Virus record (IMG/VR): IMGVR_UViG_3300032268_000986
Span: 62,001 to 126,000 of that record
Reading direction: 5' to 3' (one strand)
Length of the DNA: 64,000 nt
In this document: one piece after another, positions 1 to 64,000 of the stretch
Numbering within the stretch: the stretch's first letter is position 1
Layout: each line of letters opens with the position of its first letter
The notes under the pieces: model-generated
Seen by the model: the letters and a program-made list of their open reading frames with translations, nothing else
Told to the model about the DNA's origin: nothing
The model's database searches: none
Translations under genes and position numbers: made by a program

Positions 1-526
1 GGGCACAGATATCCCTGGTGCTTATCCTGTCAACGACATTGTGGACGGTCTGCTACATGATCAAATTGTGGGTGTGGCCTCGGGTCGTGCCGAGTTTGGA
101 CCCAGGGCTCTGGGCAACAGAAGTTTGCTCGCAGACCCCAGAGGCAGCGAGATCAAGGGGAAAGTAAATGCAATCAAACGCAGACAACAATTTAGACCAT
201 TTGCGCCGGTTATTCTGGAAGAGCTGGCTGATCAGTACTTTGATATGCCTAGGGGTTTCGGTCACAGTAGGTATATGCAGTCAGTCGCTCGTTGCCGGCA
301 TCCTGACCTATTTCCTGCTGTCATTCATCATGACGGTACTAGTCGTGTACAAACTGTACCCCAGGATGGATCGGGAATTAGACAACTTTTGGAAAAGTGG
401 TATGCCTTGACCGGTTGTCCCATGTTGCTCAACACCAGTTTGAACATACGTGGCGAGCCCATGGTCAATGACCGATCAGACGCTGACAGATTTGAAATGC
501 TGTACGGTGTGCGAGTTTGCAGTTGA
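1..526 (+). CDS. Carbamoyltransferase (NodU/CmcH/TobZ family), C-terminal part; 5'-truncated by window
   Basis: Motifs GRAEFGPRALGNRSLLADPR, KRRQQFRPFAP, DGTSRVQTV, LLNTSLN. Confidence 0.93.
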   Translation, partial: GTDIPGAYPVNDIVDGLLHDQIVGVASGRAEFGPRALGNRSLLADPRGSEIKGKVNAIKRRQQFRPFAPVILEELADQYFDMPRGFGHSRYMQSVARCRHPDLFPAVIHHDGTSRVQTVPQDGSGIRQLLEKWYALTGCPMLLNTSLNIRGEPMVNDRSDADRFEMLYGVRVCS

Positions 527-527
527 A

Positions 528-1142
528 ATGTCAAGAATATACATCACTGGCGACAGTTTTTGTGCCTATCGTACAGATCCAGATCAACATTGGCCGGCTA
601 GACTAGCAAAAAATCTTGGACTAACATTAGAGGGTCGCGGCTATCCTGGTCAAGGTTGGTGGCCTTCCTGTCAGGATTTCAATTGGTACATAGGGTCAAG
701 GAAATTTTCAGAAACATCAGTGTTTGTATTTTGCCATACAGACTTAAATCGCCCAATAACCAATAATGAGTATTGCAAATTGGGTCTGACAAAAGAACAG
801 CAAGAGTTTTATTTTAGATATCTCCATGACCCTGCTGTTAACCAATGGTCCGCTAACAAATGGTATCGAGAGATTGCTACATCATTGATCAACAAAACTG
901 TGTTGCATTTGCATTTTGGTAGCAGTAATCAGAGATTGAGATCTCAACTGCCTGGCAAGCATCTAACACCAGAACTTGTGACCATGACATCATGGTTCAG
1001 CAACGGCAACACAGGACTGTTGCAGATGCATGAAGGGTACCCAAACCATTTTACTCCCAAAGTCAATGCCAAATTGGCTGACCTTATAGCTGCCAAATGG
1101 CAGCACAATGTCATTGACATTGCCAAGAGTGAGTTAGAATAA
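528..1142 (+). CDS. Hypothetical SGNH/GDSL-like protein
   Basis: N-terminal ITGDSF and C-terminal NH motif; ATG just after upstream stop. Confidence 0.55.
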   Translation: MSRIYITGDSFCAYRTDPDQHWPARLAKNLGLTLEGRGYPGQGWWPSCQDFNWYIGSRKFSETSVFVFCHTDLNRPITNNEYCKLGLTKEQQEFYFRYLHDPAVNQWSANKWYREIATSLINKTVLHLHFGSSNQRLRSQLPGKHLTPELVTMTSWFSNGNTGLLQMHEGYPNHFTPKVNAKLADLIAAKWQHNVIDIAKSELE

Positions 1143-1175
1143 TAAATATCTTTATTGCAAGGAATAAAGGTATGT

Positions 1176-2219
1176 TCAGAGGTAACTTTCTAGCCCACCG
1201 CGTCGACGAATGTCTTGTGTGCAGCATGAGATGCCACCGTCCCAGAAATAGCTGTGACGCAGTTCTGAGATGATGGGTTCAATGCCGTGTCTGCGACAGT
1301 AGTCAAACACCTGTTTGTTGTAGGCTGAGAAAATCACATGTGATTCGTCCAGCACAAGACAATTGACATCAAACACAGTTTCAGCCACAAAGCCAGTCCA
1401 GTTCTTGAGATAGGTGTTCACAAAGTCAGTGAACTCAGGTGTGGGTGTTTGTCCTTGCACGTACCATGCCCCAGGATTGTTTTCATACTTGAACTTGCCC
1501 ACTTCCATAGCAGCCCAGATTGAACTGTCCCATACCTTGCACACATCCCAGCCCGGGAAGTCGGCAGCAAGGTCCAGATTTACATCATGCTTGCTGCTCA
1601 ACAACACACCGGGTTTTAGGATAGCAAACACAGCATCGCCGTGTCCGTCTGTGATGGCTTCGTGTATGCGATATTCAGCACCCAGCACATTGTCCACGAT
1701 CCAACGTGTTTGATCCGGGCGCAAAAAATCTGAGTTGTCAAAGAACACATCACGACCCACTCGCACAATGCATGATGCCGACGCACCATTTAGGATGCAG
1801 TTCTCATCCCAGCCTGTGGCACCGTGTGGATTGATCACACTGCCCGGCTGTGCTGCTGCATACTCGGCACAGAGTGAATCAAGTTCCTGCATGGGCAACA
1901 CACGCAACAATTTATCGCCCAGTGTGATCTGCCAGTCTCTTGGTGTGAGTGGCGGCAGTGGAGCACCACTGCCGTTTATTTGTCCTTGAATGAATTGATC
2001 ACGATCGGGAAGATCTGGGCGGCGCACCCGAGCACCTGACTGCTCAATGGTGCGTTGCAGGTTGTCCAAGTCTTCGGCAGTTTCGTAAAGAATCTGTTGC
2101 AGTTGATTGCGAACTTGTGGGTTTTCAATAAAGTCAAAATAGTCCGGCGTGTAGGCCTGCCCCACAATGACTTCTTCCAGGGGTTGCCACGATGTGTAGC
2201 TGTTAACAATGTTGCTCAT
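1176..2219 (-). CDS. Amidinotransferase (glycine/inosamine-phosphate amidinotransferase, pentein family)
   Basis: N-terminal VNSYTSWQPLEEVIVG, PRD, GHGD, C-terminal DGGISCCT with catalytic Cys. Confidence 0.85.
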   Translation of the reverse strand: MSNIVNSYTSWQPLEEVIVGQAYTPDYFDFIENPQVRNQLQQILYETAEDLDNLQRTIEQSGARVRRPDLPDRDQFIQGQINGSGAPLPPLTPRDWQITLGDKLLRVLPMQELDSLCAEYAAAQPGSVINPHGATGWDENCILNGASASCIVRVGRDVFFDNSDFLRPDQTRWIVDNVLGAEYRIHEAITDGHGDAVFAILKPGVLLSSKHDVNLDLAADFPGWDVCKVWDSSIWAAMEVGKFKYENNPGAWYVQGQTPTPEFTDFVNTYLKNWTGFVAETVFDVNCLVLDESHVIFSAYNKQVFDYCRRHGIEPIISELRHSYFWDGGISCCTQDIRRRGGLESYL

Positions 2220-3378
2220 GCAGTCTCCTAATCAAGGTATTTAAACGCTCGCGCTTGCTGGCCATGAATAATTCCTGGTTGTGTGCAATGTCGCTTTGGG
2301 CTTGTATATTCAGTTCATGTAGGCAGGGCTGGGCTGCGTTGACCGCCTCAACCAGTCGTTGCCATCGCAGTGTGTGCGATGTTTCTAGATCATAACTGTT
2401 GTCTAGGATACCATCAAACACACGATACCCCAGATCACGTAGCACTTGCAAGCTGCCGGCGGCCCCGGCTATGAAAAACATCTGACCATGCTTGATGGGC
2501 TTGAATGTTTTTTCCGTGATATATGATCCGCCACTTTGATCCACATCAAACTGGCTTTCCAGCACAATGTTGCAGTAGGAGTTAAGGTGGTATTTGGGCT
2601 CCAGTTGGCTGTGATCATTGCGCTGGTCTTGGCTTAGTTCATCAATAATATAGGGCATGCCGGCCATGAAACGTTCGCGATTCCAGCGCAAGCGTGGAAT
2701 CATGTCTACTTCAATGGGGGAATCTTCTTCACCTGACGCAGGCTCGCAGTAACTCCAATAGGCATTGTCTAACAGTCCTTGAGTGTGTAAATCTGCCATG
2801 GCCGTGGCACGCCACCACCGGTGCAGTCTAACTAAAGCAGTGAACTCACGTTCACGAATGTTAGTATGCGGGCGCAGTGGCAATGCAGATTGATTGCGTT
2901 GATAATACCATAACTCAATTTCATGAAAAGTCACAAAGCCTGGCAACTGATCTGCGGCAGAATTGGCACTGACAAACACATACCATGAACTATCTCTCAA
3001 GGAATCTAAGCGGCGTTTGATGCGCTGTGGATTGTCGCCTTCGTGGTACATGAACAACACCTTTAGTTGCCCATGTTCAACAGCTGACTTCACAGCCGGG
3101 GGCAGCAGTTCAAAGTAATTGATATCAAAATCAAAAAATCCCAGGCAAATGGGATAGTAACTGTTGTCAGGATAATCAGTATCTATGGCATAGTTGTTGA
3201 TCACAACACCATGCTCGCGGCAGTACTCTTCTATGCGCAGGGGAGTGGTATAGGGCCAATGCTGGCCAAACTCACGCCAGCTCTGAGTATATGGTCGGCC
3301 TTGATGAATGGCCAAGGCCGGGTATATGCGGCCTTTGATGGTGCTGTCAACTACAAAATTAAACTCTAAATTCATCAA
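2203..3378 (-). CDS. Putative glycosyltransferase (GT10-like ITEK motif family)
   Basis: YITEKTFKPI...LRDLGYRVFD...SYD block shared with four paralogues in window. Confidence 0.55.
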   Translation of the reverse strand: MMNLEFNFVVDSTIKGRIYPALAIHQGRPYTQSWREFGQHWPYTTPLRIEEYCREHGVVINNYAIDTDYPDNSYYPICLGFFDFDINYFELLPPAVKSAVEHGQLKVLFMYHEGDNPQRIKRRLDSLRDSSWYVFVSANSAADQLPGFVTFHEIELWYYQRNQSALPLRPHTNIREREFTALVRLHRWWRATAMADLHTQGLLDNAYWSYCEPASGEEDSPIEVDMIPRLRWNRERFMAGMPYIIDELSQDQRNDHSQLEPKYHLNSYCNIVLESQFDVDQSGGSYITEKTFKPIKHGQMFFIAGAAGSLQVLRDLGYRVFDGILDNSYDLETSHTLRWQRLVEAVNAAQPCLHELNIQAQSDIAHNQELFMASKRERLNTLIRRLHEQHC

Positions 3379-4450
3379 GCATGCCCAGGAGCTCTTGCCA
3401 TAGTATCTTGGTCAGGCCACCGTTGTAGAAGTGATTGAAATTGTGTTCCACAATTTCAACGCAGGCCTGGTGTATGCGTTGACGTTCTTCAACGCCTAGA
3501 TTTTCTAGATGTTTCAACAACTGAGTGACCTTTTCCACTCGCAGTATGTCATCGGTTTCCAAGTCATAGCTCTCATCAAACACCGAGTCAAATGTGCGGA
3601 ACCCATATTCTCGCATGTAGGCCAGGCTGCCAGCAGGAGCCACCAACACAAACGGCATTTCCATGGCAATGGCCTTGAAGGTCTTTTCTGTGATGTGTGT
3701 GCGGCGTCCAAAGTACACAGTTTCAGTGGGCACGTATAGCAGGCTGTCGGCTGCTTCGTCGAAGTTTGTGAGCCAGCACGATGCCATTTGCTGAGTTTCT
3801 TCGCCGGGAAACAATTTAGGCAATGGCGCTGCCTCAAACACTTGCTCAATGTCGGGATATATGTTATTATACTTACGAGCTATCTCACTGATGTCGACAC
3901 CTTCATAGGTGCAGGTCCTAGGAGCTGATATCCAGTTGTGATCCAGCCCATGTTTGAATACATTATACAAGAACAACACACGATGATCACGCTTGCCGGC
4001 CACAATACGATTGGGACTCATAAAAGTCCGTGTGGGCTGCCGATCCCGTGCTCGAGGAATCAAGAAACTCTTGTCGTAGCCTCGAAACCAATCCTGACAG
4101 GCCCAACCATGATAAAAATAGTAATGTGGTGTCCAACCGTACACCCGACACATTTCTTCCACATGCTCGCCCTTTTCGCTAACTACTACATGACCTGGCG
4201 GTTGAACCCAAATATCATCGTTGCGGCGAATCACATCTTGAAACAACGGTTTGTGCAAGTCCATGTGAACAGGTTCTTGGTCATGCATGAATATATAATC
4301 AATTTCACGCACGTCGTCTCCGCCGTAGTTGAACAAACTTTCAGGATCACTACGTCCCGGGGGATCGCAAAAAAATACTCTAGTGCCCGGAACATGTCGT
4401 TGGATCCAGGGCCAAAATGTGTTGTTGTAAATTTCGTCAATTCTAATCAT
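3359..4450 (-). CDS. Putative glycosyltransferase (GT10-like ITEK motif family)
   Basis: HITEKTFKAI...YGFRTFD...ESYD block. Confidence 0.55.
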   Translation of the reverse strand: MIRIDEIYNNTFWPWIQRHVPGTRVFFCDPPGRSDPESLFNYGGDDVREIDYIFMHDQEPVHMDLHKPLFQDVIRRNDDIWVQPPGHVVVSEKGEHVEEMCRVYGWTPHYYFYHGWACQDWFRGYDKSFLIPRARDRQPTRTFMSPNRIVAGKRDHRVLFLYNVFKHGLDHNWISAPRTCTYEGVDISEIARKYNNIYPDIEQVFEAAPLPKLFPGEETQQMASCWLTNFDEAADSLLYVPTETVYFGRRTHITEKTFKAIAMEMPFVLVAPAGSLAYMREYGFRTFDSVFDESYDLETDDILRVEKVTQLLKHLENLGVEERQRIHQACVEIVEHNFNHFYNGGLTKILWQELLGMLDEFRV

Positions 4451-7400
4451 GTTTGATATATTTTATATTGGTAAGAAACCAAATCTATTTGCGCACGAAC
4501 AAGCTGTGGACAGTATTCAGCAGGCACAGCAACTGAGTCGCACACGTTTCTTCTGGATAGTCAACTACTTAGCGGTGCTGGATCACTGGGACTTTCTTTG
4601 GGAGCCTGCACCATGGCAAGCGCATCAACGACATGCCTGGCCTGATCAACATCAGCCTGATTCAGGAGTGTATCTGGTGCCCCGCACCTGGGACGGTCAG
4701 GAAACCAATTATCATGTTCATCCCCGGGTGTGCCATCGCACAGATCCAGAGTTCTGGCATGTACCAGACTGGATTGATCCTGCCAGCATTGACCAGACCT
4801 GGAGTCCAGATTCTGGCGCACCACCTTATATCTATGAGTTTCCCGTGGAATGGGGCTGGGACAGAGTGGGAGGTCCACAGTATTGCATGCCCGGTGCTAC
4901 CAACATCAAGTACATGGACAACTTTGTTGCTCGCACACAGCACACAGCTCTGCCCTGGTATCAACACTGTGCAGTAGAGTGGACTGATGATGTGCAGCGT
5001 TGGAGACCCAATCCTGCAGATCCTCCCTACAACTATGTGTTTGGTAACCAATGGTATTCAGCTGAAGTCATGCCCACTGTGGAGTACCGCATGCCCGGTG
5101 CAGTGAGCAAAAAGTACATGGATCTTCAAGTACGACTGCCCGAACATCATGACAATCGCTGGCACACTCTGTATGACTGTGAATGGGACTACAGCTGGGT
5201 TCCTGATCCCGGTGACCCGCCTTACATCTATGTGTGGGGCAACCAGTGGTGGAGTGCTGAAATCATGCCCACTGTGGAGTATCATGTGCCCGGCGCCACT
5301 GAACGCAAGTACATGACCTGGCCAGCCCGGCTATGCAAAGATCGCACCAACTGGCAAGTGCCCAACGGGGTTGACATCAACAGCATAGACTTTAGCTGGC
5401 AGCCTGATCCCGGTGACCCGCCTTACATATATGAGTTTGCTACTCAGTGGCAACCCACAGGCGGTGCTAGATATGTAGTACCCGGCGCCACTGAAGTCAA
5501 ATATGTGGACATACAGCATCAACGACTGAGTGATCGCACCAACTGGCAGGTGCCCAACGGGGTTGACATCAACAGCATAGACTTTTCCTGGCACCCAGAT
5601 GTCACTGAGCAACCTTATATCTATGAGTTTGCTACTCAGTGGCAGTCCAACGGTGGCGCACAATACACAGTGCCCGGTGCAACTGAACGCAAGTATGTGG
5701 ACATACAACACCGCAGGCTGGCTGATAGCACCAATTGGACTATTCCAGATTTTGTTGATGTTGACAGCATAGACTTTAGCTGGCACCCGGATGCTACAGA
5801 GCAACCCTATATCTATGAGTTTGCTACACAGTGGCAACCCACGGGTGGTGCTAGATATCATGTGCCGGGTGCGACTGAGCACAAGTATGTGGACATAGAA
5901 CATCGTAGGCTGGCTGATAGCACCAATTGGACAATCCCAGATCTAGTTGATGCCAACAGCGTGGACACATCCTGGCATCCCGGCAATACAGAACAGCCCT
6001 ATATCTATGAGTTTGCTACACAGTGGCAACCCACGGGTGGTGCTGTGTACACAGTACCAGGCGCAACAGAACGCAAGTATGTAGACATACAGCATCGTAG
6101 ACTACCTGACAAAACTGCGTGGACACTGTTGGAGGCTGTTGCTAGTTTTGATTACTCATGGCATCCGGACAACACTGAACCGCCTTACAACTATGTGTTT
6201 GGCAATCAGCACTGGCCGGCTACAGAAATGCCTACCACGGTGTACAAAATGCCAGACGCTGTGTCGGACAAGTTTGTGGATGTACTGGTTGCACGCCTGT
6301 GGGGTTGCATGGGCAACTGGGAGTTGTGTGAAGATATCGATGATGCCGCATGGGACTGGTCCTGGGTACCCAATCCCAAGGATCCACCTTACATCTATGT
6401 GTTTGGTAATCAATGGAATCCGCCTGAATTTAAAGCCAGTGTCAAATATCATGTGCCAGGTGCAACCGAAGTCAAATACATGGATCGTCGCACAACAAGA
6501 TTGCCTCAACCGCAGTTGTTTGCACACAACATTGCTGTGAGCAAGTTTGATTACTCGTGGGAACCAAATCCATTTGATCCACCGATGACGTATGTGTTTG
6601 GCAATCAATGGAACTCGGCTGTGCTAGAACCCACTGTGGTATACAATGCCGGAGGCACCGAAATCAAGTATGTGGATGACATCATTGCCACTGTGGCACA
6701 AGATGTCACTGCGTGGGAACTGCTAGACGATATTGAACAGTTTGATTACTCGTGGCGGCCCAATCCCAAGGATCCACCATATATCTATGTGTTTGGTAAT
6801 CAATGGCTGCGCCCTGAACAACGTCCTGCTCTGAAATATCATGTCGCTGGTGCAACTGAAATCAAATACATGGATCACCCACAAGCTCGCCGCAGAGGTG
6901 ATCACACAAGATTTCATCAGCACTGTGCTGTGGAGTTTGATTGGAGTTGGGAACCTGATCCAGGTGCGCCGGTCTACAACTATGTGTTTGGTAATCAGTG
7001 GCATTCGGCTGAGATCATGCCCACAGTTGAATATCGCATGCCCGGTGCCACCGAACGCAAATACATGCATGAGCCAACAGCCAAGTTACCTGAGAACCCT
7101 AACCGACCTTGGTACAATGTAGTTGAAAGCGACATGGATTATTCTTGGGTACCTGACCCAGGAGACCCTCCATACATTTATGTGTTTGGTAATCAATGGC
7201 ATGCTGCCGAAGTAATGCCCACTGTGGAGTATCGCATGCCCGGTGCCACCGAACGCAAATACATGGACTCACCAGTTGCTGAATTGTCGGCGGACATGAC
7301 ACACTGGTATGTGCCCGAACATGTTGATGTAACTGACATGGACTTTAGTTGGCAGCCTGATCCAGGCGAACCAGCCTACATCTATCAGTTTGCCACACAG

Positions 7401-8819
7401 CACCAAAAGACTGGTGGACCACAATATCGCATGCCCGGTGCCACAGAGTTCAAGTACGTGGACATAATGCGAGCCGAAGTTAAACGGGAAGCTGTGCCCA
7501 TCTTTGAAATTGATCACTTGGATGGTGCAGCCGGACAGATTCCAGACACAGTTCGACGAGTACGTTATTTTGACAACTACAGAGATACACTGATACGCTT
7601 GGCCAAGAGTCTTGTGGGAGAGTATGAGCATGTGTGGGTGTGTAGCAGCATCTGCGACTACACCAACTTTGACTTCTCATGGCATCCCGAAACATGGCAG
7701 AGCACAATGTTGCATGTGTTTGCCAGTGATGAACAAAAGTTTGGAGACACATTCTACATGCATGTTCCGACCTTTGCCAACCGTGCAGAAAAGAAACAGT
7801 TGTTGGAATGGTACAGTGTGAACTATGTACGTGGTCGATCAGTCCCTCGACGTCCTATACCAGTAATATGTCATGCACAAGACACGCATGTCAATGCAGT
7901 GATCAACAGTGATTTTGCAGGCCCTCTAGCACTGTTTACTACAGATACTGCAACAGTTGTGCCAACCGCAACGGTTGCTTTATGGAGAGCCGATACCAAG
8001 GCAATTACTCCTCTAACCAAGGGCGCAGTATCAGTGGTGGTGCCAAAGATAGCAGTACCAAGCATCTGCACACAGTTATATGATTATTCCAACATTGACA
8101 AGTCAAAGATGACTCATCCAGGCCGGCCACATGATGTTATTTTTATCAGCAACGGGGAAAGCATGGCCGATGAGAATTGGCACCATCTCAAGTCAATGTG
8201 CAGTCGAGCCAAACGCAGTGACGGGGTAACCGGCCGAGAACGAGCATACAAAGCCGCAGCCACCATGAGTGAAACTCCATGGTTTTTTGCTGTGTTTGCC
8301 AAGACAGAAGTTCTGCCCAGTTTCAAGTTTGATTTTCAAGCTGACTTGATGCAGCAGCCCAAACATTATATTTTCCACAGTCGCAATCCCTTGAATGGTC
8401 TTGAGTATGGTGCCATGAACATTAACTTGTACAACCGGCAGTTGGTGCTAGACACCAAGCCGGGAATTGACTTTACTTTAAGTGCTGCTCACGACGTGGT
8501 GCCAATCTGTGCCAGTGTCAGTCGGTTCAATACCGACCCCTGGGTTACTTGGCGCAGTGCATTTAGAGAAGTATTAAAACTCAAACAAGAAGTTGACCAA
8601 GGCGCGGATGTGGAGATTCAGTACCGACTCAAAGTTTGGACCACAGTGGCTGTTGGAGAGAATGCCGATTGGTGTTTGCGTGGGAGCGAAGATGCATTGG
8701 AATATTATGCATCAGTCCTGGGTGACTACAACAAGTTGATGTTGAGTTTTGACTGGGCCTGGTTGCAAGAATACTACTACTCTAAATACCAGACTCAGCC
8801 TTGGTTAGAATCTGCCTAG
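4449..8819 (+). CDS. 1456-aa Trp/Pro/Tyr-rich tandem-repeat protein with putative C-terminal glycosyltransferase-like domain
   Basis: About 14 clear copies of D(F/Y)SWxPxPxDPPYIYxFxxQW...PGATExKY; non-repetitive C-terminal region (DVIFISNGE...AAA...FAVFA). Confidence 0.7.
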   Translation: MFDIFYIGKKPNLFAHEQAVDSIQQAQQLSRTRFFWIVNYLAVLDHWDFLWEPAPWQAHQRHAWPDQHQPDSGVYLVPRTWDGQETNYHVHPRVCHRTDPEFWHVPDWIDPASIDQTWSPDSGAPPYIYEFPVEWGWDRVGGPQYCMPGATNIKYMDNFVARTQHTALPWYQHCAVEWTDDVQRWRPNPADPPYNYVFGNQWYSAEVMPTVEYRMPGAVSKKYMDLQVRLPEHHDNRWHTLYDCEWDYSWVPDPGDPPYIYVWGNQWWSAEIMPTVEYHVPGATERKYMTWPARLCKDRTNWQVPNGVDINSIDFSWQPDPGDPPYIYEFATQWQPTGGARYVVPGATEVKYVDIQHQRLSDRTNWQVPNGVDINSIDFSWHPDVTEQPYIYEFATQWQSNGGAQYTVPGATERKYVDIQHRRLADSTNWTIPDFVDVDSIDFSWHPDATEQPYIYEFATQWQPTGGARYHVPGATEHKYVDIEHRRLADSTNWTIPDLVDANSVDTSWHPGNTEQPYIYEFATQWQPTGGAVYTVPGATERKYVDIQHRRLPDKTAWTLLEAVASFDYSWHPDNTEPPYNYVFGNQHWPATEMPTTVYKMPDAVSDKFVDVLVARLWGCMGNWELCEDIDDAAWDWSWVPNPKDPPYIYVFGNQWNPPEFKASVKYHVPGATEVKYMDRRTTRLPQPQLFAHNIAVSKFDYSWEPNPFDPPMTYVFGNQWNSAVLEPTVVYNAGGTEIKYVDDIIATVAQDVTAWELLDDIEQFDYSWRPNPKDPPYIYVFGNQWLRPEQRPALKYHVAGATEIKYMDHPQARRRGDHTRFHQHCAVEFDWSWEPDPGAPVYNYVFGNQWHSAEIMPTVEYRMPGATERKYMHEPTAKLPENPNRPWYNVVESDMDYSWVPDPGDPPYIYVFGNQWHAAEVMPTVEYRMPGATERKYMDSPVAELSADMTHWYVPEHVDVTDMDFSWQPDPGEPAYIYQFATQHQKTGGPQYRMPGATEFKYVDIMRAEVKREAVPIFEIDHLDGAAGQIPDTVRRVRYFDNYRDTLIRLAKSLVGEYEHVWVCSSICDYTNFDFSWHPETWQSTMLHVFASDEQKFGDTFYMHVPTFANRAEKKQLLEWYSVNYVRGRSVPRRPIPVICHAQDTHVNAVINSDFAGPLALFTTDTATVVPTATVALWRADTKAITPLTKGAVSVVVPKIAVPSICTQLYDYSNIDKSKMTHPGRPHDVIFISNGESMADENWHHLKSMCSRAKRSDGVTGRERAYKAAATMSETPWFFAVFAKTEVLPSFKFDFQADLMQQPKHYIFHSRNPLNGLEYGAMNINLYNRQLVLDTKPGIDFTLSAAHDVVPICASVSRFNTDPWVTWRSAFREVLKLKQEVDQGADVEIQYRLKVWTTVAVGENADWCLRGSEDALEYYASVLGDYNKLMLSFDWAWLQEYYYSKYQTQPWLESA
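5340..6110 (+). repeat. Coding tandem repeat, 192-nt (64-aa) unit, most conserved copies
   Basis: gatcgcaccaactggca at 5340 and 5532; tatgagtttgctac recurs with the same period. Confidence 0.85.
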
Positions 8820-9767
8820 GTAAGGCTGTTTCAAGAACCAGTCTAGGTATGTTGGTATACCTTGTTCAATGTCAGTAACAGGGTTCCAGTCAGTGACTTG
8901 TTTCAACAAGTTGCTGTCCAGGGTATCTCGACTGGGGTAAAAATTGTCGTGTGGAGCCAGTATGATTTCAGCAGGTATAATAGACCTAACAATTTCAGCA
9001 GCCTCGATGATCTTTCTTCCATTGCCACGTGTGCAGTTGAATATTGAGTTTTCACATGCCTGATGTGTAGCAGCTTGAAAAAATGCTGACGCCACATCTT
9101 CGACCCAGCTGAAGTCAAGTCGGTTATCGGGACCATTGACATGAATTTTTCCAGTCTTGAGTGCATCCACAGCCATCTTGCTGATTACTCTAACCACCAT
9201 GTCTCGGATGCCGTACAATGCACTGGGTCGCAGGATCACATATTCAAGCCCATGCTCTTTGTGCCAAATCTTGCACATTTGTTCGCATTGTAGTTTGTAG
9301 CTGCCATACAGTGTTAGAGGATTACACACAGCAGTTTCATCGGGAATCTTGCCGCCAAACTCTCCGTATACCATGCTGGAACTGGCCAGCACAAACCGCC
9401 GAACCTGATGCTGAGCACACAGATCAAGTGCAATGGCAGTGGCAGTGATCATGTTGTTGGTGGCATCCACTAGATTCTTCTTGACCATTTTTGCGTTTGG
9501 ATACGTGGCCAAATCAATCACAACTTCGGGCTTGACGGAGTCAAATACTGACGCCATGAACTGTGGGTCTACCACATTTCCTTGAAAATGCTCATGAACA
9601 CCCATGTGCTCTAGTCTTTGTTCTATCACTGGCTGATATTCCCAGTCCTGATATTCACCGTAACGGTGATGGCAATCTACTGTGAACACCTGATGTCCGG
9701 CCCCACTGAGTTGACGCACAGTGTTATGGCCAATAAATCCATGGCCTCCTAAAATTAAAATCTTCAT
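8805..9767 (-). CDS. NAD-dependent epimerase/dehydratase
   Basis: GGHGFIG Rossmann motif, SSSMVYG, YGSYK (YxxxK). Confidence 0.93.
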   Translation of the reverse strand: MKILILGGHGFIGHNTVRQLSGAGHQVFTVDCHHRYGEYQDWEYQPVIEQRLEHMGVHEHFQGNVVDPQFMASVFDSVKPEVVIDLATYPNAKMVKKNLVDATNNMITATAIALDLCAQHQVRRFVLASSSMVYGEFGGKIPDETAVCNPLTLYGSYKLQCEQMCKIWHKEHGLEYVILRPSALYGIRDMVVRVISKMAVDALKTGKIHVNGPDNRLDFSWVEDVASAFFQAATHQACENSIFNCTRGNGRKIIEAAEIVRSIIPAEIILAPHDNFYPSRDTLDSNLLKQVTDWNPVTDIEQGIPTYLDWFLKQPYLGRF

Positions 9768-10807
9768 GTCAATGCCTTTGCAATAGTTTCAACTTCACTG
9801 TCGGTCAGTGTGTGTTGGTTGGGAACAGTAAATGAAATGTCTCTCAGATACTGACTGTTAGTCAAGCTGTTGTTGGATGTGTATATAGTTTCGTCAGCAA
9901 CCAACAAGTTATAATGTACTGGACAATCAATGCCACGATTTTTAAAATGTTTGACCACATGATCTCTATCTTTGGCCTGAAATACCAATTTACTAAATGT
10001 GTTTTGATCTAGACCAAAATCGTTGGCACAAGCATGCCTGCTGTGATCACGCAGGTATTGTGCTATCTGGGTTCTTCTTTGAAGCCACCGCGGCGCATAC
10101 TTTAGTCCAGTGAGCACTGCTGCAACCTCAAAGCTACTCATCATGCTGTTGAGTCCTGGTCCCATGGACATCTGACTATTTTTGAGTTTACCATGCAGTC
10201 TAAGTGTACGACATCGGTTGGCCAAGTAGTCACTGTCAGTCAACACAGCACCTCCACTGCCCCAACTACTGACAGTTTTACTTGGACTAAAACTCAAACA
10301 ACTCAACATGCCGTGTTGTGCCGAGTACTTGCCTTGTGAGATACTTTCAAGACTTTGAGCAGCATCCACAATAACCGGCACCCCCAGTTCTTGCAGTTTC
10401 TGGTGAGAAGACATGTTACCAAACAAGTCGACTGCAACCACTGCTGCCGAAGACTTTGGAATGCCGGCAGCATCTATGCAATAAGTCGAATCAACATCCA
10501 CAGCAACTACTTCATGGCCAGCACGTTTGATTGCATGTGCGCTGGCAGTAAATGTATAATTGCTCACAGCAATGTTTGAACCCCTGGGAAGCTCTATGGC
10601 CTGAATGGCAATATCCAAGGCGTCGGTGCCACAGCCTGTGGTGATACAATGTTTTCTACCAAGGTGCTGAGCCAGCTGTTGTTCCAACGTCTCGGTCAAT
10701 GGCCCGTTTTGTGCATACCCCTGAGCATGCATACTGTTGGCCAATTCAGTTATTTCGTTACCTATGCTGCTCCAAATTCGATCGTTTTGAAATAGCTTAA
10801 TTGACAT
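9764..10807 (-). CDS. DegT/DnrJ/EryC1/StrS sugar aminotransferase
   Basis: GTDAL, VDAAQS, SFSPSKTVSSWGSGG (PLP lysine). Confidence 0.92.
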   Translation of the reverse strand: MSIKLFQNDRIWSSIGNEITELANSMHAQGYAQNGPLTETLEQQLAQHLGRKHCITTGCGTDALDIAIQAIELPRGSNIAVSNYTFTASAHAIKRAGHEVVAVDVDSTYCIDAAGIPKSSAAVVAVDLFGNMSSHQKLQELGVPVIVDAAQSLESISQGKYSAQHGMLSCLSFSPSKTVSSWGSGGAVLTDSDYLANRCRTLRLHGKLKNSQMSMGPGLNSMMSSFEVAAVLTGLKYAPRWLQRRTQIAQYLRDHSRHACANDFGLDQNTFSKLVFQAKDRDHVVKHFKNRGIDCPVHYNLLVADETIYTSNNSLTNSQYLRDISFTVPNQHTLTDSEVETIAKALT

Positions 10808-11429
10808 TTTTTTGAACAATGGTAAAAGCTTCGGCAAGTTCAGATCCAGACCTCAAACCGTTGTAGTGGTTGCACAGACGAATATCGGCAACTTGTGAGG
10901 CTGACAACGCACTGGGGTAACATTCCAAAAGGCGTTGTTTGAATAGCCAAGGCTCGCCACTGATGTTATAGAACAGGTTGGCAGTGTTCTCTTTGTATCG
11001 CAAAGAATACGGATAGCTATCCATTAACCATATTTCCTTGGCCATTTTGGCCAGTACCGGATACACAAGATGGTAAGTGGCACGATGATCCTGATGACTG
11101 TCTTGTGGGTTGGGAATAATTGCAATATCGCACGGCTCAAGCAACTTGCTGATCCTGGTCATTGTGATATTATCTGCTATCAAGCAGGGTCTCAAATTTG
11201 GATGCAAATCAGTGTCAAACATTCTTAACTCAAACCCGCTTGACCGGTAACTATTTTCAAGTTCAGCCCGCACAATGGATTGAGTTCGATTGGGATTGGC
11301 CTCGCCGCTGGGCTTGACAGTGACCACTGACACGATGGAATAACCTTGATCTTGCAGACGTTTCAATGTGCCCGAACATGAAATCTCTAGGTCATCAGGG
11401 TGTGCAGATACTACCAATACTTTCTTCAT
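10797..11429 (-). CDS. PIG-L/LmbE family N-acetyl deacetylase
   Basis: AHPDD and DSHQDH zinc motifs, C-terminal AEAF. Confidence 0.9.
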   Translation of the reverse strand: MKKVLVVSAHPDDLEISCSGTLKRLQDQGYSIVSVVTVKPSGEANPNRTQSIVRAELENSYRSSGFELRMFDTDLHPNLRPCLIADNITMTRISKLLEPCDIAIIPNPQDSHQDHRATYHLVYPVLAKMAKEIWLMDSYPYSLRYKENTANLFYNISGEPWLFKQRLLECYPSALSASQVADIRLCNHYNGLRSGSELAEAFTIVQKNVN

Positions 11430-11704
11430 TTGTTACCCCATTTCATTTGATACCATACGTATACTTGTTCATCCATCACAGTGAAGTCACCGGCTCTGCT
11501 GTAATCCCAATACCGTCCGTTTTTGTATATTCCTGCATGCCCAAAACTTTTGAGCAGCCAATTCTCTGCTGCCATTCCAGGCCAGCCTTTGAATTTGTAC
11601 AACGTCATGGGCACAAACTTCTCACCGTCCCATACTTGTTTCCGCACAGGAGGCGGTAGTGTGACTTCTGCATCCGCATATTCTATTTGTTGAGTCCACC
11701 CCAT
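11426..11704 (-). CDS. Hypothetical protein
   Basis: ORF coupled to neighbours by overlapping start/stop. Confidence 0.6.
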   Translation of the reverse strand: MGWTQQIEYADAEVTLPPPVRKQVWDGEKFVPMTLYKFKGWPGMAAENWLLKSFGHAGIYKNGRYWDYSRAGDFTVMDEQVYVWYQMKWGNK

Positions 11705-12033
11705 TTGAGCCTCCAGAATGTTTCGTGTTGTTCGCTGACACGAGCCATGATACGATACACATGTCCATAACTGTAAGGGTCAACTGCACGAATCCAATAA
11801 GGTTTTTCCACAGCATGTTCCATCACAAACTTACCAGCATCGGTTTGCTGCCAGTCCCAGATTGGACTGGCTATCATCAGATCAGGATCTTCAACATCGC
11901 CCATGCGGATTTCCAGCACACATACATCGCGAAAACACACTGGTCGATCATCGATGAGTTTTACTTCTTCGGCCTGCCAGTGCGTATATTCGGCTAGTTC
12001 GTTATGTGTCATTGCCATAACATATTTTAGCAA
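11683..12033 (-). CDS. Hypothetical protein
   Basis: ORF in co-directional run; start uncertain. Confidence 0.6.
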   Translation of the reverse strand: MLKYVMAMTHNELAEYTHWQAEEVKLIDDRPVCFRDVCVLEIRMGDVEDPDLMIASPIWDWQQTDAGKFVMEHAVEKPYWIRAVDPYSYGHVYRIMARVSEQHETFWRLKWGGLNK

Positions 12034-12054
12034 ATTATTTTATCAAGGTCAAAT

Positions 12055-13029
12055 TCATTGGAGAAATCTTAGCTGATTTATTTTTTTGAGAATTGCGGCG
12101 GTGTAAAATTCATGAGTTTTTGGTCCAGGGTGCTGTTGATCATGGGCTATGTCTGGCCATGGTTGATCTTGGTCTCTTCCCCATAACTGATACAGCATGA
12201 GATAATCCACATCGGTATCTTTTATATAATTGAACAAAGTACCATCATCTAACATTGATACTAGCAGTAGTTTTGCCTTGATTTTCTTGCAGTAGTTGAT
12301 CACTTGAAACATAGACACCACGGATCTATATTTCACATCTTCGCTGATAAAATAATCAAAATCAAGTTCGTGACCGGGTGTTTGTTTTGTGTATGTCGAT
12401 GCTCTGACGTTGGATAATTTGCCGTTGTAAAAATGTGGAATTCTTGGCAAGGTAGTAACTCCCCAAACCACTAGATCATTTTCACGTATGTCTGATCTTA
12501 GAATTTGATCAGCTGCCCATACCACTGAGCTGCCGGGTGTAGTTAAAAAACTCACTGGCAAATTCAATTGATTGGACAATAGATGACCATAGCGTTGATC
12601 TAGTTCAACACCGGTGCCATGACTGAAACTACATCCTGCTATCCACAGTTGTTGATCATTGGTTTTTCTTGTGTCCACTAGCTGTAACATTTCCGGCTTG
12701 TCGTCGGGAGACTCAACAGCAAAGTTTTCAACTTGAGTATAAAAGCTGAAAACTGACAAATAGTCTTCAAGCCAGGTTTTCATAATGCTCTTGCCGTTTT
12801 TGCTGTCACTCCACTGATTGTCAGGCGGCGGCGAATACACAACACAATCAGCACTGCGCAAAACCGTGGCCAAGTGTGTTATATCACCCAGGTCTCCCAG
12901 ACTGGTATAGTATGTGCCTGGTGCTAGATCTTTGTAATTTTGCTGGGTGATTAATTGCGAGTCTGGATCAGCTGCCCGGACCTGTTGGCTCAAGTACTCA
13001 GACACATCACCGAGGTATACTGTGATCAT
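12055..13029 (-). CDS. Hypothetical protein with SGNH-like C-terminal domain
   Basis: IAGCSFSHG and DxxHPG motifs. Confidence 0.6.
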   Translation of the reverse strand: MITVYLGDVSEYLSQQVRAADPDSQLITQQNYKDLAPGTYYTSLGDLGDITHLATVLRSADCVVYSPPPDNQWSDSKNGKSIMKTWLEDYLSVFSFYTQVENFAVESPDDKPEMLQLVDTRKTNDQQLWIAGCSFSHGTGVELDQRYGHLLSNQLNLPVSFLTTPGSSVVWAADQILRSDIRENDLVVWGVTTLPRIPHFYNGKLSNVRASTYTKQTPGHELDFDYFISEDVKYRSVVSMFQVINYCKKIKAKLLLVSMLDDGTLFNYIKDTDVDYLMLYQLWGRDQDQPWPDIAHDQQHPGPKTHEFYTAAILKKINQLRFLQ

Positions 13030-13715
13030 TGGCCGGCTATTGAGGATGCCAAGGGAAAAATTGCCGTAATTGCCCGAGCACAGGCACGAGCAACCTCTTG
13101 GTGTTCTTTTTGGGTGCCATTGCTGGCTCGTAATTCAATAAAGTGAATCCATGAACGTAGAGTACCATTCATGTACATACGGCTCACAGTGAGTCCTTCG
13201 GGCAACACAGCACGAGCTTGTTCTTTGGCAATACCGTTGTCAATGGCCCACTTGTACTCTTTTTTGACAGCATACAACACACGCTTCTGAGCACGTTCCC
13301 ACTCATATGCCAAGAGCCGTTGTGCCTCGTCTGTCATGTCAAACTCTACGCTGTTCTGTCGATTCTTGGTGTCCTGGAATCGTGCCTCACGTAGCACAAA
13401 CGCTTCATCGAGTTCAGCTGTAGGATCAGCATATCGCTGGGAGAACTCTTGAAAGCTGAAACTTCTGTGACGTAGAATCTGTCGGGCGATGTCACGGGTG
13501 GTGACAATTTCGCAACAGGCGGAGACCATTTCCAGTGGGCTCCAGTGTTGGTGTCGCACCAGGTACTGTATGAGTCGTTCGCTTGTTTCAGTGTTGAATT
13601 GGTTGGCTGGATTGGACACACGGGCGCAGTACGCAATGAGTTCTTGTGCATCTGTGATGCCCATGTTTGAGAATTCTGCTGTGGGTTGGCTGTGGGATAC
13701 AAGGGTAACATTCAT
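13026..13715 (-). CDS. thyX: FAD-dependent thymidylate synthase
   Basis: HWSPLE, RQILRHRSFSFQEFSQRY signature, EQARAVLP. Confidence 0.97.
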   Translation of the reverse strand: MNVTLVSHSQPTAEFSNMGITDAQELIAYCARVSNPANQFNTETSERLIQYLVRHQHWSPLEMVSACCEIVTTRDIARQILRHRSFSFQEFSQRYADPTAELDEAFVLREARFQDTKNRQNSVEFDMTDEAQRLLAYEWERAQKRVLYAVKKEYKWAIDNGIAKEQARAVLPEGLTVSRMYMNGTLRSWIHFIELRASNGTQKEHQEVARACARAITAIFPLASSIAGQ

Positions 13716-13903
13716 TGCTGTGCTTGGTAATAGGATAGCTCAGCAGTGGGAACCCATTCTTCAATGAGTCCACCTGCTTGAGTCATTTTGAGAAACGAAT
13801 AATCAGTAAAATCAAACTCACTGGATTTTACAATGCTCACCCACTCAACATCAGGTGCGCCTGGACCACGAACCAACGCTAATTCAGTTGCAGGTGCGGT
13901 CAT
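13712..13903 (-). CDS. Hypothetical protein
   Basis: ATGA-type overlaps with both neighbours. Confidence 0.45.
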   Translation of the reverse strand: MTAPATELALVRGPGAPDVEWVSIVKSSEFDFTDYSFLKMTQAGGLIEEWVPTAELSYYQAQQ

Positions 13904-14202
13904 AACTTGCTCAAAATTTTGTCAGTTGCAGGTTGTGCAATGGCCGCGACTGCTGCCGCGTCAACTACAAATTCAAGATCCACTACTTGTTCGCCAAGGT
14001 CTCCCAGTGTACGAGTTAGGAACAATTCTAGCTCGTCTACATCCAGGCCCTGCTTGCGAAGCGAGTGCAGATTGATAGTGCGCTGTCGGCGACCCTCTAG
14101 CTTGAGAATCACCTTTTTTAGGCACTCTAGCGGGATTTCAGTTTTGTCGACATCACCGATCAAACATTCCCACTTGCTGAGGAATTCATCACTGAACTGC
14201 AT
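13900..14202 (-). CDS. Hypothetical protein
   Basis: ORF in co-directional run. Confidence 0.65.
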   Translation of the reverse strand: MQFSDEFLSKWECLIGDVDKTEIPLECLKKVILKLEGRRQRTINLHSLRKQGLDVDELELFLTRTLGDLGEQVVDLEFVVDAAAVAAIAQPATDKILSKL

Positions 14203-14935
14203 CTGCAGACACTACCTGGCTCTTGGGTGGACGACCACGACGTGGTGATTTTTCACTTGCCGGGGCAACTGTTACATTGGGTGTGTCAACAAATCCTTGT
14301 AGGTTTACCTTGGGGTACATGCGCTGTGCATCTTTTTTCATTCTAGCAGCTTCGGCAATGAGACCCTTGGCCTCAATTTCCATCTTCTTGGCCTGACTCA
14401 ACATGTTGGTGGCAATTGAACGATCGTCTAGAGCATCAGTTGAGCTGGCCTGAACCGGTGGCTCATAGTTGGATGTTTGACGTTCCTGACCACGTTTGTA
14501 TTCAGCCTCGGCCTTGCGTTTGGTATAAGGGTCCACCATGCCGGAACTGTTGTCCAGTTCTTTGAGACGGTCAATTGCGGCCTGCCCAGTTTCCATCTCT
14601 TTGAGGATACGGTTGAGCTCATCAAGTTTGACATTGCTGGAAGCATTGGGAGTTACAATCACTTGATTGGTGGGAATCTTTTTAATCATGCCTTCATGAT
14701 GCAAGGCCACCAACTGCACACGACCATCTGGCAAAAGATTACGGTGCAACGCATCGGCCAGATTTGTGGCCTGTTGTCCAATTTCACTTTCCAGAGTTTT
14801 CATGATTGAGTCATGAATATGAGTGGGCAGTGTTTCGGGATAGATCACAAGGCACATGTGGTCCTCGTTGGGTACTTCTCGGAATAGGATGGCTACTTTT
14901 CGATCGCCATGTCTACCAATGTGTTTTAATGCCAT
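14189..14935 (-). CDS. Hypothetical protein with C-terminal AT-hook-like RGRP motif
   Basis: 248-aa ORF, SD aaggag, PRRGRPPK. Confidence 0.7.
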   Translation of the reverse strand: MALKHIGRHGDRKVAILFREVPNEDHMCLVIYPETLPTHIHDSIMKTLESEIGQQATNLADALHRNLLPDGRVQLVALHHEGMIKKIPTNQVIVTPNASSNVKLDELNRILKEMETGQAAIDRLKELDNSSGMVDPYTKRKAEAEYKRGQERQTSNYEPPVQASSTDALDDRSIATNMLSQAKKMEIEAKGLIAEAARMKKDAQRMYPKVNLQGFVDTPNVTVAPASEKSPRRGRPPKSQVVSADAVQ

Positions 14936-15174
14936 TATGCATCTCCTTGGGGTTGTTCCACGGGCTCGGGGCTCTGTCCTTGTTCAGCTTGAGCTGCTTC
15001 GGCTGCGGCCTGTTGCGCCTGAATGGAATTGGTAACAAACGTGTTCAGTTTGTTGTACAGTTCGCCTATTGACTGCATCTCGTCAGCTTTGAAAGCACCG
15101 CGAGTACATGCGGTGTCAATAATTGTGCAGACTGCACCTAGGTCTTGAAGTGTGAGTGATGTGGGGTTTTCCAT
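14935..15174 (-). CDS. Hypothetical protein
   Basis: ORF preceded by TAAATA 5 nt upstream of ATG. Confidence 0.7.
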   Translation of the reverse strand: MENPTSLTLQDLGAVCTIIDTACTRGAFKADEMQSIGELYNKLNTFVTNSIQAQQAAAEAAQAEQGQSPEPVEQPQGDA

Positions 15175-15212
15175 GCAGATATTTACTGCCGGAAAACCCC
15201 ACCGTGTTTTTT

Positions 15213-15407
15213 TCAGAGCTGTTTTGTGTGTACCAGTTGCTCAAACGTGTCCCACAAACGATCAAACTTTCGCTCGTAGTATTCGGCCAGCACTTTGAAA
15301 TCTTGAGTTTGGGCACCTTGCTCTACGTACATCTGGATGTCGTTGACAACTTTCCAACACTCCATGATTTCTTGCTCAAGATCAAAACGGTCTCGGGTCT
15401 TGATCAT
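15213..15407 (-). CDS. Hypothetical protein (MIKTRDRFDLEQ...)
   Basis: Internal ATG of track ORF. Confidence 0.6.
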   Translation of the reverse strand: MIKTRDRFDLEQEIMECWKVVNDIQMYVEQGAQTQDFKVLAEYYERKFDRLWDTFEQLVHTKQL

Positions 15408-15552
15408 CTCGGTCTCTTCGACCACCGGGGGGATTACGCCATTCATTTTTTGCTTCCTTTGCTTCATGTACAATCTTCTTTGCCAGGTCCCACAGTGGAA
15501 CAGCAAACCATCCTGCTACAAGTCCATAAACAAACCATTCAATCTGGATCAT
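15382..15552 (-). CDS. Small membrane protein
   Basis: Hydrophobic N-terminus; overlaps upstream stop. Confidence 0.5.
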   Translation of the reverse strand: MIQIEWFVYGLVAGWFAVPLWDLAKKIVHEAKEAKNEWRNPPGGRRDRDDQDPRPF

Positions 15553-15770
15553 AACACTCGACCCAAGCCCAGCCAAATCAGCTGATCCAACTCAGATTGA
15601 TACTCCTGACCCAGCCTACGCTTTTCATAGATTGCTCGCAGTACTTCTGTTCCGTTACCATACTCTACAGTACCGGTGCCACGCCGTTCTAGTTCTTCAA
15701 TTAAGTCGTCAGTGTCAAAATCTTCGAGCTCGACATCTACTTCAACTTCTTTGTAGATAGTTTTGTACAT
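15549..15770 (-). CDS. Hypothetical acidic protein
   Basis: ORF directly after SPFH gene. Confidence 0.65.
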   Translation of the reverse strand: MYKTIYKEVEVDVELEDFDTDDLIEELERRGTGTVEYGNGTEVLRAIYEKRRLGQEYQSELDQLIWLGLGRVL

Positions 15771-15771
15771 T

Positions 15772-16566
15772 TTACTTGGGCATCATGAGTGCATTGAAGT
15801 TTGAAGGCACCACAATGGTCTGAACTTGGCCGTTCTTGATACCTTCCGAGATATTGAGCATGGCCTGTGCCTGCATGAATGCAATTGACGCACCCGAGTT
15901 GTTGGCCAAGGCTGCCATACGTCGGCTTTCGGCCTGGGCTGTTTGCACTTCAACTTCCTTCTGCTTGAGTTCGTTCTTGCTACGAACCAGGGCATTGGCA
16001 CTCTCCACAACTGCATCTGCTGGCACAACATTACGAATCAGGACTTGGCTGATCATGATGGTGCCGTCCAGCTTTTCTTCTGCTAAGTTACGAATAATCT
16101 CGTCCTTAATGAAGTTTTCCATGTCGCTACGAGCGTCGGCCATGTCCAAGGCTTCGTACTTGCGAGCTGCCTTATAGATGGCATTGCGAGCATTTTGCAC
16201 AATGTAGTTGTACATCACATAGGTGTCGCCTTTGAACTCAGCATGGAAGGCCCGGTTCTTGGTGCTATACAGTTCGGCCACTTGTTGCGGGTTGATGTTA
16301 TAGACCACAACTGCATCAAAATCTTTCATTGTGCTGTTGTCTTTGGCCACCGGAGTCATGTCGTTCAATTGTACGTTGACATCCTTGATGGGAAAGGTCA
16401 AGACCTCGCCAATGATGGTTTGGTTAAAGCTACCCGGCAACAGTTCACCAGGTTGAACCTGCTTGTCAAAACCCACTCGCACACCGACTTCGCCGGTTTC
16501 AATACGAGTGCAACCTGCGGCCAAAACGGCAGCAGCCAAAATAGAGAGAGTGAAAATACGCTTCAT
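15772..16566 (-). CDS. SPFH/Band 7 (prohibitin-like) lipoprotein
   Basis: Lipobox LAAGC, IETGEVGVRV start of SPFH domain, coiled-coil C-terminus. Confidence 0.88.
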   Translation of the reverse strand: MKRIFTLSILAAAVLAAGCTRIETGEVGVRVGFDKQVQPGELLPGSFNQTIIGEVLTFPIKDVNVQLNDMTPVAKDNSTMKDFDAVVVYNINPQQVAELYSTKNRAFHAEFKGDTYVMYNYIVQNARNAIYKAARKYEALDMADARSDMENFIKDEIIRNLAEEKLDGTIMISQVLIRNVVPADAVVESANALVRSKNELKQKEVEVQTAQAESRRMAALANNSGASIAFMQAQAMLNISEGIKNGQVQTIVVPSNFNALMMPK

Positions 16567-16574
16567 GTGTGCCT

Positions 16575-16751
16575 TTAAAATAAAACTACCACGGCTGTCA
16601 TTGCCATCAACGCCAGCAGTGCAACAATTATACTGTACCCTATGCTTTTTGTCAAGGCTAGTTGTTCTTTTCCTTCCATCTTTCTCCAAGCAGTAATGCC
16701 AAAGTGAATCAACGCTGCCAGGACCGCAAATGCCAACCAAAGTCTAATCAT
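16575..16751 (-). CDS. 58-aa two-TM membrane protein (not in ORF track)
   Basis: Hand translation MIRLWLAFAVLAALIHFG...ALLALMAMTAVVVLF. Confidence 0.6.
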   Translation of the reverse strand: MIRLWLAFAVLAALIHFGITAWRKMEGKEQLALTKSIGYSIIVALLALMAMTAVVVLF

Positions 16752-16969
16752 AGTTCAACTCCAAAATGTTCTCTAATCTGTTTAGCAATGATAGCACCCA
16801 TATCATCATCACGGTGGCTATTTTTTAGTGATACTTGTTCACATTTCTGCACAATCAACTCGGCGAACTTTTCTGGATTATCAATTGTATACTGTGGCCA
16901 AGTGTGTTGATTACCACCATCATAATTCCCGCCAGCCTGTGCCCAAAGTTCTCGAATTCGTTCGTTCAT
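16748..16969 (-). CDS. Hypothetical phage protein (EKFAELIV family; paralogue of 48149..48349)
   Basis: SD aaggag; shared KFAELIVxxC motif. Confidence 0.7.
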   Translation of the reverse strand: MNERIRELWAQAGGNYDGGNQHTWPQYTIDNPEKFAELIVQKCEQVSLKNSHRDDDMGAIIAKQIREHFGVEL

Positions 16970-16980
16970 TTTGGCACTCC

Positions 16981-18264
16981 TTAGTTTTTCTCTTCCTCAT
17001 AGTAGGCGTATTGACCCCAGGGCGGAACAATGGTAGTGGTGCCATGCAAGATCCATACAGTGTCTGCATAATTCTCATCGCCCCACGAACCAAACGGGTA
17101 ACCATCTGTAAACACCACAAGACGCTTGGGCTCAATTTCTTCTGCCTTCAAGTAGTTGTAGATGGCATCAAAGTCTGTACCACCACCGCCCTTGACTTCG
17201 TAGTCGCAGATTGAATCCAAGTTGTCTGAATCATACTGAGCAGGATTGTATGCCTCAGTATCAAACGTGATCACATGAATTCGGTATGCCGGGAACGAGT
17301 CCATGATGCCTTGGATCTCACCCAAGAAGTCCTTGAGCATGGTCTCGCTGATCGAGCCCGAAGCGTCCAAGGCAACTGCAATGTCAATCATGGGATCCAG
17401 TTTCATGCCAGGCATGATGGCATCTTGGTGCCAGCCTTTGCGTCCGGCTCGCATCCAAGTGTAGTCGCTCTTGATGGTGCTCTCCAACTGCATGCGAAGC
17501 AGTTCGCGCCAGTTCATCTTGGGCTCAGTGAGCTCCTCGATCAGTCGCTTGACACCGGCTGGGATATTGCCGGCACCGTCCACTGTGGCCGCAGCCGCCA
17601 GCATGGCTTCTTTGATCTCGTCCTTGATGGCCTGGCGATCAGACTCGCTTAACCGGGGACGGCCTTTGCCACTGCCGTCAACTTCTTCTCCATCTCCATC
17701 ACCGTCGGGGTCACCATTGCCGTCCAGGTGCTCGTCAATCATTTGATCCAGCAATTTGCCAATGTCAATTTTTTCGGCTTTTTCGTACAAGATATCGTAG
17801 ATCTCTTCCGAGCTCATGCCGTCATACTTGGGATCATGCAGGCAAGGCACTGTGGTGATCTTTTCACCCACCTTGTGTTTGATCAAGTCTGCGTTCACAG
17901 CAAAGTCATTGGCAATGTTAAACAGCTGAGGATCACGCTCACCACGACGTCCAAAGTGATCATAAACACAATGCAACACTTCGTGTCCAAACAAGAACTC
18001 AATCTCTTTGGGACGAAGCATCTGAATAAAGCGAGAATTGTAATAGAAATTTCTGCCATCAGTTGCGGCTGTGCCACACCATTCATCGGCATTTATCAGT
18101 TTGAGTCGAGTTGCCAAATTACCAAAGAAGCTGGCACGGAGCAACAGGCCCACACGAGCAGTGATCAGTTTTTCACGTACCTCGCGATCTATCTTGGGAT
18201 CAGTCTTGCCAATGAGATTTTTAAACTTGGCTTTGTCTTCTTTGTTAGCGGTGGTTGCAGTCAT
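16981..18264 (-). CDS. Metallopeptidase-like plus VWA domain protein (DUF2201 type)
   Basis: TAATDG, HEVLH, DASGS MIDAS, GGGGTDF, VFTDG. Confidence 0.9.
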   Translation of the reverse strand: MTATTANKEDKAKFKNLIGKTDPKIDREVREKLITARVGLLLRASFFGNLATRLKLINADEWCGTAATDGRNFYYNSRFIQMLRPKEIEFLFGHEVLHCVYDHFGRRGERDPQLFNIANDFAVNADLIKHKVGEKITTVPCLHDPKYDGMSSEEIYDILYEKAEKIDIGKLLDQMIDEHLDGNGDPDGDGDGEEVDGSGKGRPRLSESDRQAIKDEIKEAMLAAAATVDGAGNIPAGVKRLIEELTEPKMNWRELLRMQLESTIKSDYTWMRAGRKGWHQDAIMPGMKLDPMIDIAVALDASGSISETMLKDFLGEIQGIMDSFPAYRIHVITFDTEAYNPAQYDSDNLDSICDYEVKGGGGTDFDAIYNYLKAEEIEPKRLVVFTDGYPFGSWGDENYADTVWILHGTTTIVPPWGQYAYYEEEKN

Positions 18265-18311
18265 GCGAGTCCTTTGTTTGGTATGTGTATATTATAGCAG
18301 ATTGCAGTTTA

Positions 18312-18554
18312 TCAGTCAATGTCTGCAGAAACCCGGCCTTCCGCAGGGTCATATGTCAGGTAAACCTTGGTACTGTCACGGCCGCCTTGCTCATCGACCT
18401 TGTAGACCACAGTGTAGCAAAATTGTCCACCATTGGTGATGCCCAGGAACCGAGCACCTGTAAACTCCATGTCTTGAGCCTTTTTGTCCAGAGCCCGTTG
18501 CAGGGCCTGGTGTGTGAATGTTGTGAGTGTTTTGAGTTTCTCTGCTGTGATCAT
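18312..18554 (-). CDS. Hypothetical protein
   Basis: SD ggag before MITAEKL. Confidence 0.6.
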   Translation of the reverse strand: MITAEKLKTLTTFTHQALQRALDKKAQDMEFTGARFLGITNGGQFCYTVVYKVDEQGGRDSTKVYLTYDPAEGRVSADID

Positions 18555-18555
18555 A

Positions 18556-18834
18556 TCACATGCTCCAGTAAGTTTCGCTAGCCGGGTTGCAACACCAAGG
18601 TGTGTCTGCGTCAATCTCCACAGACTTGCCCGACATCAAATTCTTCACAGTGATCTTGGGAGCCTGGTAGGTGTCGCGAGCCACAATGTGCAATTGGCTT
18701 TCGTTCCAACCTGCTTTGCGGCAGAGTCGAGTGCGGGTGGCCTGTGCGGCACCCCAAGTTTTGTATGCACGGGTCTTGTTGGGACCGTCTGTAACAATTA
18801 AACCAGTACCTTTTGCAACAATCACATAACTCAT
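18556..18834 (-). CDS. Hypothetical protein
   Basis: SD aaggag and own promoter. Confidence 0.7.
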   Translation of the reverse strand: MSYVIVAKGTGLIVTDGPNKTRAYKTWGAAQATRTRLCRKAGWNESQLHIVARDTYQAPKITVKNLMSGKSVEIDADTPWCCNPASETYWSM

Positions 18835-18864
18835 TTGGGGCTCCTTTTTGCTGTCTATGTGTAT

Positions 18865-18893
18865 ATTATAGCAAAATGGCGAATTTCGGTCAA
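18865..18893 (-). promoter_or_regulatory. Sigma70-type promoter TTGACC-N17-TATAAT
   Basis: ggtcaa 18888-93 and attata 18865-70; same architecture at 21216-44, 21680-708, 21998-22026, 22916-44, 24453-81, 49183-211, 49577-605, 49980-50008. Confidence 0.85.
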
Positions 18894-18929
18894 CCAAAAA
18901 AAGTGTTGTAAAAATGTAACACTTTAGTA

Positions 18930-19214
18930 CTACAAATTCAAGTACTTTAGCTGGAACCAAGACTGTGCTGGTTCACTGTAAAAATCCAGATGAACCTGCT
19001 CTTCGTAGTACATGCTGGGACCATTGGGAGTTGGGGGTTCCGCTGGCACTAGGCCTTTGTGATAGCGATACACAAACCCCAGCTCACGTCGCATGCGTGG
19101 GCGTATGGCCATGCCCATGCCGTAGTCTCGTAGAATCTGAGCATACACATCCGACCACTCTCCAGGCCGGTGAAAAACAATCAAGTTCTTTTTTACGGTG
19201 ATACGGGGTGGCAT
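18930..19214 (-). CDS. Hypothetical protein
   Basis: ORF in co-directional run. Confidence 0.6.
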   Translation of the reverse strand: MPPRITVKKNLIVFHRPGEWSDVYAQILRDYGMGMAIRPRMRRELGFVYRYHKGLVPAEPPTPNGPSMYYEEQVHLDFYSEPAQSWFQLKYLNL

Positions 19215-19522
19215 AGTACAAACCAACTCAGTGTTTTGTCTTCGTCTATATAGATACGATAGTCGCCGTACTTGACAGCATACGCCCAGGTGGAATTGAT
19301 GTCGTCCTCTTGATAGTCCTCTTGATTGCGAATTTTGTTGCGCATCATTTGATAACGAGTCTCAACATCTTGGCTCCACCCAAATTGCTGGTTGAACCAA
19401 CGCCGGCAACGATCAAAGTCCAACACGCCAGTGCCATGACCATGGTCTTTGTTGAACTCCACAAGGTACCGGTAACCATGCCGAGTGTACCGGTTGTCCA
19501 TCTTGGTAATTTTATATTTCAT
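19193..19522 (-). CDS. Hypothetical protein
   Basis: ORF in co-directional run. Confidence 0.65.
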   Translation of the reverse strand: MKYKITKMDNRYTRHGYRYLVEFNKDHGHGTGVLDFDRCRRWFNQQFGWSQDVETRYQMMRNKIRNQEDYQEDDINSTWAYAVKYGDYRIYIDEDKTLSWFVLCHPVSP

Positions 19523-19592
19523 ATGATGTCAAGTAGAAAAGGGCTGTGTAGCACACAGCCCGTGTATTTGATCTACACAGCCCTTCCCTGAC

Positions 19593-20675
19593 TTAGGCCG
19601 AAGCCTGCAAGATGTACTTGCCAAAGCGCGAGTGGAACTCGTCAAAGTTCTTGAGCTTGGTGGGCAGGAAGGGCAAGTCGTATGTGGTCAATGCAATACG
19701 AGCACCCATCACTGTCAACTCAGTCTCAAAGTTCTTCATCATGTAGCCCAGGAAGTTGTCGGCCATTTCATGGAACTTCTTGTCTTCCACTTTGTTTTCA
19801 ACTGCACTCTTGAGCTCATAGCACATGGAGATCACCAGGCTGTACATGGCCGACACTTCTTTGACCTGCAAGTCCTTGACCTTGCCTGCCAAGATGTCTG
19901 CAGGATTGGGCATGCGGCTTGCAACCTTGCGGTGAGCCATGAACTTCACTGCCAAGCCTTCACCAATTGTGCCTGCAATCAAGTTGGTCAGGGTATCGTT
20001 GTCGCCGTCGTCATCCAACAGCTGGCTCACAAAGGTCCATGAGCGCGGTGTAGCAAACGAACGCGAGCTAGACTTGGAATCAAAGTCATACAAGTCTTGC
20101 TTGGCAAAACTCAGGTAACCCACCACGTCTTTGTGGATGCGGTTTTGCACTGCCCACTCTTGCCAAGATGCAAAGTCCACCTTCATCTCTTGGTGGATAA
20201 AGCGGTTGGCCAACGGAGTCGGCATGCGATATGTAACACCTTTGTCGCTTTCACGGTTGCCTGCGGCAACCATCACAACATTGTCGGGCAAGAAATACTT
20301 GCCAATGCGTCGATTCAAAATCAACTGATAAGCCGCACTCTGCACACTCGGAGCAGCCGAGTTCATCTCGTCCAAGAACAGCACCACAATAGGATACTGG
20401 CTGGCAGTTTCTGCATCGGGCAAGTCCACTGGAGCCGCCCAGTCCATTTTACCCGAGTCTTTGTTGTAGAAAGGAATACCACGAATGTCTGTGGGCTCCA
20501 TCTGACCCAGGCGCAGATCATACATGATGCCGCCAAGATCTCGAGTGATGCCTTCCACCAGCTCACTCTTGCCAATTCCGGGAGGACCCCACAGGAACAA
20601 AGGACGCTTGACTTGGAATGCTTTGAGCAGGGATTTTTTTGCTTGAACAGCGGTAACGGTGCGTGTATCTGACAT
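19593..20675 (-). CDS. MoxR-family AAA+ ATPase
   Basis: Walker A GPPGIGKS, Walker B LFLDEMN, AAGN, LANRF, ATPRSW. Confidence 0.92.
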   Translation of the reverse strand: MSDTRTVTAVQAKKSLLKAFQVKRPLFLWGPPGIGKSELVEGITRDLGGIMYDLRLGQMEPTDIRGIPFYNKDSGKMDWAAPVDLPDAETASQYPIVVLFLDEMNSAAPSVQSAAYQLILNRRIGKYFLPDNVVMVAAGNRESDKGVTYRMPTPLANRFIHQEMKVDFASWQEWAVQNRIHKDVVGYLSFAKQDLYDFDSKSSSRSFATPRSWTFVSQLLDDDGDNDTLTNLIAGTIGEGLAVKFMAHRKVASRMPNPADILAGKVKDLQVKEVSAMYSLVISMCYELKSAVENKVEDKKFHEMADNFLGYMMKNFETELTVMGARIALTTYDLPFLPTKLKNFDEFHSRFGKYILQASA

Positions 20676-20735
20676 GGGCTGTGCCTTTAAAAGTTTGTTG
20701 CTAAGTGTTAATTGTAGTTGAAACTGAAATATCTG

Positions 20736-20906
20736 TCAACTGTTGACAGTGTCAAAAGGACTAAACATTTCTTCGTTGGTTTCCTGCGACAGTTCTTCGT
20801 AGACCCACTCCACAGGGATCTCAAGATATCGTGCAATGGTACGGGGTTCGTATCCTTCTTCCAACATCCCTTGAATGTCCAGGCTAAGTTCGCTCATCTT
20901 GCTCAT
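20736..20906 (-). CDS. 56-aa hypothetical protein (not in ORF track)
   Basis: Hand translation MSKMSELSLDIQGMLEEG...; SD aaggag. Confidence 0.6.
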   Translation of the reverse strand: MSKMSELSLDIQGMLEEGYEPRTIARYLEIPVEWVYEELSQETNEEMFSPFDTVNS

Positions 20907-21184
20907 TATGCAGTCTCCTTGTCCATGATGTAAGTGAATAAAACAAATTTGGCGCGGTTCAGTTGCTGACGAGCATCTTCGGCTCGCATGCTGTCAACTT
21001 CACCGTATTCGGTATTGACCATTTCTTGTGCATCACTCATCATTGATGCCACAACCATTGCAGGTCCTGAAAAACGGAAACTAGGACTAGATTCCACTGC
21101 TTCACGCATCTGCGCTTCGGTGCAACCGTACATGCGGACCTCGTTGATTTCGCGAGTGGTAAGTCCTTGAAATGCTGTTCTCAT
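20906..21184 (-). CDS. Hypothetical protein
   Basis: SD aaggag, own promoter. Confidence 0.7.
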   Translation of the reverse strand: MRTAFQGLTTREINEVRMYGCTEAQMREAVESSPSFRFSGPAMVVASMMSDAQEMVNTEYGEVDSMRAEDARQQLNRAKFVLFTYIMDKETA

Positions 21185-21260
21185 TGCTGGCTCCTTTTTG
21201 TTACACTATGCCTATATTATAGCAAATTGTGAATAATTGGTCAACCGTTTTGTTCTGGCA

Positions 21261-21656
21261 TTAGTTATTAAATGTCTGTGTAAACACTCGCCCGCGATAG
21301 CTAAATGTGACTATTTCACCTTGCTGAATCTGTACAGGAATAAATCGGCACACTTGTCTTTGTTCTATTCTAGACGAATCACGACCAACCTCATTGCCAA
21401 TGGCGCCACCTATCAATGCTCCAATCACAGTGCCAGCCAATTGGTCATTTCGATTGCTGCCTAGTGTACTTCCCAACAGGCCGCCGGCCACAGCACCGAC
21501 GGTGCCTGGCCCAGAACTGCCCTCTCGTTGAAATTCCTGCATGTGGCATTGTTGTTGTTGCACAGTGACCAGTCTCGGCTGTACATTTACCACATAGACA
21601 TCTTGTGCCGCTGCCGCCAATGGAAGGGTTAGTAATATTGTCAATAACTTTTTCAT
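21261..21656 (-). CDS. Glycine-zipper 2TM (YcfJ-like) exported protein
   Basis: Signal peptide; GAVAGGLLG...GALIGGAIGN. Confidence 0.82.
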   Translation of the reverse strand: MKKLLTILLTLPLAAAAQDVYVVNVQPRLVTVQQQQCHMQEFQREGSSGPGTVGAVAGGLLGSTLGSNRNDQLAGTVIGALIGGAIGNEVGRDSSRIEQRQVCRFIPVQIQQGEIVTFSYRGRVFTQTFNN

Positions 21657-21714
21657 TAAAATCTCCTTGTTGCTGTTTAATTATAGCAAATTGGGAATTC
21701 CTGGTCAACCAAAA

Positions 21715-21966
21715 TCAATTGGCCATCAAATCAATTTGAACTTGAATGCCTTCGTGCGTGATACCCACACCTACTGGACGAGCTTCGCCGCGATTGGGAC
21801 TGACTCGGCGGATGTAAGCCAGGTGATTGATTGCCTTGCGCAGAGCATCACCATGCGAAACTGTGGCTGTTTTTGTAAACAGATCGTTTATAGTTCCGTA
21901 CATGCCAAAACCGTTGACAATGTAGCGAATTCGGGTGCTGTTGCTAAAACCGGTAACGTGTCGCAT
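21715..21966 (-). CDS. Hypothetical protein
   Basis: SD aaggag, own promoter. Confidence 0.7.
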   Translation of the reverse strand: MRHVTGFSNSTRIRYIVNGFGMYGTINDLFTKTATVSHGDALRKAINHLAYIRRVSPNRGEARPVGVGITHEGIQVQIDLMAN

Positions 21967-22036
21967 CTGGGGCTCCTTTGTTGCTGTCTATGTGTATATT
22001 ATAGCAAATTGGGCATTTCTGGTCAACCAGTAAAAA

Positions 22037-22054
22037 TGTTGTATTTTTACAACA
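22037..22054. promoter_or_regulatory. Palindromic operator-like site TGTTGTA-N4-TACAACA
   Basis: Related copies at 18904-21, 49224-41, 49647-64, each upstream of a -35 box. Confidence 0.6.
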
Positions 22055-22061
22055 TTAATAC

Positions 22062-22262
22062 TCAAGTAGTACGATAAAATTCTACTTTGTTGCGCAGGGA
22101 TTCAATCTCGTCGGCGGCCTCTTCCAAAAGATCACTGATGCGATCTCGGGCGCCCTCTTGCACACTTTTTCTGTCTTGATTTTGCCTGCGTATTTCGGCA
22201 CGTTTTCGTAGACGGAACACCAGACTTTGTTCGCTGACCGGCAGGTGTGATTCGTCGTTCAT
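22062..22262 (-). CDS. Hypothetical protein
   Basis: ORF with RLRKRAEIRRQ...DLLEEAADEIE. Confidence 0.65.
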   Translation of the reverse strand: MNDESHLPVSEQSLVFRLRKRAEIRRQNQDRKSVQEGARDRISDLLEEAADEIESLRNKVEFYRTT

Positions 22263-22383
22263 TGTTTTACCTTTTGCAGATCTACTAGGTGATATCTGCT
22301 GAAGGGATAATTTTCATTAAGCCACTCCAGCAGATCTGGTTCCCAAGGAAATTGTATGCTACCATCATGGTTGGTAATAATAA

Positions 22384-22893
22384 TCATGATTTCACACGAG
22401 TGATAACACTGGCATGCTGCCACAACACACGATCACCACGGGTCATTACTTCCAACAACAATCTCTTTTCTTCCAAGTATGTGCGAGCAAACTTTGCGTC
22501 ATGCTCAACAATGCTTCTAGTGTTAGAGATCAAATCAGCCAACTTGACGGTCTGAGCCTCAGCCGGTGCTGCCGCTGTATGAGCACGATCAATGGCCTTG
22601 CGTGTGGTACGATTGCCTTGTTCAGGCCTTGACACATCGGTCAACCATCCCACCAATTCAGCAACCTTGTCACCAAATTCAGCACGAATTACTTCGTTGG
22701 TGACACCAGTGTCTTCGACTACATCATGCAACCAGGCCGCTGCCAACATCTCGGGAGTGTGATCCACTGTTGCAACAATGCCAGCAACTTCACGAGGGTG
22801 AACGATGTAAGGCTCCATGGTGTACTTGCGCAATTGAGCCACGGCCGAATGAGCCGCAGTGGCAAATATTCTAGCACGTTCAACTATTTCCAT
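22384..22893 (-). CDS. HD-domain small alarmone hydrolase (Mesh1/SpoT-hydrolase-like)
   Basis: H..Q.RKY...PYIVHP, LHDVVEDT, VKLAD.ISN. Confidence 0.85.
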   Translation of the reverse strand: MEIVERARIFATAAHSAVAQLRKYTMEPYIVHPREVAGIVATVDHTPEMLAAAWLHDVVEDTGVTNEVIRAEFGDKVAELVGWLTDVSRPEQGNRTTRKAIDRAHTAAAPAEAQTVKLADLISNTRSIVEHDAKFARTYLEEKRLLLEVMTRGDRVLWQHASVITRVKS

Positions 22894-22940
22894 GATATCT
22901 CCTTAACAATGCTGTATTATAGCACATGAGCGAATTTCGG

Positions 22941-23402
22941 TCAAGCGTACCAGATTTCACTAAACCCTTCCTCGTGTGTGGGCATTTCAAAGTTCCATAC
23001 CATGTCCCACAGCACAGCTTCGGGGATGACTTTGCCCGGCCGAGTCTTTAGTCTACGCTGATGTTCCTCTTCGTCTGGAGTCTGAAACACCACAGCAATG
23101 TGCTCATAGTCCGGCAACATGCGGAATTTACGCCTGCGGCTAGCAAAACTAGTTGACGTTTGATCCCAGATAATATCATGCCCGTGATTGCGAGCATGTA
23201 CAACAACCTTGGACATTAGGTCCACTGCTGTGGGCATGTATTCTTCAAACACTTCTGAATAAGTTTTGCCTTGAGCTCTAGCATAGTCTTCCACAAATGA
23301 ATCTGTGCTGACCACAGTCAGTCCCAGAGCCCAGATTTGATTCTGGACCCAGGTACTCTTGCCCGATGCCGGAACTCCAATCAGTTGATAACATCTAGGC
23401 AT
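22941..23402 (-). CDS. P-loop kinase (polynucleotide-kinase-like, AAA_33)
   Basis: GVPASGKST, VVSTD, IIWDQT, RRR, PxxEEGF. Confidence 0.82.
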   Translation of the reverse strand: MPRCYQLIGVPASGKSTWVQNQIWALGLTVVSTDSFVEDYARAQGKTYSEVFEEYMPTAVDLMSKVVVHARNHGHDIIWDQTSTSFASRRRKFRMLPDYEHIAVVFQTPDEEEHQRRLKTRPGKVIPEAVLWDMVWNFEMPTHEEGFSEIWYA

Positions 23403-23411
23403 ACACTCTCC

Positions 23412-23957
23412 TCAATAGTGAGATCGAATCTCACCCTTTAATGCATCTGCAATCAATCGGTCCATGTCACTGGCCACACATCCTGTGGCATCAAATGCCA
23501 CATCTCTAGCACGATATTTTTCCAGGCCAGTTTTGTTGCCATGCACATGACCATAGAAGTGTACTGATCCACGATGCATTTGGTCCCATTCCCAGATGGG
23601 ATAGTGAAACATTATCACCAACTGACCATTGTGAACATAACGCAGATACTGATGTGTTTCACGAAAACATTCCCGGAATTTTTGATCCTTGATCAGCTTG
23701 GCATCATGATTACCTTCAATCAAAATCTTGTCACCATTGAGTCGTTGCAGTATTGACACTGCTCGTTCCGCGTTACAAAATGCAACATCACCAAGAATAA
23801 ACGTTTGATCACCAGGATGCACAATCTGATTCCATTCTTGAATCAAACATTCATTCATGTGATCTACATCTCGAAACCCAGCACGAGTCACAGGACAAAA
23901 CTTCATGATGTTGGTGTGTCCAAAATGTAGATCACTTGTGATATAGGTCTTCATCAT
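23412..23957 (-). CDS. Calcineurin-like metallophosphoesterase
   Basis: SDLHFGH, LGD, GNHD, HYP, GHVH. Confidence 0.9.
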   Translation of the reverse strand: MMKTYITSDLHFGHTNIMKFCPVTRAGFRDVDHMNECLIQEWNQIVHPGDQTFILGDVAFCNAERAVSILQRLNGDKILIEGNHDAKLIKDQKFRECFRETHQYLRYVHNGQLVIMFHYPIWEWDQMHRGSVHFYGHVHGNKTGLEKYRARDVAFDATGCVASDMDRLIADALKGEIRSHY

Positions 23958-23964
23958 TTCCTTT

Positions 23965-24432
23965 TTAATAATTGTTTTTAAATGTGCGCCAATCATCAAT
24001 GTTGGGCTTTTCTTGTTCGTCGTATGTCCAACCCAGGGCCTTCATCATGCTATGCTTGACCATCAAGTTTGGACTACGAAAACGCTTGGTATCATCAAAG
24101 CCCATCATGACACCAACCTCGGTCACTGCACCCGACCGGCAAATACCTGCCATGCAATGCACGACCACGTTCATGCGATTGTCTAGCGCATGTTTTAACA
24201 AACTAACAATCTCCTGAGCCTGTGCATCACTGATCTTGGCATCGTCGGGAAAGATGTCAGACTTTTCGGCATCAAGAAATTCAAACCGATGTGTTTCTTT
24301 GAAGTCATGGGCTGGAGTGGGCCACCAACTGGGTGCAGGATCCATGATCTGAATCAGCATGCTATTCGCACCAGCATCGTGATGGAACTTCATGGGCACA
24401 TCAGCGGCGGCTACGTTTTCAATCCAGGGCAT
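23965..24432 (-). CDS. Dual-specificity/tyrosine phosphatase-like protein
   Basis: HCMAGICRS (HCX5R). Confidence 0.85.
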   Translation of the reverse strand: MPWIENVAAADVPMKFHHDAGANSMLIQIMDPAPSWWPTPAHDFKETHRFEFLDAEKSDIFPDDAKISDAQAQEIVSLLKHALDNRMNVVVHCMAGICRSGAVTEVGVMMGFDDTKRFRSPNLMVKHSMMKALGWTYDEQEKPNIDDWRTFKNNY

Positions 24433-24477
24433 AAAATTCTCCTCAATGTTGTATTATAACACAAAGGAGATTTTTGG

Positions 24478-25266
24478 TCAAGTGTCTTTGTGATGATTAG
24501 AGTGTGTGACCAGCCATGCTCGTAACCCGTCAACTGAGTTGAGTTCACGATTCATCTGGTGCCAGTTCTCTAGTACTTTTGTTTGGCCAGTGGTGGCCCA
24601 CTCGGCTACTCCAGCAAGACCAGTTTCGTTGCCCCGACGAATGCCATAGTTGAAGTGCAAACTCTCGCGAGCAAATCCCGGCGGCACCATTCGAGTCTTG
24701 TGCAGTTTACGATAACGATTGTCGTTGATGTAACCCCAGTTTCTACGGAACGGCACAGTGTAGTATTCATTGTCGTCAACTGCCACTGGCAGCGAGTTAC
24801 CCTGCTCGTCAAACCCTTCATTCACAGTGCTGTTGATCTCTTCTTCCAGCACAAACTGTGTGCCCAATTCTGGCATGTCAACATCTGACAGATAAACCTG
24901 AACATTCATGGCCCACTCGGCAGCGTCAAAGTGCGGGTAAAAGTTAGCCCCGCTGAGATCAAGATAACCGCGGCATGTGGCCAAACTCAACCGCTCACCA
25001 GTGAGTTCTTCCAGATAAGGGATCAAGGCAGATCCAAACAGTATAGCATCCAGCCAGTGGTTGTTTTCCATCACAAGACGGTTTGGATACCGGCTGCTCC
25101 ACAGGCTTTCAGTTCTACGAAAATTGTTCTTGATTCTGGTCAACCACTCGTCGTTTAGGAAGTTTTCCAACTGCCACAGGGTGGGGCAAACTGATCGCTT
25201 GTTGTCCCAGTTGAACATGGTGTTCTCTGGATAAGTTAAATTTGGGGGATAAATGGGTTCTGACAT
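24478..25266 (-). CDS. Putative 2OG-Fe(II) oxygenase
   Basis: PHFD (HxD), QVYL, distal H and R. Confidence 0.6.
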   Translation of the reverse strand: MSEPIYPPNLTYPENTMFNWDNKRSVCPTLWQLENFLNDEWLTRIKNNFRRTESLWSSRYPNRLVMENNHWLDAILFGSALIPYLEELTGERLSLATCRGYLDLSGANFYPHFDAAEWAMNVQVYLSDVDMPELGTQFVLEEEINSTVNEGFDEQGNSLPVAVDDNEYYTVPFRRNWGYINDNRYRKLHKTRMVPPGFARESLHFNYGIRRGNETGLAGVAEWATTGQTKVLENWHQMNRELNSVDGLRAWLVTHSNHHKDT

Positions 25267-25270
25267 GTGC

Positions 25271-25522
25271 TTATTTACGATAGGTGCGACGACGTGGTGC
25301 CGGCTCTACCACTTTGGTAAGGTACTCGTTGCCAACTTTGCCTTGCTCAATTTCCAACAATGCAGTGAGAATGGGACCATGCTTGGAAGTGACTCGGGGC
25401 ATGTCTCCACGAGACAGTTCTCGAATTCGATTGCTGGCAATCAGCACCAGATTGTATCGATTGCCCACCATGGCCACTGCGTCTTCACTGGTGAGACCAA
25501 GAGTTTGAATGTTAGAGTTCAT
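25271..25522 (-). CDS. rpoZ: RNA polymerase omega subunit homologue
   Basis: EDAVAMVGNRYNLVLIASNRIREL...TALLEIEQGK aligns by eye with omega [22 protein letters not shown]...IALREIEEG. Confidence 0.85.
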   Translation of the reverse strand: MNSNIQTLGLTSEDAVAMVGNRYNLVLIASNRIRELSRGDMPRVTSKHGPILTALLEIEQGKVGNEYLTKVVEPAPRRRTYRK

Positions 25523-25608
25523 GTATGTCCTTGTGAGTTACAAAGTATTTATTATACACAACTTGTTGATTAAACACAACCTCAGTTGCCCCGTTTATAA
25601 GTACTGTC

Positions 25609-26094
25609 ATGCCCATGCTACGTTTCTATATCGAATACCATTGGGGGCGACGTCGCCCAAATTTGGAATTTTACATGAACAACCAACAGCTATCCCCGCA
25701 ACTGATCTGGTGTGATCGTGTGCTGCCTCATCAAGAAAACATCATACTTGAAACCACGTGCGAATTGGCAAAGCACAATCAATTGCAGGTGGTCATGCGG
25801 GACAAGACTGATCATGATCTAGTGTTTGAAGATTCTGGCATGATTGATCACTGGGCCAAGATACAGGAAGTTGAAATTGATGGCATTCTGGCACAGACGG
25901 CATTGTACTTTTGTTCCAACTTTCGTCATGCCATGAGCAGTGATTGGGTGGAACACATGCGTCAACAAGGGCACACAATTGAACCAGTGTATGCCGGGGG
26001 AACTGACATTAGACTCAATGGCGCATGGACCATGAATTTTAGCACCCCGGTATGGGAGTGGTATGTTAACAACTATGAACAAACTAACAGCTGA
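25609..26094 (+). CDS. Hypothetical protein
   Basis: TAAGTA 5 nt before ATG. Confidence 0.65.
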   Translation: MPMLRFYIEYHWGRRRPNLEFYMNNQQLSPQLIWCDRVLPHQENIILETTCELAKHNQLQVVMRDKTDHDLVFEDSGMIDHWAKIQEVEIDGILAQTALYFCSNFRHAMSSDWVEHMRQQGHTIEPVYAGGTDIRLNGAWTMNFSTPVWEWYVNNYEQTNS

Positions 26095-26797
26095 TTTTTT
26101 TGCCGCCGAGTTTCCTAGATATCAAGTGCCGGGCACTTATGAAAATGCCGTTGCAACTTTTTGGCAAAACACCAAGATACCCTTTGTCGAACTTGACCTT
26201 GACCTGGACATGGACTCCACATACCAATGGTGTGTCAACAACTCAGATAATTTTGATCTAGCATGGAACCAAAGAAAATGGAATCAACACAATCAACACC
26301 AGGGTTCTACATGGTTCAAACGACCACACAGTGAACACCGGTATGATTTAGAAATTCAAGGAAAACGTTTTGCCAGTAAAGTTGACTCGGCTACCAATCT
26401 CACTAGAATTGCCAGGCCCGATGGCGCAACTGATTTGCAAATTCAATTGAAAAAATTAGGAATTGAATATTCTTCTCTCAAACTGGCTAGATTGGATCCA
26501 GGTGGGTACCTTGAACCCCACAAGGACGCATTTCAAGACCCTGACTGTTTGTCTCATGTATGGATTCCCATACACAGCTCTGAGGCCGAGTTAAAAATTT
26601 ATCCCTGGGGCAAACTGCCACATCGCGTGGGATGTGTATATTTGCTGAACAATCAATCTTTTATTCACAGCATTGTCAACACATCTACTCAACCAAGATT
26701 TGTTGCCACCATGCGCTTGATTGTAGACACTGTGCCTGAAAGTATTTGGAACTTGATAAAGCATCAAGTTCAACATCAATGGTTTGACCATGGTTAA
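26075..26797 (+). CDS. Aspartyl/asparaginyl beta-hydroxylase-like 2OG-Fe(II) oxygenase
   Basis: LARLDPGGYLEPHKD, HSIVN...PR. Confidence 0.75.
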   Translation: MNKLTADFFAAEFPRYQVPGTYENAVATFWQNTKIPFVELDLDLDMDSTYQWCVNNSDNFDLAWNQRKWNQHNQHQGSTWFKRPHSEHRYDLEIQGKRFASKVDSATNLTRIARPDGATDLQIQLKKLGIEYSSLKLARLDPGGYLEPHKDAFQDPDCLSHVWIPIHSSEAELKIYPWGKLPHRVGCVYLLNNQSFIHSIVNTSTQPRFVATMRLIVDTVPESIWNLIKHQVQHQWFDHG

Positions 26798-27303
26798 CTG
26801 TTGAGAACCTTGGCCACTGAATTCATAACACTGGCGATACGTCCAATGTCACGAAGTTGTTCCACTGTGTATCCTTCTGAGTTCTTTAGTGTGTCATAGT
26901 GTGCCTTCACACAGAAATGACATTTGCCAACAATACTTGCTGCCAAACTAAATGCTTCAAAGTTGGCCTTGGTAGTTCCGCCATGTGACGCAATAGCGTT
27001 CATGCGCAACTGTGCTGGCAATCCTTTCAATGCAGGATCTTCAGCCATCTCAACATAGGGATACCAAACATTGTTCTGTGCCATAATTGAAGCGGCTGTC
27101 ATTGCAGATTCTGAATGCACTGGAGCATCTGCCAACAGCACTGCAAGTACCCGGCCGTTGCCGGTTGCAGCCAACGCGGCCACAGCACAGCCCATGGCCA
27201 CATCTGCATCCAGTGTGCTACGTAATAACACAGCATCAAGATTTAACTTGGTGTCCTTGGCATAGTCAGGCAGTGCGCCCTTGATTGATTCAATAAAACT
27301 CAT
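26794..27303 (-). CDS. ahpD: Alkylhydroperoxidase AhpD
   Basis: LPDYAKD, MAQNNVWY, CHFCVKAH. Confidence 0.92.
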   Translation of the reverse strand: MSFIESIKGALPDYAKDTKLNLDAVLLRSTLDADVAMGCAVAALAATGNGRVLAVLLADAPVHSESAMTAASIMAQNNVWYPYVEMAEDPALKGLPAQLRMNAIASHGGTTKANFEAFSLAASIVGKCHFCVKAHYDTLKNSEGYTVEQLRDIGRIASVMNSVAKVLNS

Positions 27304-27710
27304 CGGGTCTGTTCTCCTAAAATTTTATACCCGCGACCAGTGGGGTGAACACCGTCGGCACTCATATGATTCTTTGGACGTGGAAGAATGGTGTCTCCGT
27401 ATTCTTTGGCAATCTGAACAATTGCCTCATGTGGAATAGGTTTACGATCCTGCCCTGGATCAATCCAAAAAACTCGAGCTGTGGTTCCGATCTTCTCACG
27501 AACACGTTGCAACTCTGCCTTTGTCCTAACGCCTTTGTGATCATTGGCACCTAGACTAATGATGACCGTTTTTGCAGATAAATCATTTTTCAAATAGTCT
27601 TTATTCCATTGCCATGTGTTCCAGCCGCCTTTGGAATAACTTACACATTCTGGTCTAGCCTGATGTATGCCCACAGCAATGCTATCGCCTAGTATTAAAC
27701 ATTCTAACAT
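27300..27710 (-). CDS. SGNH/GDSL hydrolase
   Basis: GDSIA, LGAND, DGVHP. Confidence 0.85.
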   Translation of the reverse strand: MLECLILGDSIAVGIHQARPECVSYSKGGWNTWQWNKDYLKNDLSAKTVIISLGANDHKGVRTKAELQRVREKIGTTARVFWIDPGQDRKPIPHEAIVQIAKEYGDTILPRPKNHMSADGVHPTGRGYKILGEQTR

Positions 27711-27711
27711 T

Positions 27712-28128
27712 TTATGCTACCTCATCTTTTTTATCACTGGGGAATTTTGCACTGGTGTATCGGATAACCAGTACACTGATGGCAATAACAAATGTGGACC
27801 CGGACACCGCCAGCATTTCACTAATGTTAATAGGCTGATGACTCATGATGTCTACCATGTGTCGGGTCAATGCCGTTATTGCTATGTAAAGTAGAAACCT
27901 AACAGGCATATGGTTGGTTTTAAAATAAATTCCAACCATGGCCCCTATTTCTAAATAGATAAACATCAGCAATAGGTCGCCAACTGTGGCATGGTGTTTC
28001 TGGAACATTTCAAAAAATGTCCATCCTGCGGCCCATACTGTTGCGGCGCCTATGCCAAAAAGTGCCAATCGATGGAATATATCAACTAGTGTATTTCCAA
28101 CTCGATCAACATTTTTTGTGTCTAACAT
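27712..28128 (-). CDS. Phosphate-starvation-inducible PsiE-like membrane protein
   Basis: DLLLMFIYLEIGAMVGIYFKTNHMPVRFLLYIAITALTR. Confidence 0.85.
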   Translation of the reverse strand: MLDTKNVDRVGNTLVDIFHRLALFGIGAATVWAAGWTFFEMFQKHHATVGDLLLMFIYLEIGAMVGIYFKTNHMPVRFLLYIAITALTRHMVDIMSHQPINISEMLAVSGSTFVIAISVLVIRYTSAKFPSDKKDEVA

Positions 28129-28688
28129 TACAGTGTCTCGCCACCAACTGTGCGGTTGCATGCACAAAGTTCGCCAGTTTGCAATGCGTCAAGAACACGG
28201 AGTGTTTCTTCTGGGCTACGACCCACGTTCAAGTTGTTGACAGTGACGTGTTGGATAACGTTGTCTGGGTCAACAATGAATGTGGCACGAAGTGCGGCAC
28301 CTGCTGGAGCATAGAACACGCCCAGTTGTTCGATCAAACTTACGCCACCGCGCTCTTCACCGGGTTGGTGACGAGCAGTGTCAGCAAACTGGTGATGTGT
28401 GATCTTACGCAAGTCATCGTGGCTCTTTTGCCATGCTACCTTGCAGAACTCGTTGTCTGTTGATCCTGTGAGCAACACTGCATCACGATCCGCAAAGTCC
28501 TGTGCCAGTTTGTCATAGGCCACAATTTCTGTGGGGCAAACAAATGTGAAGTCTTTGGGGTAGTATACAATTACTTTCCACTTGCCAGGGAAGCTGGTTG
28601 CAGTGATGTCATAAAATGCATCATCAGGTTGTCCAGGCTTGACGCCTGTGATTGTGAACGGGGTCAATTTATCGCCAACTGTTTTCAT
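28128..28688 (-). CDS. ahpC: Peroxiredoxin AhpC
   Basis: YPKDFTFVCPTE, RATFIVDP, VGRSPEE, GELC. Confidence 0.95.
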   Translation of the reverse strand: MKTVGDKLTPFTITGVKPGQPDDAFYDITATSFPGKWKVIVYYPKDFTFVCPTEIVAYDKLAQDFADRDAVLLTGSTDNEFCKVAWQKSHDDLRKITHHQFADTARHQPGEERGGVSLIEQLGVFYAPAGAALRATFIVDPDNVIQHVTVNNLNVGRSPEETLRVLDALQTGELCACNRTVGGETL

Positions 28689-28789
28689 AATTTCTCCTTG
28701 TGCTTGAAAACCAATAACTCTCAGTATAAACACTGATACGCTATTATAATAGTATGTATCAATGAAGTCAAGTGAAAAATAGAATTTTT

Positions 28790-28810
28790 GCTATTGTATT
28801 TTTCAATAGC
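28790..28810. promoter_or_regulatory. LysR/OxyR-type inverted repeat upstream of the ahpC promoter
   Basis: GCTATTG-N7-CAATAGC; promoter TTGACT-N17-TATAAT at 28743-28771 (minus). Confidence 0.45.
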
Positions 28811-28815
28811 AACCA

Positions 28816-29028
28816 TTAAACTTTTTTATAGGGAGGATCAGCAGTCCACACAGCAGGCGGTGTATTTAAAATTGGGTCAGGCACAAACGACGAGTGGGCG
28901 TTATCCAACAACGGATAACTGCCCACAAATTCTTTGACACAGGTATATGACAGCGGATTTGATGCTGGGCGTGATCCAACCCGGCGCAACCGTGCCATCA
29001 TTTCCTGATCACGTACTGAAAAGTCCAT
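28816..29028 (-). CDS. Hypothetical protein
   Basis: TAAATA 4 nt before ATG. Confidence 0.5.
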   Translation of the reverse strand: MDFSVRDQEMMARLRRVGSRPASNPLSYTCVKEFVGSYPLLDNAHSSFVPDPILNTPPAVWTADPPYKKV

Positions 29029-29039
29029 GCTGTATTTAA

Positions 29040-29115
29040 TGGTCTCACTGCCAGGACTTGAACCTGGATCTACTGCTTAGGAGGCAGTGGTTCTATCCAG
29101 TTGAACTACAGCGAG
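29040..29115 (-). tRNA. tRNA-Arg(CCT)
   Basis: Cloverleaf, ACTGC-CTCCTAA-GCAGT, encoded CCA. Confidence 0.92.
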
Positions 29116-29742
29116 TCAGCGCCAAAACGTACACACTTGACCATTGTGCTCGGCACGGATATTTGTGACATGGTCGTAGATCTTGTCAAAAATTGTAGAG
29201 TATGTTTTGGTTGTAAAATGTGGAGCCACTGATGTAAACACTATACCATGTGGGCTGTGTTGGGCAAGGGCCAACATGAGATGATTTTGCATGGCCTTGC
29301 CACCGGCATAGCCAGCTGCCCAGGTGCTGTAGTCTCTTTGGTGTTCCCATGACATACCCGAGGTCATGAATACAACACTGCTGCCTGGCTTCAAGTATTG
29401 CATTGCACACAGTGAGACGGCATGTGGTATTCCGGCATGTATTCTCACAGTGTCTTGCCAGGCATGTTCTTGATAATGCTGTGTGCCGTCAAAACATCCA
29501 GGTTGGTCAGGCCAGCTGGCGGCAGTGGTATTGTACAGCACCAGATCCAAGGGTATGGCAGCGGCCACGGACTGAAATTTATCAACCACATCTTGGGTAT
29601 TGCCAAAATTGGCAGTTATGCTGTGGGGATGATCACAGTGTGATATAGTGTGAACTGTGTGCCCTTGATTTCTGGCACGGCTGCAAAAATCAGGACCAAA
29701 TTTACCGGTTGGTCCACCTCCCCCAAAAACGCAAATGTTCAT
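29116..29742 (-). CDS. Short-chain dehydrogenase-like protein
   Basis: ICVFGGG..GKFG, YAGGK (YxxxK). Confidence 0.7.
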   Translation of the reverse strand: MNICVFGGGGPTGKFGPDFCSRARNQGHTVHTISHCDHPHSITANFGNTQDVVDKFQSVAAAIPLDLVLYNTTAASWPDQPGCFDGTQHYQEHAWQDTVRIHAGIPHAVSLCAMQYLKPGSSVVFMTSGMSWEHQRDYSTWAAGYAGGKAMQNHLMLALAQHSPHGIVFTSVAPHFTTKTYSTIFDKIYDHVTNIRAEHNGQVCTFWR

Positions 29743-29747
29743 GACTG

Positions 29748-29900
29748 TTAGCTGGGAATAAGTCTGGGAAGGTAAGGAACTGCACGTGGTCCGTAGCGGG
29801 ATTGCAGTAAGAGACGAGCCTCTTGGGCTGTTTGAGCACCCACACGGTCTTTGAATTCTTTGCCATCGGGTGTGCGTATAGTGGCTTCAAAAAGTTTCAT
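29748..29900 (-). CDS. 50-aa hypothetical protein (not in ORF track)
   Basis: MKLFEATIRTPDGKEFKDRVGA...; TAAATA 5 nt before ATG. Confidence 0.6.
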   Translation of the reverse strand: MKLFEATIRTPDGKEFKDRVGAQTAQEARLLLQSRYGPRAVPYLPRLIPS

Positions 29901-29913
29901 ACCACTATTTATA

Positions 29914-29988
29914 TGGCCGGCCCTGCAGGAATCGAACCCACACCGCTTGGTTCGAAGCCAAGCATTCTATCCATTGAACTAAGGGCCG
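29914..29988 (-). tRNA. tRNA-Arg(TCG)
   Basis: CTTGG-CTTCGAA-CCAAG, CCA end. Confidence 0.92.
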
Positions 29989-30005
29989 TGTTTGATAAGT
30001 AATTT

Positions 30006-30707
30006 ATGCAAACAATTTTATATATTCTCATTGTAACACACATTACCATTGCATGTGTTACGCTATTTTTACATCGAAGTCAAGCACACCGAGGAGTTGA
30101 GTTTCATCCTGTGGTGAGTCATTTCATGCGATTCTGGCTATGGCTAACGACTGGCATGGTCACTCGCCAATGGGTTGCCGTACACCGCAAGCATCATAGA
30201 TTTACCGAACAGGATGGTGATCCGCACAGTCCACATGTGCATGGTTTTTGGCGTGTGCTGTTCACAGGTGCAGGTCTGTACCACTTGGCCAGCAAGGACT
30301 CGGCCATGGTCACACAATACGGCGCAGGAACACCCGATGACTGGGTAGAGCGCAACATATACTCCAAACACAGCAAACTAGGTATCTTGCTCATGTTGCT
30401 GATAGACATGGTATTGTTTGGTTGGTGGGGGTTGGTGGTATGGGGCATACAAATGATATGGATCCCATTCTGGGCAGCAGGAGTTATCAATGGAATTGGA
30501 CACTGGACCGGATACCGTAATGGTATTACTAAAGATCATAGTCGTAATATTAGTCCACTGGGCATTGTTATTGGTGGCGAAGAACTACACAACAATCACC
30601 ACTTGGATCCAGCAAATCCTCGTCTCAGTCGTCGCTGGTTTGAATTTGATATAGGCTGGGCGTACATACGCCTGTTGAGTGTGCTGAGACTGGCACACAC
30701 GAGATAA
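30006..30707 (+). CDS. Delta-9 fatty acid desaturase
   Basis: His boxes HRSQAH, HRKHH, GEELHNNHH; TM segments. Confidence 0.93.
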   Translation: MQTILYILIVTHITIACVTLFLHRSQAHRGVEFHPVVSHFMRFWLWLTTGMVTRQWVAVHRKHHRFTEQDGDPHSPHVHGFWRVLFTGAGLYHLASKDSAMVTQYGAGTPDDWVERNIYSKHSKLGILLMLLIDMVLFGWWGLVVWGIQMIWIPFWAAGVINGIGHWTGYRNGITKDHSRNISPLGIVIGGEELHNNHHLDPANPRLSRRWFEFDIGWAYIRLLSVLRLAHTR

Positions 30708-30708
30708 C

Positions 30709-30784
<76 letters not shown>

Positions 30785-30838
30785 ATGAAAGAAAAACCCT
30801 TGCCATGACCTCATTGAGCATCACGCAAGGGCCATGTC

Positions 30839-30912
30839 TGGAGCGGGATAGGAGAATCGAACTCCTAACTAAACCTTGGCAAGGTTTCGTTTGACCATTA
30901 AACTAATCCCGC
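30839..30912 (-). tRNA. tRNA-Gly(GCC)
   Basis: AAACC-TTGCCAA-GGTTT. Confidence 0.93.
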
Positions 30913-30929
30913 GATAACTTTATAATAAA

Positions 30930-31132
30930 AAGTGTCCGGCTACTCACACCACATGAGCCCCGGACTGAGCGGTTACTCTGTCCACTACATTTATTCTTTT
31001 GGAATGGCGTTAGTACCACACCCTAGGCAGTTTTCAGGATCTCCGAAAGGGAGACTGTAAGGTCAGGTCCTAGTGTACCCCCTGGTCTATCGTTACAGGG
31101 ACGCTATTTCGTTAACGTAGAAATAGTAAGAC
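30930..31132 (-). ncRNA. Candidate structured ncRNA
   Basis: ORF-free; hairpins CTATTTC/GAAATAG, CCCTG/CAGGG, CTAGG/CCTAG, TCTCC/GGAGA, GTCCGG/CCGGAC. Confidence 0.45.
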
Positions 31133-31138
31133 GGGATA

Positions 31139-31705
31139 TTACACCAAGCCTTGACTGGTCAACACAGCCTGGGTACTGGCACTCACAGCAATCTCAGTGC
31201 GAACATTGAGCTCTAGGATTTCGTCCTGAGTTTTCTGTTTGGCTTTCTTGAGTTGGGCCACTTCCTTTCGAAAACCATCAAGGTCTTCTTGTGCAAACAC
31301 CGAAGTGTCCACTGTGGATTCAAAGCCGTACACACGACTGGTTTCAGTGCGAGTACGCATCTTTTCCAGCTTGCCAGCAACCACAGCCGCACTCTCACGA
31401 ACCTTTTGACTCACAAGGTTGGTGTACAGCTGGATCAGTTTGTCCTGGTGCGCAACTTGCGCCAGCTTGGCGTCAATGCCGGCTGTGTGGTTGGCTGTGC
31501 TCACAGCCTGGCGAATTTCGTACAAGGCATTGTACAAGTACTTGCGAGTGTCCAGCTGACTTAGAGTCTGCACACGAACACGAGCAATTTCTGCTTCGGC
31601 GTCCTGGAATTCATTCAGGCCAACCACTGGGTTAGACTCAAGACTCTTGATGGCATCATTGATGGAGTTTTGCAAGGCATTGGCTTTACGCAGGGAAATA
31701 TTCAT
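31139..31705 (-). CDS. Coiled-coil protein, possible remote DIP1984/DUF6847-like
   Basis: IRQAVSTAN, DAKLA, C-terminal DEILELNVRTEI; similarity by eye only. Confidence 0.5.
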   Translation of the reverse strand: MNISLRKANALQNSINDAIKSLESNPVVGLNEFQDAEAEIARVRVQTLSQLDTRKYLYNALYEIRQAVSTANHTAGIDAKLAQVAHQDKLIQLYTNLVSQKVRESAAVVAGKLEKMRTRTETSRVYGFESTVDTSVFAQEDLDGFRKEVAQLKKAKQKTQDEILELNVRTEIAVSASTQAVLTSQGLV

Positions 31706-32026
31706 GGTATTCTCTTTTCAAAGTAAAAATAACGATGTTGCAAAAGGTCAAGTAACAGACTGGACAACATGCAAACATCAAGTCACAACATGCAAAGCAC
31801 AGTGACCTGTATATGTCTGGCTAGCAAATCACAAATCCGATACAGTAATTCCAGAGCACACAAGTACGATCCGGTTGTTACACCGGAGGCCATAATTGTT
31901 CATTTTAGCATGAAGCTAAAACGTTTTTGTCTGTCCTCATCTACCTTTTGCTTCACCGGTTGACACAGTGTGTCAACAAACACAATTATAGCAAAACACT
32001 AGAGGTTAGTCTAGTGTTTTGGAGAT

Positions 32027-32497
32027 CTATGCGGCTTGCAGACCTTTGAATCGGTCGGCAGCATAGCTGGCAGCAAATGCATAGGGCTTCACAAACGGAA
32101 TCACGTTGCATGTGCCTTTGATGTAGCCCACGGCCTGCGAAATCACACAGCTTGAGCCATGCATTTCGTCAGGGTTGATGTCCAGGTGAACTTCAACATC
32201 CCGACCTTCCAACACTTCGGCCAGTTTGAGATACAGTTCCGAAACCTTGTAGACTTCGGTCATGAGTCGCATGGCAGGCTTACCGGGTTTTTGATCCCAC
32301 ACCCGTTCACGCTGAACTTCGCCAAAGATTTTGCAACCATTGTTGCCGTTGATGTGAACCACAATGGCCAACACATAATCGGCCCACCACTCATTGTTGA
32401 TCTTGATACGTTCCGAGTCGCATCCAAGATAGATGCGAGTTTCGGGCGTTTGTGCCTCGATAAAAGTCTTGACTTCTTCTAGATTGAGCTTTTTCAT
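32027..32497 (-). CDS. RNase H-like YkuK (DUF458) family protein
   Basis: IYLGCDS, RLMTEV, EVHLDIN, KPYAFAASYAAD. Confidence 0.85.
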   Translation of the reverse strand: MKKLNLEEVKTFIEAQTPETRIYLGCDSERIKINNEWWADYVLAIVVHINGNNGCKIFGEVQRERVWDQKPGKPAMRLMTEVYKVSELYLKLAEVLEGRDVEVHLDINPDEMHGSSCVISQAVGYIKGTCNVIPFVKPYAFAASYAADRFKGLQAA

Positions 32498-32523
32498 AAG
32501 TGCCCTGTAATATTTAGCTATTG

Positions 32524-32605
32524 TGGTACCCCAACCCGGACTTGAACCGGGACGCCGAAGCAGTAGATTTTGAGTCTACCGTGTCTACCATTCCACCATC
32601 GGGGC
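32524..32605 (-). tRNA. tRNA-Leu(CAA)
   Basis: GTAGA-CTCAAAA-TCTAC, variable arm. Confidence 0.93.
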
Positions 32606-32621
32606 ATGGGTCCAATATAAA

Positions 32622-33203
32622 TTATATTGGAATCCAGTGATTTAATCTATCTCTGGGATCAATACGGGCAGCTGGTACAATATCAAATGCTATGGTAATG
32701 CGAGGCTCAGGCAAGTGCCATGGCCAAGTACGATGGGAATCGCCTTGATTTTCACTCAACACCAATAGATTATTTTTTCCAACCACATCAAATTCTGTTT
32801 CATCAGGCAATCGATACGTGGTGTTGCTGGGCTCGGTGTCCACACAAAAAAATCCATGCCAACCACAATGCAATGAAAGATTGTGCCTGTGCCAATCTAT
32901 GTATTCATCTGTGTGACAGTAATTTAACCAAGCCTGACAATAGTATGCAGTGTTGTCGCAATGTTCTCTAAACATTGTTTTTAGTTCTAAATACAATTGA
33001 TGAAATTCTGGATAAGGGTACATAAAAATATTGTAATTCTTAAACAGTTGAGTTACTAACGAATTGGTTATCCTTGTCGTGCCAGGATCTTGTTTCTCAG
33101 GCCATGTATCAAGCACCAGTTGCCGCATCAACTCACAACTTGATTTTAGCTGTGCAAGATCTAGCTTCAGTTCTTTTGTTAGAATATAGTTGTGATGATT
33201 CAT
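32622..33203 (-). CDS. Putative 2OG-Fe(II) oxygenase
   Basis: QAWLN, WHRH, HRT, RITIAFD; start MNHH (track start lies in a tRNA). Confidence 0.65.
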   Translation of the reverse strand: MNHHNYILTKELKLDLAQLKSSCELMRQLVLDTWPEKQDPGTTRITNSLVTQLFKNYNIFMYPYPEFHQLYLELKTMFREHCDNTAYYCQAWLNYCHTDEYIDWHRHNLSLHCGWHGFFCVDTEPSNTTYRLPDETEFDVVGKNNLLVLSENQGDSHRTWPWHLPEPRITIAFDIVPAARIDPRDRLNHWIPI

Positions 33204-33223
33204 AAAATTAAACACTCTAAAAT

Positions 33224-33300
33224 TGGTCTCTGTAGCAGGATTCGAACCTGCGACCCCTTGCACCCCATGCAAGTGCGCTACCAGGCTGCGCCACACAGAG
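33224..33300 (-). tRNA. tRNA-Pro(GGG)
   Basis: CTTGC-ATGGGGT-GCAAG. Confidence 0.93.
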
Positions 33301-33328
33301 ATTTATTTTTACATACAAAAATAAAAAA

Positions 33329-33500
33329 TGCAAACAATCCGGTTTCGCCAGGGCCTCTGCAAGTCATCGACAATAGATAACTTTTCACACCGGAAACAGA
33401 GATAGACCTCTCATCTACCCAACTGGTCCATGTTAGATTAGTCGGATTACCAGTCCAAGAGCTAACTGGGGTATTACCCCCGCACGAGTCTTTGTTTGCA
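33329..33500 (-). ncRNA. Candidate stem-closed ncRNA
   Basis: Terminal 9-bp TGCAAACAA/TTGTTTGCA; internal hairpins. Confidence 0.4.
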
Positions 33501-33504
33501 AAAA

Positions 33505-33575
33505 TGGCGGGCCTGTACAGGAATCGAACCTGCCATCCGGCGCTTTGGACACGCCACGAATCTCCAGAGTGACCC
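33505..33575 (-). tRNA. Atypical tRNA-like gene, anticodon CCA (Trp), degenerate D arm
   Basis: T arm GCAGG-TTCGATT-CCTGT, anticodon arm GGCGT-GTCCAAA-GCGCC, 5-bp acceptor, CCA. Confidence 0.55.
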
Positions 33576-33580
33576 ATGAT

Positions 33581-33654
33581 TGGTGGACCGTGGGAGAGTC
33601 GAACTCCCGATGCTGCCATGCCATGGCAGAGTTATCCCATTTAACTAACAGCCC
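33581..33654 (-). tRNA. tRNA-Ala(GGC)
   Basis: G3:U70, CTGCC-ATGGCAT-GGCAG. Confidence 0.9.
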
Positions 33655-33658
33655 GTTG

Positions 33659-33742
33659 TGGTACGAGAGACGGGACTCGAACCCGTATGCCTTGCGACGG
33701 GAGATTTTAAGTCTCCTGAGTATACCATTTCTCCACTCTCGC
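33659..33742 (-). tRNA. tRNA-Leu(TAA)
   Basis: GGAGA-CTTAAAA-TCTCC, variable arm. Confidence 0.93.
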
Positions 33743-33746
33743 ATTT

Positions 33747-33822
33747 TGGTGCGTGATGACGGAGTCGAACCGCCGGCATCCAACGAGTCAAATTGGCACT
33801 CTACCAACTGAGTTAATCACGC
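33747..33822 (-). tRNA. tRNA-Val(GAC)
   Basis: CCAAT-TTGACTC-GTTGG (unusual U37). Confidence 0.85.
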
Positions 33823-33828
33823 AAGACT

Positions 33829-33905
33829 TGGTGCCCCAGAGGAGACTCGAACTCCTAAAATTTGGTTTCTAAGACCAACACGTATACCAATTCCGTCACC
33901 GGGGC
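33829..33905 (-). tRNA. tRNA-Leu(TAG), short variable loop
   Basis: TTGGT-CTTAGAA-ACCAA. Confidence 0.88.
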
Positions 33906-33919
33906 AAATTTCAATAACA

Positions 33920-33995
33920 TGGTACCACGAGCTGGACTCGAACCAGCCACACACAGATTTTCAGTCTGCTGCTCTACCTGATGAGCTACCGCGGC
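33920..33995 (-). tRNA. tRNA-Phe(GAA)
   Basis: GCAGA-CTGAAAA-TCTGT. Confidence 0.94.
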
Positions 33996-34000
33996 AAAAA

Positions 34001-34089
34001 TGGAGGAAGGCTAGTAGAATCGAACTCTATGCGCTTTCGCACACCTTCTGTTTTCAAGACAGAGTCAGGCCCAGCCTGATTAACCTTCC
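34001..34089 (-). tRNA. tRNA-Ser(TGA), atypical fold
   Basis: TCTGT-CTTGAAA-ACAGA, long variable arm, 5-bp D stem, U73. Confidence 0.75.
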
Positions 34090-34098
34090 ATTATTCAA

Positions 34099-34266
34099 TT
34101 ACTTTTTTTCTCGACGTGTGCTTTTTTGATGCACTTGTTCTTGAGCAACTTTCACATAACTGCGAATAAATGCACCACGTCTATGGTTATCCAAAATGGT
34201 GCAAGCCAGAGTTTTAACTGGTTTGCCAATCTTTACTGCACGTGAATCATAACCTCTGCAAGTCAT
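34099..34266 (-). CDS. 55-aa basic hypothetical protein
   Basis: SD aagga, MTCRGYDSRAVK... Confidence 0.65.
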   Translation of the reverse strand: MTCRGYDSRAVKIGKPVKTLACTILDNHRRGAFIRSYVKVAQEQVHQKSTRREKK

Positions 34267-34286
34267 ATTTGTTCCTTTAAATTTTT

Positions 34287-34363
34287 TGGTCGGAGTACAA
34301 GGATTCGAACCTTGGACCCCCTGGTCCCAAACCAGGTGCGCTACCAGACTGCGCCACACTCCG
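34287..34363 (-). tRNA. tRNA-Pro(TGG)
   Basis: CCTGG-TTTGGGA-CCAGG. Confidence 0.95.
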
Positions 34364-34369
34364 AAATAC

Positions 34370-34444
34370 TGGTACCTGGACACGGTTTCGAACCGCGGAC
34401 CCTCTCGGTGTAAACGAGATGCTCTACCCCTGAGCTATCCAGGC
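34370..34444 (-). tRNA. tRNA-Val(TAC)
   Basis: TCTCG-TTTACAC-CGAGA. Confidence 0.94.
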
Positions 34445-34449
34445 AATCA

Positions 34450-34523
34450 TGGAGCGGGATGGGGGAATCGAACCCCCGACTTTAGCTTGGAAGGCTAAGG
34501 TAATACCATTTTACGAATCCCGC
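34450..34523 (-). tRNA. tRNA-Gly(TCC)
   Basis: TTAGC-CTTCCAA-GCTAA. Confidence 0.94.
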
Positions 34524-34531
34524 ATGTTTGT

Positions 34532-34560
34532 ATTATACAGCCGACAATCGCAGTTGTCAA
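34532..34560 (-). promoter_or_regulatory. Consensus sigma70 promoter TTGACA-N17-TATAAT inside tRNA array
   Basis: Perfect hexamers and 17-nt spacer; the same at 35497-35525 and 47247-47275. Confidence 0.85.
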
Positions 34561-34567
34561 CATTATC

Positions 34568-34642
34568 TGGTGGATGTAAGTAGATTCGAACTACTGACCT
34601 GCCGCGTATGAAGCGGATGCACTACCGCTGTGCTATACATCC
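34568..34642 (-). tRNA. tRNA-Met(CAT), probably elongator
   Basis: CCGC-TTCATAC-GCGG, paired 1:72. Confidence 0.85.
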
Positions 34643-34647
34643 AAAAT

Positions 34648-34722
34648 TGGGGTGTCGTATGAGAATCGAACTCATGACAGCGGAATCACAACCCGCGGTT
34701 TTGCCACTAAACTAACGTCACC
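34648..34722 (-). tRNA. tRNA-His(GTG)
   Basis: GTG anticodon, G-1:C73. Confidence 0.92.
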
Positions 34723-34842
34723 ATATAGAAACACTTTCAATATCAGTTCCTTGCTGGCACAAAGAACCTTTCGCCTCTGCCAGGAGACCGAACATTGGCC
34801 GCGCTCATTGGCGGTTACTGTCCGTCAAAAATGTTTTTATAT
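34723..34842 (-). ncRNA. Candidate kissing-loop ncRNA
   Basis: Terminal AT-rich stem; two hairpin loops CTGGCA and TGCCAG are exact complements. Confidence 0.6.
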
Positions 34843-34915
34843 GGTAGGGGCACAGAGAATCGAACTCTGATTAATAGGTTAAAAGCCTACTACTTTGCCG
34901 TTAAGTTATACCCCC
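34842..34915 (-). tRNA. tRNA-Lys(TTT)
   Basis: TAGG-CTTTTAA-CCTA. Confidence 0.92.
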
Positions 34916-34918
34916 ATA

Positions 34919-34993
34919 TGGTCCCTCCGGTGAGATTTGAACTCACACTTCTCGGATTAAGAGTCCGGTATGCTACCGTAACATCTCAGAGGG
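34919..34993 (-). tRNA. tRNA-Lys(CTT), atypical body (A8/U14)
   Basis: CGGA-CTCTTAA-TCCG, CCA end. Confidence 0.8.
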
Positions 34994-35054
34994 ATGGATC
35001 GTAAAGAATTGTCTTTCACGTGCCATCCCTGACCATACGGGGTCAAGAATGACA

Positions 35055-35075
35055 CTAACGTTTGGCACGTTTCAT
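35055..35075 (-). CDS. Mini-ORF MKRAKR with strong SD
   Basis: AAGGAGA-acgac-ATG AAA CGT GCC AAA CGT TAG. Confidence 0.55.
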   Translation of the reverse strand: MKRAKR

Positions 35076-35098
35076 GTCGTTCTCCTTGTTTAAAAAAT

Positions 35099-35175
35099 TG
35101 GTGCCGCGTGAGAGATTCGAACTCCCCGCCCCTGCGTTCGTAGCACAGTGCTCTATCCAAATGAGCTAACGCGAC
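35099..35175 (-). tRNA. tRNA-Arg(ACG)
   Basis: CTGTG-CTACGAA-CGCAG. Confidence 0.93.
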
Positions 35176-35232
35176 CTAGAAAAGAATAGCCCAGGGACCT
35201 AACTCGTCAAAGGAGAGTATGGACTATGTTTG

Positions 35233-35307
35233 TGGTGCCCCGGGGGTGAATCGAACACCCGACCTCGGATTACAAAACCGATGTTTTACCACTAGAACTA
35301 ACGGGGC
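35233..35307 (-). tRNA. tRNA-Thr(TGT)
   Basis: TGT anticodon cloverleaf. Confidence 0.92.
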
Positions 35308-35314
35308 ATGTTGT

Positions 35315-35404
35315 TGGCGGTGCGACTGAGACTCGAACTCAGAAAGCGGCTTTCACCACTCGACGGATTAGCAATCCGCTCCAATACCATTATGGGACCG
35401 CACC
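35315..35404 (-). tRNA. tRNA-Ser(GCT)
   Basis: GCGGA-TTGCTAA-TCCGT, long variable arm, G73. Confidence 0.92.
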
Positions 35405-35412
35405 TCAAAAAT

Positions 35413-35488
35413 TGGCTCCCCAGGGTGGGATCGAACCACCGACACCTTGATTAACAGTCAAGTGCAACTACCGCTGTGCTACTAGGGA
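35413..35488 (-). tRNA. tRNA-Asn(GTT)
   Basis: CTTGA-CTGTTAA-TCAAG. Confidence 0.94.
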
Positions 35489-35533
35489 ATAATACAATTA
35501 TATAGTCAACAGGTGTTGCTGTCAACTAAAACT

Positions 35534-35608
35534 TGGTGCCGCCACATGGGATCGAACCATGGACCTACGCCTTATCAAGACGGTGCTCTACCACTGAGCT
35601 ATGGAGGC
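35534..35608 (-). tRNA. tRNA-Ile(GAT)
   Basis: CGTC-TTGATAA-GGCG. Confidence 0.9.
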
Positions 35609-35616
35609 ATAAAAAC

Positions 35617-35690
35617 TGGCACGGGAACTAGGGATCGAACCTAGGACGACAGAGTCAAAGTCTGTTGTGTTACCTCTACACCATTCCCGA
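35617..35690 (-). tRNA. tRNA-Gln(TTG)
   Basis: ACAGA-CTTTGAC-TCTGT. Confidence 0.92.
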
Positions 35691-35698
35691 ACAAAACT

Positions 35699-35773
35699 TG
35701 GTGGACCGTGGGAGAATCGAACTCCCGCCCGAGCCGTGCAAAAGCCCTGTGCTACCACTATCACTAACAGCCC
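35699..35773 (-). tRNA. tRNA-Ala(TGC)
   Basis: G3:U70, TGC anticodon. Confidence 0.92.
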
Positions 35774-35781
35774 AAAAAACT

Positions 35782-35855
35782 TGGCATCCCGCCAGGGACT
35801 CGAACCCCGACCAACGGTTTTGGAGACCGACATGCTGCCATTACACCAGCGAGAC
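35782..35855 (-). tRNA. tRNA-Trp(CCA)
   Basis: CGGT-CTCCAAA-ACCG, G73. Confidence 0.92.
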
Positions 35856-35869
35856 ACGTTAAATACTAC

Positions 35870-36484
35870 ATGAAAATCAATTTTACCACTGCATCACCTG
35901 CCATCTATTATCTTGACACTGTGGAACCCCCGCAACCTTGGCCCACCTTGTTACACGAATTGCAACAGTTATTATGGCAACAGGAACCAACCATTGGCGG
36001 TCAAGATCACTTTGCTGTGAGTTGCCTGGGCGCACATACCATACCATACCATTCTGCACCGCATAAATTTCAACAACACTTTGTTGCAGACACGTTCAAA
36101 CAACAAGTGCTAGATCAGCTGTTTGACAATGAAGAATTCATGATGCAGTGGGCCAACCCTGAACGCAAACATGTCAATGACATAACTGTGTTATGTGTGA
36201 ATTGGGTTGCAACCCCGCCAAGATATCGCAATCATCCTTGGCATGTTGACAGTCGCTGTCAAATGGCACATGGCATGATCTATATCACCGAGCAAGACAA
36301 TGTTTTACACAGCACTTGGTTCGATACTGGGCGTAACGGACATTTGTTGCGCATTCCGTCGGCACCGGGGCAAGGTTGGATGGTAGTAAACACTGACCAA
36401 GCCAGACACTGTGCTATGAACGACACTGACCGCACACGTTACAGTCTCAAATTCAGTCTTGAGCTAAAAGTGAGAAAATTTTAA
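35870..36484 (+). CDS. Putative 2OG-Fe(II) oxygenase, antisense to the tRNA array
   Basis: WHVD, GMIY, distal H, R.SL. Confidence 0.65.
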   Translation: MKINFTTASPAIYYLDTVEPPQPWPTLLHELQQLLWQQEPTIGGQDHFAVSCLGAHTIPYHSAPHKFQQHFVADTFKQQVLDQLFDNEEFMMQWANPERKHVNDITVLCVNWVATPPRYRNHPWHVDSRCQMAHGMIYITEQDNVLHSTWFDTGRNGHLLRIPSAPGQGWMVVNTDQARHCAMNDTDRTRYSLKFSLELKVRKF

Positions 36485-36687
36485 CACACTCTTTGGAATG
36501 TGTGTATTAAAACAGACTGTATGCTTAGGGAATAACATTTCTGTCAAGCGACCGGCAACGGGTACGCAATCTGTTTTAATACGCTCGGATTTTTTTATGT
36601 ACAAGAACATAAGCCATCCCCGAGGCCGCCCATTTGAAGCATGTTTAGAGTGCGCTTCGGGATCTCGTTTCCCATGTACACTAAATG

Positions 36688-36720
36688 AAAAACCCTGGAG
36701 TTTTTAGTTCCAGGGTCTTT
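36688..36720 (-). terminator. Intrinsic terminator (putative attenuator)
   Basis: ACCCTGGA/TCCAGGGT stem followed by U tract. Confidence 0.75.
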
Positions 36721-36748
36721 TGAATTTTTCTTGAGTCAGTTAATCTAG

Positions 36749-36883
36749 TTAACCATCCCAACCTTCAAAGGACCCCGACACTCCTGGAATACTATTCAAG
36801 CCCGCAAAACCGCGTGACCAGACAGACGCTGTCTGGAGCATTGTGGATTTTGTCAGCAGTGAATGATTCGTTGTGTTCATCAT
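36749..36883 (-). CDS. 44-aa putative leader peptide MMNTTNHSLLTKSTMLQTASVWSRGFAGLNSIPGVSGSFEGWDG
   Basis: Starts about 7 nt after TTGACA-N17-TACAAT (36891-36919); its 3' end is complementary to the terminator 5' arm. Confidence 0.65.
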   Translation of the reverse strand: MMNTTNHSLLTKSTMLQTASVWSRGFAGLNSIPGVSGSFEGWDG

Positions 36884-36936
36884 AAGTCCTATTGTATAGT
36901 ATTTAGCAATTGTTGTCAACCACTAAAGTGTTTTAT

Positions 36937-37119
36937 TTATCCATTTGTAGTCATTGTGTATGTTTCACTCATGTGAACCATGTACGCACGACTGGTGTTT
37001 GTTTCGTTATGGCTCTTGATAAAATCTCGAGCCAAGGCCTCACTATCAAAATACACAGTGCCACCAACAGTCATGTCGGTTTCTCTTTGTTCGTTGACAA
37101 TAACAACTTTGTATTTCAT
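36937..37119 (-). CDS. Hypothetical protein
   Basis: 60-aa ORF after tRNA. Confidence 0.5.
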   Translation of the reverse strand: MKYKVVIVNEQRETDMTVGGTVYFDSEALARDFIKSHNETNTSRAYMVHMSETYTMTTNG

Positions 37120-37126
37120 AGTTAAT

Positions 37127-37202
37127 TGGTTGCGGGACTTGGATTCGAACCAAGGATGGCAAAGGCTTATGAGACCTCGCTAGTGACCAGACCTTCCCCG
37201 CG
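37127..37202 (-). tRNA. Initiator-like tRNA-fMet(CAT), atypical
   Basis: CGCGGGG...CCCGCAACCA with C1:A72 mismatch; weak D arm. Confidence 0.75.
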
Positions 37203-37227
37203 CTATTCAGTTACAGTTATTTATACA

Positions 37228-37305
37228 TGGAGTCTCGGGAGGGATTTGAACCCACGAATCAACGGATTTGCAATCCGAGCCATTGAGCCACTCTGGTACC
37301 GAGAC
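37228..37305 (-). tRNA. tRNA-Cys(GCA)
   Basis: CGGA-TTGCAAA-TCCG, U73. Confidence 0.92.
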
Positions 37306-37312
37306 ATTACCC

Positions 37313-37390
37313 TATATGTAAACACACTGTCATCACCACCATACTTCCACGTCTTACGGCAGATGTGTCTGTCCTGTGTGTTTACATATA
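37313..37390 (-). ncRNA. Candidate stem-closed small RNA
   Basis: Perfect 15-bp terminal inverted repeat TATATGTAAACACAC. Confidence 0.45.
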
Positions 37391-37401
37391 AGCATGTTGA
37401 A

Positions 37402-37623
37402 TTTGAGAGCCTACGCCGCTTTTATCGTAGATTTATTCAGGACTTACCGGCCGCCTAGCCTGACCTCGAGCACGATGGATATCACTTGGGCTTCGTCCAG
37501 CGTAGTCTCCTTTACAGACCTCCGCAGTTGCCCGCGGGTGGGAGTTGAACCCATTTGCCTTTTACTGCTTTGGTCCTTCGAAGAAACCTAGACAGCGTGA
37601 CTTCACTTGCTGACACTCTCAAA
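37402..37623 (-). ncRNA. Candidate structured ncRNA (~220 nt)
   Basis: TTTGAGAG/CTCTCAAA ends; T-loop-like TGGG-TTCAACT-CCCA; several hairpins. Confidence 0.55.
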
Positions 37624-37626
37624 ACT

Positions 37627-37702
37627 TGGCGGTCCTAGGGGGTAACGATCCCCACTCTTACGGCGTGACAAGCCGTCGTGCGTCCATGAACACTTTAGGA
37701 CC
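37627..37702 (-). tRNA. tRNA-Asp(GTC), atypical T loop
   Basis: ACGGC-TTGTCAC-GCCGT; T loop ATCGTTA. Confidence 0.85.
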
Positions 37703-37705
37703 AAT

Positions 37706-37856
37706 TTTTATAGTCAAGCACCGAGAATGCCAATTTAGGAGTCCGGTGCTTCCGTTCCAAAGCCGATGCAGTTATGTCAGGATCCGTTCCCGGCCGGTTG
37801 GACCCGAATAGTGTATGCGTCCATACACGATACCTTATCGATGCTTGACTATAAAA
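37706..37856 (-). ncRNA. Candidate stem-closed ncRNA (~150 nt)
   Basis: Perfect 15-bp terminal stem TTTTATAGTCAAGCA. Confidence 0.5.
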
Positions 37857-37860
37857 ACAA

Positions 37861-38062
37861 AAATGCTCTGCATCCCCCGGCGGTAATTGTAGTGCATCAT
37901 CTCTTGGATTTCTCCGCAATTCTCACACACCTTCCACCCGCTTCCCGACAGGGACCGTTATCGCATTGCCAGCGGCCTTTCGGTAAGAAGACTACCACCC
38001 TTGGCTATCACACCACTTCTCATCTTGCGGGTCACAATATCTGCTGATTAGGCAGAACGTTT
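37861..38062 (-). ncRNA. Candidate structured ncRNA (~200 nt)
   Basis: Terminal stem; long-range ACCCGC/GCGGGT pairing; GNRA-like loops. Confidence 0.55.
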
Positions 38063-38148
38063 TGGTGGAGACGGATGGATTCGAACCACCGCGCTTTTTA
38101 GGGGCCAGATTTACAGTCTGGTGCAATCAACCACTCTGCCACATCTCC
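38063..38148 (-). tRNA. tRNA-Tyr(GTA)
   Basis: CCAGA-CTGTAAA-TCTGG, variable arm. Confidence 0.94.
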
Positions 38149-38221
38149 AAAAAAGGTAGGATCACGGTTGCAGGACCTAGTGCTCTTGCGAGGAAGTATC
38201 CAGGCGATGTGATCCTAAAAA

Positions 38222-38297
38222 TGGTACACGATACGGGAATCGAACCCGTCTTACCAACGTGAAAGGCTGGTGTCCTAAACCGATAGACGAATCGTGC
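38222..38297 (-). tRNA. tRNA-Glu(TTC)
   Basis: CCAGC-CTTTCAC-GTTGG. Confidence 0.93.
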
Positions 38298-38300
38298 ATG

Positions 38301-38532
38301 CTATATGCAACCACATTAGGGAAGTTCTTGACACGCATCACCAACTTGCATCAAGACCTCATTACGGGCCTAGTAGTTCCGCCGCCTTCCTGGAGTTTGG
38401 TGTAGCCCTATCCCTCACGCTCGATGGTGTCTCGCGCTACTCTTAGGCCCTCCTGCTTCATGGGTATCCGGCTCGAATCAGCCTTTTGTTCACCCCTAAC
38501 GGACTAGGTAACCCTAATGTGTTTGCATATAG
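38301..38532 (-). ncRNA. Candidate stem-closed ncRNA (~230 nt)
   Basis: 20/21-bp terminal inverted repeat. Confidence 0.55.
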
Positions 38533-38572
38533 TAGCTGGGCAAACCCAGCACCATATGAAAATAACTGTAAC

Positions 38573-38584
38573 TTGTTAAAGAAC
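38573..38584 (-). promoter_or_regulatory. rrn-type boxA (Nus antitermination) site
   Basis: GTTCTTTAACAA, one mismatch to GCTCTTTAACAA, just downstream of TTGACC-N17-TATACT (38626-54). Confidence 0.65.
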
Positions 38585-38762
38585 TCTGGAACTAGTTGTG
38601 ATCAACTATTTCCTAACTAGCCACTAGTATAACATCATCTGCCATACCGGTCAACTTGTTTTGTAAAAGCCCCGCCTTGTTGCAGGGTCTTTACAAACTC
38701 AGCTGTCTTTCCCGACTTGTTTCTATTGTAACACTCTACTCAATTTTGGTCTAGCACTAAAA

Positions 38763-38790
38763 GAAAAACCCGCATCATGTGCGGGTCTTT
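38763..38790 (-). terminator. Intrinsic terminator (putative attenuator)
   Basis: ACCCGCA-CATGA-TGCGGGT then TTTTCTTTT. Confidence 0.8.
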
Positions 38791-38817
38791 GGTTGTTAGT
38801 ACTTTCTACTTAGGGTG

Positions 38818-38916
38818 TTACACCCGCTGTAACACCTGTACCGTTGACGATGGCTCGCAATCGCTCTCATAGGCTATTGCTGTCCAATAATTCAAGGTGA
38901 TTAGTTGTGTCATCAT
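38818..38916 (-). CDS. 32-aa putative leader peptide MMTQLITLNYWTAIAYESDCEPSSTVQVLQRV
   Basis: ATG about 7 nt after TAGACA-N17-TATAAT (38923-51); terminator follows. Confidence 0.62.
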   Translation of the reverse strand: MMTQLITLNYWTAIAYESDCEPSSTVQVLQRV

Positions 38917-38980
38917 AGTGTTATTATATATGCCTGTGCAATAAATGTCTATACTTTTCTGGGTCTTTTTGTCCATTTTG

Positions 38981-40057
38981 TCAGAGATCCAACAACACAT
39001 GATGCTCGCTCACGCTGCCGATGTAGTCACACCGAACTTGGCTCTGGTTGAACCAACCAGGGTGCTGGTGTTGCAATAGGTCACAGTAGGCTTCAAACTT
39101 TGCCAATGTGGTTTGACCCTGGGAACTCAGCGCACAGTTATTGATCAACAGCAGTTCCTTGCGGTCAAATTGCCAGTCATGTTGATGTGACACTGTGCCA
39201 TTGATTCTTGGAAACCCCCACTTTTTATCCAGGCAGTTTCCTGGTGTGGGGAACCCCAAGGCAGCTTTGATGTCAAGCCCCTGCACTCCCTGTTGCGCAA
39301 GATCATGTAGGCCGTATGCATACGCAAACGCTAGGTTAGGGTTGCGTTGGTCACAGAAAAAGTGAATCATGCGAGGAGTCATGAAATTCAAATTGAACCG
39401 GTTGTCCATCCAGTAAAATTTGTTGCCATCTAACACTGGCATGGCAGCACCACCAACATTGACATAATTATCTTGTTGTAGATGTGGATAACACTCAATG
39501 GCCTGCAACGGGTTAGTGGTGCATGGGCGCAGTGTTTTGTGTCGCAACCACCGATGTTCTACATCTTCCATGTACCAAGCATAGTGCTCGGGCAAGATAT
39601 CATAGTACACCACTTGAGCTCGACTGCGGTATTGTTGCAGAGTCTTGGCCAGCACGGACCTAAAGGGAAACACATCAATTTCTATATTGACATACTCATC
39701 CACAGCACCAGGGAATCTACGATACACTGCAATTTCATCAACATCTGCCCCAGTTTCTAAAAATGCCATCAGGGCAGCATGACTGTCCATGCCACCGCTG
39801 TACCACAGGCGTATGCGACTGTGATGATCACGTATGAGTTGGGCCTGATCCAAGCACAGTTGCCAAAAAGTTTTTTGCGGTCGTAATCCGGCTAGGCTGT
39901 GGGACCAAACACGAAACCCCGGTGCGGCATGCCCCAGTTCTTGAGCTTTTCTCAGCGCATCAATCTTGCTGTGTCCATGCCATGTGCTCACATGGTAATG
40001 AGGTCCTGTGTAGCCCTGCCCTGGATCAATCTTTTCTGTGACTTTTACTGGTGTCAT
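38981..40057 (-). CDS. PP-loop (adenine nucleotide alpha-hydrolase-like) protein
   Basis: RLWYSGGMDS. Confidence 0.6.
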   Translation of the reverse strand: MTPVKVTEKIDPGQGYTGPHYHVSTWHGHSKIDALRKAQELGHAAPGFRVWSHSLAGLRPQKTFWQLCLDQAQLIRDHHSRIRLWYSGGMDSHAALMAFLETGADVDEIAVYRRFPGAVDEYVNIEIDVFPFRSVLAKTLQQYRSRAQVVYYDILPEHYAWYMEDVEHRWLRHKTLRPCTTNPLQAIECYPHLQQDNYVNVGGAAMPVLDGNKFYWMDNRFNLNFMTPRMIHFFCDQRNPNLAFAYAYGLHDLAQQGVQGLDIKAALGFPTPGNCLDKKWGFPRINGTVSHQHDWQFDRKELLLINNCALSSQGQTTLAKFEAYCDLLQHQHPGWFNQSQVRCDYIGSVSEHHVLLDL

Positions 40058-41355
40058 GAGTATAGTTGAATCAATCGATTCGTTATGCCATTGAGTTGAT
40101 TTTCTAACAGCAGCACCAGCACCAAGGGCATGAAATCCACTCGACGAGCTGTAATCCAGCCCACTGCACCACTGGCTGCAAACACCAGCATGTAGTACAG
40201 AGTCTGATCGCTACGCCAGCCCTGATACATCACAGTGGCAGTCAACAGCACAATCAACACTGATACTATGGCATTGTAGTACTGTTGGAACCAGCTCAGT
40301 AATTGTTTTACCACTGACGAGCACACCCAGGCCACAACAGCACATCCGATCAGTAAACTTGCAGTTACCAGGCCCACCATGTTCCAGTCAAGATTGGTGG
40401 CACGCCACCCATGACTGGCCAAGATATCCAATATCACCAACTCACTGGGCTGTACCGCTAGGCCCAACAACACAAACGGAATCAGGCTTGAAACCTGGCT
40501 GGCATTGTTGGCAGCTTCTGCAGCCGTGAGACGAGACAGACTGTCTGTGAGATGCGGTTGTTTGCGAAATCTTGATTCCACAGAGTGTGCCAAATTGGAT
40601 GTGATGATACCGCCCACGTATGGCACAAGCCCACACACAAATCCCACTGCACTGCCGCGCAGTGCAGATAGCCAGGCAAACGATCTTTGCGTGTGACCAT
40701 TGATGTCAATGGGCATGCCCATGGGGGATTGCTGGTGCTTGATCAACAGCATGGTGGGCACTGCATACACTCCCAGTATCACCGGGGTAATTGGTATGCC
40801 TCCGGCCAAGTACACATTGCCCAGAGTCAAAAAGTCCTGACCAGTCTGCATGTTGTGTCCTACTGCGCCTATAATCCAGCCCAGTGCAATCAACCCAAGA
40901 TTTATCATGGCTCTGTTGCCGGGCCATGCAGTGACAAATGTCAGTGTGACAAACAACAACACTGCCATGACTTCGGTTCTAAACAGCATGGGCCAGGCCT
41001 GTCCTTGGTGCAAGCAAATCAACATTGCGGAGAGACTCGCTGCCATGCCAATCAAGCTGGCTCGGGCAGTGTCTTTCAATGCTTGCTGGATAGCATTGTG
41101 ACCAATAATGATATTGCGTTCACGCAAGGCAGGTGCAGATGTTACTTCACCTAGAGTGCCAAAGCACAGCGCAGCCACTGATCCTGAAAAGTCTCGAGCC
41201 GAAATCATCACAGCGTAAAATGCAATCAACACAGCCGGACTCATCATGTTCAGCATGGGATACAGTATCAACAACATAAACACCGGACCCAGACCAGGCA
41301 TGAGCCCTACCAAGATTCCAATGGCTGGTGCCAACAGCAACAACAGCAGTTCCAT
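40054..41355 (-). CDS. Tripartite tricarboxylate transporter TctA-like permease
   Basis: GILVGLMPGLG, GFVCGLVPYVG, AAEAANNA; polytopic membrane protein. Confidence 0.82.
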   Translation of the reverse strand: MELLLLLLAPAIGILVGLMPGLGPVFMLLILYPMLNMMSPAVLIAFYAVMISARDFSGSVAALCFGTLGEVTSAPALRERNIIIGHNAIQQALKDTARASLIGMAASLSAMLICLHQGQAWPMLFRTEVMAVLLFVTLTFVTAWPGNRAMINLGLIALGWIIGAVGHNMQTGQDFLTLGNVYLAGGIPITPVILGVYAVPTMLLIKHQQSPMGMPIDINGHTQRSFAWLSALRGSAVGFVCGLVPYVGGIITSNLAHSVESRFRKQPHLTDSLSRLTAAEAANNASQVSSLIPFVLLGLAVQPSELVILDILASHGWRATNLDWNMVGLVTASLLIGCAVVAWVCSSVVKQLLSWFQQYYNAIVSVLIVLLTATVMYQGWRSDQTLYYMLVFAASGAVGWITARRVDFMPLVLVLLLENQLNGITNRLIQLYS

Positions 41356-42209
41356 TATTGTGTTACTTCGCTATAACTTTTTAGCAGTTGAAGTTGACCC
41401 GCAGGTGTCAACGGAGGCATTGGGTTGAAATTTCGCTGTTGGTACTGAGCATAACTGACCAAGTTTTTTTGCACGTCTAAAATATCTTGGCGCAGCCGAT
41501 TCAGGGTAGCGGCGTCAAAATTCTTGGCCCTGAGATAGGTCACTGCTGCAAAGTCACGGTATTCAAAGTGCGGAAGAGCATCCTGCACAGCCGGGATGTT
41601 CAAGATTGAGTATGTGCTGGAGTTGTACAAACACTGTGCTTGTGATTGACTTTGCCATTTGGCCCCAATGCTACTGAACACAAAATCAACCTCGTTGGCA
41701 GCAAATGCCAGCTCGATTTCTTTGCTGTTGTTGTATTTGATCACGCGGTGGCGAGTGCCTAGATGCTGATTCAGTGCCAGGATATAGCGTTCGTCAAATG
41801 GCAACACAATGGTGCCAATGGTATAGCTGGCACCTCGACGTTCAAAGTCTTGTCTGGTAATGTTTTTTGTAGTGCAAGTGAACCTTGGCACCAGGTACAC
41901 CACGGTCAGTAATTCTGCAGCACTGGGCGGTGGCAAATACGCCGGGTCACGCTCACTTTCGGCCAAGTCGTTGCCCCATGCCAACAAAAATGGTCGGGTA
42001 GCTGAATTAAAAGTGGCCTTGCTCAGTCTAGGATTGTGAGTCACACGAATGTCAAAGGCCCAGCCGCGTGTGGCAAGTTCGGTAGTGAGCATTCTTGTCA
42101 GGGCCTGAGCATTGCCGGTCTGACTGTAAGGGATATGCACCACAATGGGATCAGCCCAGGCAGCAAAGCTGATCATGGCTGCCAGCACAAAAGAAACGAT
42201 GGATTTCAT
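41355..42209 (-). CDS. Periplasmic substrate-binding protein (TctC/Bug-like)
   Basis: Signal peptide, IPYSQTG, IKY...A.AANEVDF; adjacent to TctA. Confidence 0.6.
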   Translation of the reverse strand: MKSIVSFVLAAMISFAAWADPIVVHIPYSQTGNAQALTRMLTTELATRGWAFDIRVTHNPRLSKATFNSATRPFLLAWGNDLAESERDPAYLPPPSAAELLTVVYLVPRFTCTTKNITRQDFERRGASYTIGTIVLPFDERYILALNQHLGTRHRVIKYNNSKEIELAFAANEVDFVFSSIGAKWQSQSQAQCLYNSSTYSILNIPAVQDALPHFEYRDFAAVTYLRAKNFDAATLNRLRQDILDVQKNLVSYAQYQQRNFNPMPPLTPAGQLQLLKSYSEVTQ

Positions 42210-42446
42210 GTTATTCCTTGAGGTAGTAAATCTAGCTCTGGGAAACCCATCACGGTCGGCGTTCTGAGTGTATCACATCAGTAAAGGAGTTGCACTACTC
42301 CAGGCGTCAATTTGATCCGACGTCAGCACCTGCTGGCGTTGCTGGACTTACTTAGTGTTTGATTTTACGCTTGACCAAAAAAAATGTCAAGAAAACTGGG
42401 CCAAAAAAAACAGGGCTCTGAGCCCTGTTTTTGAACACAGTGTGAA

Positions 42447-42998
42447 TTAGAAACGCACACTGATGCCTAGGCCGTATGACCGTTCTCTAATGGTTTCCAT
42501 TGAACGTCCAACAGTGGCAGTCAGGGATACTTTGTTAGCAATTGGATATGCGTATTGTGCAAACACCACTGTTTGCTTGGTTTCTTTGGCTGCTGTGGTA
42601 AGAGCTCGAGTGTTGATCCCGGTCAGTGCGTAACCTGGACCAATCGCTGTTCCGGCATTGATGCCCACTTTACCGTAATTGTATGGGTTGCCGGCCCCAT
42701 TTCGAGTGTTGTCGTATCCAATGCCCACATAAGGAGTGATGGTTACACCGTTGGTTGAAAGATTTTTTCCAACTGTGCCTTCGAGACCATTGAGCAGACC
42801 GCCGTTGTCGTAACGAGCGGTACGTGACTGAACTCCGTATTGAACCCCGTCAATTTCTTTGCCAAATCTAACAAACTGTGCTGTGCTATTGGCCCCAGTT
42901 TTGAGATCAGTCACACGTTCAACAGTGACCGAAGCAAAGTCTGCGGCAAACACGCTGGTGGACAATGCCAACATCAGCATTACAAAAATTTTCTTCAT
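42447..42998 (-). CDS. Small outer-membrane beta-barrel protein
   Basis: Signal peptide, amphipathic strands, C-terminal YGLGISVRF. Confidence 0.75.
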   Translation of the reverse strand: MKKIFVMLMLALSTSVFAADFASVTVERVTDLKTGANSTAQFVRFGKEIDGVQYGVQSRTARYDNGGLLNGLEGTVGKNLSTNGVTITPYVGIGYDNTRNGAGNPYNYGKVGINAGTAIGPGYALTGINTRALTTAAKETKQTVVFAQYAYPIANKVSLTATVGRSMETIRERSYGLGISVRF

Positions 42999-43070
42999 TG
43001 TTTTTCCTTATAAAAGTAAGGGCTTTTGACCCTGAGCAATTATATATGCAACTGCATGTTGCAGTCAAGA

Positions 43071-43097
43071 AGAAAGGTCAGATTAACTGACCTTTCT
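43071..43097 (-). terminator. Hairpin at the end of the tmRNA coding piece
   Basis: AGAAAGGTCAG/CTGACCTTTCT. Confidence 0.6.
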
Positions 43098-43500
43098 GGT
43101 GGTTTCTGTTACGAGGTATTTCCTACCCTAAGCAGTGTTTAGGCTGCTAATGCGAACTGTGAGTCGTTTGCGTTTACTTTTTTGCTTGATTAACGGTCAT
43201 CGCCTACCGTGCTGTCCACTCTGTTACTTGTTGCCCTGTCGAAACTATGCAGGCCCATCATAAAGAAACTTCTTCAAATCTAGATGCCAAAAGCACAATA
43301 CGCAAACCGGCATCTGTTTGAATTACTACTCCATTACCCATGGTATAGACAATATCATAGTCTTTGCCAATTGTTAGTTCCTTATGCACAGCTTTAACAT
43401 CAGGTAATGATTTAAGTATCATAAACTTCCTTATGGTGGACCTGGGGGGATTCGCACCCCCGTCCAGAACACTGTTCTCATCACTTCATACAGCAATAAC
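43098..43500 (-). ncRNA. ssrA: Circularly permuted (two-piece) tmRNA, tag ANDSQFALAA
   Basis: Acceptor piece ending CAGGTCCACCA (43434) precedes 5' piece GGGCCTG...TTTCGAC (starts 43256); G3:U70; tag frame 43139-43171; outer ends approximate. Confidence 0.92.
43258..43422 (-). CDS. 54-aa ORF inside the tmRNA intervening segment
   Basis: SD AAGGA; MILKSLPDVKAVHKELTIGKDYDIVYTMGNGVVIQTDAGLRIVLLASRFEEVSL. Confidence 0.6.
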   Translation of the reverse strand: MILKSLPDVKAVHKELTIGKDYDIVYTMGNGVVIQTDAGLRIVLLASRFEEVSL

Positions 43501-43502
43501 TT

Positions 43503-43661
43503 TTAGATCTGCACCACGGTCCATTTGGTTGTAAATGGTTTGCCTTCGGCCTTGTGTTTCAGTATCTTCGCAAACTCTTTTTCACGGAGTTTGGCAATGG
43601 TTTCTGTATCGTGGTCGAAGCAAGCCTTGTACAAACGAGAAACCAATTTCTTTTGTTTCAT
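43503..43661 (-). CDS. 52-aa basic hypothetical protein
   Basis: SD aaggagg; [14 protein letters not shown]... Confidence 0.6.
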
Positions 43662-43895
43662 AGCTTACCCCTCCTTGACAATTATTTATGCAAATTATAC
43701 AGCATTGTCTGTTGGTTTGTCAACCGCCAATTTGGTCACAATGTCATACACTTGAGAGTACACGTTGGTGATTTTGTCCAGTTGTTCGTCACTGACTTGT
43801 GTTTCAAAATACACTAGATCTCGTGCTAGATTTTCTTGTAGCTGTTTGAGTTGATTTTGGTCATGCATGGCAGTATCCTGTTGGGATACTGTTAT

Positions 43896-44486
43896 TTAGT
43901 AACTGACCGATTGCCGGTCTGCCAGAGAAAATTCACCGTTTCTCACAAACGCAGTCAAGATCTGTTTGGTGCCAGCAGTGACCACTTCGCCTTGATGCAC
44001 CAAGGGATTGGCAACGTCATAATAATACACCAGAGCACTGCCACGCTTGGGCTGAATTCTTAAATTCAGCTTGGGAAAATAAGTGCAACCACCCTCAAAA
44101 TCATCATTGAGGTACATGATCATGCTGGCAATTCTTTGAGTCTGGAACCCACCAGTCAAGTCACTGTGGCAATTGAAGTAGTCGCCACTGCTGTACTTTA
44201 TCATGGGCAGTGGTTCAACATGACTCAGGGGCACCTTGAAAAAATTGGCCACTCGTTGAGCAACGGAATCAAAGTATTCATCACGGCCATATTCAATCCG
44301 GTGAGTCATGCACTGCCTGACAGGTCTAAGTTCCAACTCACCTGACCCAAGGCGAACCCGCCCGGGTACCAGGTCAAGCTCTTTGCTCAGGATCAGTTCA
44401 AGCTCGGTTGGACTCAACCAGTTATCATACTGTGCAATCCATGGCTGCTGACTGTACACCTTGGACGCCAACACATCAGGTGTCAT
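43896..44486 (-). CDS. Prolyl 4-hydroxylase-like 2OG-Fe(II) oxygenase
   Basis: HSD, MYLNDDFEGGCTYF, HQGEVV..G.K. Confidence 0.88.
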   Translation of the reverse strand: MTPDVLASKVYSQQPWIAQYDNWLSPTELELILSKELDLVPGRVRLGSGELELRPVRQCMTHRIEYGRDEYFDSVAQRVANFFKVPLSHVEPLPMIKYSSGDYFNCHSDLTGGFQTQRIASMIMYLNDDFEGGCTYFPKLNLRIQPKRGSALVYYYDVANPLVHQGEVVTAGTKQILTAFVRNGEFSLADRQSVSY

Positions 44487-45039
44487 CACTGTCAACCACC
44501 AACCAACCCAGCTGAAACAGATCCTGACGTACCTCGTCAGTGACCAGGCCCTCGCCCACATAGGCCTGGCATTCAAGATAATATTCTTTTTGGTCTTCGG
44601 TCAACTCAGCAAATTCTTGATCACTCAGCGGGCCTCCGCGTATGCCCGAACAGTACCATTCAATGTAGTCGCCCTTTTCCAGCATGTCAGCAACAATGCC
44701 TCCGGCATAGCGCCAGCTGCAACTCCAGGTCTGACTCTTTAACAGGGGCATGACCTCGTTGCGTTGAAAATCATTGTTGCACATGGCAGCATAGAGATTT
44801 TGAGCATACACATGACTGCTACGTGTCTTGGCCAAGATCCAGTCAGTGGTTCTCAAGTCCCACTCAAGGTTGTTTTTCTGCCACTCGGGATCTTGTTCCT
44901 GGGCCAGTCGGTCAAAGTCCATATCTTCAATCATTTTGATATAGTCCTGGTTGAGTTCTTGGTTGGTTTCGTCGCACCTTTCAACATACTTATCTCGTTG
45001 AAAGGTGTTACGCTCGGGGCTTCTTGAAAGTTTCAACAT
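44476..45039 (-). CDS. Hypothetical phage protein
   Basis: YAQNLYAAMCNN, WSCSWR motifs. Confidence 0.7.
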   Translation of the reverse strand: MLKLSRSPERNTFQRDKYVERCDETNQELNQDYIKMIEDMDFDRLAQEQDPEWQKNNLEWDLRTTDWILAKTRSSHVYAQNLYAAMCNNDFQRNEVMPLLKSQTWSCSWRYAGGIVADMLEKGDYIEWYCSGIRGGPLSDQEFAELTEDQKEYYLECQAYVGEGLVTDEVRQDLFQLGWLVVDSDDT

Positions 45040-45343
45040 CTTCCACAGCTTTCTTTAGAGTTTCTGCATAGTTGATGGCCTGTTGCTGAGTCATGATCAT
45101 GCTGGCTTCGTATTCAACATAGCCACGAGTCAGCAAGATCCACATGGTCTGCCAGCGATTCATACTCCACCATTTGCTTTTTTGTTGGGTGTATGTGGTC
45201 ACAGTGATGTTGTGATCCTCGGCTTCGATCCAGACATTATGATCGTGATTGCTATCCCCACACTCGCATACCACTTGATAGGCCATGGCGTCGCCCCAGT
45301 CGTTGCGTTTTAGTATGCCCTGTGCTGGCAGTTCCGGAGTCAT
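45008..45343 (-). CDS. Hypothetical protein
   Basis: Coupled ORF. Confidence 0.65.
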   Translation of the reverse strand: MTPELPAQGILKRNDWGDAMAYQVVCECGDSNHDHNVWIEAEDHNITVTTYTQQKSKWWSMNRWQTMWILLTRGYVEYEASMIMTQQQAINYAETLKKAVEDVETFKKPRA

Positions 45344-45576
45344 TGCAGTCGATCCCCACGGCCTGCACTGCGCATCAAGGCCTCTACCACAGCTTCGTCA
45401 CCACGAGCAATCAGCTGGTCGATGTCCACAGGACTACTCTGAGCCTCAAGTTCTTCAGGAGTCAGGTTGGCAAACATGTCAGTGATCTCTTTCATGAGAT
45501 CATCAAGCTCTTGTTGTGTGCCTTCAAAGTCGTCAAATGCCCCCGGGGCAAATTCAATGCGCAGTGGCTTGGTCAT
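45340..45576 (-). CDS. Hypothetical acidic protein
   Basis: SD aagga, coupled ORF. Confidence 0.65.
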   Translation of the reverse strand: MTKPLRIEFAPGAFDDFEGTQQELDDLMKEITDMFANLTPEELEAQSSPVDIDQLIARGDEAVVEALMRSAGRGDRLQ

Positions 45577-46478
45577 TGTGATTCCTTGGTTGATACGAGT
45601 GGAGAAATGTGAGACATAATTCTATTGAAAATTGGATCCAGATTTTCTTGTTCAACGACTGTACTTGATTTTATACAAACACAATTAAACTTGTCAATGT
45701 TATCTAGTTTTAGAAATTCTTCAATGGTGTAGTAGTCAGGATGCCCTTGCCACCAGCAGCTGGTGGTGTCATCATAAAGGCTTAACCGATGTTGAAATTG
45801 AAATCCAGCGTTGGGATTTTTTTGTAAACCTAGGTTGCCCAGCAGTTCATATTCGCTGAACCAAAATGGGGGAGAATTGTCGGGATTGACATCAGCAGAA
45901 AACACCTGTTCCATGGCCAGTAACCAGTTACATCCGTATGTTTGTTCCATGTGGGTTTTCAGCGCCACCCAGTCTTTCTTTAGCACAGGCATAAACTCTG
46001 TGACAAAACAATGACTGGTTTGCCGTTCCTGGCCTGTGAACTTTTTTACGTATTGATAATACCCTTGACTCTGAGTGGTGTTTTCTATCACGTAATATCT
46101 TGGGGTTGACCCATCAAAATACTGATAAGGTATTAACGAAAATGTATCGCAATCTTGAATCAACACACGATCGCTGTTGACTTGATCCAGTGCTAGTAAT
46201 TTAAAAAATTGCTGAGCTATCCATCCTGAGAATTGATAATAGTCAAACTCTGGAAGCAACTGTTGTCTCATCAGCTGCTGGTCAAAAATAACAGTCATGT
46301 TTGAAGTATCAATGCCATGATCTCGATAAATCTGTAATACATCAACGGGTTCGCGATCATGGCCCAGGCCAAAACAAACGTATGTGTGATCAGGTTGAGG
46401 GTCAAGAAAGTGATCAAACTTCAGGGTAAGTATTGAATCTGCAATTCTTGAACTTGCAACAAAAAATAATCTTATCAT
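45573..46478 (-). CDS. Putative GT-A-fold glycosyltransferase-like protein
   Basis: GWIAQQFFKL, DCD (DxD), FSEYELLGN. Confidence 0.6.
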   Translation of the reverse strand: MIRLFFVASSRIADSILTLKFDHFLDPQPDHTYVCFGLGHDREPVDVLQIYRDHGIDTSNMTVIFDQQLMRQQLLPEFDYYQFSGWIAQQFFKLLALDQVNSDRVLIQDCDTFSLIPYQYFDGSTPRYYVIENTTQSQGYYQYVKKFTGQERQTSHCFVTEFMPVLKKDWVALKTHMEQTYGCNWLLAMEQVFSADVNPDNSPPFWFSEYELLGNLGLQKNPNAGFQFQHRLSLYDDTTSCWWQGHPDYYTIEEFLKLDNIDKFNCVCIKSSTVVEQENLDPIFNRIMSHISPLVSTKESQ

Positions 46479-46500
46479 TTTGTATTTTTATGACATTGTG

Positions 46501-47076
46501 TCATGATCCTTGTGCGTCTGATCCATTATACAATGAAAAGGGATTTGTTGTCAACAGTTCTTGATTGATTTTGATGTTGTGCTGTATTCTTTCCAGCTGT
46601 TGAGTATTTAATTTTTTGTTGTGTATTTCTTGATACAGCTGATGTACAAATTCCACAGACCATAAATCACTGTAGTTTATGGTGCGATCAAATCTGCAAC
46701 GCTGATATTCAGTTTGTAAATTTTTTGTCAGCCAGTATCTACCGTAAATGGTTCGCCAAGTCAGCTCGTCATGGTCCGGACGTTTGTTGAAATTGAGCCA
46801 GGCCACGTCCCAAGATTCTTGATCAGTATTGACCCATATGCACCAGGAATACCACTGGCGCAGGCTGGCCGGGGAAACAGGTATTTTTTTATACTGAGAT
46901 GGGCCAAAACCATGAATTTTGTCACAGTGGCGGTGATGCGCCGACGGGTTAAATTCGTCATCAATTGAGTGTAGATGCCAGGTGGTTTCGAGTACATCGC
47001 CATAGAGTACGCTGCTTAGAAAATCGCCTCGAGCACCGGGCGCAAACACAAACAAGGGCACACGATTATTTTTCAT
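46501..47076 (-). CDS. Hypothetical protein
   Basis: PGARGDFL N-terminal loop. Confidence 0.6.
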   Translation of the reverse strand: MKNNRVPLFVFAPGARGDFLSSVLYGDVLETTWHLHSIDDEFNPSAHHRHCDKIHGFGPSQYKKIPVSPASLRQWYSWCIWVNTDQESWDVAWLNFNKRPDHDELTWRTIYGRYWLTKNLQTEYQRCRFDRTINYSDLWSVEFVHQLYQEIHNKKLNTQQLERIQHNIKINQELLTTNPFSLYNGSDAQGS

Positions 47077-47084
47077 GACATAAC

Positions 47085-47159
47085 TGGCCCGGCGTGAGGG
47101 AATCGAACCCCCATAATGACTTTAGAAGAATCATGTCCTATCCATTGAACGAACGCCAG
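47085..47159 (-). tRNA. tRNA-Arg(TCT)
   Basis: TGATT-CTTCTAA-AGTCA. Confidence 0.9.
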
Positions 47160-47163
47160 ATTC

Positions 47164-47238
47164 TGGTGGGCCCACTAGGAATTGAACCTAGACTCAATCG
47201 ATTATGAGTCGACTGCTTTACCATTAAGCTATAAGCCC
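47164..47238 (-). tRNA. tRNA-Ile2(CAT)
   Basis: GGGCTTA acceptor, TCGA-CTCATAA-TCGA, Ile2-like body. Confidence 0.8.
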
Positions 47239-47261
47239 AAGTGTGTATTATACTGGAAAAA

Positions 47262-47642
47262 TTATTTAGTGTCAACAGTGCCGTCGGCCAAGTGGTCCTG
47301 CTTGATTTCTCGCACGGGATGGCCCAGGATAGTGGCAATGGAGTTCTTGTAGGCTATACGCCGATTGTTGAAATCTCTAATGGCAATGGCTCTGCGGCCA
47401 ATTTCTTGCAGGCTCAGCATTTGCTCAACGCCAGATTTCAGTTGCCATTCTAGATCCCAGATGGCATGGTGGATATCGGTCATGGCCTGGATGTCGGCAT
47501 CCAGCTCGGGACTGTGTGGTAATTGTTGATATTTGTCCTCGTACCAGTCCAATTCAATTTGATTGGCTCCATTGGTACGGGCATGTTTGACTCGTGCAAT
47601 GCACAAGCGATCGATCAATTCAAGTACAGGTAAAAATTCCAT
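47262..47642 (-). CDS. Hypothetical protein
   Basis: ELIDRL...IWDLE...N.RR..K..I pattern. Confidence 0.7.
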   Translation of the reverse strand: MEFLPVLELIDRLCIARVKHARTNGANQIELDWYEDKYQQLPHSPELDADIQAMTDIHHAIWDLEWQLKSGVEQMLSLQEIGRRAIAIRDFNNRRIAYKNSIATILGHPVREIKQDHLADGTVDTK

Positions 47643-47684
47643 TGGTAACTCTTTCTTTTGTGAACTGGGTACTTATTGCCCAGA

Positions 47685-47948
47685 TCATTCCCACTGATTT
47701 TTTTCATAATCCCAGTGTCGAGTATCGTAGATCATAAAGGACAAACTATACCCCAACACGGCCAGTGCCACTGTGAGTCCGGCGTGACTTTGTTGCCGAG
47801 TAAGACTGAATTCAAATCCAATCAGTTGGTTGGTTTGCAGTAGTTCTGCTTCCCAGGCCTTGTGGCGGGCAATTGGTCCTGAACGATTCCACAAGTTCTC
47901 AAAGGGCCTACCCCAAGGATTGCTCAATCCAAAACTAATATGAATCAT
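47685..47948 (-). CDS. Hypothetical protein
   Basis: ORF ending YDTRHWDY. Confidence 0.6.
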   Translation of the reverse strand: MIHISFGLSNPWGRPFENLWNRSGPIARHKAWEAELLQTNQLIGFEFSLTRQQSHAGLTVALAVLGYSLSFMIYDTRHWDYEKNQWE

Positions 47949-47959
47949 GCCAGTTCTGG

Positions 47960-48133
47960 TCAATAGACTTCTTTTATGATGTCAAATTGATCAGCGGGCC
48001 ACTGGGCCTTGAATTCGTCAGACTTGACATATTCATTGTAGGCCTTGGCATCAAAAAACATCTTGTGGAACACAGTTTTAAACTGTCCCTTGGGGTTGAT
48101 TGTCAGGTAAATTGATTTTGCTTTTCCGGCCAT
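47960..48133 (-). CDS. 57-aa hypothetical protein (not in ORF track)
   Basis: SD aagga; MAGKAKSIYLTINPKG... Confidence 0.65.
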   Translation of the reverse strand: MAGKAKSIYLTINPKGQFKTVFHKMFFDAKAYNEYVKSDEFKAQWPADQFDIIKEVY

Positions 48134-48148
48134 GATGGTTCCTTTGTG

Positions 48149-48349
48149 TTAATCTTTGATTTCAAAATTGTCTAGCAGTTGAGCACCAATTCCCGTGCGG
48201 CCTTGATGTTCCATCAAGCCAGCGGTAAGGGCACAGTGCCGAACAATCAACTCGGCGAACTTTTTAGGATCAAAGATATCGTAAACAACACCATCACCAC
48301 CAAAATGAGCACCAGCCTCAACCAGCAGTTTATCAATTTGTTTATTCAT
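48149..48349 (-). CDS. Hypothetical phage protein (paralogue of 16748..16969)
   Basis: KKFAELIVRHC. Confidence 0.65.
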   Translation of the reverse strand: MNKQIDKLLVEAGAHFGGDGVVYDIFDPKKFAELIVRHCALTAGLMEHQGRTGIGAQLLDNFEIKD

Positions 48350-48533
48350 ACAATTCCAATTCTTCAATGCAGTATTCAAGCCTGTCACCGTATTCCTGCA
48401 AGCACCATTCTATGTGCTTTTCAGCCGCAAGCCGTGTCGTATAGGCTCGTTTCGCTTCCCAAAAATCTGGCGCCCATGATAAGGTCGTTATTTCTGGTCC
48501 CATATTAATTTCAATTACGTAGATGGTTTTCAT
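48342..48533 (-). CDS. Hypothetical protein
   Basis: Coupled ORF. Confidence 0.5.
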   Translation of the reverse strand: MKTIYVIEINMGPEITTLSWAPDFWEAKRAYTTRLAAEKHIEWCLQEYGDRLEYCIEELELYE

Positions 48534-48536
48534 TCT

Positions 48537-48767
48537 TCAATCCCAGTCTTTTTTGTTACCACTGGCTTCGTTGTCACGATAGCCGGCCATGTATTCTGCA
48601 ATTTCCTCATCACTGTGTGCAGCCATGCGATCACCATGATAACTGCCCTGGGGGTACCAGTGCGGACTGGGATCACGATGATAATAGGAATCTGCTGAGC
48701 CACGGTCATACAGTGAGCCATGGCGGTTGCGATCAAACTGTGGAAGGTGTTCAAGAGTAACAGTCAT
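48537..48767 (-). CDS. Hypothetical protein
   Basis: SD gaggag; DRGSADSYY motif. Confidence 0.65.
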   Translation of the reverse strand: MTVTLEHLPQFDRNRHGSLYDRGSADSYYHRDPSPHWYPQGSYHGDRMAAHSDEEIAEYMAGYRDNEASGNKKDWD

Positions 48768-48777
48768 TGTCGTCTCC

Positions 48778-49152
48778 TCAAGCCGCTTTGCGGAAGTAAC
48801 CATAGGGCAAGCCCTGGGTAAAACAAAAATATTCAAAGTCGCCATGGGCGCCTTCGGCGTCCATGAGCCATGCAATCACACGCTCACGATTGGTACCGGT
48901 GTGCATGAGATTCAGCACACGATCTTCGAATTCAACAACAGCACGAGCTTCGGCGGCCTTGCGAGCAACATCTTCACGCTGGATAATTTCTTCCAACTGC
49001 TTGAACTCAGCAACATAGTCAGCTTCGGTCCAAGACGAAGTGTCAATGCCACGTGGACGGATACCAAACGCATCCTTGTACATATCCCAATGGATGCAGG
49101 CATACTGCTCAAGAGTTGTCATCTGTTCCCAAGATTTAAATTCTGTAGTCAT
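48778..49152 (-). CDS. Hypothetical protein
   Basis: SD aaggag, own promoter; DMYKDAFGIRPR. Confidence 0.7.
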   Translation of the reverse strand: MTTEFKSWEQMTTLEQYACIHWDMYKDAFGIRPRGIDTSSWTEADYVAEFKQLEEIIQREDVARKAAEARAVVEFEDRVLNLMHTGTNRERVIAWLMDAEGAHGDFEYFCFTQGLPYGYFRKAA

Positions 49153-49231
49153 TTGTGGCTCCTTGTTGCTTACTATACTCATATTATAACAAATTGGCCT
49201 TTATTGGTCAACCAAGAACGCAGTGTTGCAT

Positions 49232-49570
49232 TCAAGCAACACCACGCACATCGGTGTTCAAGTTGGGCTTCATTGCACGGATCATGTCACGTTCCAAGGT
49301 GTGTGCTTGAGTCTTGCCACGCACCACAGCCAGAACACGAACTGTAAATGACTCAGTACCGCGCTCGCGCATGCACTCATACAGTGCCCAAGACTTGTCT
49401 TCGCTACGTGAGCGATACAGGTGCTTCATGCAACGAGTCATAACACTCAGCTTCACAGTCGAAGCAGTCTTGGCAGTGACTCCAATGTAGAAGTCTGCAC
49501 CCGACTCAATCTGGTAAATGATGTGAGTGCGATCTGAGCGTTTTTTGCGGGTCAGTGTTTTTGTGTTCAT
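49232..49570 (-). CDS. Stand-alone GIY-YIG-like nuclease domain protein
   Basis: IIYQI...FYIG, R..H, E..I...PNLN. Confidence 0.7.
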   Translation of the reverse strand: MNTKTLTRKKRSDRTHIIYQIESGADFYIGVTAKTASTVKLSVMTRCMKHLYRSRSEDKSWALYECMRERGTESFTVRVLAVVRGKTQAHTLERDMIRAMKPNLNTDVRGVA

Positions 49571-49685
49571 GTGTATATTATAACCGATTTCGCCATTTTG
49601 GTCAACCAAGATCAACAGAAAACCCCAGAATTTCTGGGGTTTTTGGTGTTGTATTTTTACAACACCTGGGCATTATCGGATAATA

Positions 49686-49952
49686 TTAAACAAACTCAAT
49701 ATTATCAGTGCGTAGTTGTTGTTTTGCATGTTCAATAATACGAATTTTATCATTTTCGATTGTTTCGTAAGCAATATCCCCTGAAACAAAATCGCATTTT
49801 ACTTGAGTGGGAAATGGATATACAATATCTCCTTGATCATTTTCCCGAGGAAATACATTAAACGCAATAATGATTTTGTAAGTTTCTTTATTTTTATTAT
49901 AGATAATCTTTGCTCGTGCAATGTTTGCAACACGAATATTTGATGTAGACAT
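49686..49952 (-). CDS. Hypothetical protein (AT-rich)
   Basis: SD aaggag, own promoter. Confidence 0.6.
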   Translation of the reverse strand: MSTSNIRVANIARAKIIYNKNKETYKIIIAFNVFPRENDQGDIVYPFPTQVKCDFVSGDIAYETIENDKIRIIEHAKQQLRTDNIEFV

Positions 49953-50035
49953 AGCAGGCTCCTTTGTGACTGGACTGTAATTATAACGCATCAGGGTTTT
50001 TTGGTCAACCGGATTCCCGGGCTATAAGTAACAGC

Positions 50036-51109
50036 ATGACACAAGACCTTTACCACGATATCTACACTTCCGAAGTGTTTGAAGCCAGTCAATGCATCTG
50101 GCACGAAAACAATCTCATGAATTTCTTGCACAGCATGTTGATCAAGCTGGGCTATGAACCTGTGAAAGATGGTCACAAGACCTGGCGCCGGGGCGACAAA
50201 ACAGTGGTGGTGTGCCTGGTGGACGACTATATCTCCACCACAGAAAATTATGATGTGCCAGTGGCCTATCGCTTTGATCGCAACACCACAGTGATCACTG
50301 ACAACTTTGTCACCAGTCCCACCTTGTACCGAGTATTTCAATTGCCCTCGTCATGGTTTGGTATCTACAACTATGAGCCCAAGCAAACAGACTACAATCC
50401 CACACGCAGATTCAACTTTTCAGTGAATCGCATTGACAGCAAACGACTTTTGTTGTTGCTGGAAATTGCTCTGCGCAGTGAAAAATACCCAGACCGAGAC
50501 ACCCTGGATTTCGTCAACTTCAACTGCTGGTCTTGGGAAGGTGACAATGCCACACCCGAGGGCTTGCGTGACAGCTTTGTTCGAGTGTACGAGGCCCTGG
50601 AACCGCAGTACCGAGAAGTATATCAAGAAACATTCCAGCGTCTGTTGGAAAACATGCCATTTCGCAATCATGACATGACCATGGAACAAGCACACTTGTC
50701 GGCCTATGTGAACATGGTGGCCGAAACCTACAGCTCGGACACATCCATTGCACTAAGTGAAAAAACATTTCGTGCCTTGGTGACCGCGGCACCCTGGCAA
50801 TTGTACGCCGGCAAACATGCCGTGGCATACCTGGAAAGTCTGGGGTTTGATACCTTACGTGATGTTGTGAATCACAATTATGACACCATCATTGAAAACA
50901 AGACCGCAGCCTATGGTGACAAACTGGTGGAGTGGATCTTTTCTGGTGCCGACACATTCACACGCTTGAGCAGCATGGATCGCACTGAACTGCGCCATCG
51001 TTGTTTGACCGCAGCCAGAACCAATCAAGCAGTGCTGGAAAGCATGAGTCGTCGTTGGCCCACTGAGTTTGCGGCCTGGCTGCCCGCAGTGATTGATCAC
51101 ATCCGGTAA
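50036..51109 (+). CDS. Putative glycosyltransferase (GT10-like family)
   Basis: AET...LSEKTFRAL...LGFD...NYD. Confidence 0.55.
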   Translation: MTQDLYHDIYTSEVFEASQCIWHENNLMNFLHSMLIKLGYEPVKDGHKTWRRGDKTVVVCLVDDYISTTENYDVPVAYRFDRNTTVITDNFVTSPTLYRVFQLPSSWFGIYNYEPKQTDYNPTRRFNFSVNRIDSKRLLLLLEIALRSEKYPDRDTLDFVNFNCWSWEGDNATPEGLRDSFVRVYEALEPQYREVYQETFQRLLENMPFRNHDMTMEQAHLSAYVNMVAETYSSDTSIALSEKTFRALVTAAPWQLYAGKHAVAYLESLGFDTLRDVVNHNYDTIIENKTAAYGDKLVEWIFSGADTFTRLSSMDRTELRHRCLTAARTNQAVLESMSRRWPTEFAAWLPAVIDHIR

Positions 51110-52614
51110 TGTGCGGCGTCCTGTTGATTCAAGGCGCAGTATCGCCTGAACGCCAGCAGGCTGCACTGTCTAGATTGCGCCAACGTGGTCCTGATTTTGA
51201 AGTAGTGCATCAAACAGGATCATGTTTGCTGGCGCAGTCGGTGTTGCACATCACCGGCACTAGAGATTTTTATCACCAACCTCGAGACGACGCCTTTGTG
51301 TACAACGGCGAAATTTACAACTGGCGTGATTTTGGTGACACAGCCAACGACACTGAAACTGCATGGATGGCAGCCCGGCAGGATCCGGGCATGTTTGCCA
51401 AGTTTCACGGTCCCTGGGCCTGGGCCAGAGCCACTCAAGATCATGTTTGGTATGCCACAGATCCACAGGGAGAACGCTATCTTTATCGATATCACACCCG
51501 AGACCTCACAGTGGTGGCCAGTGAAGCCGCAGTGGTGCAGGACATAGTGGCAAGTCTGCATCAGGACTGTGAGTACAACAACAAGTGCTGGACCCTGCAA
51601 GATCAAACTCCCTGGCAAGATATTCATCGCTTAGAGCCCGGCAGACTCTACTGTGATCATGAGCCACAGCAGAGCCTGGACACAGTATGGAATTGGATCA
51701 GCCCAGTTGACTGCACTGCTCAGGAAGCACAACAAGAGTTTCAGCGACTGTGGCATCAGGTCATCAGCGACATGACGCCCACGTGTGACTTTGCCATCAG
51801 TTATTCCGGCGGTGTTGACAGCAGTCTGATCTTGAGTCAGTTGCCCAATGCTGAATTGGTCACGGTCAACATGCTGGGCAAAGACCCCATTGTGGATCGA
51901 GTCACTGAATTCCTTGCCTCGGTACAACTGCAAAATCTCAATCAAATCGATGTAGACGTTGAACAATATGCAGGCGAATACCGGGCCCTGATTGAACGCA
52001 CACAGATGCCGGCACAGAGCTGGAGTTTTGTGGGCAAATGGTTGGTGGCCAAACACACACAATCTCGGGTGTTGTTCACTGGCCTGGCCGCAGACGAGTT
52101 GTTTGGCGGCTATGGCATCTATCAACAACTTGAGTATTCCACACAAGGCAGCACCAGTCCCTACAGCAGCGACGACCATGCAGGATTATGGGATCAGTGC
52201 TTGTCGGTGTACCAGGGCGATCCTAGACCGGCCACCTTGCTCATGGACTATTGGTATCAAGTAGTGGGGTGCGATGCCCCGGGTCAGGATAGAATTGCCG
52301 GTGCCTGGGGACGGGAAACACGCAACCCATTCATGCATCAATCAATCATGCGGTTTGCATTGAACCTGCCCTGGCATTTGAGAGTAAATACAACATGCAA
52401 GCCTGTGCTGATAAATGAGTTCTTGCAGCATTGGCCCAGAGAGTTGCTGTTGCCCAAACAGGGATTTGCAGGTCATGCAAATGACAGTCTGCCCTGGATG
52501 GCAGTAGATGTGGCAAACACTGGTGATCGCTATCGGGATTGGAAACAAATTGCTAAAACGACTTATTACAACTACACACAAACACCAACAGCCCTGGCGC
52601 CACTGGATAACTGA
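51109..52614 (+). CDS. Asparagine synthetase B-like glutamine amidotransferase
   Basis: N-terminal MCG, RGPD, YNGEIYN, SGGVDSS, ADELFGGY. Confidence 0.92.
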   Translation: MCGVLLIQGAVSPERQQAALSRLRQRGPDFEVVHQTGSCLLAQSVLHITGTRDFYHQPRDDAFVYNGEIYNWRDFGDTANDTETAWMAARQDPGMFAKFHGPWAWARATQDHVWYATDPQGERYLYRYHTRDLTVVASEAAVVQDIVASLHQDCEYNNKCWTLQDQTPWQDIHRLEPGRLYCDHEPQQSLDTVWNWISPVDCTAQEAQQEFQRLWHQVISDMTPTCDFAISYSGGVDSSLILSQLPNAELVTVNMLGKDPIVDRVTEFLASVQLQNLNQIDVDVEQYAGEYRALIERTQMPAQSWSFVGKWLVAKHTQSRVLFTGLAADELFGGYGIYQQLEYSTQGSTSPYSSDDHAGLWDQCLSVYQGDPRPATLLMDYWYQVVGCDAPGQDRIAGAWGRETRNPFMHQSIMRFALNLPWHLRVNTTCKPVLINEFLQHWPRELLLPKQGFAGHANDSLPWMAVDVANTGDRYRDWKQIAKTTYYNYTQTPTALAPLDN

Positions 52615-53140
52615 CGATTTTCTCACTGTAGAAGCCTTGGCCGAGTTAAAAGCCATACCAGTAAAGGCTCAACAAGCACAACCAGGACGCAGGGTTGGCA
52701 GTGAACGATTTGTGATAACTCCGGGTGTTCACAGCAAAACATTGCCCTATTTGTGCAGACTGTATGATGACTTGTGTTCAGGACCTGTGCGCCAGTTCTT
52801 TGAAGTCTGCACAGGAAAAAACTTCAGCGGACTTTACCTGCGCCTGGAAGTCATTTCCGACTGGGGCGATTTTTCGCTGACTCCACACCATGATCACTTG
52901 GAAAAGAAACTGTCAGCAATGATCTACACTGATCATCAACAGCTTTATCCGGGCACAGCACTCAGTGACGGATCTCGAGTGGAGTCTCGAGACAATCGTT
53001 GTTTCTTTTTTGTTCCGGACACTGACACTGTTCACAGCTATCCTGCCACGCACTTTGATCAGGTGCGCAGGTGCTTGATGATCAATTACTGGACCTATAA
53101 CGATCCCATTCGATTGCCTGATCAAACCATTCAGGCGTGA
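52508..53140 (+). CDS. Putative 2OG-Fe(II) oxygenase (start uncertain)
   Basis: PHHD, MIY, HSY, RRCLMINY. Confidence 0.7.
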   Translation: MWQTLVIAIGIGNKLLKRLITTTHKHQQPWRHWITDDFLTVEALAELKAIPVKAQQAQPGRRVGSERFVITPGVHSKTLPYLCRLYDDLCSGPVRQFFEVCTGKNFSGLYLRLEVISDWGDFSLTPHHDHLEKKLSAMIYTDHQQLYPGTALSDGSRVESRDNRCFFFVPDTDTVHSYPATHFDQVRRCLMINYWTYNDPIRLPDQTIQA

Positions 53141-53780
53141 TCTGTGTGCCTGGATGTTGTTGCATGTATTGCACAAACATGTCAACTGCCTGATCCTGCC
53201 CAGGGGTCACTGCTCGAGTCAACTCACTGTTGTACTCATACCAGAACAATCCGTAAGGTGCATCGGCATCAGTGAATCTAAACAAGAACTGTTGCCCTGG
53301 CACGGCACCGCACAACTGAGCAAATTGATCAAATGTCATCACTGGTTCTAGATTGGCATACAAGTGAGCACGATCTTGGCGTGTGCTCACAAACGCCGAC
53401 ACAGTGACAATTTCAGGCATGCGTTCAAGACATTTCAATCTTGAGTCTCCGGTACCAGCCTGGAAAGTACCGTCACCGCGATCTTGCAACAACCAAGGTT
53501 TCACAATGCCCTGACGTCGAATATCATGCAGCCACATGTTGAGTTTGACCAGGTTGGCTATGTCATAATGACACCGAGGCTCTGCCGCAAACCCTGCAAG
53601 CCCGTCATGGTTCAACCACTGCATGGCCCACTCACAGAGATCTGCCAGCTTTTGATTGGTCACCACATGATCTAGACCAGCAACAGGGTTATAGAACAAA
53701 CAGTGTGTGAGATTGTGTTCCACAAACGGATCAGCCTCAGTGGGCCATGTGATTTGAGTGAGAGGATTATTCCAGTACAT
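53082..53780 (-). CDS. Hypothetical protein
   Basis: TAAGTA 5 nt before second ATG; GTGDSR. Confidence 0.65.
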   Translation of the reverse strand: MYWNNPLTQITWPTEADPFVEHNLTHCLFYNPVAGLDHVVTNQKLADLCEWAMQWLNHDGLAGFAAEPRCHYDIANLVKLNMWLHDIRRQGIVKPWLLQDRGDGTFQAGTGDSRLKCLERMPEIVTVSAFVSTRQDRAHLYANLEPVMTFDQFAQLCGAVPGQQFLFRFTDADAPYGLFWYEYNSELTRAVTPGQDQAVDMFVQYMQQHPGTQITPEWFDQAIEWDRYRSSN

Positions 53781-53803
53781 GCTCATACTTAGTAAATATC
53801 AAC

Positions 53804-54778
53804 ATGGATTACAGTGTTTTGTTCAATCAGACTTTGCATGCCCTGGGCTTTGACGACTTGCATTGTGTGTACAACTGCTACGATGTCCCAGTTGATCCCA
53901 AATCGGGATGGCCGCTCAAACTGCCCGATATTGAGTTTGGGCCCAGGACCCTGTTGTTGTTGCACTTTCAAGATTTTGTCAACATCCGGGATGGACGAGT
54001 GCTGGAACTGGAACAGGTTGAAGCCCGTTACGGTGCCAATTGTGACCGTGTGGTGGTGACTTATTGGAATCATGGCCTGGACAAAATTTATTCAGGGCCT
54101 GTGCGTCTTGTGGAGTTCAGCAATCACAACTATGACATCTGCCTGGCCCTGCACCGAAGAAGTGCGGAATGGCTACCGGCCATGCAGAATTCACGTGAAC
54201 AAGCCTGGCAATGTCTCAACGGAAGAACCTGCAGACATCGACAACGTGCCTACTGGGCCTTGAGAGATCTTCCCAATGGCACAGTCACTTATGGCACTGA
54301 ACGTCCCTTGAGTCACTGGAATTATAGTTGTTATCGTGGCACTGAGAATGATGACAATTTCATTGCCTTGTCTTGGTTGTATGGTCACAATGCGGTGAAC
54401 ATTGTGACTGAGACTGAATACGACACTGCTCCGGGCATTGTGACTGAAAAAACCTTGATGGCCATTGCAGCTGGTCAGATCCCCATTGTGATTGGACATC
54501 AGGGCATTGTACAACATTGTCGCGAACTGGGGTTTGACATGTTTGATGATTTGGTGGACACCAGTTACGACACCTTGCCCAATGATGTTAGAGTAGAAGA
54601 AGCTGTACGTCGAAACCAAGATCTAATTGTGGGCAATCGAGATCTTGTTCCCTATCAAGATCGTATCCGGGCCAATCGTGATTACATGCTGAATGACTGG
54701 CCTACCCTGATGGAGTTGAGATTTATTCGCGATTGTGAACGCTTGGCTAGCGACTTATTGCCTGTACAAACCGTTTGA
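53804..54778 (+). CDS. Putative glycosyltransferase (GT10-like family)
   Basis: NIVTET...VTEKT...LGFDMFDD...SYD. Confidence 0.55.
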   Translation: MDYSVLFNQTLHALGFDDLHCVYNCYDVPVDPKSGWPLKLPDIEFGPRTLLLLHFQDFVNIRDGRVLELEQVEARYGANCDRVVVTYWNHGLDKIYSGPVRLVEFSNHNYDICLALHRRSAEWLPAMQNSREQAWQCLNGRTCRHRQRAYWALRDLPNGTVTYGTERPLSHWNYSCYRGTENDDNFIALSWLYGHNAVNIVTETEYDTAPGIVTEKTLMAIAAGQIPIVIGHQGIVQHCRELGFDMFDDLVDTSYDTLPNDVRVEEAVRRNQDLIVGNRDLVPYQDRIRANRDYMLNDWPTLMELRFIRDCERLASDLLPVQTV

Positions 54779-55112
54779 TATCACCATAGAGTGCATACAT
54801 GGTAGCTTCTCGACTGCCAAACAATGTGATGCTGGGAGTTTTTCCCATGCGCAGAAAATACGGGCAAGTAACATGTCTACTCAAAGCAATCAACTGAGCT
54901 GGACTGGCCGGTGTGTTGGCTGCTACGCTAAACACATACTTTTCAATTTTTAATTCTTCAAACACATGGTAGCCATGTTGGCTCAATCTCAATCCACCAT
55001 CATCTCTAAGGTCTTGCCACCAAAGTTCATTGGCAGCCGCCAGTGTTACTTGGTCGCGCTGAGACGCTGGTAATTGATCATAAATGCTTTGAGTCAACTT
55101 GGCACGGTTCAC
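54747..55112 (-). CDS. Hypothetical protein
   Basis: GGLRLS motif, coupled ORF. Confidence 0.65.
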   Translation of the reverse strand: MNRAKLTQSIYDQLPASQRDQVTLAAANELWWQDLRDDGGLRLSQHGYHVFEELKIEKYVFSVAANTPASPAQLIALSRHVTCPYFLRMGKTPSITLFGSREATMYALYGDIKRFVQAISR

Positions 55113-56341
55113 AGCAGTGCATCATGTATCATCTGTGTGTGATTTCGTTCCCAAAACAAGCGTTGGTTGTATTTGAGTTTTTCCTGAACAGGTGCGCTCT
55201 GTAGTATTTCCAGAGCATCGGCACGATCACAGAAAGATTTCAAGTTTTGACCAATATGCATGACCGGACCAATGCCGGCATTCATGTCATCATAACCTTC
55301 TTCAAACAGTTCAGGAAAGGTTTGATACCCACATTGTCTCAACGTATGCAGGCTACCGCGGCATCCATTGATCATGAAAGGCATACCGTACAGTATGGGC
55401 CTGTAGGTTTTTTCAGTCAAGAATGTGCAATTCCACATGGCGTGATGTGTTTCGTTGACCACTTCAATCATGCACTGTCGTTGCATTGAATCTGTGTTGA
55501 ACCACCCCACAGTGTGTGAGTTGTTGTGTCGGTCGTTACTGTTTAGGTACGTGCCACTGAGTACTTTGTTTTTTTCCAAAAACAACTTGAAGTTGGGATT
55601 ACAACTGATACCATAGTGAAAAACTGATCCTTTTTCAACATAGTGATTCCAGGGCAATTGACTAGGCTGAAAAGTGATCAACCCATCTCCTTGAACGTCC
55701 AAGTATTCAAGATACAATGCCAGCACCAGTCGATGCACACGTAGCACACCACCTAGAAACAAAAACTTGTGTTTGCGGTCTGCAAAGTCTGTACCAGGAA
55801 GTTCTTGATTGTGAAAAAACTTTTGTGCCTGTTGTTGAAACATGGCCTCGCAAAACGGATGATAGATCCATTTCACACGCCAGTCTCTGTGCTGGCTCAT
55901 TTCCAAACTATTGGTGCCCAAGAGAACTTTTACTGAATCAGATCTGGTAATACCTATTCGATTCAATCTAGTGCAGAACTGATCTTGCCACTCTTTGAGA
56001 GTACGGTCGTCAAAACTTTCGTGCGTGAACACCACCAGTAGATCCAGCATGCCTTCGTTGACTTTATCACGTACATCAACTGGTATCACAGACAATGCAG
56101 CATGATCCTGCAAATGATGTATGGTTCCGCAAAACATCAAGTACTGGCCTGGCCGCTTGATGTCCGGGGTATATTCACGAACTTCAAAATACTGGCCAGA
56201 GTCTCGGAATCCCAACAGCTGATTGATAAAAATTTCAGTGTTCCACCCATGTGGTTTGGTAGTGGGCCATAGTTTGTAAAACTCATCGGGGCTTTGCCAA
56301 GCCATGGTGGCAGGATCTTGGTGTGAATAGATTCGAATCAT
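55109..56341 (-). CDS. Putative glycosyltransferase (GT10-like family)
   Basis: VNET...FLTEKTYRPI...GYQTF...GYD. Confidence 0.55.
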   Translation of the reverse strand: MIRIYSHQDPATMAWQSPDEFYKLWPTTKPHGWNTEIFINQLLGFRDSGQYFEVREYTPDIKRPGQYLMFCGTIHHLQDHAALSVIPVDVRDKVNEGMLDLLVVFTHESFDDRTLKEWQDQFCTRLNRIGITRSDSVKVLLGTNSLEMSQHRDWRVKWIYHPFCEAMFQQQAQKFFHNQELPGTDFADRKHKFLFLGGVLRVHRLVLALYLEYLDVQGDGLITFQPSQLPWNHYVEKGSVFHYGISCNPNFKLFLEKNKVLSGTYLNSNDRHNNSHTVGWFNTDSMQRQCMIEVVNETHHAMWNCTFLTEKTYRPILYGMPFMINGCRGSLHTLRQCGYQTFPELFEEGYDDMNAGIGPVMHIGQNLKSFCDRADALEILQSAPVQEKLKYNQRLFWERNHTQMIHDALL

Positions 56342-56628
56342 GGAAAAATAGTATTGCCTTGCTGTAATAAAACCACAGTGAATTTTTCAGTTTTGAATTG
56401 GCTATTGAGCTTGCGAGCAAGATTCCTGGCATGGCCAGGATTGCTAAAACTGACTTTTTTATACTTGGGCCCTGGGTACTGCGTGAGCATGTTGGTGGTT
56501 TTTAAGTTAATGGGTTTGGAGTCGTAGAACACTGCCCACACACCTTCAGAGGCCAAGACCTGTTCAGTCTTGTAGGTCTGTTTGTTGGTGTGTTCGATTA
56601 ATATTTGCGGCTTGGGTCTACTCATCAT
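56338..56628 (-). CDS. Hypothetical phage protein
   Basis: SD aggag; MSRPKP...GPKYKKVSFSNPGHA. Confidence 0.7.
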   Translation of the reverse strand: MMSRPKPQILIEHTNKQTYKTEQVLASEGVWAVFYDSKPINLKTTNMLTQYPGPKYKKVSFSNPGHARNLARKLNSQFKTEKFTVVLLQQGNTIFP

Positions 56629-56652
56629 TAACTCCTAGTATTATTTATGTCA

Positions 56653-56874
56653 TTAACTAGGGTTTTTAAAACTACCACCATTGACCACAATGTCCAGGAT
56701 TTCTTGTGATTCTTGCTGATGTGTTGGCTGGTGTACATTTTGCAAGGCCAACAGCAATTTTGTAATGTCTGCATGCAGATCCTTGGCATCACGCAAGGTC
56801 ATCACAAAGTCACGTTGACCACGTGCTTCATGTGATTTGATGGCATCTACAAACCGATTGATGTGTAGGCTCAT
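56653..56874 (-). CDS. Hypothetical protein
   Basis: Coupled ORF ending GGSF. Confidence 0.65.
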   Translation of the reverse strand: MSLHINRFVDAIKSHEARGQRDFVMTLRDAKDLHADITKLLLALQNVHQPTHQQESQEILDIVVNGGSFKNPS

Positions 56875-57569
56875 TCTTTTCTTTCGCCAAACAACTGCAA
56901 CAGATTCAAAAACAAGTTGATAAAGTCCATGTACAATGTCAATGCGCCGCGTACTTCTGCAGCCGCACTGGTCTCTACCGAGAGTTCTTCACGAATCTTT
57001 TGTGTGTCATAGGCAGTGAGTCCCAGAAAGATTATGATGGCCAGGGCTGAAATCACCATCTGCATCACAGTTGAGCCAATAAAGATGTTCACGATGCTGG
57101 CAATCACAATGGCAATCAAGCCCACAAACAAGAACTTGCCCAGGCTGTCTAAACTCTGTTTGGTAAAGTAGCCATAGCCACTCATCACACCAAACAGGAT
57201 GGCAGCACCCATGAACGCACTCACAATTGATCCCATGTTGAACACAGCAAAGATCATTGAAAAGCTCAAGCCCATCAGCGCGGCAAATCCCCACAGGCAT
57301 AACTCTGCCACACGTTTGCTGGGATTATTGCCCAGCACATAACTGACACCAAAAATGGCGGCCAAGGGTGCAAAGATCACGATCCACTTTAGTACACCGG
57401 TAAAAAAGAACTGCAATAGTTCGGGTGTGGTGCCCACAAAGTAGCTGATCATCATTGATATGATGACAGCAAAACTCATGTGTCCGTACACACGACCCAT
57501 GGCCGAGTTGATTTCGCTTGCGCTGCGATAGTTTATCACGCTACCGTCTGTATAATTTGCACCAAACAT
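56871..57569 (-). CDS. Bax inhibitor-1/YccA family membrane protein
   Basis: About 7 TM; AYDTQKI, ALTLYMDFINLF. Confidence 0.93.
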   Translation of the reverse strand: MFGANYTDGSVINYRSASEINSAMGRVYGHMSFAVIISMMISYFVGTTPELLQFFFTGVLKWIVIFAPLAAIFGVSYVLGNNPSKRVAELCLWGFAALMGLSFSMIFAVFNMGSIVSAFMGAAILFGVMSGYGYFTKQSLDSLGKFLFVGLIAIVIASIVNIFIGSTVMQMVISALAIIIFLGLTAYDTQKIREELSVETSAAAEVRGALTLYMDFINLFLNLLQLFGERKE

Positions 57570-57572
57570 GAT

Positions 57573-57932
57573 TTACCCCTTAGTTAAAAATGTATTTAAT
57601 ACCGGCGCGGTCCAGCCCAGGGGCTTGAGAACTTTGCCATCTTCACGTTTGCGTACCTTGCCTGTTTCTGGATCAATCTTGGCAAAGTTGGTACGCATGA
57701 CTTCTTTCCATGCACCTTCGGCATCGGCACCCATGCTGTGGATGGCACCAATTGTGACCACCAAGATATCAATCAAGGCATCAAGATCACCTTCCATGGT
57801 GGTGCTCTCTTCAAGCTCTTTGACTTCCTCTTGTATTAGGTTGTAGTAAAGACGATACTGGTCAATGTTTTCAACGTCTGTGGTTTGATCACAGGCCTTC
57901 ATGAATTTTTCTTGATCTCTAAACGGATTCAT
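57573..57932 (-). CDS. MazG-like NTP pyrophosphohydrolase
   Basis: LIQEEVKEL, DALID, V.RTN.AK, REDGKVLKP. Confidence 0.85.
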   Translation of the reverse strand: MNPFRDQEKFMKACDQTTDVENIDQYRLYYNLIQEEVKELEESTTMEGDLDALIDILVVTIGAIHSMGADAEGAWKEVMRTNFAKIDPETGKVRKREDGKVLKPLGWTAPVLNTFLTKG

Positions 57933-58353
57933 AAATTTCCTCTTCTAAATAGCGTTTTAATTCTTTATCAGTGGGTTCTACACTGTAGTTCTGCTTGAAA
58001 AATATTTCATAGCTATCACTACCGTATTTGCCAATGCCATGTAACTTGGTGGCATCATCCAAGTTCCATTCCAGGAAGTCTTGGGTCATACGGCACAGTC
58101 TTTCGTAACGTCGATTGACCATGCCTAGACTCCGTATCACATTCTTGACCTCTTGTTCCTTTTGATGTATCCAGAACGTGGATGGAGTTGGCCAGCGATC
58201 CATGAATATAGGGAATACTGTTTTAACTGGTTTACGTCCGGTTTGGTTCAGCATGATCACGGCCACCATGTGTTGCCAGGCCGCTACCCGACCTTCGAGG
58301 CCTGCAGGCAACTGCTGTTGTACCATGAGATCATCGCGCAATGGATTTGTCAC
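57919..58353 (-). CDS. HhH-GPD DNA glycosylase (MBD4-like)
   Basis: IMLNQT, LHGIGKYGSDSYEIF, PTDKEL. Confidence 0.85.
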   Translation of the reverse strand: MTNPLRDDLMVQQQLPAGLEGRVAAWQHMVAVIMLNQTGRKPVKTVFPIFMDRWPTPSTFWIHQKEQEVKNVIRSLGMVNRRYERLCRMTQDFLEWNLDDATKLHGIGKYGSDSYEIFFKQNYSVEPTDKELKRYLEEEIYESV

Positions 58354-58783
58354 GAGCTTCTCCTTCGGTATGAAATGGGCCCTGGTACGGGTAACGTTGA
58401 AGTGAAATCAACTTGGGGTTTTGAACTGCTTTCCAGTTCTTGTGTTGTTTGACTATATACCAGCCTGCGGCATACCAGGACTTGGACTTGGAGTCACGAG
58501 TAAACAACGGCAAACGATGCTTGACGTCCCATAGTGGGTTGTAAACACGACCTGATACTTGGTAACCGTGTACATGATTGACTGATTGTTTGACAGGCCG
58601 GTTGGCTTTTTCAAATTCAATATTGGCCGCTCGCCCGGCCATTTTGATGGTCTTGTATCTAACCACTTGGTCTTGAATACGAACTACTACCCCATCGTCT
58701 TCGGCTTCAACTTGTCCAATCTTGCGATCGTCTTTTTTGAGAATCCAAAATCTGTTAGCTACCACTGGTAGTGCTTGAATCAT
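58331..58783 (-). CDS. Hypothetical phage protein
   Basis: LPLFT..SKS.YAAGWY...YQGPF. Confidence 0.7.
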   Translation of the reverse strand: MIQALPVVANRFWILKKDDRKIGQVEAEDDGVVVRIQDQVVRYKTIKMAGRAANIEFEKANRPVKQSVNHVHGYQVSGRVYNPLWDVKHRLPLFTRDSKSKSWYAAGWYIVKQHKNWKAVQNPKLISLQRYPYQGPFHTEGEARDKSIAR

Positions 58784-59813
58784 CTAATACTCCTTGATAT
58801 GTTTTGTTGAGCCAGTGTCCAATGGTGTCGGCATGGTCACTGAGTTTGATTAAATCGTATCGGCCACAGAACTTCATGAAGTGTGCGCCCACCATGCCGA
58901 TGTCACGATGGCTGATTTGTTCACGTATTACTGAATCCACTGTGCGTTTGATGTCATCGGGCTGTGCAGTGAGATCAATCAACACACAATTGCGTTCATA
59001 ATCTTCCAAGACCTTGTGTTCAGTCTGGTTATGGTCCAGCCAACGCTGAAGCATGAGATTGTTCCAGGCATATCCTTTTCTGTCACGATCTTCAAACGCT
59101 TCTGTGAGTCCCACTTGATTTTTTGTGCCCTTGACTCGCACACCTGGATAGGCCGAGAACACATTGTCACCGGGATCGCCGCGCATGCATTTCATGAACA
59201 GCACCCATTTCTGATAGTTGGCAGGAGTTTCAAAATCTGCATTGGCCTTGCCTACCTTGATCTTGCTGTTGCTTTCAATAGAGAATGCCAACTTGCGACC
59301 TTTGTCGTCAAACACGCCATCGGGTGTAAACAAGTGGTCATTGATGCCATTGAATAATTGCACATTGGGCGCAACCAGTTGCACGAAATCAGAGTCACTG
59401 CTGACAATAACATGTTCATCTTGGGGGTGCAGGGCAATCCATCGAGCAATCAAATCATCAGCTTCGGCGGTGGCACAACGGAGCACACTGCAATTTGTTT
59501 TGGTGGACAAATATTTAGTCAGCTCATCATAGGTCTCCCAAAACAGTTTGTCCTCTTCTGCTTCGGTTTCGCTCATGGTTTGTCGCGCCACTGTGCGATT
59601 TTTCTTGTAGGGCTCATAGTGATCTTTGCGCCAGCTGCGCCCCTCTAGACAGAAAACCACGTGATCTGCACCAAATTTTCTAGCAACTTTGTTGGCGCTC
59701 ATCATGGTCAGATGTATAGCAAAGCCCAATTTGGTCCATGTGTCACTGGCTCTGTGTGCCTGATGACGAGCACGGAAAAACATGTTACTAGTGTCAATCA
59801 GTAGATAGCGCAT
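58755..59813 (-). CDS. Phage RNase H / 5'-3' flap exonuclease
   Basis: LID, YKKNR, EADD, SSDSDFVQL, GDPGDNV. Confidence 0.9.
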   Translation of the reverse strand: MRYLLIDTSNMFFRARHQAHRASDTWTKLGFAIHLTMMSANKVARKFGADHVVFCLEGRSWRKDHYEPYKKNRTVARQTMSETEAEEDKLFWETYDELTKYLSTKTNCSVLRCATAEADDLIARWIALHPQDEHVIVSSDSDFVQLVAPNVQLFNGINDHLFTPDGVFDDKGRKLAFSIESNSKIKVGKANADFETPANYQKWVLFMKCMRGDPGDNVFSAYPGVRVKGTKNQVGLTEAFEDRDRKGYAWNNLMLQRWLDHNQTEHKVLEDYERNCVLIDLTAQPDDIKRTVDSVIREQISHRDIGMVGAHFMKFCGRYDLIKLSDHADTIGHWLNKTYQGVLDDSSTTSGS

Positions 59814-60513
59814 TGTAGGTTACCAAGTTGTGTTTGTTGATGTATTGTAACAGATACTTGGACCAAAAGCAATGGCCTTTGGCATCAAAATGGTACCATT
59901 TTGTAGGCACATGCCCGTTTTGTTGTAAAATTGCATTGTAAGAACTAGATTGGGCATATGGGTCTAGGTAACTAGCACCCCAATCGTGGCGATTTTGGAT
60001 ATCACTAAAGGTGCTGTGACCGCTGTAGAACAAGTGGGGTATATTTAGGTTTTGTAATTCACAATGCAATTCCCAAATTTTTTCATGACATTCTTGAGTT
60101 TTGATTTCCCAATCTACGTCAATCACAAACTGTCGGTATTGCTGTTGCAGTTCTGCAGGTACCCAGTCCACGCCCGATGCATTGACCTGATACCAAGTTC
60201 CGCGGTGCAACCACTCTTCTCTTTCCCATGTGGTCCACTGTATGGCCATGAACACATTGTTTAGTTGATCGGGATTGTTGGCAATCCATTGTCTAGTGGT
60301 TCTGATGATACGATCGTTGCTGCTGGCCGATTCTGCATCACACCACAGTGTCATGCCAAGATCTTTGGACAACTGTGTACACCAACTGGCTGCTAGGTTC
60401 AGAGGATGCGGACTGCGGTCTATGCCAAGTTTCCCGTCATCCACAGCAAAGCAATCGGGCACCACTGCTTCAGCAGCCGCTGTGTGGCTGCAACCGTTGG
60501 CGTATAGTATCAT
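59794..60513 (-). CDS. Hypothetical SGNH-like protein
   Basis: ILYANGCSH, SNDRIIRTT, C-terminal H...H..W. Confidence 0.6.
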   Translation of the reverse strand: MILYANGCSHTAAAEAVVPDCFAVDDGKLGIDRSPHPLNLAASWCTQLSKDLGMTLWCDAESASSNDRIIRTTRQWIANNPDQLNNVFMAIQWTTWEREEWLHRGTWYQVNASGVDWVPAELQQQYRQFVIDVDWEIKTQECHEKIWELHCELQNLNIPHLFYSGHSTFSDIQNRHDWGASYLDPYAQSSSYNAILQQNGHVPTKWYHFDAKGHCFWSKYLLQYINKHNLVTYNALSTD

Positions 60514-61232
60514 GATTTTAAATTGTTTTCAATATATGGCTTCAATTCCCGAGCCCAGGCCAGATGTGCATCTTTTCCATAATGACCATCTTTGTCCGGT
60601 AAAAACCCACGAGATCGGCACCAAAGACAGAATTGATCAGTGCTGTCGTGTAGACCGTATGGTTGATAGTAACTGTGACCCCAGTCATACTCTTCAAATC
60701 TTCCGTCCAAGCTGAACATTTGTGCAGTGTTGAAAAACAAATGTTTGACTGAATGTGCATTTAGCCACTCATGAAATTTGATCAAGGTAGCATGATGTTG
60801 TTTCTGAATGTGATAGTAACCGGTTGAACTAACACTCCAATCAATCACCCATTGACGATATTTTTCTTGCATGGCATACGGTAATTTTTCGTAGCCACTG
60901 GAGTTTATGGGCCACCAGTGTCCATGATTGTCTGCCCATTCTTCTCGTTCAAAGCTGGGCATGCCAATTAGCACAAACACCTTTCCTTGAGTTTGATAAA
61001 CAAACTGCTTGGTAGTTCTAATTGCTCGAGCAATGCTGCCACCTGATCTAGCCTGGCACACCAGGTCCATGCCCATGTCACGTGCCAGGACTGCGCCGTA
61101 ACTGTGTGGTAGATTGTCTGGATGCGGTGCTTCGTCTATGTGATGGAACTGGTTATCATTTGTAGTCATGCCGGCTGTGCTGCCTGTGCCATGCCCTAGA
61201 CTGTGACTATCACCATTTACATACAATATCAT
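60510..61232 (-). CDS. Hypothetical SGNH-like protein (tandem paralogue)
   Basis: ILYVNGDSH, DGHYGKDAHLAW. Confidence 0.6.
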   Translation of the reverse strand: MILYVNGDSHSLGHGTGSTAGMTTNDNQFHHIDEAPHPDNLPHSYGAVLARDMGMDLVCQARSGGSIARAIRTTKQFVYQTQGKVFVLIGMPSFEREEWADNHGHWWPINSSGYEKLPYAMQEKYRQWVIDWSVSSTGYYHIQKQHHATLIKFHEWLNAHSVKHLFFNTAQMFSLDGRFEEYDWGHSYYQPYGLHDSTDQFCLWCRSRGFLPDKDGHYGKDAHLAWARELKPYIENNLKS

Positions 61233-61705
61233 CGTTGTAACAATACTTTTTCTGTTTCAGCAGCTACAACACGTTTGCGTAGGCTTGAACTGGAGAACGA
61301 GTGATCTCTGCCGTTGAATATAATCTCAATACCGCGATCATAACATTCGTCGCGTCCTGAAAAATCTTTGTTTTCATACTCTACTCCCAGTACCCGAACA
61401 TCTAATGGAAGGATCAGGAGAAGGTCACGTAGATCTTGTTCGGTTTGATACACCACAACCTCGTCTACATAACGGCATGCGGCCAACTGTATCTGTCGCT
61501 CAACAATGCTTTGTACCGGTCGGTTCTTGGTGCCAGGACGATCAATTGTGGGATCAGTTTGCAATCCACATATCAAGTAGTCGCAGTGATTTTTTGCTTC
61601 ACTCAGCATGGCAATGTGGCCTGCATGCAGCATGTCAAATGTGGAGAAAGTGATACCAATCTTTTTACCATCAGCTTTGAGTTGTTTGACATGGTTGAAT
61701 ATCAT
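61229..61705 (-). CDS. Glycerol-3-phosphate cytidylyltransferase-like nucleotidyltransferase
   Basis: FDMLHAGH (HxGH), ER, RDHSFSSSSLR. Confidence 0.88.
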   Translation of the reverse strand: MIFNHVKQLKADGKKIGITFSTFDMLHAGHIAMLSEAKNHCDYLICGLQTDPTIDRPGTKNRPVQSIVERQIQLAACRYVDEVVVYQTEQDLRDLLLILPLDVRVLGVEYENKDFSGRDECYDRGIEIIFNGRDHSFSSSSLRKRVVAAETEKVLLQR

Positions 61706-62130
61706 GATACTTCGCTCCTGCCATCTCCTATATCTCGAGTGCTTACATATATGCCAGATTGACGCATGGCCTGTTCTTGTTCCCAGGTTTCCATCACTAC
61801 GTGTCTGCACACATTTTGGAACCACCGATCCACAATGTCTGAATCAGTGTCTGTGGGCTTCATCATGTAACCGGACTTGACCAGGCGAGCAACAAACAAT
61901 TCATTCCAGTCTAACTCAAAAGCACCCTGATGTAAATTTTCGGGATCCACATCAATTCTCAGTACCTGCACCCAAGGGTCTCCACGTTCGGTGGCCAATT
62001 GTTTTTCAGTCTTGACTGGATCTCGGGGCTTCTTGACAGGAGGTGCCGGCTGCGCATCAGGTTGGGGAGCAGCAGGTGCAGGGTTTACGTTGGCATTCTT
62101 ACCAAACCATCCCTTGATTGATTCAAACAT
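61702..62130 (-). CDS. Hypothetical phage protein
   Basis: GAFELDWN...VDRWF. Confidence 0.7.
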   Translation of the reverse strand: MFESIKGWFGKNANVNPAPAAPQPDAQPAPPVKKPRDPVKTEKQLATERGDPWVQVLRIDVDPENLHQGAFELDWNELFVARLVKSGYMMKPTDTDSDIVDRWFQNVCRHVVMETWEQEQAMRQSGIYVSTRDIGDGRSEVS

Positions 62131-63018
62131 TTATTTTCCCCATCCATTGCCCCAGAGATCCACATGCAATCTTGGGCTGTAGTTGTAGCCACGCTCCAGG
62201 GCCCAGTTAGCCACATTCACACGATTCTTCTCATAAGGCACAGCTACGCCGCCCTGGGGCATGACAAAAACTTTACCTTTGAATCCTGCCTCACGATACT
62301 CAGACACAGCCTGATCAACTTCTTCAAAGTGTGCCGCACTGTCAACAACAAACTTGAGATACACTGTGCCAACCCACTCATAGTCCACGACAATCTTGGG
62401 TCGGATGGCGTCTGCCCATGATTCGCCACTGGCACTCAACTTTGGACTCACACTGAATGTGAGTGCTGCCGGTGTTCTTTTTTGCGCCAAGGAGTTGTGT
62501 TTGCTGTTCAAGGTCCAGTTCAACAAGTATTGTCTAAACGCAGGTTGTAGTTCCTGAGTGCCATTGGTTTCAAATGTTAAATTTTGCAAATTCAACATGT
62601 CAGGATGTGACAGCAATTCTTCATACGCACGTTGCCAACCCAGCAACGGCTCACCACCCGTGATCACAAGATGTACATCGTTACCATTGCGTTGTAACCA
62701 TGTATGATTGGGAGTAAGCGCCAACATGCGCTCTACTACTTCACCAGTATTATAATTGGGACTTAGATGTTTGTAAGCCGGATGCCATGATGCATAGCTG
62801 TCACATCCGGTTTCTACCAGGGGTAGATCTTCAAACCGATTATACATGTGAACAACTTCGGCCACTTCATCTGCACCAGTGGATCGTTCTCCAGGTTTGC
62901 ATCCAAACCCTGCACAGGTAAAGTTACATCCAAATGTTCTCAAAAACACACTGGGCACGCCAACAAATCGGCCTTCGCCCTGTGCAGAATAAAATAGTTC
63001 GCTGATTTTTAATTTCAT
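62131..63018 (-). CDS. queE: 7-carboxy-7-deazaguanine synthase (radical SAM)
   Basis: ELFYSAQGEG, VFLRTFGCNFTC...CDS, ITGGEP, ETNG, SVSPK, RLH. Confidence 0.88.
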   Translation of the reverse strand: MKLKISELFYSAQGEGRFVGVPSVFLRTFGCNFTCAGFGCKPGERSTGADEVAEVVHMYNRFEDLPLVETGCDSYASWHPAYKHLSPNYNTGEVVERMLALTPNHTWLQRNGNDVHLVITGGEPLLGWQRAYEELLSHPDMLNLQNLTFETNGTQELQPAFRQYLLNWTLNSKHNSLAQKRTPAALTFSVSPKLSASGESWADAIRPKIVVDYEWVGTVYLKFVVDSAAHFEEVDQAVSEYREAGFKGKVFVMPQGGVAVPYEKNRVNVANWALERGYNYSPRLHVDLWGNGWGK

Positions 63019-63043
63019 ACTGTATTGTACAATAAATTTAATG

Positions 63044-64000
63044 TCAAGTCAATGCCGCAGTTTGCCCACGACGTGCAAAAGTGTCAGTACTGCCCACACG
63101 CTCAATTGATGCTTTGCCAAAGTTACGTCGTCGAGCAAAATAAAACAGCTCTAGGAATCGCGGAAAACTCATGGTTTTTTCTTCGGGAAAGTCCAAGTGA
63201 TAGGTCACTGTTGCTTTTTCAAGTTTGGCATCAGTGGTGATGTATTCCCAAATGTTGTAGTCAAGTTTGAGCTGTTGCGGATAAGACGATATGGAATCAT
63301 ACGCCACTAGATATCTGCGTTGGAATCGCATGACATCGGCCAACAAGTCTTGTGGTAGATCGTAGCGTTGCATGAACTGTTCCAGTCTTTCAAATATGTT
63401 GTCATACTGATGATGCACATGCATGTTCAAGATTGAACGATGAATCAAGTTCCAGCCATGTATCTCAATGCCGCCAATGTCGGGGTGGCGTATTTGGCCT
63501 TGAGTCATCCAGTTTTTGTAATACTGTCTTACTTCTTGCATCTCTTGCACGAACCATGAGTCCTGTTGCAAGAACTCAAACAGATCATCATAGAACTTGC
63601 TGTAATCCACGCCCTGATACTTGTAGACCAGTCGGCTCAGCAGTGTGCTCACACCATTGATATGGAATGTGTTGATGTACCATGAAAACACTTCGGCATC
63701 CAGCATGATTTCGTCGGGCAGATCCTTGGTGGCAGTGATGATGTCAATGCCTTCTTCAATGTGTTCGTTTGAATAACTGCCTGAGAAGTAGTCAGTCACT
63801 CGTGCTGACTTGATCTGAAACAGTTTTTTCTGCAACAGATTCATTTCTGCGTTTTCCAGCAGTTGTGCTTGGAACACAGTGAGGCCAGTGTGATTGCCCA
63901 TGCGGAACAAGCGCCAGAAGTTGTCTTTCCATGTGGTAAGACTTTCGCCGGGCAATCCCAGAATCAGTTCGGTATAAGTGGGAATGTTGCGCTGTTCACA
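63044..64000 (-). CDS. Radical SAM protein, C-terminal part (probably B12-binding class); truncated by window
   Basis: Frame open to window edge; TELILGLPGES motif. Confidence 0.6.
   Translation of the reverse strand, partial: CEQRNIPTYTELILGLPGESLTTWKDNFWRLFRMGNHTGLTVFQAQLLENAEMNLLQKKLFQIKSARVTDYFSGSYSNEHIEEGIDIITATKDLPDEIMLDAEVFSWYINTFHINGVSTLLSRLVYKYQGVDYSKFYDDLFEFLQQDSWFVQEMQEVRQYYKNWMTQGQIRHPDIGGIEIHGWNLIHRSILNMHVHHQYDNIFERLEQFMQRYDLPQDLLADVMRFQRRYLVAYDSISSYPQQLKLDYNIWEYITTDAKLEKATVTYHLDFPEEKTMSFPRFLELFYFARRRNFGKASIERVGSTDTFARRGQTAALT

Follow-up and report, generated by a model that had tools for sequence, protein, structure and literature searches.

The window analyzed here is a 64,000-nucleotide stretch (positions 62,001 to 126,000) of the IMG/VR virus record IMGVR_UViG_3300032268_000986, and in the explanation that we favor it lies among the early genes of a jumbo phage of 343 kb. 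An earlier note on this DNA had pointed to an HD-domain hydrolase gene and an RpoZ homolog lying 2.4 kb apart. The arrangement was confirmed, with ORFs at 22384-22893 and 25271-25522, both on the minus strand, separated by a 2,378 bp gap that holds four further genes. A megablast search of positions 22000-26000 against cultured phages returned zero matches. From the omega gene towards the hydrolase gene, the features of the locus are as follows.

25523..25579, minus strand: 5′ region of the omega gene, with the ribosome-binding site AAGGA (25532-25528) and a weaker candidate promoter, TTGTGT-17-TATAAT (25579-25551), both from direct reading of the sequence
25271..25522, minus strand: phage omega (RpoZ/Rpb6 homolog), 83 aa; the core helices are kept, MAR gives way to an N-terminal extension plus TLGL, and the tail is basic, PAPRRRTYRK (Pfam, NCBIfam, PDB profile, AF2)
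24478..25266, minus strand: 262-aa protein adjoining omega downstream, with no Pfam, PHROG or NCBIfam match
24453..24481, minus strand: consensus sigma70-type promoter TTGACC-17-TATAAT with a TG before it, preceding the phosphatase gene (promoter scan)
23965..24432, minus strand: Cys-based dual-specificity/PTP-like phosphatase with HCxxGxxRS (Pfam Tc-R-P and DSPc, phrog_5614; weak DSP matches in PDB)
23412..23999, minus strand: metallophosphoesterase (phrog_547)
22941..23402, minus strand: AAA_33 P-loop kinase with a weak likeness to polynucleotide kinase (Pfam AAA_33 at 7e-20; phrog_6931, phrog_505; weak TIGR04075)
22916..22944, minus strand: consensus sigma70-type promoter, 22 nt 5′ of the hydrolase start codon (promoter scan)
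22384..22893, minus strand: stand-alone small alarmone hydrolase (HD_4, PaSpo-like), 169 aa (Pfam HD_4, phrog_990)

Perfect promoter sites of the host type, TTGAC-N17-19-TATAAT, number 18 where 0.12 would be expected, and every one of them is on the minus strand. Because the plus-strand neighbor of the omega gene is divergent, transcription of omega has to begin in its own 5′ region; the candidate promoter there was missed by the promoter scan because its -35 hexamer matches only 3 of 6 positions. The omega start codon is backed by the AAGGA ribosome-binding site, 5 nt upstream. Further downstream lie 33 tRNA genes together with a tmRNA, which is permuted and of the alpha type. An Rfam match to tRNA-Sec at 34005-34089 was rejected, as its UGA anticodon makes it a tRNA-Ser. 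The tRNA promoters, located at 34560, 35525 and 47275, have consensus -35 and -10 elements, 17-bp spacers and AT-rich discriminators. Consensus promoters with AT-rich discriminators are the class expected to resist ppGpp/DksA, and those of the phage tRNAs look intrinsically ppGpp-insensitive. The purpose proposed earlier for the two genes, that of keeping the tRNA promoters active, is thus unsupported, the promoters being of a class expected to withstand ppGpp/DksA anyway.

Searches of the phage genome for RNAP β and β′ (PF00562, PF00623) gave no match, and those for sigma70 region 2, ECF sigma factors, DksA/TraR and RelA_SpoT synthetase were likewise all negative. Very divergent phage RNAP subunits could escape Pfam models. 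A DxDGD motif in a β′-like context was found in none of the ORFs of at least 60 aa; each regular-expression match lay in a MoxR-type ATPase, a short ORF or a stretch that is acidic or rich in Gly/Asp. As judged from its gene content and promoters, the phage is without a recognizable RNAP or sigma factor and relies on host sigma70-type promoters. Hints to the identity of this host disagree with one another: the tmRNA is of the alpha type, the nearest cultured kin, judged by the MoxR ATPase, are PA5oct (50%), Sinorhizobium phage Phosso and Atu_ph07, and the omega core is most like enterobacterial omega.

The identification of the smaller-numbered ORF as an HD alarmone hydrolase was borne out. 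It matches Pfam HD_4 (E 3e-17; 63 bits, cut-off 27) and phrog_990, and every catalytic motif is intact (R22, H32, H56-D57, E60-D61, D120 and N124, aligned to the Rel domains 8acu, 5xnx and 6yxa). The protein has a single HD_4 domain, and a synthetase domain (PF04607) is absent from the whole phage genome. Its description as ‘Mesh1-like’ holds for the fold family and the catalytic residues, which it shares with the metazoan small alarmone hydrolase (SAH) Mesh1, but not for closeness, since Mesh1 is more distant (34-38 bits) than bacterial Rel/SpoT domains (~60 bits) or phage SAHs (up to 57% identity). Nothing supports a role for the phage hydrolase like that of Mesh1 as an NADPH phosphatase. 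The likeness to PaSpo, the SAH of Salmonella phage SSU5, extends to a single HD_4 domain, similar size, a phage-encoded and stand-alone gene, and conserved catalytic motifs; identity is 47.8% over 92% of the length of the hydrolase, the subfamily assignment being by pairwise similarity and not by the authors’ subfamily models. Each of the five toxSAS toxins tried against PaSpo of SSU5 was neutralized (Jimmy et al. 2020, PMC7229694), and this homolog removes the 3′-pyrophosphate from toxSAS-modified tRNA. By its identity to PaSpo, the hydrolase of the present phage would act on (p)ppGpp, (p)ppApp and tRNA 3′-pyrophosphate. As for a type IV SAH antitoxin, no toxSAS (RelA_SpoT synthetase) neighbor was found, PF04607 being without a match genome-wide; the neighbors of the hydrolase are the kinase and the phosphatases. 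Given that the SSU5 enzyme is characterized and that 237 cultured-phage records carry a homolog, the hydrolase part of the locus is already known. It adds little that is new, beyond confirming alarmone chemistry as a target for this phage.

The second ORF had been read as an RpoZ homolog, which both reference models uphold: Pfam RNA_pol_Rpb6 (PF01192) matches at E 3.5e-11 (43.4 bits, cut-off 26) and NCBIfam TIGR00690 rpoZ at 31.7 bits (cut-off 23.6). A family profile of the phage omega also matches E. coli omega in PDB at 5e-16, and by these profile comparisons the 83-aa protein is a true RpoZ/Rpb6 homolog. It shares with bacterial RpoZ of the enterobacterial type the three-helix core and the motifs GNR[FY]xLVL...RxRE and ALxEIExG. 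Identity to Salmonella omega is 29% across the MAFFT alignment and ~40% over the aligned core (tblastn). In the AF2 model (mean pLDDT 80), residues 13-19, 22-38 and 49-59 are helical, while the ends are flexible and of low confidence. In contrast to bacterial RpoZ, the phage protein is virus-encoded, carries a 6-residue extension plus TLGL, and ends in a short basic PRRR tail where the bacterial protein has a long acidic one; the gene also does not sit in a gmk-rpoZ-spoT operon as bacterial rpoZ does. Its dN/dS of 0.13-0.25 indicates purifying selection.

The N-terminus deserves particular attention. Phage residues L8-G9-L10-T11 correspond to E. coli A2-R3-V4-T5, both in the profile alignment to the PDB omega and by MAFFT against Salmonella omega, which reproduces the earlier alignment with its absence of MAR and its extension. 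Residues 1-7 precede this segment, and six of them reach past the position of E. coli M1; a MAR-type N-terminus (Met-Ala-Arg without an extension) is not present. The site-1 residues of β′ are R362, R417, K615 and I619 (PMC7676912, PMC10191844), and E. coli omega without residues 2-5 loses site-1 binding, with a Kd >100 uM (PMC7676912). The 3′-diphosphate of ppGpp touches the main chain of omega A2-R3-V4 and not the side chains (PMC10191844), and because these contacts are main-chain, an R3-to-G change need not abolish ppGpp binding.

A predicted complex of the phage omega with pieces of E. coli β′ reached an ipSAE of 0.78 against 0.00 for the best control, in which E. coli serves as a proxy and solved complexes may be remembered by the model; the ipSAE mark is one reached by 51 of 78 solved complexes and by 2 of 108 mismatched pairs. 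The runs had no fewer than 84% of their contacts in common, and partner pLDDT was at least 73. The predicted site on β′ is that of E. coli omega (residues 474-488, 905-913 and 1360-1364), and in the model omega residues 7 and 9-16 touch β′ 364, 418 and 613-619, beside R362, R417, K615 and I619 of site 1. The prediction thus puts the phage omega on the omega site of β′, and its N-terminus comes to lie at the site-1 pocket.

The omega gene is common to hundreds of uncultured giant phages, being found on at least 455 IMG/VR contigs, and forms a virus-restricted family. This family has no PHROG and no member from a cultured phage, and we found no report of it in the literature. A tblastn search against cultured phages gave eight matches. 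Two were inspected and rejected, being bacterial gmk-rpoZ-spoT contigs filed as phage, and for the remaining six, which come from bacterial assemblies or unannotated records, the match is again of the enterobacterial type at 39.7%. Among bacterial genomes the viral-type omega is absent except for three contigs in metagenome-assembled bins, and the genomes of these bins also encode a native omega elsewhere. The bacterial scan cannot show which bacterial omega is closest, because its pattern is specific to the viral family. Most members, the present one included, have a 6-18-residue extension and T[AL]GL in place of the proteobacterial MAR: a G stands at the R3 position, together with the 6-18-aa extension, in 48 of 63 distinct viral omegas, while 12 of the 63 keep R3 (MAR). 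The MAR-less proteins fall into supported clades of 41 and 6 with the MAR types basal, in a quick tree with many forks unresolved. By these comparisons, a large phage clade has conserved the MAR-less, extended N-terminus, which is a derived state. The tail is short and basic (PRRR), versus the acidic tail of host omega, in every viral omega including the MAR types.

Conservation of the neighborhood allowed us to ask which genes travel with omega. Of 80 related loci, only 12 have the hydrolase within 10 kb of omega, no HD_4 gene occurs in five near-complete omega-bearing relatives of 286-367 kb, and the hydrolase accompanies MAR-less and MAR-type omegas without association (8/48 versus 3/12). 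Hydrolase and omega are not a fixed pair, and the two-part pairing assumed in the earlier note is not conserved. Other genes of the block are more constant: the metallophosphoesterase is near omega in 58 of the 80 loci, and the phosphatase, among the most conserved neighbors of omega and often directly adjacent to it, in 48. The 262-aa protein occurs in 3 of the 80, only in the three closest relatives.

One possible explanation, which we regard as about evenly balanced between right and wrong, is that the locus carries two independent host-takeover genes, a PaSpo-type hydrolase and a phage-specific omega that remodels host RNAP. The region would be driven from host-type sigma70 promoters, with the hydrolase under a consensus promoter of its own. 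Judging by homology, this enzyme would remove the 3′-pyrophosphate from (p)ppGpp, (p)ppApp and toxSAS-modified tRNA ends, so that alarmone-based growth arrest and defense would be blunted. The phage omega, having kept its β′-binding core, would occupy the omega site of host RNAP, placing its extension and T[AL]GL at the ppGpp site-1 pocket and replacing the acidic tail with a short basic one. The most likely outcome would be a host polymerase with changed omega-dependent properties, and the first candidate for change is how site 1 responds to ppGpp, a response that slows elongation and favors pausing and backtracking. Binding to β′ in vivo, displacement of host omega and loss of ppGpp binding are steps that we infer. 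Host omega already sits on β′, which counts against this explanation; and if the hydrolase already removes ppGpp, there would be less need for a desensitized site 1. What omega and ppGpp site 1 do in bacterial physiology is still under debate. A role of the phage omega in altering site 1 during elongation is plausible, and the strong conservation of T[AL]GL in a large clade points to selection for a function at the site-1 pocket. Phages cannot, on the other hand, have first taken up omega in order to lose the ppGpp site, as 12 of the 63 viral proteins keep MAR. A bolder form, which we hold only tentatively, is that a large clade of uncultured jumbo phages swaps a subunit of host RNAP: the viral omega would displace or pre-empt host omega and remove or block the site-1 pocket, elongation on the phage genome would no longer be slowed by the alarmone, and the basic tail would add a function.

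The model of the earlier note, by which hydrolase and variant omega form one two-part system of stringent-response evasion serving the tRNA promoters under ppGpp, now appears improbable. It drew on real features: the two genes share an early block and a strand at a distance of 2.4 kb, the omega lacks MAR, 33 tRNA genes and a tmRNA follow downstream, and the gammaproteobacterial rpoZ directly upstream of spoT offers a cellular echo. The rarity of the hydrolase beside omega, its absence from the five near-complete relatives and its indifference to the MAR-less state speak against a single system, as do tRNA promoters of a class not inhibited by ppGpp/DksA. The proposed route through omega and site 1 finds no support either, since the stringent response at initiation can do without site 1, whose action is on elongation and repair (PMC10191844). 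What stands of that interpretation is the gene identities, the MAR-less omega and the reliance on host RNAP, whereas the conserved pair, the site-1 role at initiation and the tRNA-promoter purpose do not. It is possible, if rather doubtful, that the genes are unrelated modules, the hydrolase acting in counter-defense against toxSAS (CapRel, FaRel, PhRel) by restoring tRNA and destroying (pp)pApp, and omega doing a ppGpp-independent job such as stabilizing or filling RNAP that lacks omega, shifting the competition among sigma factors, or using its basic tail as a tether. The activity of the SSU5 PaSpo homolog (48% identity) on five of five toxSAS toxins and on the tRNA modification fits this idea, as does the heavy phage investment in tRNAs. 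The basic tail, common to all viral omegas with the MAR types among them, would here be the better candidate for a primary function. The position of the hydrolase beside a PNK-like kinase and a phosphoesterase hints at RNA-end repair, but no RNA ligase was found among the scanned flanking ORFs, so that an RNA-repair module stays a hint. The lack of a toxSAS gene in the genome and the strongly conserved T[AL]GL motif likewise weigh against unrelated modules.

We consider it highly unlikely that omega belongs to a divergent, unrecognized multisubunit RNAP of the phage itself. Jumbo phages do encode very divergent β/β′ fragments that Pfam models may miss, but known jumbo-phage RNAPs are without omega (PMC7598289). 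Neither PF00562 nor PF00623 has a match here, the ORFs of at least 60 aa hold no DxDGD in a β′-like context, the promoters in the region are of the host type, and the omega core is ~40% identical to enterobacterial omega and is predicted to dock on E. coli β′. Just as little credence can be given to a passively carried, host-derived gene without a role in infection. Omega is dispensable in E. coli (cited in PMC7676912), which would suit a passenger, but presence on at least 455 viral contigs, fixed synteny, purifying selection and lineage-specific conserved motifs would not, and nor would absence from bacterial genomes apart from the three contigs in metagenome-assembled bins.

Returning to the two independent takeover genes, phages are known to redirect host RNAP by sigma factors, anti-sigma factors, covalent modification and small binding proteins. 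The inhibition of RelA/SpoT by T7 Gp8 (bioRxiv 10.64898/2026.01.27.700999), phage sigma and anti-sigma factors and gp39-like RNAP binders share the same aim, in that host transcription is kept serving the phage or RNAP is redirected. These factors are add-on binders or enzyme inhibitors, whereas the phage omega is a homolog of a core RNAP subunit, and encoding such a homolog implies subunit replacement. Large eukaryotic DNA viruses encode Rpb6 homologs that serve their own multisubunit RNAP. They too have a virus-encoded member of the Rpb6/omega family, but the present phage has no recognizable large RNAP subunits. We found no bacteriophage precedent in the literature for a phage-encoded core RNAP subunit for the host enzyme. 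If true, this would be the first bacteriophage to supply a variant core subunit of the host enzyme, and a natural experiment on the purpose of site 1. The MAR-type and MAR-less variants on the same scaffold form a ready pair for probing the omega N-terminus in ppGpp binding, pausing and starved phage yield.

The source IMG/VR virus record spans 342,865 bp and is rated 99% complete; the window covers its bases 62001-126000. The earlier note had proposed that this phage evades the stringent response in two parts, with a Mesh1-like HD hydrolase degrading (p)ppGpp and a variant omega subunit desensitising RNA polymerase (RNAP), so that the tRNA promoters stay active. Both genes and the N-terminal change in omega held up; the interpretation did so only in part. 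The two genes are real and lie where they had been placed, with 2,378 bp between them, in a minus-strand block listed here in reading order from omega to hydrolase, followed by the neighboring genes:

25271-25522, minus strand, omega (83 aa)
24478-25266, minus strand, uncharacterised 262-aa protein
23965-24432, minus strand, Cys-based PTP/DSP-like phosphatase
23412-23999, minus strand, metallophosphoesterase
22941-23402, minus strand, PNK-like AAA_33 kinase
22384-22893, minus strand, HD_4 hydrolase (169 aa)
25609-27303 region, plus strand, divergent pair of an uncharacterised 161-aa protein and a weakly Asp/Arg-hydroxylase-like 244-aa protein
26794-27303, minus strand, CMD/AhpD-like gene, after the plus-strand pair
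16981-20675, minus strand, MoxR-type AAA ATPase (phrog_1297) and 427-aa partner (phrog_1314)

Omega is identified by matches to Pfam RNA_pol_Rpb6 (43.4 bits, cut-off 26) and the NCBIfam rpoZ equivalog (31.7 bits, cut-off 23.6), and the family profile finds its E. coli counterpart in the PDB (5e-16). An AAGGA ribosome-binding site lies 5 nt before the start codon. In an AlphaFold2 model the expected helical core is confidently predicted and both termini are floppy. The gene is under purifying selection (dN/dS 0.13-0.25). A word search returned 32 relatives, every one metagenomic, and at least 455 contigs in a scan of IMG/VR encode one, many of them 100-367 kb. PHROGs holds no family matching the phage omega, and cultured phage records gave no recognisable phage omega, only eight weak matches. 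Two inspected cultured-phage matches, the Salmonella contig AFYI01000003.1 and the 240-kb ‘Acinetobacter phage MD-2021a’ (CAKLQH020000003.1), were rejected; they are bacterial sequence within the phage collection and carry the chromosomal gmk-rpoZ-spoT operon, with cellular rpoZ immediately upstream of an HD_4-bearing spoT. Among 185,579 bacterial and archaeal species, represented by one genome each, the omega family motif was found on three contigs only, each in a metagenome-assembled bin whose genome encodes a native, different omega elsewhere. A literature search found no published description of a phage-encoded omega, and jumbo-phage RNA polymerases lack omega according to a review (PMC7598289). 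The phage omega is a widespread, previously undescribed variant of a core RNAP subunit, and the interesting half of the finding.

Two alignments reproduced the N-terminal difference that had been described, with MAR missing behind an extension: phage L8-G9-L10-T11 correspond to E. coli A2-R3-V4-T5, and residues 1-7 come before. We typed 63 distinct proteins from 80 related omega-bearing loci, the three metagenome-assembled contigs and the window. Glycine occupies the R3 position in 48 of 63, within a conserved T[AL]GL[TS][SN]E motif behind a variable extension of 6-18 residues, and 37 of these 48 have a PRRR-like tail. Arg3 is kept (MARITSE and the like) in 12, with 0-4 additional residues except for one that reads 9, probably an over-called start, and the remaining three have glutamine. 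Start codons of the extended omegas are preceded by AAGGA-type ribosome-binding sites in most loci. In a quick maximum-likelihood tree of the core, with the R3 position left out and a bacterial outgroup, Gly-type omegas fall into two supported clades with 41 and 6 members, and MAR types into an unresolved basal zone closer to the outgroup. From these counts and the tree placement, loss of MAR is derived and has been conserved throughout a large lineage of phages, so it is no accident of this genome. A Haliscomenobacter bin with a T[AL]GL-type copy on its contig 90 has a second viral-family omega (G007:C1:130532-133669; ORF 1438-1671, minus strand, 77 aa), of MAR type; its contig, at least 132 kb long, could be a further phage contig in the bin or a prophage.

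Neither RNAP beta nor beta' was matched in the phage genome, nor was a sigma70 region 2 or an ECF sigma, and DxDGD does not occur there in a beta'-like setting. Chance alone would give 0.12 perfect TTGAC-N17-19-TATAAT sites in the window, which has 18, every one on the minus strand:

16627-50008, minus strand, 18 near-identical consensus sigma70 promoters (TTGACC-A/T-rich spacer-TGnTATAAT)
21680-21708, 21998-22026, 22916-22944, 24453-24481 and 49183-49211, minus strand, examples

Many have a common spacer sequence (CCAATTTGCTATAAT) and a ATACACAT discriminator, and the family looks like the early-promoter set of the phage. Such sites stand immediately ahead of the hydrolase and phosphatase genes, of three tRNA clusters and of the tmRNA. 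Transcription of the region thus falls to the host sigma70 holoenzyme. With E. coli beta' (residues 340-940 and 1135-1407) as a proxy host only, complex prediction gave an ipSAE of 0.78 (best control 0.00), where the mark is attained by 51/78 solved complexes and 2/108 mismatched pairs; runs shared at least 84% of contacts, with partner pLDDT of at least 73. Predicted contacts on beta' (474-488, 905-913, 1360-1364) form the canonical omega site, and omega residues 7 and 9-16 would touch beta' 364, 418 and 613-619, adjoining site-1 residues R362, R417, K615 and I619. The model's pass indicates likeness, not proof, a complex of this family being already solved.

The hydrolase scores 63 bits against Pfam HD_4 (cut-off 27), matches phrog_990, and keeps all catalytic elements (R22, H32, H56-D57, E60-D61, D120, N124) in alignment to solved Rel/SpoT hydrolase domains. 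It is nearer to long RSH hydrolase domains (~60 bits) than to Mesh1 (34-38 bits), which makes 'Mesh1-like' a loose label. Homologues occur in 237 cultured-phage records. That of Salmonella phage SSU5, 47.8% identical over 92% of the protein, is the small alarmone hydrolase PaSpo, which neutralised all five toxSAS toxins tested (PMC7229694) and takes off the 3'-pyrophosphate added to tRNA by FaRel2 (bioRxiv 10.1101/2024.07.05.602228). Since a domain search found no RelA_SpoT synthetase domain in the phage genome, the protein is a predicted stand-alone alarmone hydrolase and no antitoxin, an ordinary member of a well-known kind.

Hydrolase and omega are independent modules rather than one two-part system. 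They lie within 10 kb in only 12/80 loci, the HD_4 gene is absent from five omega-bearing relatives of 286-367 kb (four at least 92% complete), and it is no commoner beside MAR-less omegas (8/48) than beside MAR types (3/12). Omega does lie in conserved synteny with other genes: its neighbors include the metallophosphoesterase (58/80), PTP-like phosphatase (48/80), MoxR ATPase (35/80) and, upstream, a CMD-family protein (33/80).

In the high-resolution structure, the ppGpp 3'-diphosphate touches omega A2, R3 and V4 through their main chain. Stringent control of initiation can do without site 1 and is carried by site 2, which requires DksA; site 1 governs elongation, backtracking and transcription-coupled repair instead (PMC10191844). 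Remodelling of the N-terminus could touch site 1, because omega lacking residues 2-5 loses site-1 binding (Kd >100 uM; PMC7676912), and could then alter elongation, not promoter activity. Both hexamers of the phage tRNA promoters are consensus, their spacers measure 17 bp, and their discriminators are AT-rich, 1-3 of the 8 bases past -10 being G/C. Promoters of that class form stable open complexes and are not inhibited by ppGpp/DksA. Judged by their sequences, the tRNA promoters would not need rescue.

We rate at about even the chance that the phage omega would take the omega site of host RNAP and there alter omega-dependent behaviour. The leading specific possibility, held more tentatively, is that an altered site 1 would free elongation from ppGpp. 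Its main rival assigns the hydrolase to toxSAS counter-defence and gives omega a primary role through its basic tail or in RNAP stability, the N-terminal change being secondary; every viral omega, of any type, has a short basic C-tail, in contrast to the long acidic one of enterobacterial omega.

Across the clade, a phosphoryl-transfer trio (kinase, metallophosphoesterase and Cys-phosphatase; 22941-24432, minus strand) is kept beside omega, the Cys-phosphatase frequently as immediate neighbour, with a putative role in RNA-end repair or RNAP (de)phosphorylation. The MoxR ATPase, 79-100% identical within the clade and ~50% to its Pseudomonas phage PA5oct counterpart, is a handy marker for placing the phage. 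Beyond the window, the genome has a single 4,790-aa ORF (G000:C1:27414-41786, plus strand). ARAGORN found 32 tRNA genes in the window, and two further RNA features are:

34005-34089, minus strand, unusual tRNA-Ser(UGA), matched by Rfam and missed by ARAGORN, bringing the total to 33
43048-43538, minus strand, permuted two-piece alpha-type tmRNA, tag ANDSQFALAA

The Rfam call of the former as tRNA-Sec (48 bits, cut-off 47) was rejected on its UGA anticodon, and the tmRNA has its own consensus promoter ahead (43039-43068).

What the first reader, a model, noticed from the sequence alone, without database searches (positions are those of the whole stretch)
34723..34842. 120-nt RNA with a perfect 6-bp kissing loop between tRNA-Lys and tRNA-His
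On the minus strand the hairpins GUCUC-CUGGCA-GAGGC and GUUCUUUG-UGCCAG-CAAGGAAC have exactly complementary loops. They sit in a three-way junction closed by CAAUG(U)UCGG/CUGAUAUUG, within an AU-rich terminal stem abutting both tRNAs. This compact architecture is typical of aptamers or ribozymes.
Basis: seen in the sequence. Interest (0 to 1): 0.62.

Follow-up and report, generated by a model that had tools for sequence, protein, structure and literature searches.

The report
Self-pairing small RNA in phage tRNA-array
A previously undescribed 120-nt structured RNA, present once in the tRNA gene arrays of uncultivated giant phages, has two hairpin loops that evolution keeps complementary to each other, most likely so that copies of the RNA can clasp one another.

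Summary
The two hairpins and their complementary 6-nt loops (CUGGCA / UGCCAG) are real, at the stated coordinates, on the tRNA strand. Searches that did not constrain the loops recovered 40 distinct homologues, all from uncultivated phage or metagenome contigs. The 26 checked lie in tRNA arrays. The loops covary: 30 CUGGCA/UGCCAG, 6 CUGACA/UGUCAG, 3 CUGGUA/UACCAG, and one with a single A.C mismatch. The stems covary as well, and nothing in Rfam 15 matches. The fold is a four-way junction: terminal helix P1 plus hairpins A, B and C. P1 is not specific to this RNA. It is a shared "frame" that encloses at least 59 other cargo sequences in related arrays. A full 6-bp kiss within one molecule looks sterically impossible, because a coaxial stack of about 55 A would have to be bridged by the 4-nt GAAA linker (35 A at most). 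My best reading is a stable small RNA cut out by tRNA processing that pairs loop-to-loop between molecules, as phi29 pRNA does. Neither that pairing mode nor any biological role has been tested. There is no evidence for an aptamer or ribozyme. It is a new RNA family and moderately to highly interesting.

The parts
34723..34842 (-). Whole element (120 nt). The first A, at 34842, is also A76 of tRNA-Lys(UUU). G-1 of tRNA-His follows at 34722.
   Evidence: CM R1 hit of 136.5 bits, E 6e-29
34825..34841 (-). P1 5' strand (UAUA-A-AAACAUUUUUGA), the 5' half of the shared frame helix
   Evidence: P1 is 99% paired in 40 sequences and 8 of 16 pairs covary; frame statistics
34789..34824 (-). Hairpin A: lower stem CGGACA/UGUUCG, internal loop, upper stem CCGC/GCGG, variable apical loop
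   Evidence: 4 of 6 lower-stem pairs show double changes; RNAalifold
34773..34788 (-). Hairpin B: 5-bp stem GUCUC/GAGGC
   Evidence: 100% paired in 40 sequences, 3 of 5 pairs covary
34778..34783 (-). Loop B, CUGGCA: one strand of the loop-loop helix
   Evidence: 99.6% of cells paired with loop C; G-C to A-U in 7 sequences and C-G to U-A in 3 sequences
34769..34772 (-). Linker GAAA between B and C (GAAA, GAAC or GAAAA in homologues)
   Evidence: alignment A4; length used in the steric estimate
34745..34768 (-). Hairpin C: 9-bp stem GGUUCUUUG/CAAGGAACU. In most homologues a tandem U.U sits at stem pairs 6-7 of 9, counted from the junction.
   Evidence: 6 of 9 pairs covary; L026 and L002 have Watson-Crick pairs at the U.U positions
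34754..34759 (-). Loop C, UGCCAG: the other strand of the loop-loop helix
34741..34744 (-). Linker GAUA between C and P1
34724..34740 (-). P1 3' strand (UUGAAAGUGUUU-C-UAUA), the 3' half of the frame. It has three conserved G.U wobbles, which makes the helix strand-specific.
35497..35525 (-). Consensus sigma-70-type promoter (TTGACA-17-TATAAT, 12 of 12) that would drive the transcription unit holding the element
   Evidence: a consensus match only
34532..34560 (-). Next consensus sigma-70-type promoter, downstream of tRNA-His and tRNA-Met; it bounds the unit

Best explanation
This is a member of a new family of ~120-nt non-coding RNAs encoded once per tRNA array in a clade of uncultivated giant phages.

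Shown: it is encoded on the same strand as the tRNAs and directly abuts them. It folds as a four-way junction made of a 17-bp terminal helix P1 and hairpins A, B and C. The 6-nt loops of B and C are held complementary by compensatory evolution. P1 is a generic frame helix that encloses many unrelated cargo RNAs in these arrays.

Inferred:
1. The RNA is co-transcribed with the tRNAs from a strong sigma-70-type promoter.
2. It is released by the ordinary tRNA-processing cuts: RNase P at the 5' end of the downstream tRNA, and an endonucleolytic cut after the CCA of the upstream tRNA.
3. The paired 5' and 3' ends in P1 protect it from exonucleases.
4. Stems B (5 bp) and C (9 bp) are joined by only 4 nt, so their loops cannot form the 6-bp helix within one molecule. 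Loop B of one molecule therefore pairs with loop C of another and vice versa, hand in hand as in phi29 pRNA, giving a closed dimer or a small ring. In a closed dimer the two stacks are equal in length: B(5)+6+C'(9) = C(9)+6+B'(5).

What the assembly does for the phage is not known. The nearest precedents are the self-assembling ROOL and GOLLD RNAs, which also sit beside phage tRNA islands.
For: Family and fold:
- 40 distinct homologues were found with loop-independent patterns and a covariance model.
- Of the 46 pairs of the structure tested (loop-loop helix included), 93% of cells are paired, 26 pairs show double changes, and 0 of 500 shuffles reach any of the five observed measures.
- RNAalifold independently gives the same four-way junction.

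Loop-loop pairing:
- 239 of 240 cells are paired, with G-C to A-U in 7 sequences and C-G to U-A in 3.
- On a tree built without the loop columns, these changes fall in at least 3 separate clades.
- Among 59 framed cargo classes, only this one has complementary loops.

RNA rather than DNA:
- P1 has conserved G.U wobbles, and the sense strand is more stable than the antisense in 26 of 26.

Context:
- All 26 loci checked are tRNA arrays, with the element on the tRNA strand, in single copy, with gaps of -1 to 1 nt upstream and 0 to 16 nt downstream in most. The neighbouring tRNAs vary.
- Consensus promoters bracket the unit.

Pairing between molecules rather than within one:
- In a straight coaxial B-kiss-C stack, the two ends the linker must join are about 55 A apart, against at most 35 A for 4 nt. 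A bend of more than 100 degrees would be needed.
- In guanidine-II, head-to-head kissing hairpins have ends about 50 A apart and need linkers of 7-40 nt (PMC5558903).
- In the divergent subfamily B is 6 bp and C is 7 bp, so the sum B+C is roughly kept (13 against 14) while the difference is not (1 against 4). That argues against side-by-side loops within one molecule.

Precedents:
- pRNA forms multimers by intermolecular kissing between two loops of identical molecules (PMC4201828).
- ROOL and GOLLD lie near tRNA islands and oligomerise through intermolecular kissing loops (PMC12286853).
- A GOLLD RNA lies in the same array as the L001 member.
Against: No experiment or transcript data were available, so expression, end points, stability and oligomeric state are all inferred.

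Covariation cannot tell pairing within a molecule from pairing between molecules.

Only 2 of the 6 loop pairs vary. The helix could therefore be shorter than 6 bp, which would weaken the steric argument. The steric estimate also uses ideal A-form geometry, not a 3D model.

One homologue (L219) carries an A.C mismatch in the loop-loop helix.

The tandem U.U in stem C could act as a hinge.

No function is shown.
Confidence: 0.5

Rival explanations
1. The two loops kiss within one molecule and lock a compact globular fold that serves as a ligand-binding aptamer or a ribozyme.
For: The loop complementarity and its covariation fit pairing within a molecule just as well. The junction nucleotides are conserved (UGACG, UCGGU, GCGAA, RAUAU), which suggests a specific tertiary fold. 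The lysine riboswitch is an example of a 6-bp kiss within one molecule (my own knowledge).
Against: The 4-5 nt linker cannot span the ~53-55 A coaxial stack. The stem lengths are unequal, and their difference is not conserved (4 bp in the main family, 1 bp in the subfamily), which argues against side-by-side loops. There is no expression platform or regulated ORF, because tRNAs lie on both sides. No riboswitch or ribozyme family matches at E<=10. No hammerhead-type core is present: CUGAUA lacks the essential G8 and is in the wrong order.
Confidence: 0.22
2. A conformational switch. CUGGCA and UGCCAG form an ordinary nested helix in an alternative fold that competes with hairpins B and C, for instance to time processing of the neighbouring tRNAs.
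For: A fold that uses the 6-bp helix as a nested stem exists, at -34.2 kcal/mol.
Against: That fold is 5.4 kcal/mol worse than the MFE. Stems B and C are both strongly supported by covariation, and their MFE pair probabilities are 0.87-1.0. The alternative explains none of the stem covariation.
Confidence: 0.07
3. A passive spacer or a relic of a remodelled tRNA gene. It would be a structured insulator that only helps tRNA processing and has no function of its own. Its topology is cloverleaf-like: four-way junction, 5-bp stem B, 4-nt 'variable' linker.
For: It shares the generic frame with many other cargos. Some framed cargos contain T-arm-like GGUUCGAAUCC sequences. The four-way-junction topology resembles a cloverleaf.
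Against: A passive spacer would not keep two loops complementary through at least 3 independent double substitutions. Nor would it keep the junction sequence invariant across contigs whose stems have diverged. Ordinary tRNA-tRNA spacers here are only 3-8 nt. ARAGORN and the Rfam tRNA model do not recognise it.
Confidence: 0.1
4. A DNA-level signal. The inverted repeat CTGGCA-N22-TGCCAG would be a binding site for a dimeric DNA-binding protein, and the half-sites would change together.
For: Symmetric half-sites also 'covary' when they are read on DNA.
Against: The half-sites sit exactly in the loops of two hairpins whose stems show RNA-type covariation, including G.U pairs. The structure is strand-specific (26 of 26). 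Half-site changes would also need matching changes in the protein.
Confidence: 0.03
5. A short protein-coding gene (the 21-codon ORF MSAANVRSPGRGERFFVPARN in the window).
For: An ATG-initiated ORF spans hairpins A to C in the window.
Against: The ORF is absent from 21 of 40 homologues and lies in different frames in the others. It has no Shine-Dalgarno sequence.
Confidence: 0.01

Closest known systems
phi29-family prohead/packaging RNA (pRNA, Rfam RF00044)
   Same: Both are phage-encoded with a functional size of about 120 nt. In both, the 5' and 3' ends pair in a terminal helix, a multi-helix junction presents two hairpins, and the loops of those hairpins are complementary to each other.
   Different: There is no sequence or CM similarity (no Rfam hit at E<=10). 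This RNA has a four-way rather than a three-way junction, and 6 loop pairs where pRNAs have 2-5. It is embedded in a tRNA array of a ~343-kb phage rather than in a phi29-like phage genome. There is no evidence of any role in packaging.
GOLLD and ROOL RNAs
   Same: They are phage or prophage RNAs typically beside tRNA islands, of unknown function, that homo-oligomerise through intermolecular kissing loops conserved by covariation (PMC12286853). A bona fide GOLLD lies in the same array as the L001 member.
   Different: They are much larger (GOLLD members often exceed 800 nt) and form 8- to 14-mer cages. They share no similarity with this RNA, and neither is detected in the window.
T4 stable RNAs species 1 and 2 (rnaC, rnaD) in the T4 tRNA cluster
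   Different: No relationship was tested. The frame helix and the complementary loops are not known features of the T4 RNAs.
Guanidine-II (mini-ykkC) riboswitch
   Same: It has two hairpins in one transcript whose loops kiss head-to-head (PMC5558903).
   Different: Its linker is 7-40 nt, long enough for a kiss within the molecule. Its ACGR tetraloops form only 2 C-G pairs, and it lies in a 5' UTR with a Shine-Dalgarno platform. Here the linker is 4-5 nt and there is no regulated gene.

Membership tests
phi29 pRNA (RF00044) | Match to the Rfam covariance model | tested here: not met
   cmscan against all 4227 Rfam 15 families with permissive filters at E<=10 gave no pRNA hit on the window element or on a divergent member
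phi29 pRNA (RF00044) | Three-way junction presenting the two kissing hairpins | tested here: not met
   Covariation and RNAalifold give a four-way junction with an extra hairpin A
phi29 pRNA (RF00044) | Two loops of the same molecule are mutually complementary and covary | tested here: met
   239 of 240 cells paired; 2 positions with double changes
phi29 pRNA (RF00044) | The loop pairing is intermolecular and yields multimers | not testable with these tools
   Only a geometric estimate favours pairing between molecules. It needs a native gel, AUC or trans-complementation.
phi29 pRNA (RF00044) | Encoded by a small phi29-like phage and bound to the portal and packaging ATPase | tested here: not met
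   The window matches a 342,865-bp IMG/VR contig, and the element sits inside a 33-tRNA array
GOLLD (RF02032) / ROOL | Match to the Rfam model; large size (GOLLD members often exceed 800 nt) | tested here: not met
   No hit in the window at gathering score or at E<=1 in 35800-38300. The element is 120 nt.
GOLLD (RF02032) / ROOL | Location beside phage tRNA islands | tested here: met
   26 of 26 members lie in tRNA arrays
tRNA / tRNA-like | Cloverleaf recognised by ARAGORN or Rfam RF00005, with T-loop and D-loop conserved residues | tested here: not met
   Neither tool calls it. Its loops are 6 nt with no T-loop motif. The loop variants would correspond to anticodons, such as ACC, that are not normally used in bacteria.
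Small self-cleaving ribozymes (hammerhead, twister, pistol, hatchet, HDV-like) | Match to the family model or catalytic core | tested here: not met
   No Rfam hit at E<=10. CUGAUA...GAAA is not in hammerhead order and lacks G8 (read directly from the sequence).
Riboswitch / cis-regulatory aptamer | Lies in a 5' UTR with an expression platform controlling a downstream ORF | tested here: not met
   It is flanked directly by tRNAs on both sides, and the neighbours vary between phages
Framed tRNA-array cassettes (a grouping defined here) | Terminal helix AUAU-NN-AAACA[CU].../...[GA]UGUUU-NN-AUAU of at least 16 bp, on the tRNA strand, inside a tRNA array | tested here: met
   The element has the frame. 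145 framed cassettes were found in 87 tRNA-array loci. Positions 12-16, which were not part of the search pattern, are 93-100% paired and covary.

The most novel reading that the evidence does not exclude
The RNA is a natural self-assembling building block. Its two loops clasp those of other copies hand in hand to form a closed dimer or ring. That would make it, after phi29 pRNA, a second small phage RNA that oligomerises by intermolecular kissing, and a miniature relative in kind of the ROOL and GOLLD cages found in the same tRNA islands. It would also be one cargo in a modular system in which a common processing or stability 'frame' helix lets these phages express dozens of different small structured RNAs from their tRNA arrays.
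Probability: 0.4. Interest if true: 0.8.

Novelty: new variant of a known kind. Interest (0 to 1): 0.66.

Why it matters
Natural RNAs that function as homo-oligomers are rare. pRNA was long the only small example, and ROOL, GOLLD and OLE were added in 2025. All the phage examples still lack a known function, and the large ones sit beside tRNA islands. A 120-nt RNA with one covarying loop-loop contact would be a far more tractable model for asking why phages place self-associating RNAs in tRNA arrays.

The shared frame helix matters separately. It suggests that tRNA arrays of giant freshwater phages are expression platforms for a large, unexplored repertoire of small structured RNAs: at least 59 cargo classes in a small sample. 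That repertoire would be missed by annotation that lists only tRNAs.

Tried and rejected
- **Rfam.** The gathering-score scan of the whole window gave only tRNAs, tmRNA and one tRNA-Sec-model hit. Permissive E<=10 scans of the element and of a divergent member gave nothing relevant.
- **GenBank phages.** blastn of the element and of a divergent member found no match. The only protein-level relative, Ralstonia phage RsoM2USA, is distant. In the 30 kb fetched around its tRNA-Gly match only protein-coding genes are annotated; I did not scan that stretch for tRNAs or for the element.
- **Bacterial and archaeal genomes.** All 10 hits to the 3'-end pattern were chance matches, mostly in coding sequence.
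- **Pattern GGTCTC-N6-GAGGCGAAAGG.** The extra hits were one unrelated coding sequence.
- **First frame pattern.** It looked non-specific at first. Many of its hits turned out to be other framed cassettes in tRNA arrays.
Rejected: 75% paired, no compensatory change.
- **Coding ORF.** Rejected.
- **Anticodon-stem-loop mimicry or tRNA anticodon binding.** The loops read U-GGC-A and U-GCC-A. I considered this and rejected it. The loop variants (GAC/GUC, GGU/ACC) would change tRNA identity, ACC is not a normal bacterial anticodon, and the loops have 6 nt rather than 7.
- **Hammerhead reading of CGAAA...CUGAUA.** Rejected on element order and the missing G8.
- **K-turn or loop-E reading of GAAA/GAUA.** Not resolvable with these tools.
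- **Screen of all 59 framed cargo classes for complementary hairpin loops.** Only this family has them.
- **GOLLD in the window.** Not found.

Full report
**What is in the window.** The window carries 33 tRNA genes and a permuted tmRNA, all on the minus strand between about 29 and 47 kb. An exact 23-mer from the finding matches a 342,865-bp IMG/VR contig (L003), and the ~340 nt printed around it are identical to the window. So this is a giant uncultivated phage. The only GenBank relative is a distant one, Ralstonia phage RsoM2USA. The finding is the 120-nt gap between tRNA-Lys(UUU) (34842-34915) and tRNA-His (34648-34721). Ordinary tRNA-tRNA spacers in this array are only 3-8 nt.

**Checking the observation.** On the minus strand the two hairpins are exactly as described: GUCUC-CUGGCA-GAGGC and GGUUCUUUG-UGCCAG-CAAGGAACU, with loops that are perfect reverse complements. 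The spacer folds to -39.1 kcal/mol, z = -3.44 against dinucleotide shuffles. No Rfam 15 family matches, even at E<=10.

**Homologues.** I searched with patterns that leave both loops free:
- the 3' end of the element in IMG/VR, JGI metagenomes and GTDB genomes;
- two core patterns with N at all loop positions;
- a covariance model built from the first 22 sequences.

This gave 40 distinct sequences, all from viral or metagenome contigs. None came from bacterial genomes and none from GenBank phages.

**Secondary structure.** Covariation supports a four-way junction:
- terminal helix P1, 99% paired, 8 of 16 pairs with double changes;
- hairpin A lower stem, 4 of 6 pairs with double changes;
- hairpin B, 100% paired, 3 of 5 pairs with double changes;
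- hairpin C, 6 of 9 pairs with double changes.

For the structure as a whole, 0 of 500 shuffles reach the observed value on any of the five measures, and slid controls drop to 35-56% paired. RNAalifold on an independent MAFFT alignment predicts the same junction. The structure is strand-specific. P1 has three conserved G.U wobbles, and the sense strand is more stable than the antisense in 26 of 26 members. There is no conserved ORF.

**The loop-loop helix.** The loop pairs are:

| Loop B / loop C | Distinct sequences |
|---|---|
| CUGGCA / UGCCAG | 30 |
| CUGACA / UGUCAG | 6 |
| CUGGUA / UACCAG | 3 |
| CUAACA / UGUCAG (one A.C mismatch, L219) | 1 |

That is 239 of 240 cells paired. On a tree built without the loop columns, the G-C to A-U change appears in the distant L056 and again in the L127/L128/L136/L150 group, which also contains a G-C member (L140). 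The C-G to U-A change appears in the L131/L145/L146 group. This makes at least three independent double substitutions. The loops therefore pair with each other. They do not mimic or bind particular tRNA anticodon loops, because the variants would switch tRNA identity and include ACC.

**Pairing within one molecule or between molecules.** All six loop nucleotides of each hairpin are in the helix. The only known geometry for that is a coaxial stem-kiss-stem stack (my knowledge of the TAR-TAR* and RNA I/RNA II complexes). In such a stack the 3' end of B and the 5' end of C lie about 55 A apart. The GAAA linker can span at most about 35 A, so a bend of more than 100 degrees would be needed. The guanidine-II structure paper gives the same arithmetic for head-to-head kissing hairpins: about 50 A, 7.2 A per nucleotide, and natural linkers of 7-40 nt (PMC5558903).

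A divergent subfamily has B = 6 bp, C = 7 bp and a GAAAA linker (L081, L227, L006, L230, L233, L056). The difference in stem length therefore changes from 4 bp to 1 bp, which would break side-by-side loop contact within one molecule. The sum stays near 13-14.

A nested alternative fold that uses the same six pairs is 5.4 kcal/mol worse than the MFE and contradicts the stem covariation.

The most economical model is pairing between molecules. B of one copy pairs with C of another and vice versa, and this closes geometrically because both stacks have the same length. This is an inference, because covariation cannot separate the two modes. phi29 pRNA is the direct precedent: two complementary loops on one ~120-nt junction RNA that pair between molecules (PMC4201828).

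**Context and biogenesis.**
- In all 26 loci checked, the element lies in a tRNA array, on the strand of every tRNA, and once per locus. Its first A is usually the A76 of the upstream tRNA, and its last U lies 0-16 nt before the next tRNA.
- The neighbours vary: Lys/His is commonest, but Gly/Gly, Asp/Ala, Leu/Glu, Lys/Ser and Lys/Tyr also occur. The element therefore behaves like an independent gene in the array, not like an appendage of one tRNA.
- In the window it sits in a unit bracketed by two perfect TTGACA-17-TATAAT promoters.
- Release by RNase P at the downstream tRNA and by a cut after the upstream CCA, with the ends sealed in P1, is the natural reading, but it is untested.

**The frame.** P1 is not private to this RNA. 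A search for AUAU-NN-AAACA ... UGUUU-NN-AUAU in the fetched tRNA-array loci found 145 cassettes in 87 loci (120 unique sequences), with cargo of about 35-100 nt that falls into 59 sequence clusters. The family studied here is the largest cluster. Positions 12-16 of the frame, which were not in the search pattern, are 93-100% paired and covary. Position 6 is an A.C mismatch in 81 of 120. Some cargos contain T-arm-like sequences. Only this family has complementary hairpin loops. The window has two more framed cassettes (37314-37389 and a variant at 36502-36584). I interpret it as a processing or stability stalk, or a common protein-binding site, analogous to the stems that flank rRNAs in their precursors. 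That reading is an inference.

**Relation to known systems.** It is not a member of pRNA, GOLLD, ROOL, tRNA, or any ribozyme or riboswitch family (see the membership tests). It works most like pRNA, with complementary loops on a junction scaffold. It lives where ROOL and GOLLD live, and a bona fide GOLLD (198.9 bits) lies about 4.8 kb away in the same array as the L001 member. ROOL and GOLLD assemble through intermolecular kissing loops that had first been read as tertiary contacts from covariation (PMC12286853). That history is a caution against assuming pairing within the molecule here.

**Verdict.** The detailed junction and the aptamer/ribozyme reading are not supported. This is a new RNA family: no Rfam match, no literature found. 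It belongs to a known kind, the self-pairing phage non-coding RNAs beside tRNA islands. Its likely mode of action, pairing between molecules, is inferred, and its biological role is unknown.

Noticed in passing
window 37314-37389 (-), 36502-36584 (-); L001 6292-6391, 6494-6583; L004 9915-10000; L068 2272-2379; many other loci: A shared 'frame' helix (AUAU-NN-AAACA[CU].../...[GA]UGUUU-NN-AUAU, at least 16 bp, usually with an A.C mismatch at position 6) encloses at least 59 unrelated cargo sequences of about 35-100 nt in tRNA arrays of related phages. I found 145 cassettes in 87 loci. Some cargos carry T-arm-like GGUUCGAAUCC motifs.
   Followed up: partly
L001 10884-11346 (-): A GOLLD RNA (RF02032, 198.9 bits, E 1e-54) with an embedded tRNA-Lys(UUU) lies in the same tRNA array as the L001 member of the family. 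No GOLLD is detectable in the window itself (E<=1 scan of 35800-38300).
   Followed up: partly
window 35055-35087 (-): A mini-ORF, MKRAKR*, lies between tRNA-Arg(ACG) and tRNA-Lys(CUU). It has a consensus AAGGAG Shine-Dalgarno 6 nt upstream and a hairpin after it. Its AAA and CGU codons are those read by tRNAs encoded nearby: tRNA-Arg(ACG) just upstream and tRNA-Lys(UUU) two genes downstream. L068 and L073 have short basic ORFs at the equivalent place. It could be a leader-peptide-like element.
   Followed up: no
window 34099-34266 (-): A 55-codon basic ORF (MTCRGYDSRAVKIGKPVKTL...) with a Shine-Dalgarno-like AAAGGAA lies inside the tRNA array, between tRNA-Pro(UGG) and the tRNA-Ser-like gene.
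   Followed up: no
window 34005-34089 (-): The Rfam 'tRNA-Sec' hit (48.0 bits against a cut-off of 47), missed by ARAGORN, has the anticodon loop CUUGAAA. The anticodon is therefore UGA, so it is most likely a long-arm tRNA-Ser(UGA), not tRNA-Sec. L001 has tRNA-Ser(UGA) in the same part of its array.
   Followed up: partly
window 35497-35525 (-), 34532-34560 (-), 36891-36919 (-): Two perfect (12 of 12) and one 11-of-12 sigma-70 consensus promoters lie inside the tRNA array. They split it into short transcription units presumably read by the host RNA polymerase.
   Followed up: no
window 43048-43526 (-): A two-piece (permuted) tmRNA with tag peptide ANDSQFALAA (RF04321, 135.9 bits). This points to a host from a lineage that uses permuted tmRNA (alpha- or beta-proteobacteria, or cyanobacteria).
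   Followed up: no
L001 5905-6005 (-); L004 10285-10390 (+); also L143, L155: In these relatives tRNA-His is enclosed in an extra 12-bp stem (AAACUUCUUUGG ... CCAAAGAAGUUU), so the element lies 16 nt upstream of the tRNA rather than abutting it. In L001 and L004 a ~170-nt tRNA-like element ending in a T-arm plus CACCA precedes the family member.
   Followed up: no
window 37306-37626 and 37703-38062 (-); 33301-33580 (-): Long non-coding gaps (280-360 nt) in the array contain GC-rich hairpins and T-arm-like sequences that no tool calls. They may be further uncharacterised structured RNAs.
   Followed up: no
window 30006-30704 (+), 40057-41355 (-), 51109-52611 (+), 16984-20675 (-): Auxiliary genes lie around the array: a fatty-acid desaturase, a TctA-family transporter, an asparagine-synthase-like protein, and a MoxR-type AAA ATPase paired with a VWA/metallopeptidase (DUF2201) protein.
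   Followed up: no

What the first reader, a model, noticed from the sequence alone, without database searches (positions are those of the whole stretch)
34994..35090. MKRAKR mini-ORF with switchable structure between Arg and Lys tRNA genes
A strong SD (AAGGAGA) drives ATG AAA CGT GCC AAA CGT TAG. The AAA and CGT codons are read by the neighbouring tRNA-Lys(TTT) and tRNA-Arg(ACG). The downstream strand UGGCACGU can pair either with ACGUGCCA inside the ORF (8 bp) or, via AUGGCA, with UGUCAU just after the stop, extending the CUUGACC/GGUCAGG hairpin; its loop CGUA may also pair with UACG near the tRNA-Lys 5' end. Inference: a ribosome-operated switch affecting processing or stability of the Lys tRNAs.
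Basis: partly seen in the sequence, partly recalled or inferred. Interest (0 to 1): 0.7.

Follow-up and report, generated by a model that had tools for sequence, protein, structure and literature searches.

The report
Translated leader switch before phage tRNA-Lys
The six-codon MKRAKR reading frame is real: it is one copy of a conserved, apparently translated leader found in about 190 distinct sequence variants from freshwater phage and metagenome contigs, always just upstream of the phage's lysine tRNA genes, and its RNA can fold two mutually exclusive ways, one of which buries the tRNA's 5' end, so it looks like an amino-acid-operon attenuator rebuilt to control a tRNA.

Summary
On the minus strand, an AAGGAGA Shine-Dalgarno (SD) site, ATG AAA CGT GCC AAA CGT TAG and a 15-bp hairpin fill the spacer before tRNA-Lys(CUU).

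- **Conservation.** It is far from chance. A hairpin-only search, which did not ask for the ORF, and a later metagenome scan gave 188 distinct homologues.
- **Shared features.** Every one parsed has an ATG mini-ORF of 6-9 codons, and 100 of 101 aligned have an SD. AAA (Lys) always sits two codons before the stop. In the ORF-blind set the stop is TAG in 112 of 113, and its G is the first base of the hairpin.
- **Context.** tRNA-Lys(CUU) then tRNA-Lys(UUU) follow.
- **Two folds.** Covariation supports the hairpin (P1). It also supports a rival helix between P1's 3' arm and the last leader bases plus tRNA bases 1-3.
- **Modelling.** A ribosome at the start favours P1 and an intact acceptor stem. 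A ribosome at the stop favours the rival helix.
- **Known families.** There is no Rfam family, no cultured-phage match and no paper.
- **Best reading.** This is a ribosome-operated, Lys-codon-sensing switch on tRNA-Lys maturation. That mechanism is inferred, not shown.

The parts
35183..35210 (-). Promoter-like site TTGACG-16-TATTCT upstream of tRNA-Arg(ACG). Probable start of the transcription unit that carries the leader in this phage.
   Evidence: 9 of 12 matches. Conserved in L002. In relatives, consensus TTGACA-17-TATAAT promoters sit directly upstream of the leader.
35099..35175 (-). tRNA-Arg(ACG). The upstream neighbour here only; not part of the conserved module.
   Evidence: The upstream neighbour varies among homologues.
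35081..35087 (-). Shine-Dalgarno AAGGAGA, 5 nt before the ATG.
   Evidence: An SD core is present in 100 of 101 aligned homologues.
35055..35075 (-). Mini-ORF ATG AAA CGT GCC AAA CGT TAG (MKRAKR). Lys2 AAA is 35072-35070, the invariant Lys(-2) AAA is 35063-35061, and the TAG stop is 35057-35055.
   Evidence: In homologues: ATG 101/101, AAA at -2 101/101, TAG 100/101, lengths 21/24/27/30 nt. 33 different peptides in the pooled set.
35074..35083 (-). seg0: AGAACGACAU (3' part of the SD through AU of the start codon), complementary to seg1. A possible translation-start sequestering helix.
   Evidence: Seen in the full-length MFE. 78.8% of cells paired in the family, but covariation is marginal: inconclusive.
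35041..35055 (-). seg1: 5' arm of hairpin P1 (GUGUCAUUCUUGACC), beginning with the G of the TAG stop.
   Evidence: P1 89.7% paired, 6 pairs with changes on both sides.
35035..35040 (-). P1 loop CCGUAU, nearly invariant across the family.
   Evidence: In tRNA-Lys(UUU)-type leaders the loop plus upper 3' arm pairs with the leader/tRNA junction.
35020..35034 (-). 3' arm of P1 (GGUCAGGGAUGGCAC). It contains seg2 AGGGAUGG (35030-35023), which can pair with either seg1 or seg3.
   Evidence: Alignment column 93 covaries with both column 64 (seg1) and column 132 (seg3).
35001..35019 (-). P2 small hairpin, enclosed by the seg2:seg3 helix. Duplicated in some relatives without loss of seg3 complementarity.
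   Evidence: 3 of 4 pairs with changes on both sides. Long-spacer variants.
34990..34997 (-). seg3: CCAU (last 4 leader bases) plus CCCU (tRNA-Lys(CUU) bases 1-4), complementary to seg2. It spans the RNase P cleavage site.
34919..34993 (-). tRNA-Lys(CUU), with an unusual C1-G72, C2-G71 start shared by all homologues listed.
34842..34915 (-). tRNA-Lys(UUU), 3 nt downstream. The second gene of the conserved Lys cassette.
   Evidence: The order leader > Lys(CUU) > Lys(UUU) holds in 99 of 109 homologues.

Best explanation
This is a conserved 5' leader of a phage 'lysine cassette' (leader, tRNA-Lys(CUU), tRNA-Lys(UUU)). It appears to work like a leader-peptide attenuator, except that its output is access to the tRNA's 5' end rather than transcription termination.

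Shown by comparison:
- A strong SD and ATG drive a 6-9 codon frame. Its only invariant features are Met1, a Lys AAA codon two codons before the stop, and (in all but one ORF-blind homologue) a TAG stop whose G is the first base of hairpin P1.
- The 3' arm of P1 (seg2) is complementary to two partners. One is the 5' arm (seg1). The other is seg3: the last about 4 leader bases plus tRNA bases 1-3. Both helices covary.

Inferred:
- A ribosome held at the start of the frame (AUG in the P site, Lys AAA waiting in the A site) covers the initiation region and leaves seg1 free. P1 then forms, seg3 stays single-stranded, the acceptor stem folds, and RNase P can cut. That is the ON state.
- A ribosome that runs to the TAG stop occupies seg1. 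This frees seg2, which pairs with seg3, buries the cleavage site and opens the acceptor stem. That is the OFF state.
- Without any ribosome the RNA is close to bistable, and seg1 may also pair with the initiation region.
- Slow decoding of AAA would therefore favour maturation of the phage's own Lys tRNAs, and ample decoding would hold them back. AAA is read only by tRNA-Lys(UUU), the species that known anticodon nucleases attack.
For: - **Conservation without circularity.** A hairpin-only pattern found more than 119 viral contigs. Of 112 parsed, 112 have an in-frame ATG...TAG; one further homologue, L068, lacks the TAG. Of 115 hits, 109 are followed by tRNA-Lys(CUU), 4 by tRNA-Lys(UUU), and 2 are chance hits.
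- **Coding signature.** SD 100/101, ATG 101/101, frame lengths 21, 24, 27 or 30 nt, Lys(-2) AAA 101/101, TAG 100/101. The same phage uses AAA:AAG at 208:169 and TAG for 1 of 25 stops.
- **Peptide diversity.** 33 peptides in 188 pooled elements.
- **P1+P2.** 87.4% paired, 9 pairs with changes on both sides, covariation 0.184 against 0.113 in shuffles (0/500) and 0.03-0.07 when slid.
- **seg2:seg3.** 77% paired, covariation 0.183 against 0.094 (0/500). Lineage-matched duplexes average -8.5 against -4.6 kcal/mol for mismatched lineages, 0/5000 permutations. RNAalifold, run without seg1, picks this helix with 35 two-sided changes at one pair.
- **Three-way compensation.** Seen in GGATGG, GGTTGG, GGGTGG, GATTGG and GGAAGG lineages.
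- **Independent solution.** Leaders that sit before tRNA-Lys(UUU) use a different 12-bp helix that again covers the junction plus GGG of the tRNA.
- **Ribosome-mask folding of 169 leaders.** Ribosome at the AUG: P1 in 167, acceptor stem intact in 152. Ribosome at the stop: P1 in 0, seg2:seg3 in 159, acceptor stem intact in 35. Free RNA: 107 against 62.
- **Dedicated promoters.** Consensus promoters lie directly upstream of the leader in many relatives.
Against: - Nothing experimental. Ribosome occupancy, RNase P sensitivity and any response to Lys-tRNA supply are untested.
- The folding model ignores tRNA tertiary structure, kinetics and RNase P speed. Because P1 is usually the more stable fold, sequestration may only be transient.
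- The covariation rests on a handful of independent changes. The two counts that are most robust to relatedness (pairs with a two-sided change, further pair types) do not beat shuffles for seg2:seg3.
- Two lineages with C at alignment column 95 compensate in P1 but not in seg3.
- The seg0:seg1 helix is not significantly covarying.
- There are only two Lys codons rather than a run. Lys2 may be there simply because AAA after ATG favours initiation.
- A ribosome with the invariant Lys(-2) codon in the A site gives a mixed prediction: P1 in 100, seg2:seg3 in 69.
- There is no obvious reason why a lytic phage should limit its own tRNA.
- The metatranscriptome contig over the leader could be carried-over DNA.
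Confidence: 0.45

Rival explanations
1. It is a ribosome-operated switch, but it reports general translation activity or the speed of RF1-dependent termination at TAG rather than lysine decoding. The Lys codons would be there for efficient initiation and termination context.
For: - The TAG stop is near-invariant although TAG is rare in this phage.
- The stop/P1 junction is fixed while ORF length varies.
- The clearest modelled contrast is start against stop, not the Lys(-2) position.
Against: - It does not explain why the element is found only before Lys tRNAs.
- It does not explain why Lys(-2) is AAA in 101/101 while Lys2 tolerates AAG.
Confidence: 0.2
2. It is a processing or stability module with no sensing. 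P1, P2 and the junction helix would guide or time nuclease cuts in the polycistronic tRNA precursor. The mini-ORF would merely recruit ribosomes to protect the RNA, or finish translation coming from upstream genes.
For: - In many relatives a 42-aa ORF ends between the SD and the ATG, which suggests translational coupling.
- The leader lies inside a multi-tRNA transcript in the window.
- An RNA-library contig ends at the foot of P2.
Against: - Many copies have their own consensus promoter and no upstream ORF.
- The exact stop/P1 junction, the invariant AAA and the mutually exclusive helices are not needed for simple protection.
Confidence: 0.12
3. The product matters: either the basic hexapeptide itself, or a bar-like minigene effect in which peptidyl-tRNA drop-off ties up particular tRNAs.
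For: It is a very short ORF with a strong SD, the class known to promote drop-off (background: PMC2490762, found). The peptides are basic.
Against: - 33 peptides of 6-9 residues share only Met1 and Lys(-2).
- The last sense codon, the one that matters for minigene toxicity, varies among Arg, Leu, Pro, Gln, Ser, Cys, Met and Ile.
- The covarying RNA helices and the tRNA-Lys linkage go unexplained.
Confidence: 0.06
4. It is a T-box-like direct tRNA sensor. AAA would pair with the anticodon of tRNA-Lys(UUU), and the invariant UGGU at the top of P1 would pair with the uncharged ACCA end.
For: UGGUC is invariant and complementary to GACCA. The masked MFE pairs it with the cis tRNA 3' end. AAA is invariant.
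Against: - No T-box or any other Rfam hit, even at E = 10.
- No Stem I or specifier loop.
- No terminator.
- The conserved SD, ATG, reading frame and stop would be unexplained.
- No covariation can be tested, because both partners are invariant.
Confidence: 0.04

Closest known systems
Leader-peptide transcription attenuators (trp, his, pheST operons)
   Same: A short translated leader ORF carries codons cognate to the regulated product. A chain of overlapping RNA segments has a pairing set by where the ribosome sits. The three-state logic is the same: stalled early = ON, ribosome at the stop = OFF, no ribosome = mostly OFF.
   Different: - The regulated genes are tRNAs, not an mRNA.
- The OFF helix has no U-tract and is not a terminator. 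It covers the RNase P site and tRNA bases 1-3.
- There are only two sensor codons.
- It is phage-borne.
Translational attenuation leaders of erm and cat resistance genes
   Same: A ribosome positioned on a very short leader ORF remodels a downstream hairpin without any terminator.
   Different: Those leaders expose an SD of a downstream protein gene and respond to a drug-stalled ribosome. Here the released segment pairs with a pre-tRNA 5' end, and no drug or arrest peptide is implied because the peptide is variable.
T-box riboswitches
   Same: A cis-RNA links tRNA status to expression of a gene of the same amino-acid system. There is a UGGN-type motif complementary to the tRNA 3' end.
   Different: No Rfam match, no Stem I, no terminator or antiterminator. 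The ribosome and a reading frame are involved.
Lambda bar and other toxic minigenes
   Same: An ORF of only a few codons behind a strong SD, in a phage.
   Different: The last sense codon is not conserved. The element is tied to structured RNA and to tRNA-Lys genes.
Phage tRNAs as counter-defence against tRNA-Lys nucleases (PrrC, PARIS AriB)
   Same: The cassette supplies phage Lys tRNAs, and the leader's invariant codon AAA is read only by tRNA-Lys(UUU), the usual nuclease target (background: PMC11464382, PMC10264068, PMC12409363, found).
   Different: Those papers describe the tRNAs themselves. I read only their titles and abstracts in the search listing, and none mentions a translated regulatory leader. 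Any link to defence here is inference.

Membership tests
Leader-peptide (ribosome-mediated) attenuator | Short ORF with a ribosome-binding site that is actually translated | tested here: inconclusive
   The comparative signature is strong: SD 100/101, ATG 101/101, frame-preserving length changes, synonymous and non-synonymous variation. No ribosome data exist.
Leader-peptide (ribosome-mediated) attenuator | Regulatory codons cognate to the regulated amino-acid system | tested here: met
   Lys AAA at -2 in 101/101 and Lys at codon 2 in 187 of 188. The element is found only before tRNA-Lys genes. There are only two codons, not a run.
Leader-peptide (ribosome-mediated) attenuator | Mutually exclusive helices sharing one strand | tested here: met
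   seg2 covaries with seg1 and with seg3.
Leader-peptide (ribosome-mediated) attenuator | Output helix is an intrinsic terminator (GC hairpin plus U-tract) | tested here: not met
   No terminator-like site on the minus strand at 34400-35700. The OFF helix is followed by the tRNA body. It therefore works like an attenuator but is not a classical member.
T-box riboswitch (RF00230) | Match to the covariance model; Stem I specifier loop; antiterminator bulge | tested here: not met
   No hit at E <= 1 over 20 kb or at E <= 10 over the leader.
Any described RNA family (Rfam 15) | Score at or near a family's gathering threshold | tested here: not met
   The best leader hits score 8-20 bits against thresholds of 40-96.
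bar-type toxic minigene | Conserved last sense codon whose tRNA is sequestered; toxicity when peptidyl-tRNA hydrolase is limiting | tested here: not met
   The last codon varies over at least 8 amino acids. Toxicity is not testable here.
erm/cat-type translational attenuator | Leader hairpin hides the SD of a downstream protein gene | tested here: not met
   The downstream genes are tRNAs. No downstream ORF is conserved.

The most novel reading that the evidence does not exclude
This would be the first known case in which a ribosome translating a leader peptide gates maturation of a tRNA. It would be a direct feedback from decoding capacity for Lys AAA codons to the supply of Lys tRNAs. Phages might use it as a sensor that releases their own tRNA-Lys when the host's is depleted, for instance by anticodon nucleases.
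Probability: 0.35. Interest if true: 0.92.

Novelty: new variant of a known kind. Interest (0 to 1): 0.85.

Why it matters
- tRNA genes are generally taken to be controlled at the promoter and by general processing enzymes. A gene-specific, translation-coupled switch on a tRNA precursor would add a new layer of control and a new output for the attenuator design: RNase P access instead of termination.
- It would give a concrete, testable handle on why phages carry tRNAs and how they deploy them, at a time when tRNA-Lys cleavage is emerging as a common antiviral strategy.
- Practically, it defines a new, abundant RNA family for annotating freshwater phage genomes.
- It also offers a compact (about 100 nt) part that couples translation to RNA processing.

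Tried and rejected
84.8% paired through sequence conservation alone, with zero compensatory changes, equal to shuffles. Rejected as a conserved helix.
- **Loop CGUA:UACG pseudoknot.** 64% paired, no covariation. Not supported for the main type.
- **Link to tRNA-Arg.** The upstream neighbour is variable. Rejected.
- **Intrinsic terminator in the leader.** None found.
- **Rfam.** Nothing, including ribozymes and T-box.
- **Cultured phages (INPHARED, blastn).** Only tRNA matches, none over the leader.
- **185,579 species genomes.** One true hit, on a 1.5-kb contig of a freshwater MAG, so it is not a host element.
- **Literature.** 'MKRAKR' returned nothing. Searches for leader peptides or small ORFs combined with tRNA operons, RNase P or phage tRNA clusters returned nothing relevant.
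- **PHROGs** on the 42-aa upstream ORF and on a 55-aa ORF in the cluster: no family.
- **Metatranscriptomes.** These are assembled contigs only. One exact 203-nt contig spans tRNA-Arg plus the leader, but DNA carry-over cannot be excluded.
- **seg0:seg1 (start-site sequestration).** Suggestive but not significant.
- **Other mini-ORF leaders before other tRNAs in the window.** None.

Full report
**1. Where the finding lies.**
The window is part of a 342,865-bp IMG/VR virus record assembled from freshwater or lake samples. It carries a minus-strand cluster of 33 tRNA genes plus a permuted tmRNA. The finding occupies the 105-nt spacer 35098-34994 between tRNA-Arg(ACG) and tRNA-Lys(CUU). tRNA-Lys(UUU) follows 3 nt later.

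**2.
Reading the minus strand gives:
- AAGGAGA at 35087-35081.
- ATG AAA CGT GCC AAA CGT TAG at 35075-35055.
- A 15-bp hairpin, P1, whose first base is the G of the stop: 35055-35041 paired with 35034-20, loop CCGUAU.
- A small hairpin, P2, at 35019-35001.
- GAUCCAU directly before the tRNA.

The spacer folds at -31.8 kcal/mol, z = -3.65. It is the only SD+ATG mini-ORF in the tRNA spacers of this window and the only copy in the genome.

**3. It is a family, and the ORF is part of it.**
- The exact ORF occurs in one near-identical contig, L002. There, three of four changes in the P1 5' arm keep pairing.
- A degenerate ORF pattern found 61 viral contigs. In all but one unrelated hit (a few are cut off at a locus end) they also shared the downstream hairpin and a tRNA with a CUCUUAA anticodon loop, which the pattern had not asked for.
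- To avoid circularity I searched with the hairpin loop and 3' arm only.
- After removing duplicates and two chance hits, 112 of 112 parsed elements have an in-frame ATG...TAG ending exactly at P1. One extra copy, L068, has lost the TAG.
- Of 115 unique hits, the next gene is tRNA-Lys(CUU) in 109 and tRNA-Lys(UUU) in 4.
- A metagenome scan added 120 loci. Its pattern required TAGTGTC, so it says nothing further about the stop codon. Pooled, there are 188 distinct elements, 182 before tRNA-Lys(CUU) and 6 before tRNA-Lys(UUU), with 33 different peptides.
- Among 185,579 species genomes only one 1.5-kb MAG contig carries it. No cultured phage does, Rfam has nothing, and I found no paper.

**4. 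Signature of translation.**
In the 101-sequence structural alignment A3:
- SD core in 100, ATG in 101.
- Codon 2 is AAA in 92 and AAG in 9.
- The codon two before the stop is AAA in 101.
- The stop is TAG in 100.
- ATG-to-stop lengths are 21, 24, 27 or 30 nt.
- The middle of the frame and the last sense codon vary freely: Ala by all four codons, and Arg, Leu, Pro, Gln or Ser as the last residue.

The phage itself uses AAA:AAG at 208:169 and ends 1 of 25 long ORFs with TAG. The invariant AAA and TAG are therefore selected, not compositional.

The upstream neighbour is anything: eighteen different tRNA species nearest upstream, consensus TTGACA-17-TATAAT promoters, or a 42-aa ORF whose stop lies between the SD and the ATG. 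The order leader > Lys(CUU) > Lys(UUU) holds in 99 of 109.

**5. Two competing helices.**
- P1 and P2 are supported: 87.4% of cells paired, nine pairs with changes on both sides, covariation 0.184 against 0.113 in shuffles (0/500) and 0.03-0.07 when the partner is slid.
- The 3' arm of P1 is also complementary to the last four leader bases plus tRNA bases 1-3 or 1-4. In the window that is AGGGAUGG with CCAU|CCCU.
- This second helix is 77% paired, with covariation 0.183 against 0.094 (0/500). Its central base pair changes together with the P1 partner: column 93 with columns 64 and 132.
- Lineages show matched triples: GGATGG/TCATCC/CCAT|CC, GGTTGG/TCAACC/CCAA|CC, GATTGG/TCAATC/CCAAT|C, and GGAAGG/TCTTCC/CTTT|CC.
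- At class level, matched duplexes average -8.5 and mismatched -4.6 kcal/mol, 0 of 5000 permutations.
- RNAalifold, given sequences without seg1, predicts exactly this helix.
- The complementarity survives a 30-nt insertion (a second P2) in some relatives.
- Leaders that precede tRNA-Lys(UUU), which starts GGG instead of CC, lack this helix. Instead they pair the invariant loop and upper arm, CCCGUAUGGUC, 12 for 12 with the last nine leader bases plus GGG. That is an independent route to the same burial of the junction.

Caveats:
- The number of independent changes is small.
- The relatedness-robust counts for seg2:seg3 do not exceed shuffles.
- Two lineages compensate only in P1.

**6. What was not confirmed.**
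Across the family it shows no compensation and is interrupted by codon insertions.
- The loop CGUA:UACG contact shows no covariation.
- A helix between the initiation region (AGAACGACAU) and seg1 appears in the full-length MFE and is 78.8% paired across the family. Its covariation is marginal, so I leave it open.

**7. Mechanism (inference).**
I folded 169 distinct leader + tRNA sequences with about 28 nt masked to mimic a ribosome. This rests on established footprint and toeprint geometry, which I take from general knowledge rather than a tool.

| Ribosome position | P1 forms | seg2:seg3 forms | Acceptor stem intact |
|---|---|---|---|
| AUG in P site (Lys2 codon, usually AAA, in A site) | 167 | 2 | 152 |
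| At the stop | 0 | 159 | 35 |
| Lys(-2) AAA in A site | 100 | 69 | 96 |
| None (free RNA) | 107 | 62 | 99 |

- The pattern matches the trp attenuator: stalled early = ON, at the stop = OFF, untranslated = largely OFF. The OFF helix is a 5'-end sequestrator rather than a terminator, and none is present.
- Because the invariant codons are Lys AAA and the controlled genes are the two Lys tRNAs, the most economical reading is feedback from AAA-decoding capacity to maturation of phage tRNA-Lys.
- A link to host nucleases that cut tRNA-Lys(UUU) (papers found) is attractive but speculative.
- The masked folds also pair the invariant UGGUC with the tRNA's GACCA end. I cannot test this because neither side varies.

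**8. Expression.**
Lake metatranscriptome assemblies contain an exact 203-nt contig covering 35203-35001, which is tRNA-Arg plus the leader and ends at the foot of P2. Another covers both Lys tRNAs. These are contigs, not reads, and DNA carry-over is not excluded, so I count this as compatible, not as proof.

**9. Verdict.**
- The sequence observation is confirmed.
- The element is an undescribed, widespread phage RNA family that works like a leader-peptide attenuator but fails the terminator criterion of that family.
- I rate the element as real at above 0.9, a ribosome-dependent conformational switch at about 0.7, and the full Lys-sensing and RNase P-gating mechanism at about 0.45.

Noticed in passing
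window 34005-34089 (-): A tRNA gene missed by ARAGORN. Rfam scores it as tRNA-Sec at 48 bits (threshold 47). By eye it has a long variable arm and a CUUGAAA anticodon loop, which would make it tRNA-Ser(UGA), the 34th tRNA of the cluster.
   Followed up: partly
window 35525-35497 and 34560-34532 (-): Two perfect TTGACA-17-TATAAT promoters sit in 45-nt spacers inside the tRNA cluster. The cluster is therefore split into several transcription units.
   Followed up: partly
window 34841-34722 (-); also L002 about 470-640 and many loci: A 120-nt spacer after tRNA-Lys(UUU) folds into a three-way junction closed by a long stem (-39.1 kcal/mol, z = -3.44). It has no Rfam match. Similar about 100-nt elements with conserved closing strands (AAACAAAAGCACA...UGUGCCUUUGUUUGGU) recur next to tRNAs in related contigs, twice in tandem in L002.
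   Followed up: partly
L040:7262-7345 (-), L008, L023, L010, L061 and others; a comparable closing stem plus U-run at window 38221-38149 (-): Directly upstream of many leaders is an element closed by AGGAUGC...GCAUCCU and followed by a U-run. Inside it is a 5-bp stem with loop CUUUUAA, identical to the tRNA-Lys(UUU) anticodon loop. It could be a terminator with a large loop or an armless tRNA-Lys mimic. The outer stem is predicted but the fold is not significant.
   Followed up: partly
L005:2575-2703 (+) and about 20 other loci: A conserved 42-aa basic, Trp-rich ORF (MANVKKGNLT...NINKGE) ends with its stop codon between the SD and the ATG of the mini-ORF, which suggests translational coupling. 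No PHROGs family.
   Followed up: partly
L128:3615-3734 and 4023-4142; L213:493-531 and 980-1018: Some contigs carry two leader copies. In L128 one precedes tRNA-Lys(UUU) and the other tRNA-Lys(CUU).
   Followed up: no
window 43048-43526 (-): A phage-encoded permuted (two-piece) tmRNA with tag ANDSQFALAA. This type occurs in alpha- and beta-proteobacteria and cyanobacteria, which is a hint about the host.
   Followed up: no
L002 about 1010-2025 (-) compared with window 35232-35176: The close relative has a roughly 1-kb insertion with an ORF between tRNA-Thr and the promoter-like site before tRNA-Arg. The window has only 57 nt there.
   Followed up: no
window 40054-41355 (-), 30006-30707 (+), 32027-32497 (-): Genes beside or within the tRNA region match a TctA-family transporter, a fatty-acid desaturase and an RNase H-like protein.
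   Followed up: no
window 34266-34099 (-): A 55-aa ORF with its own SD lies between tRNA-Pro(UGG) and the tRNA-Ser-like gene. No PHROGs family.
   Followed up: partly
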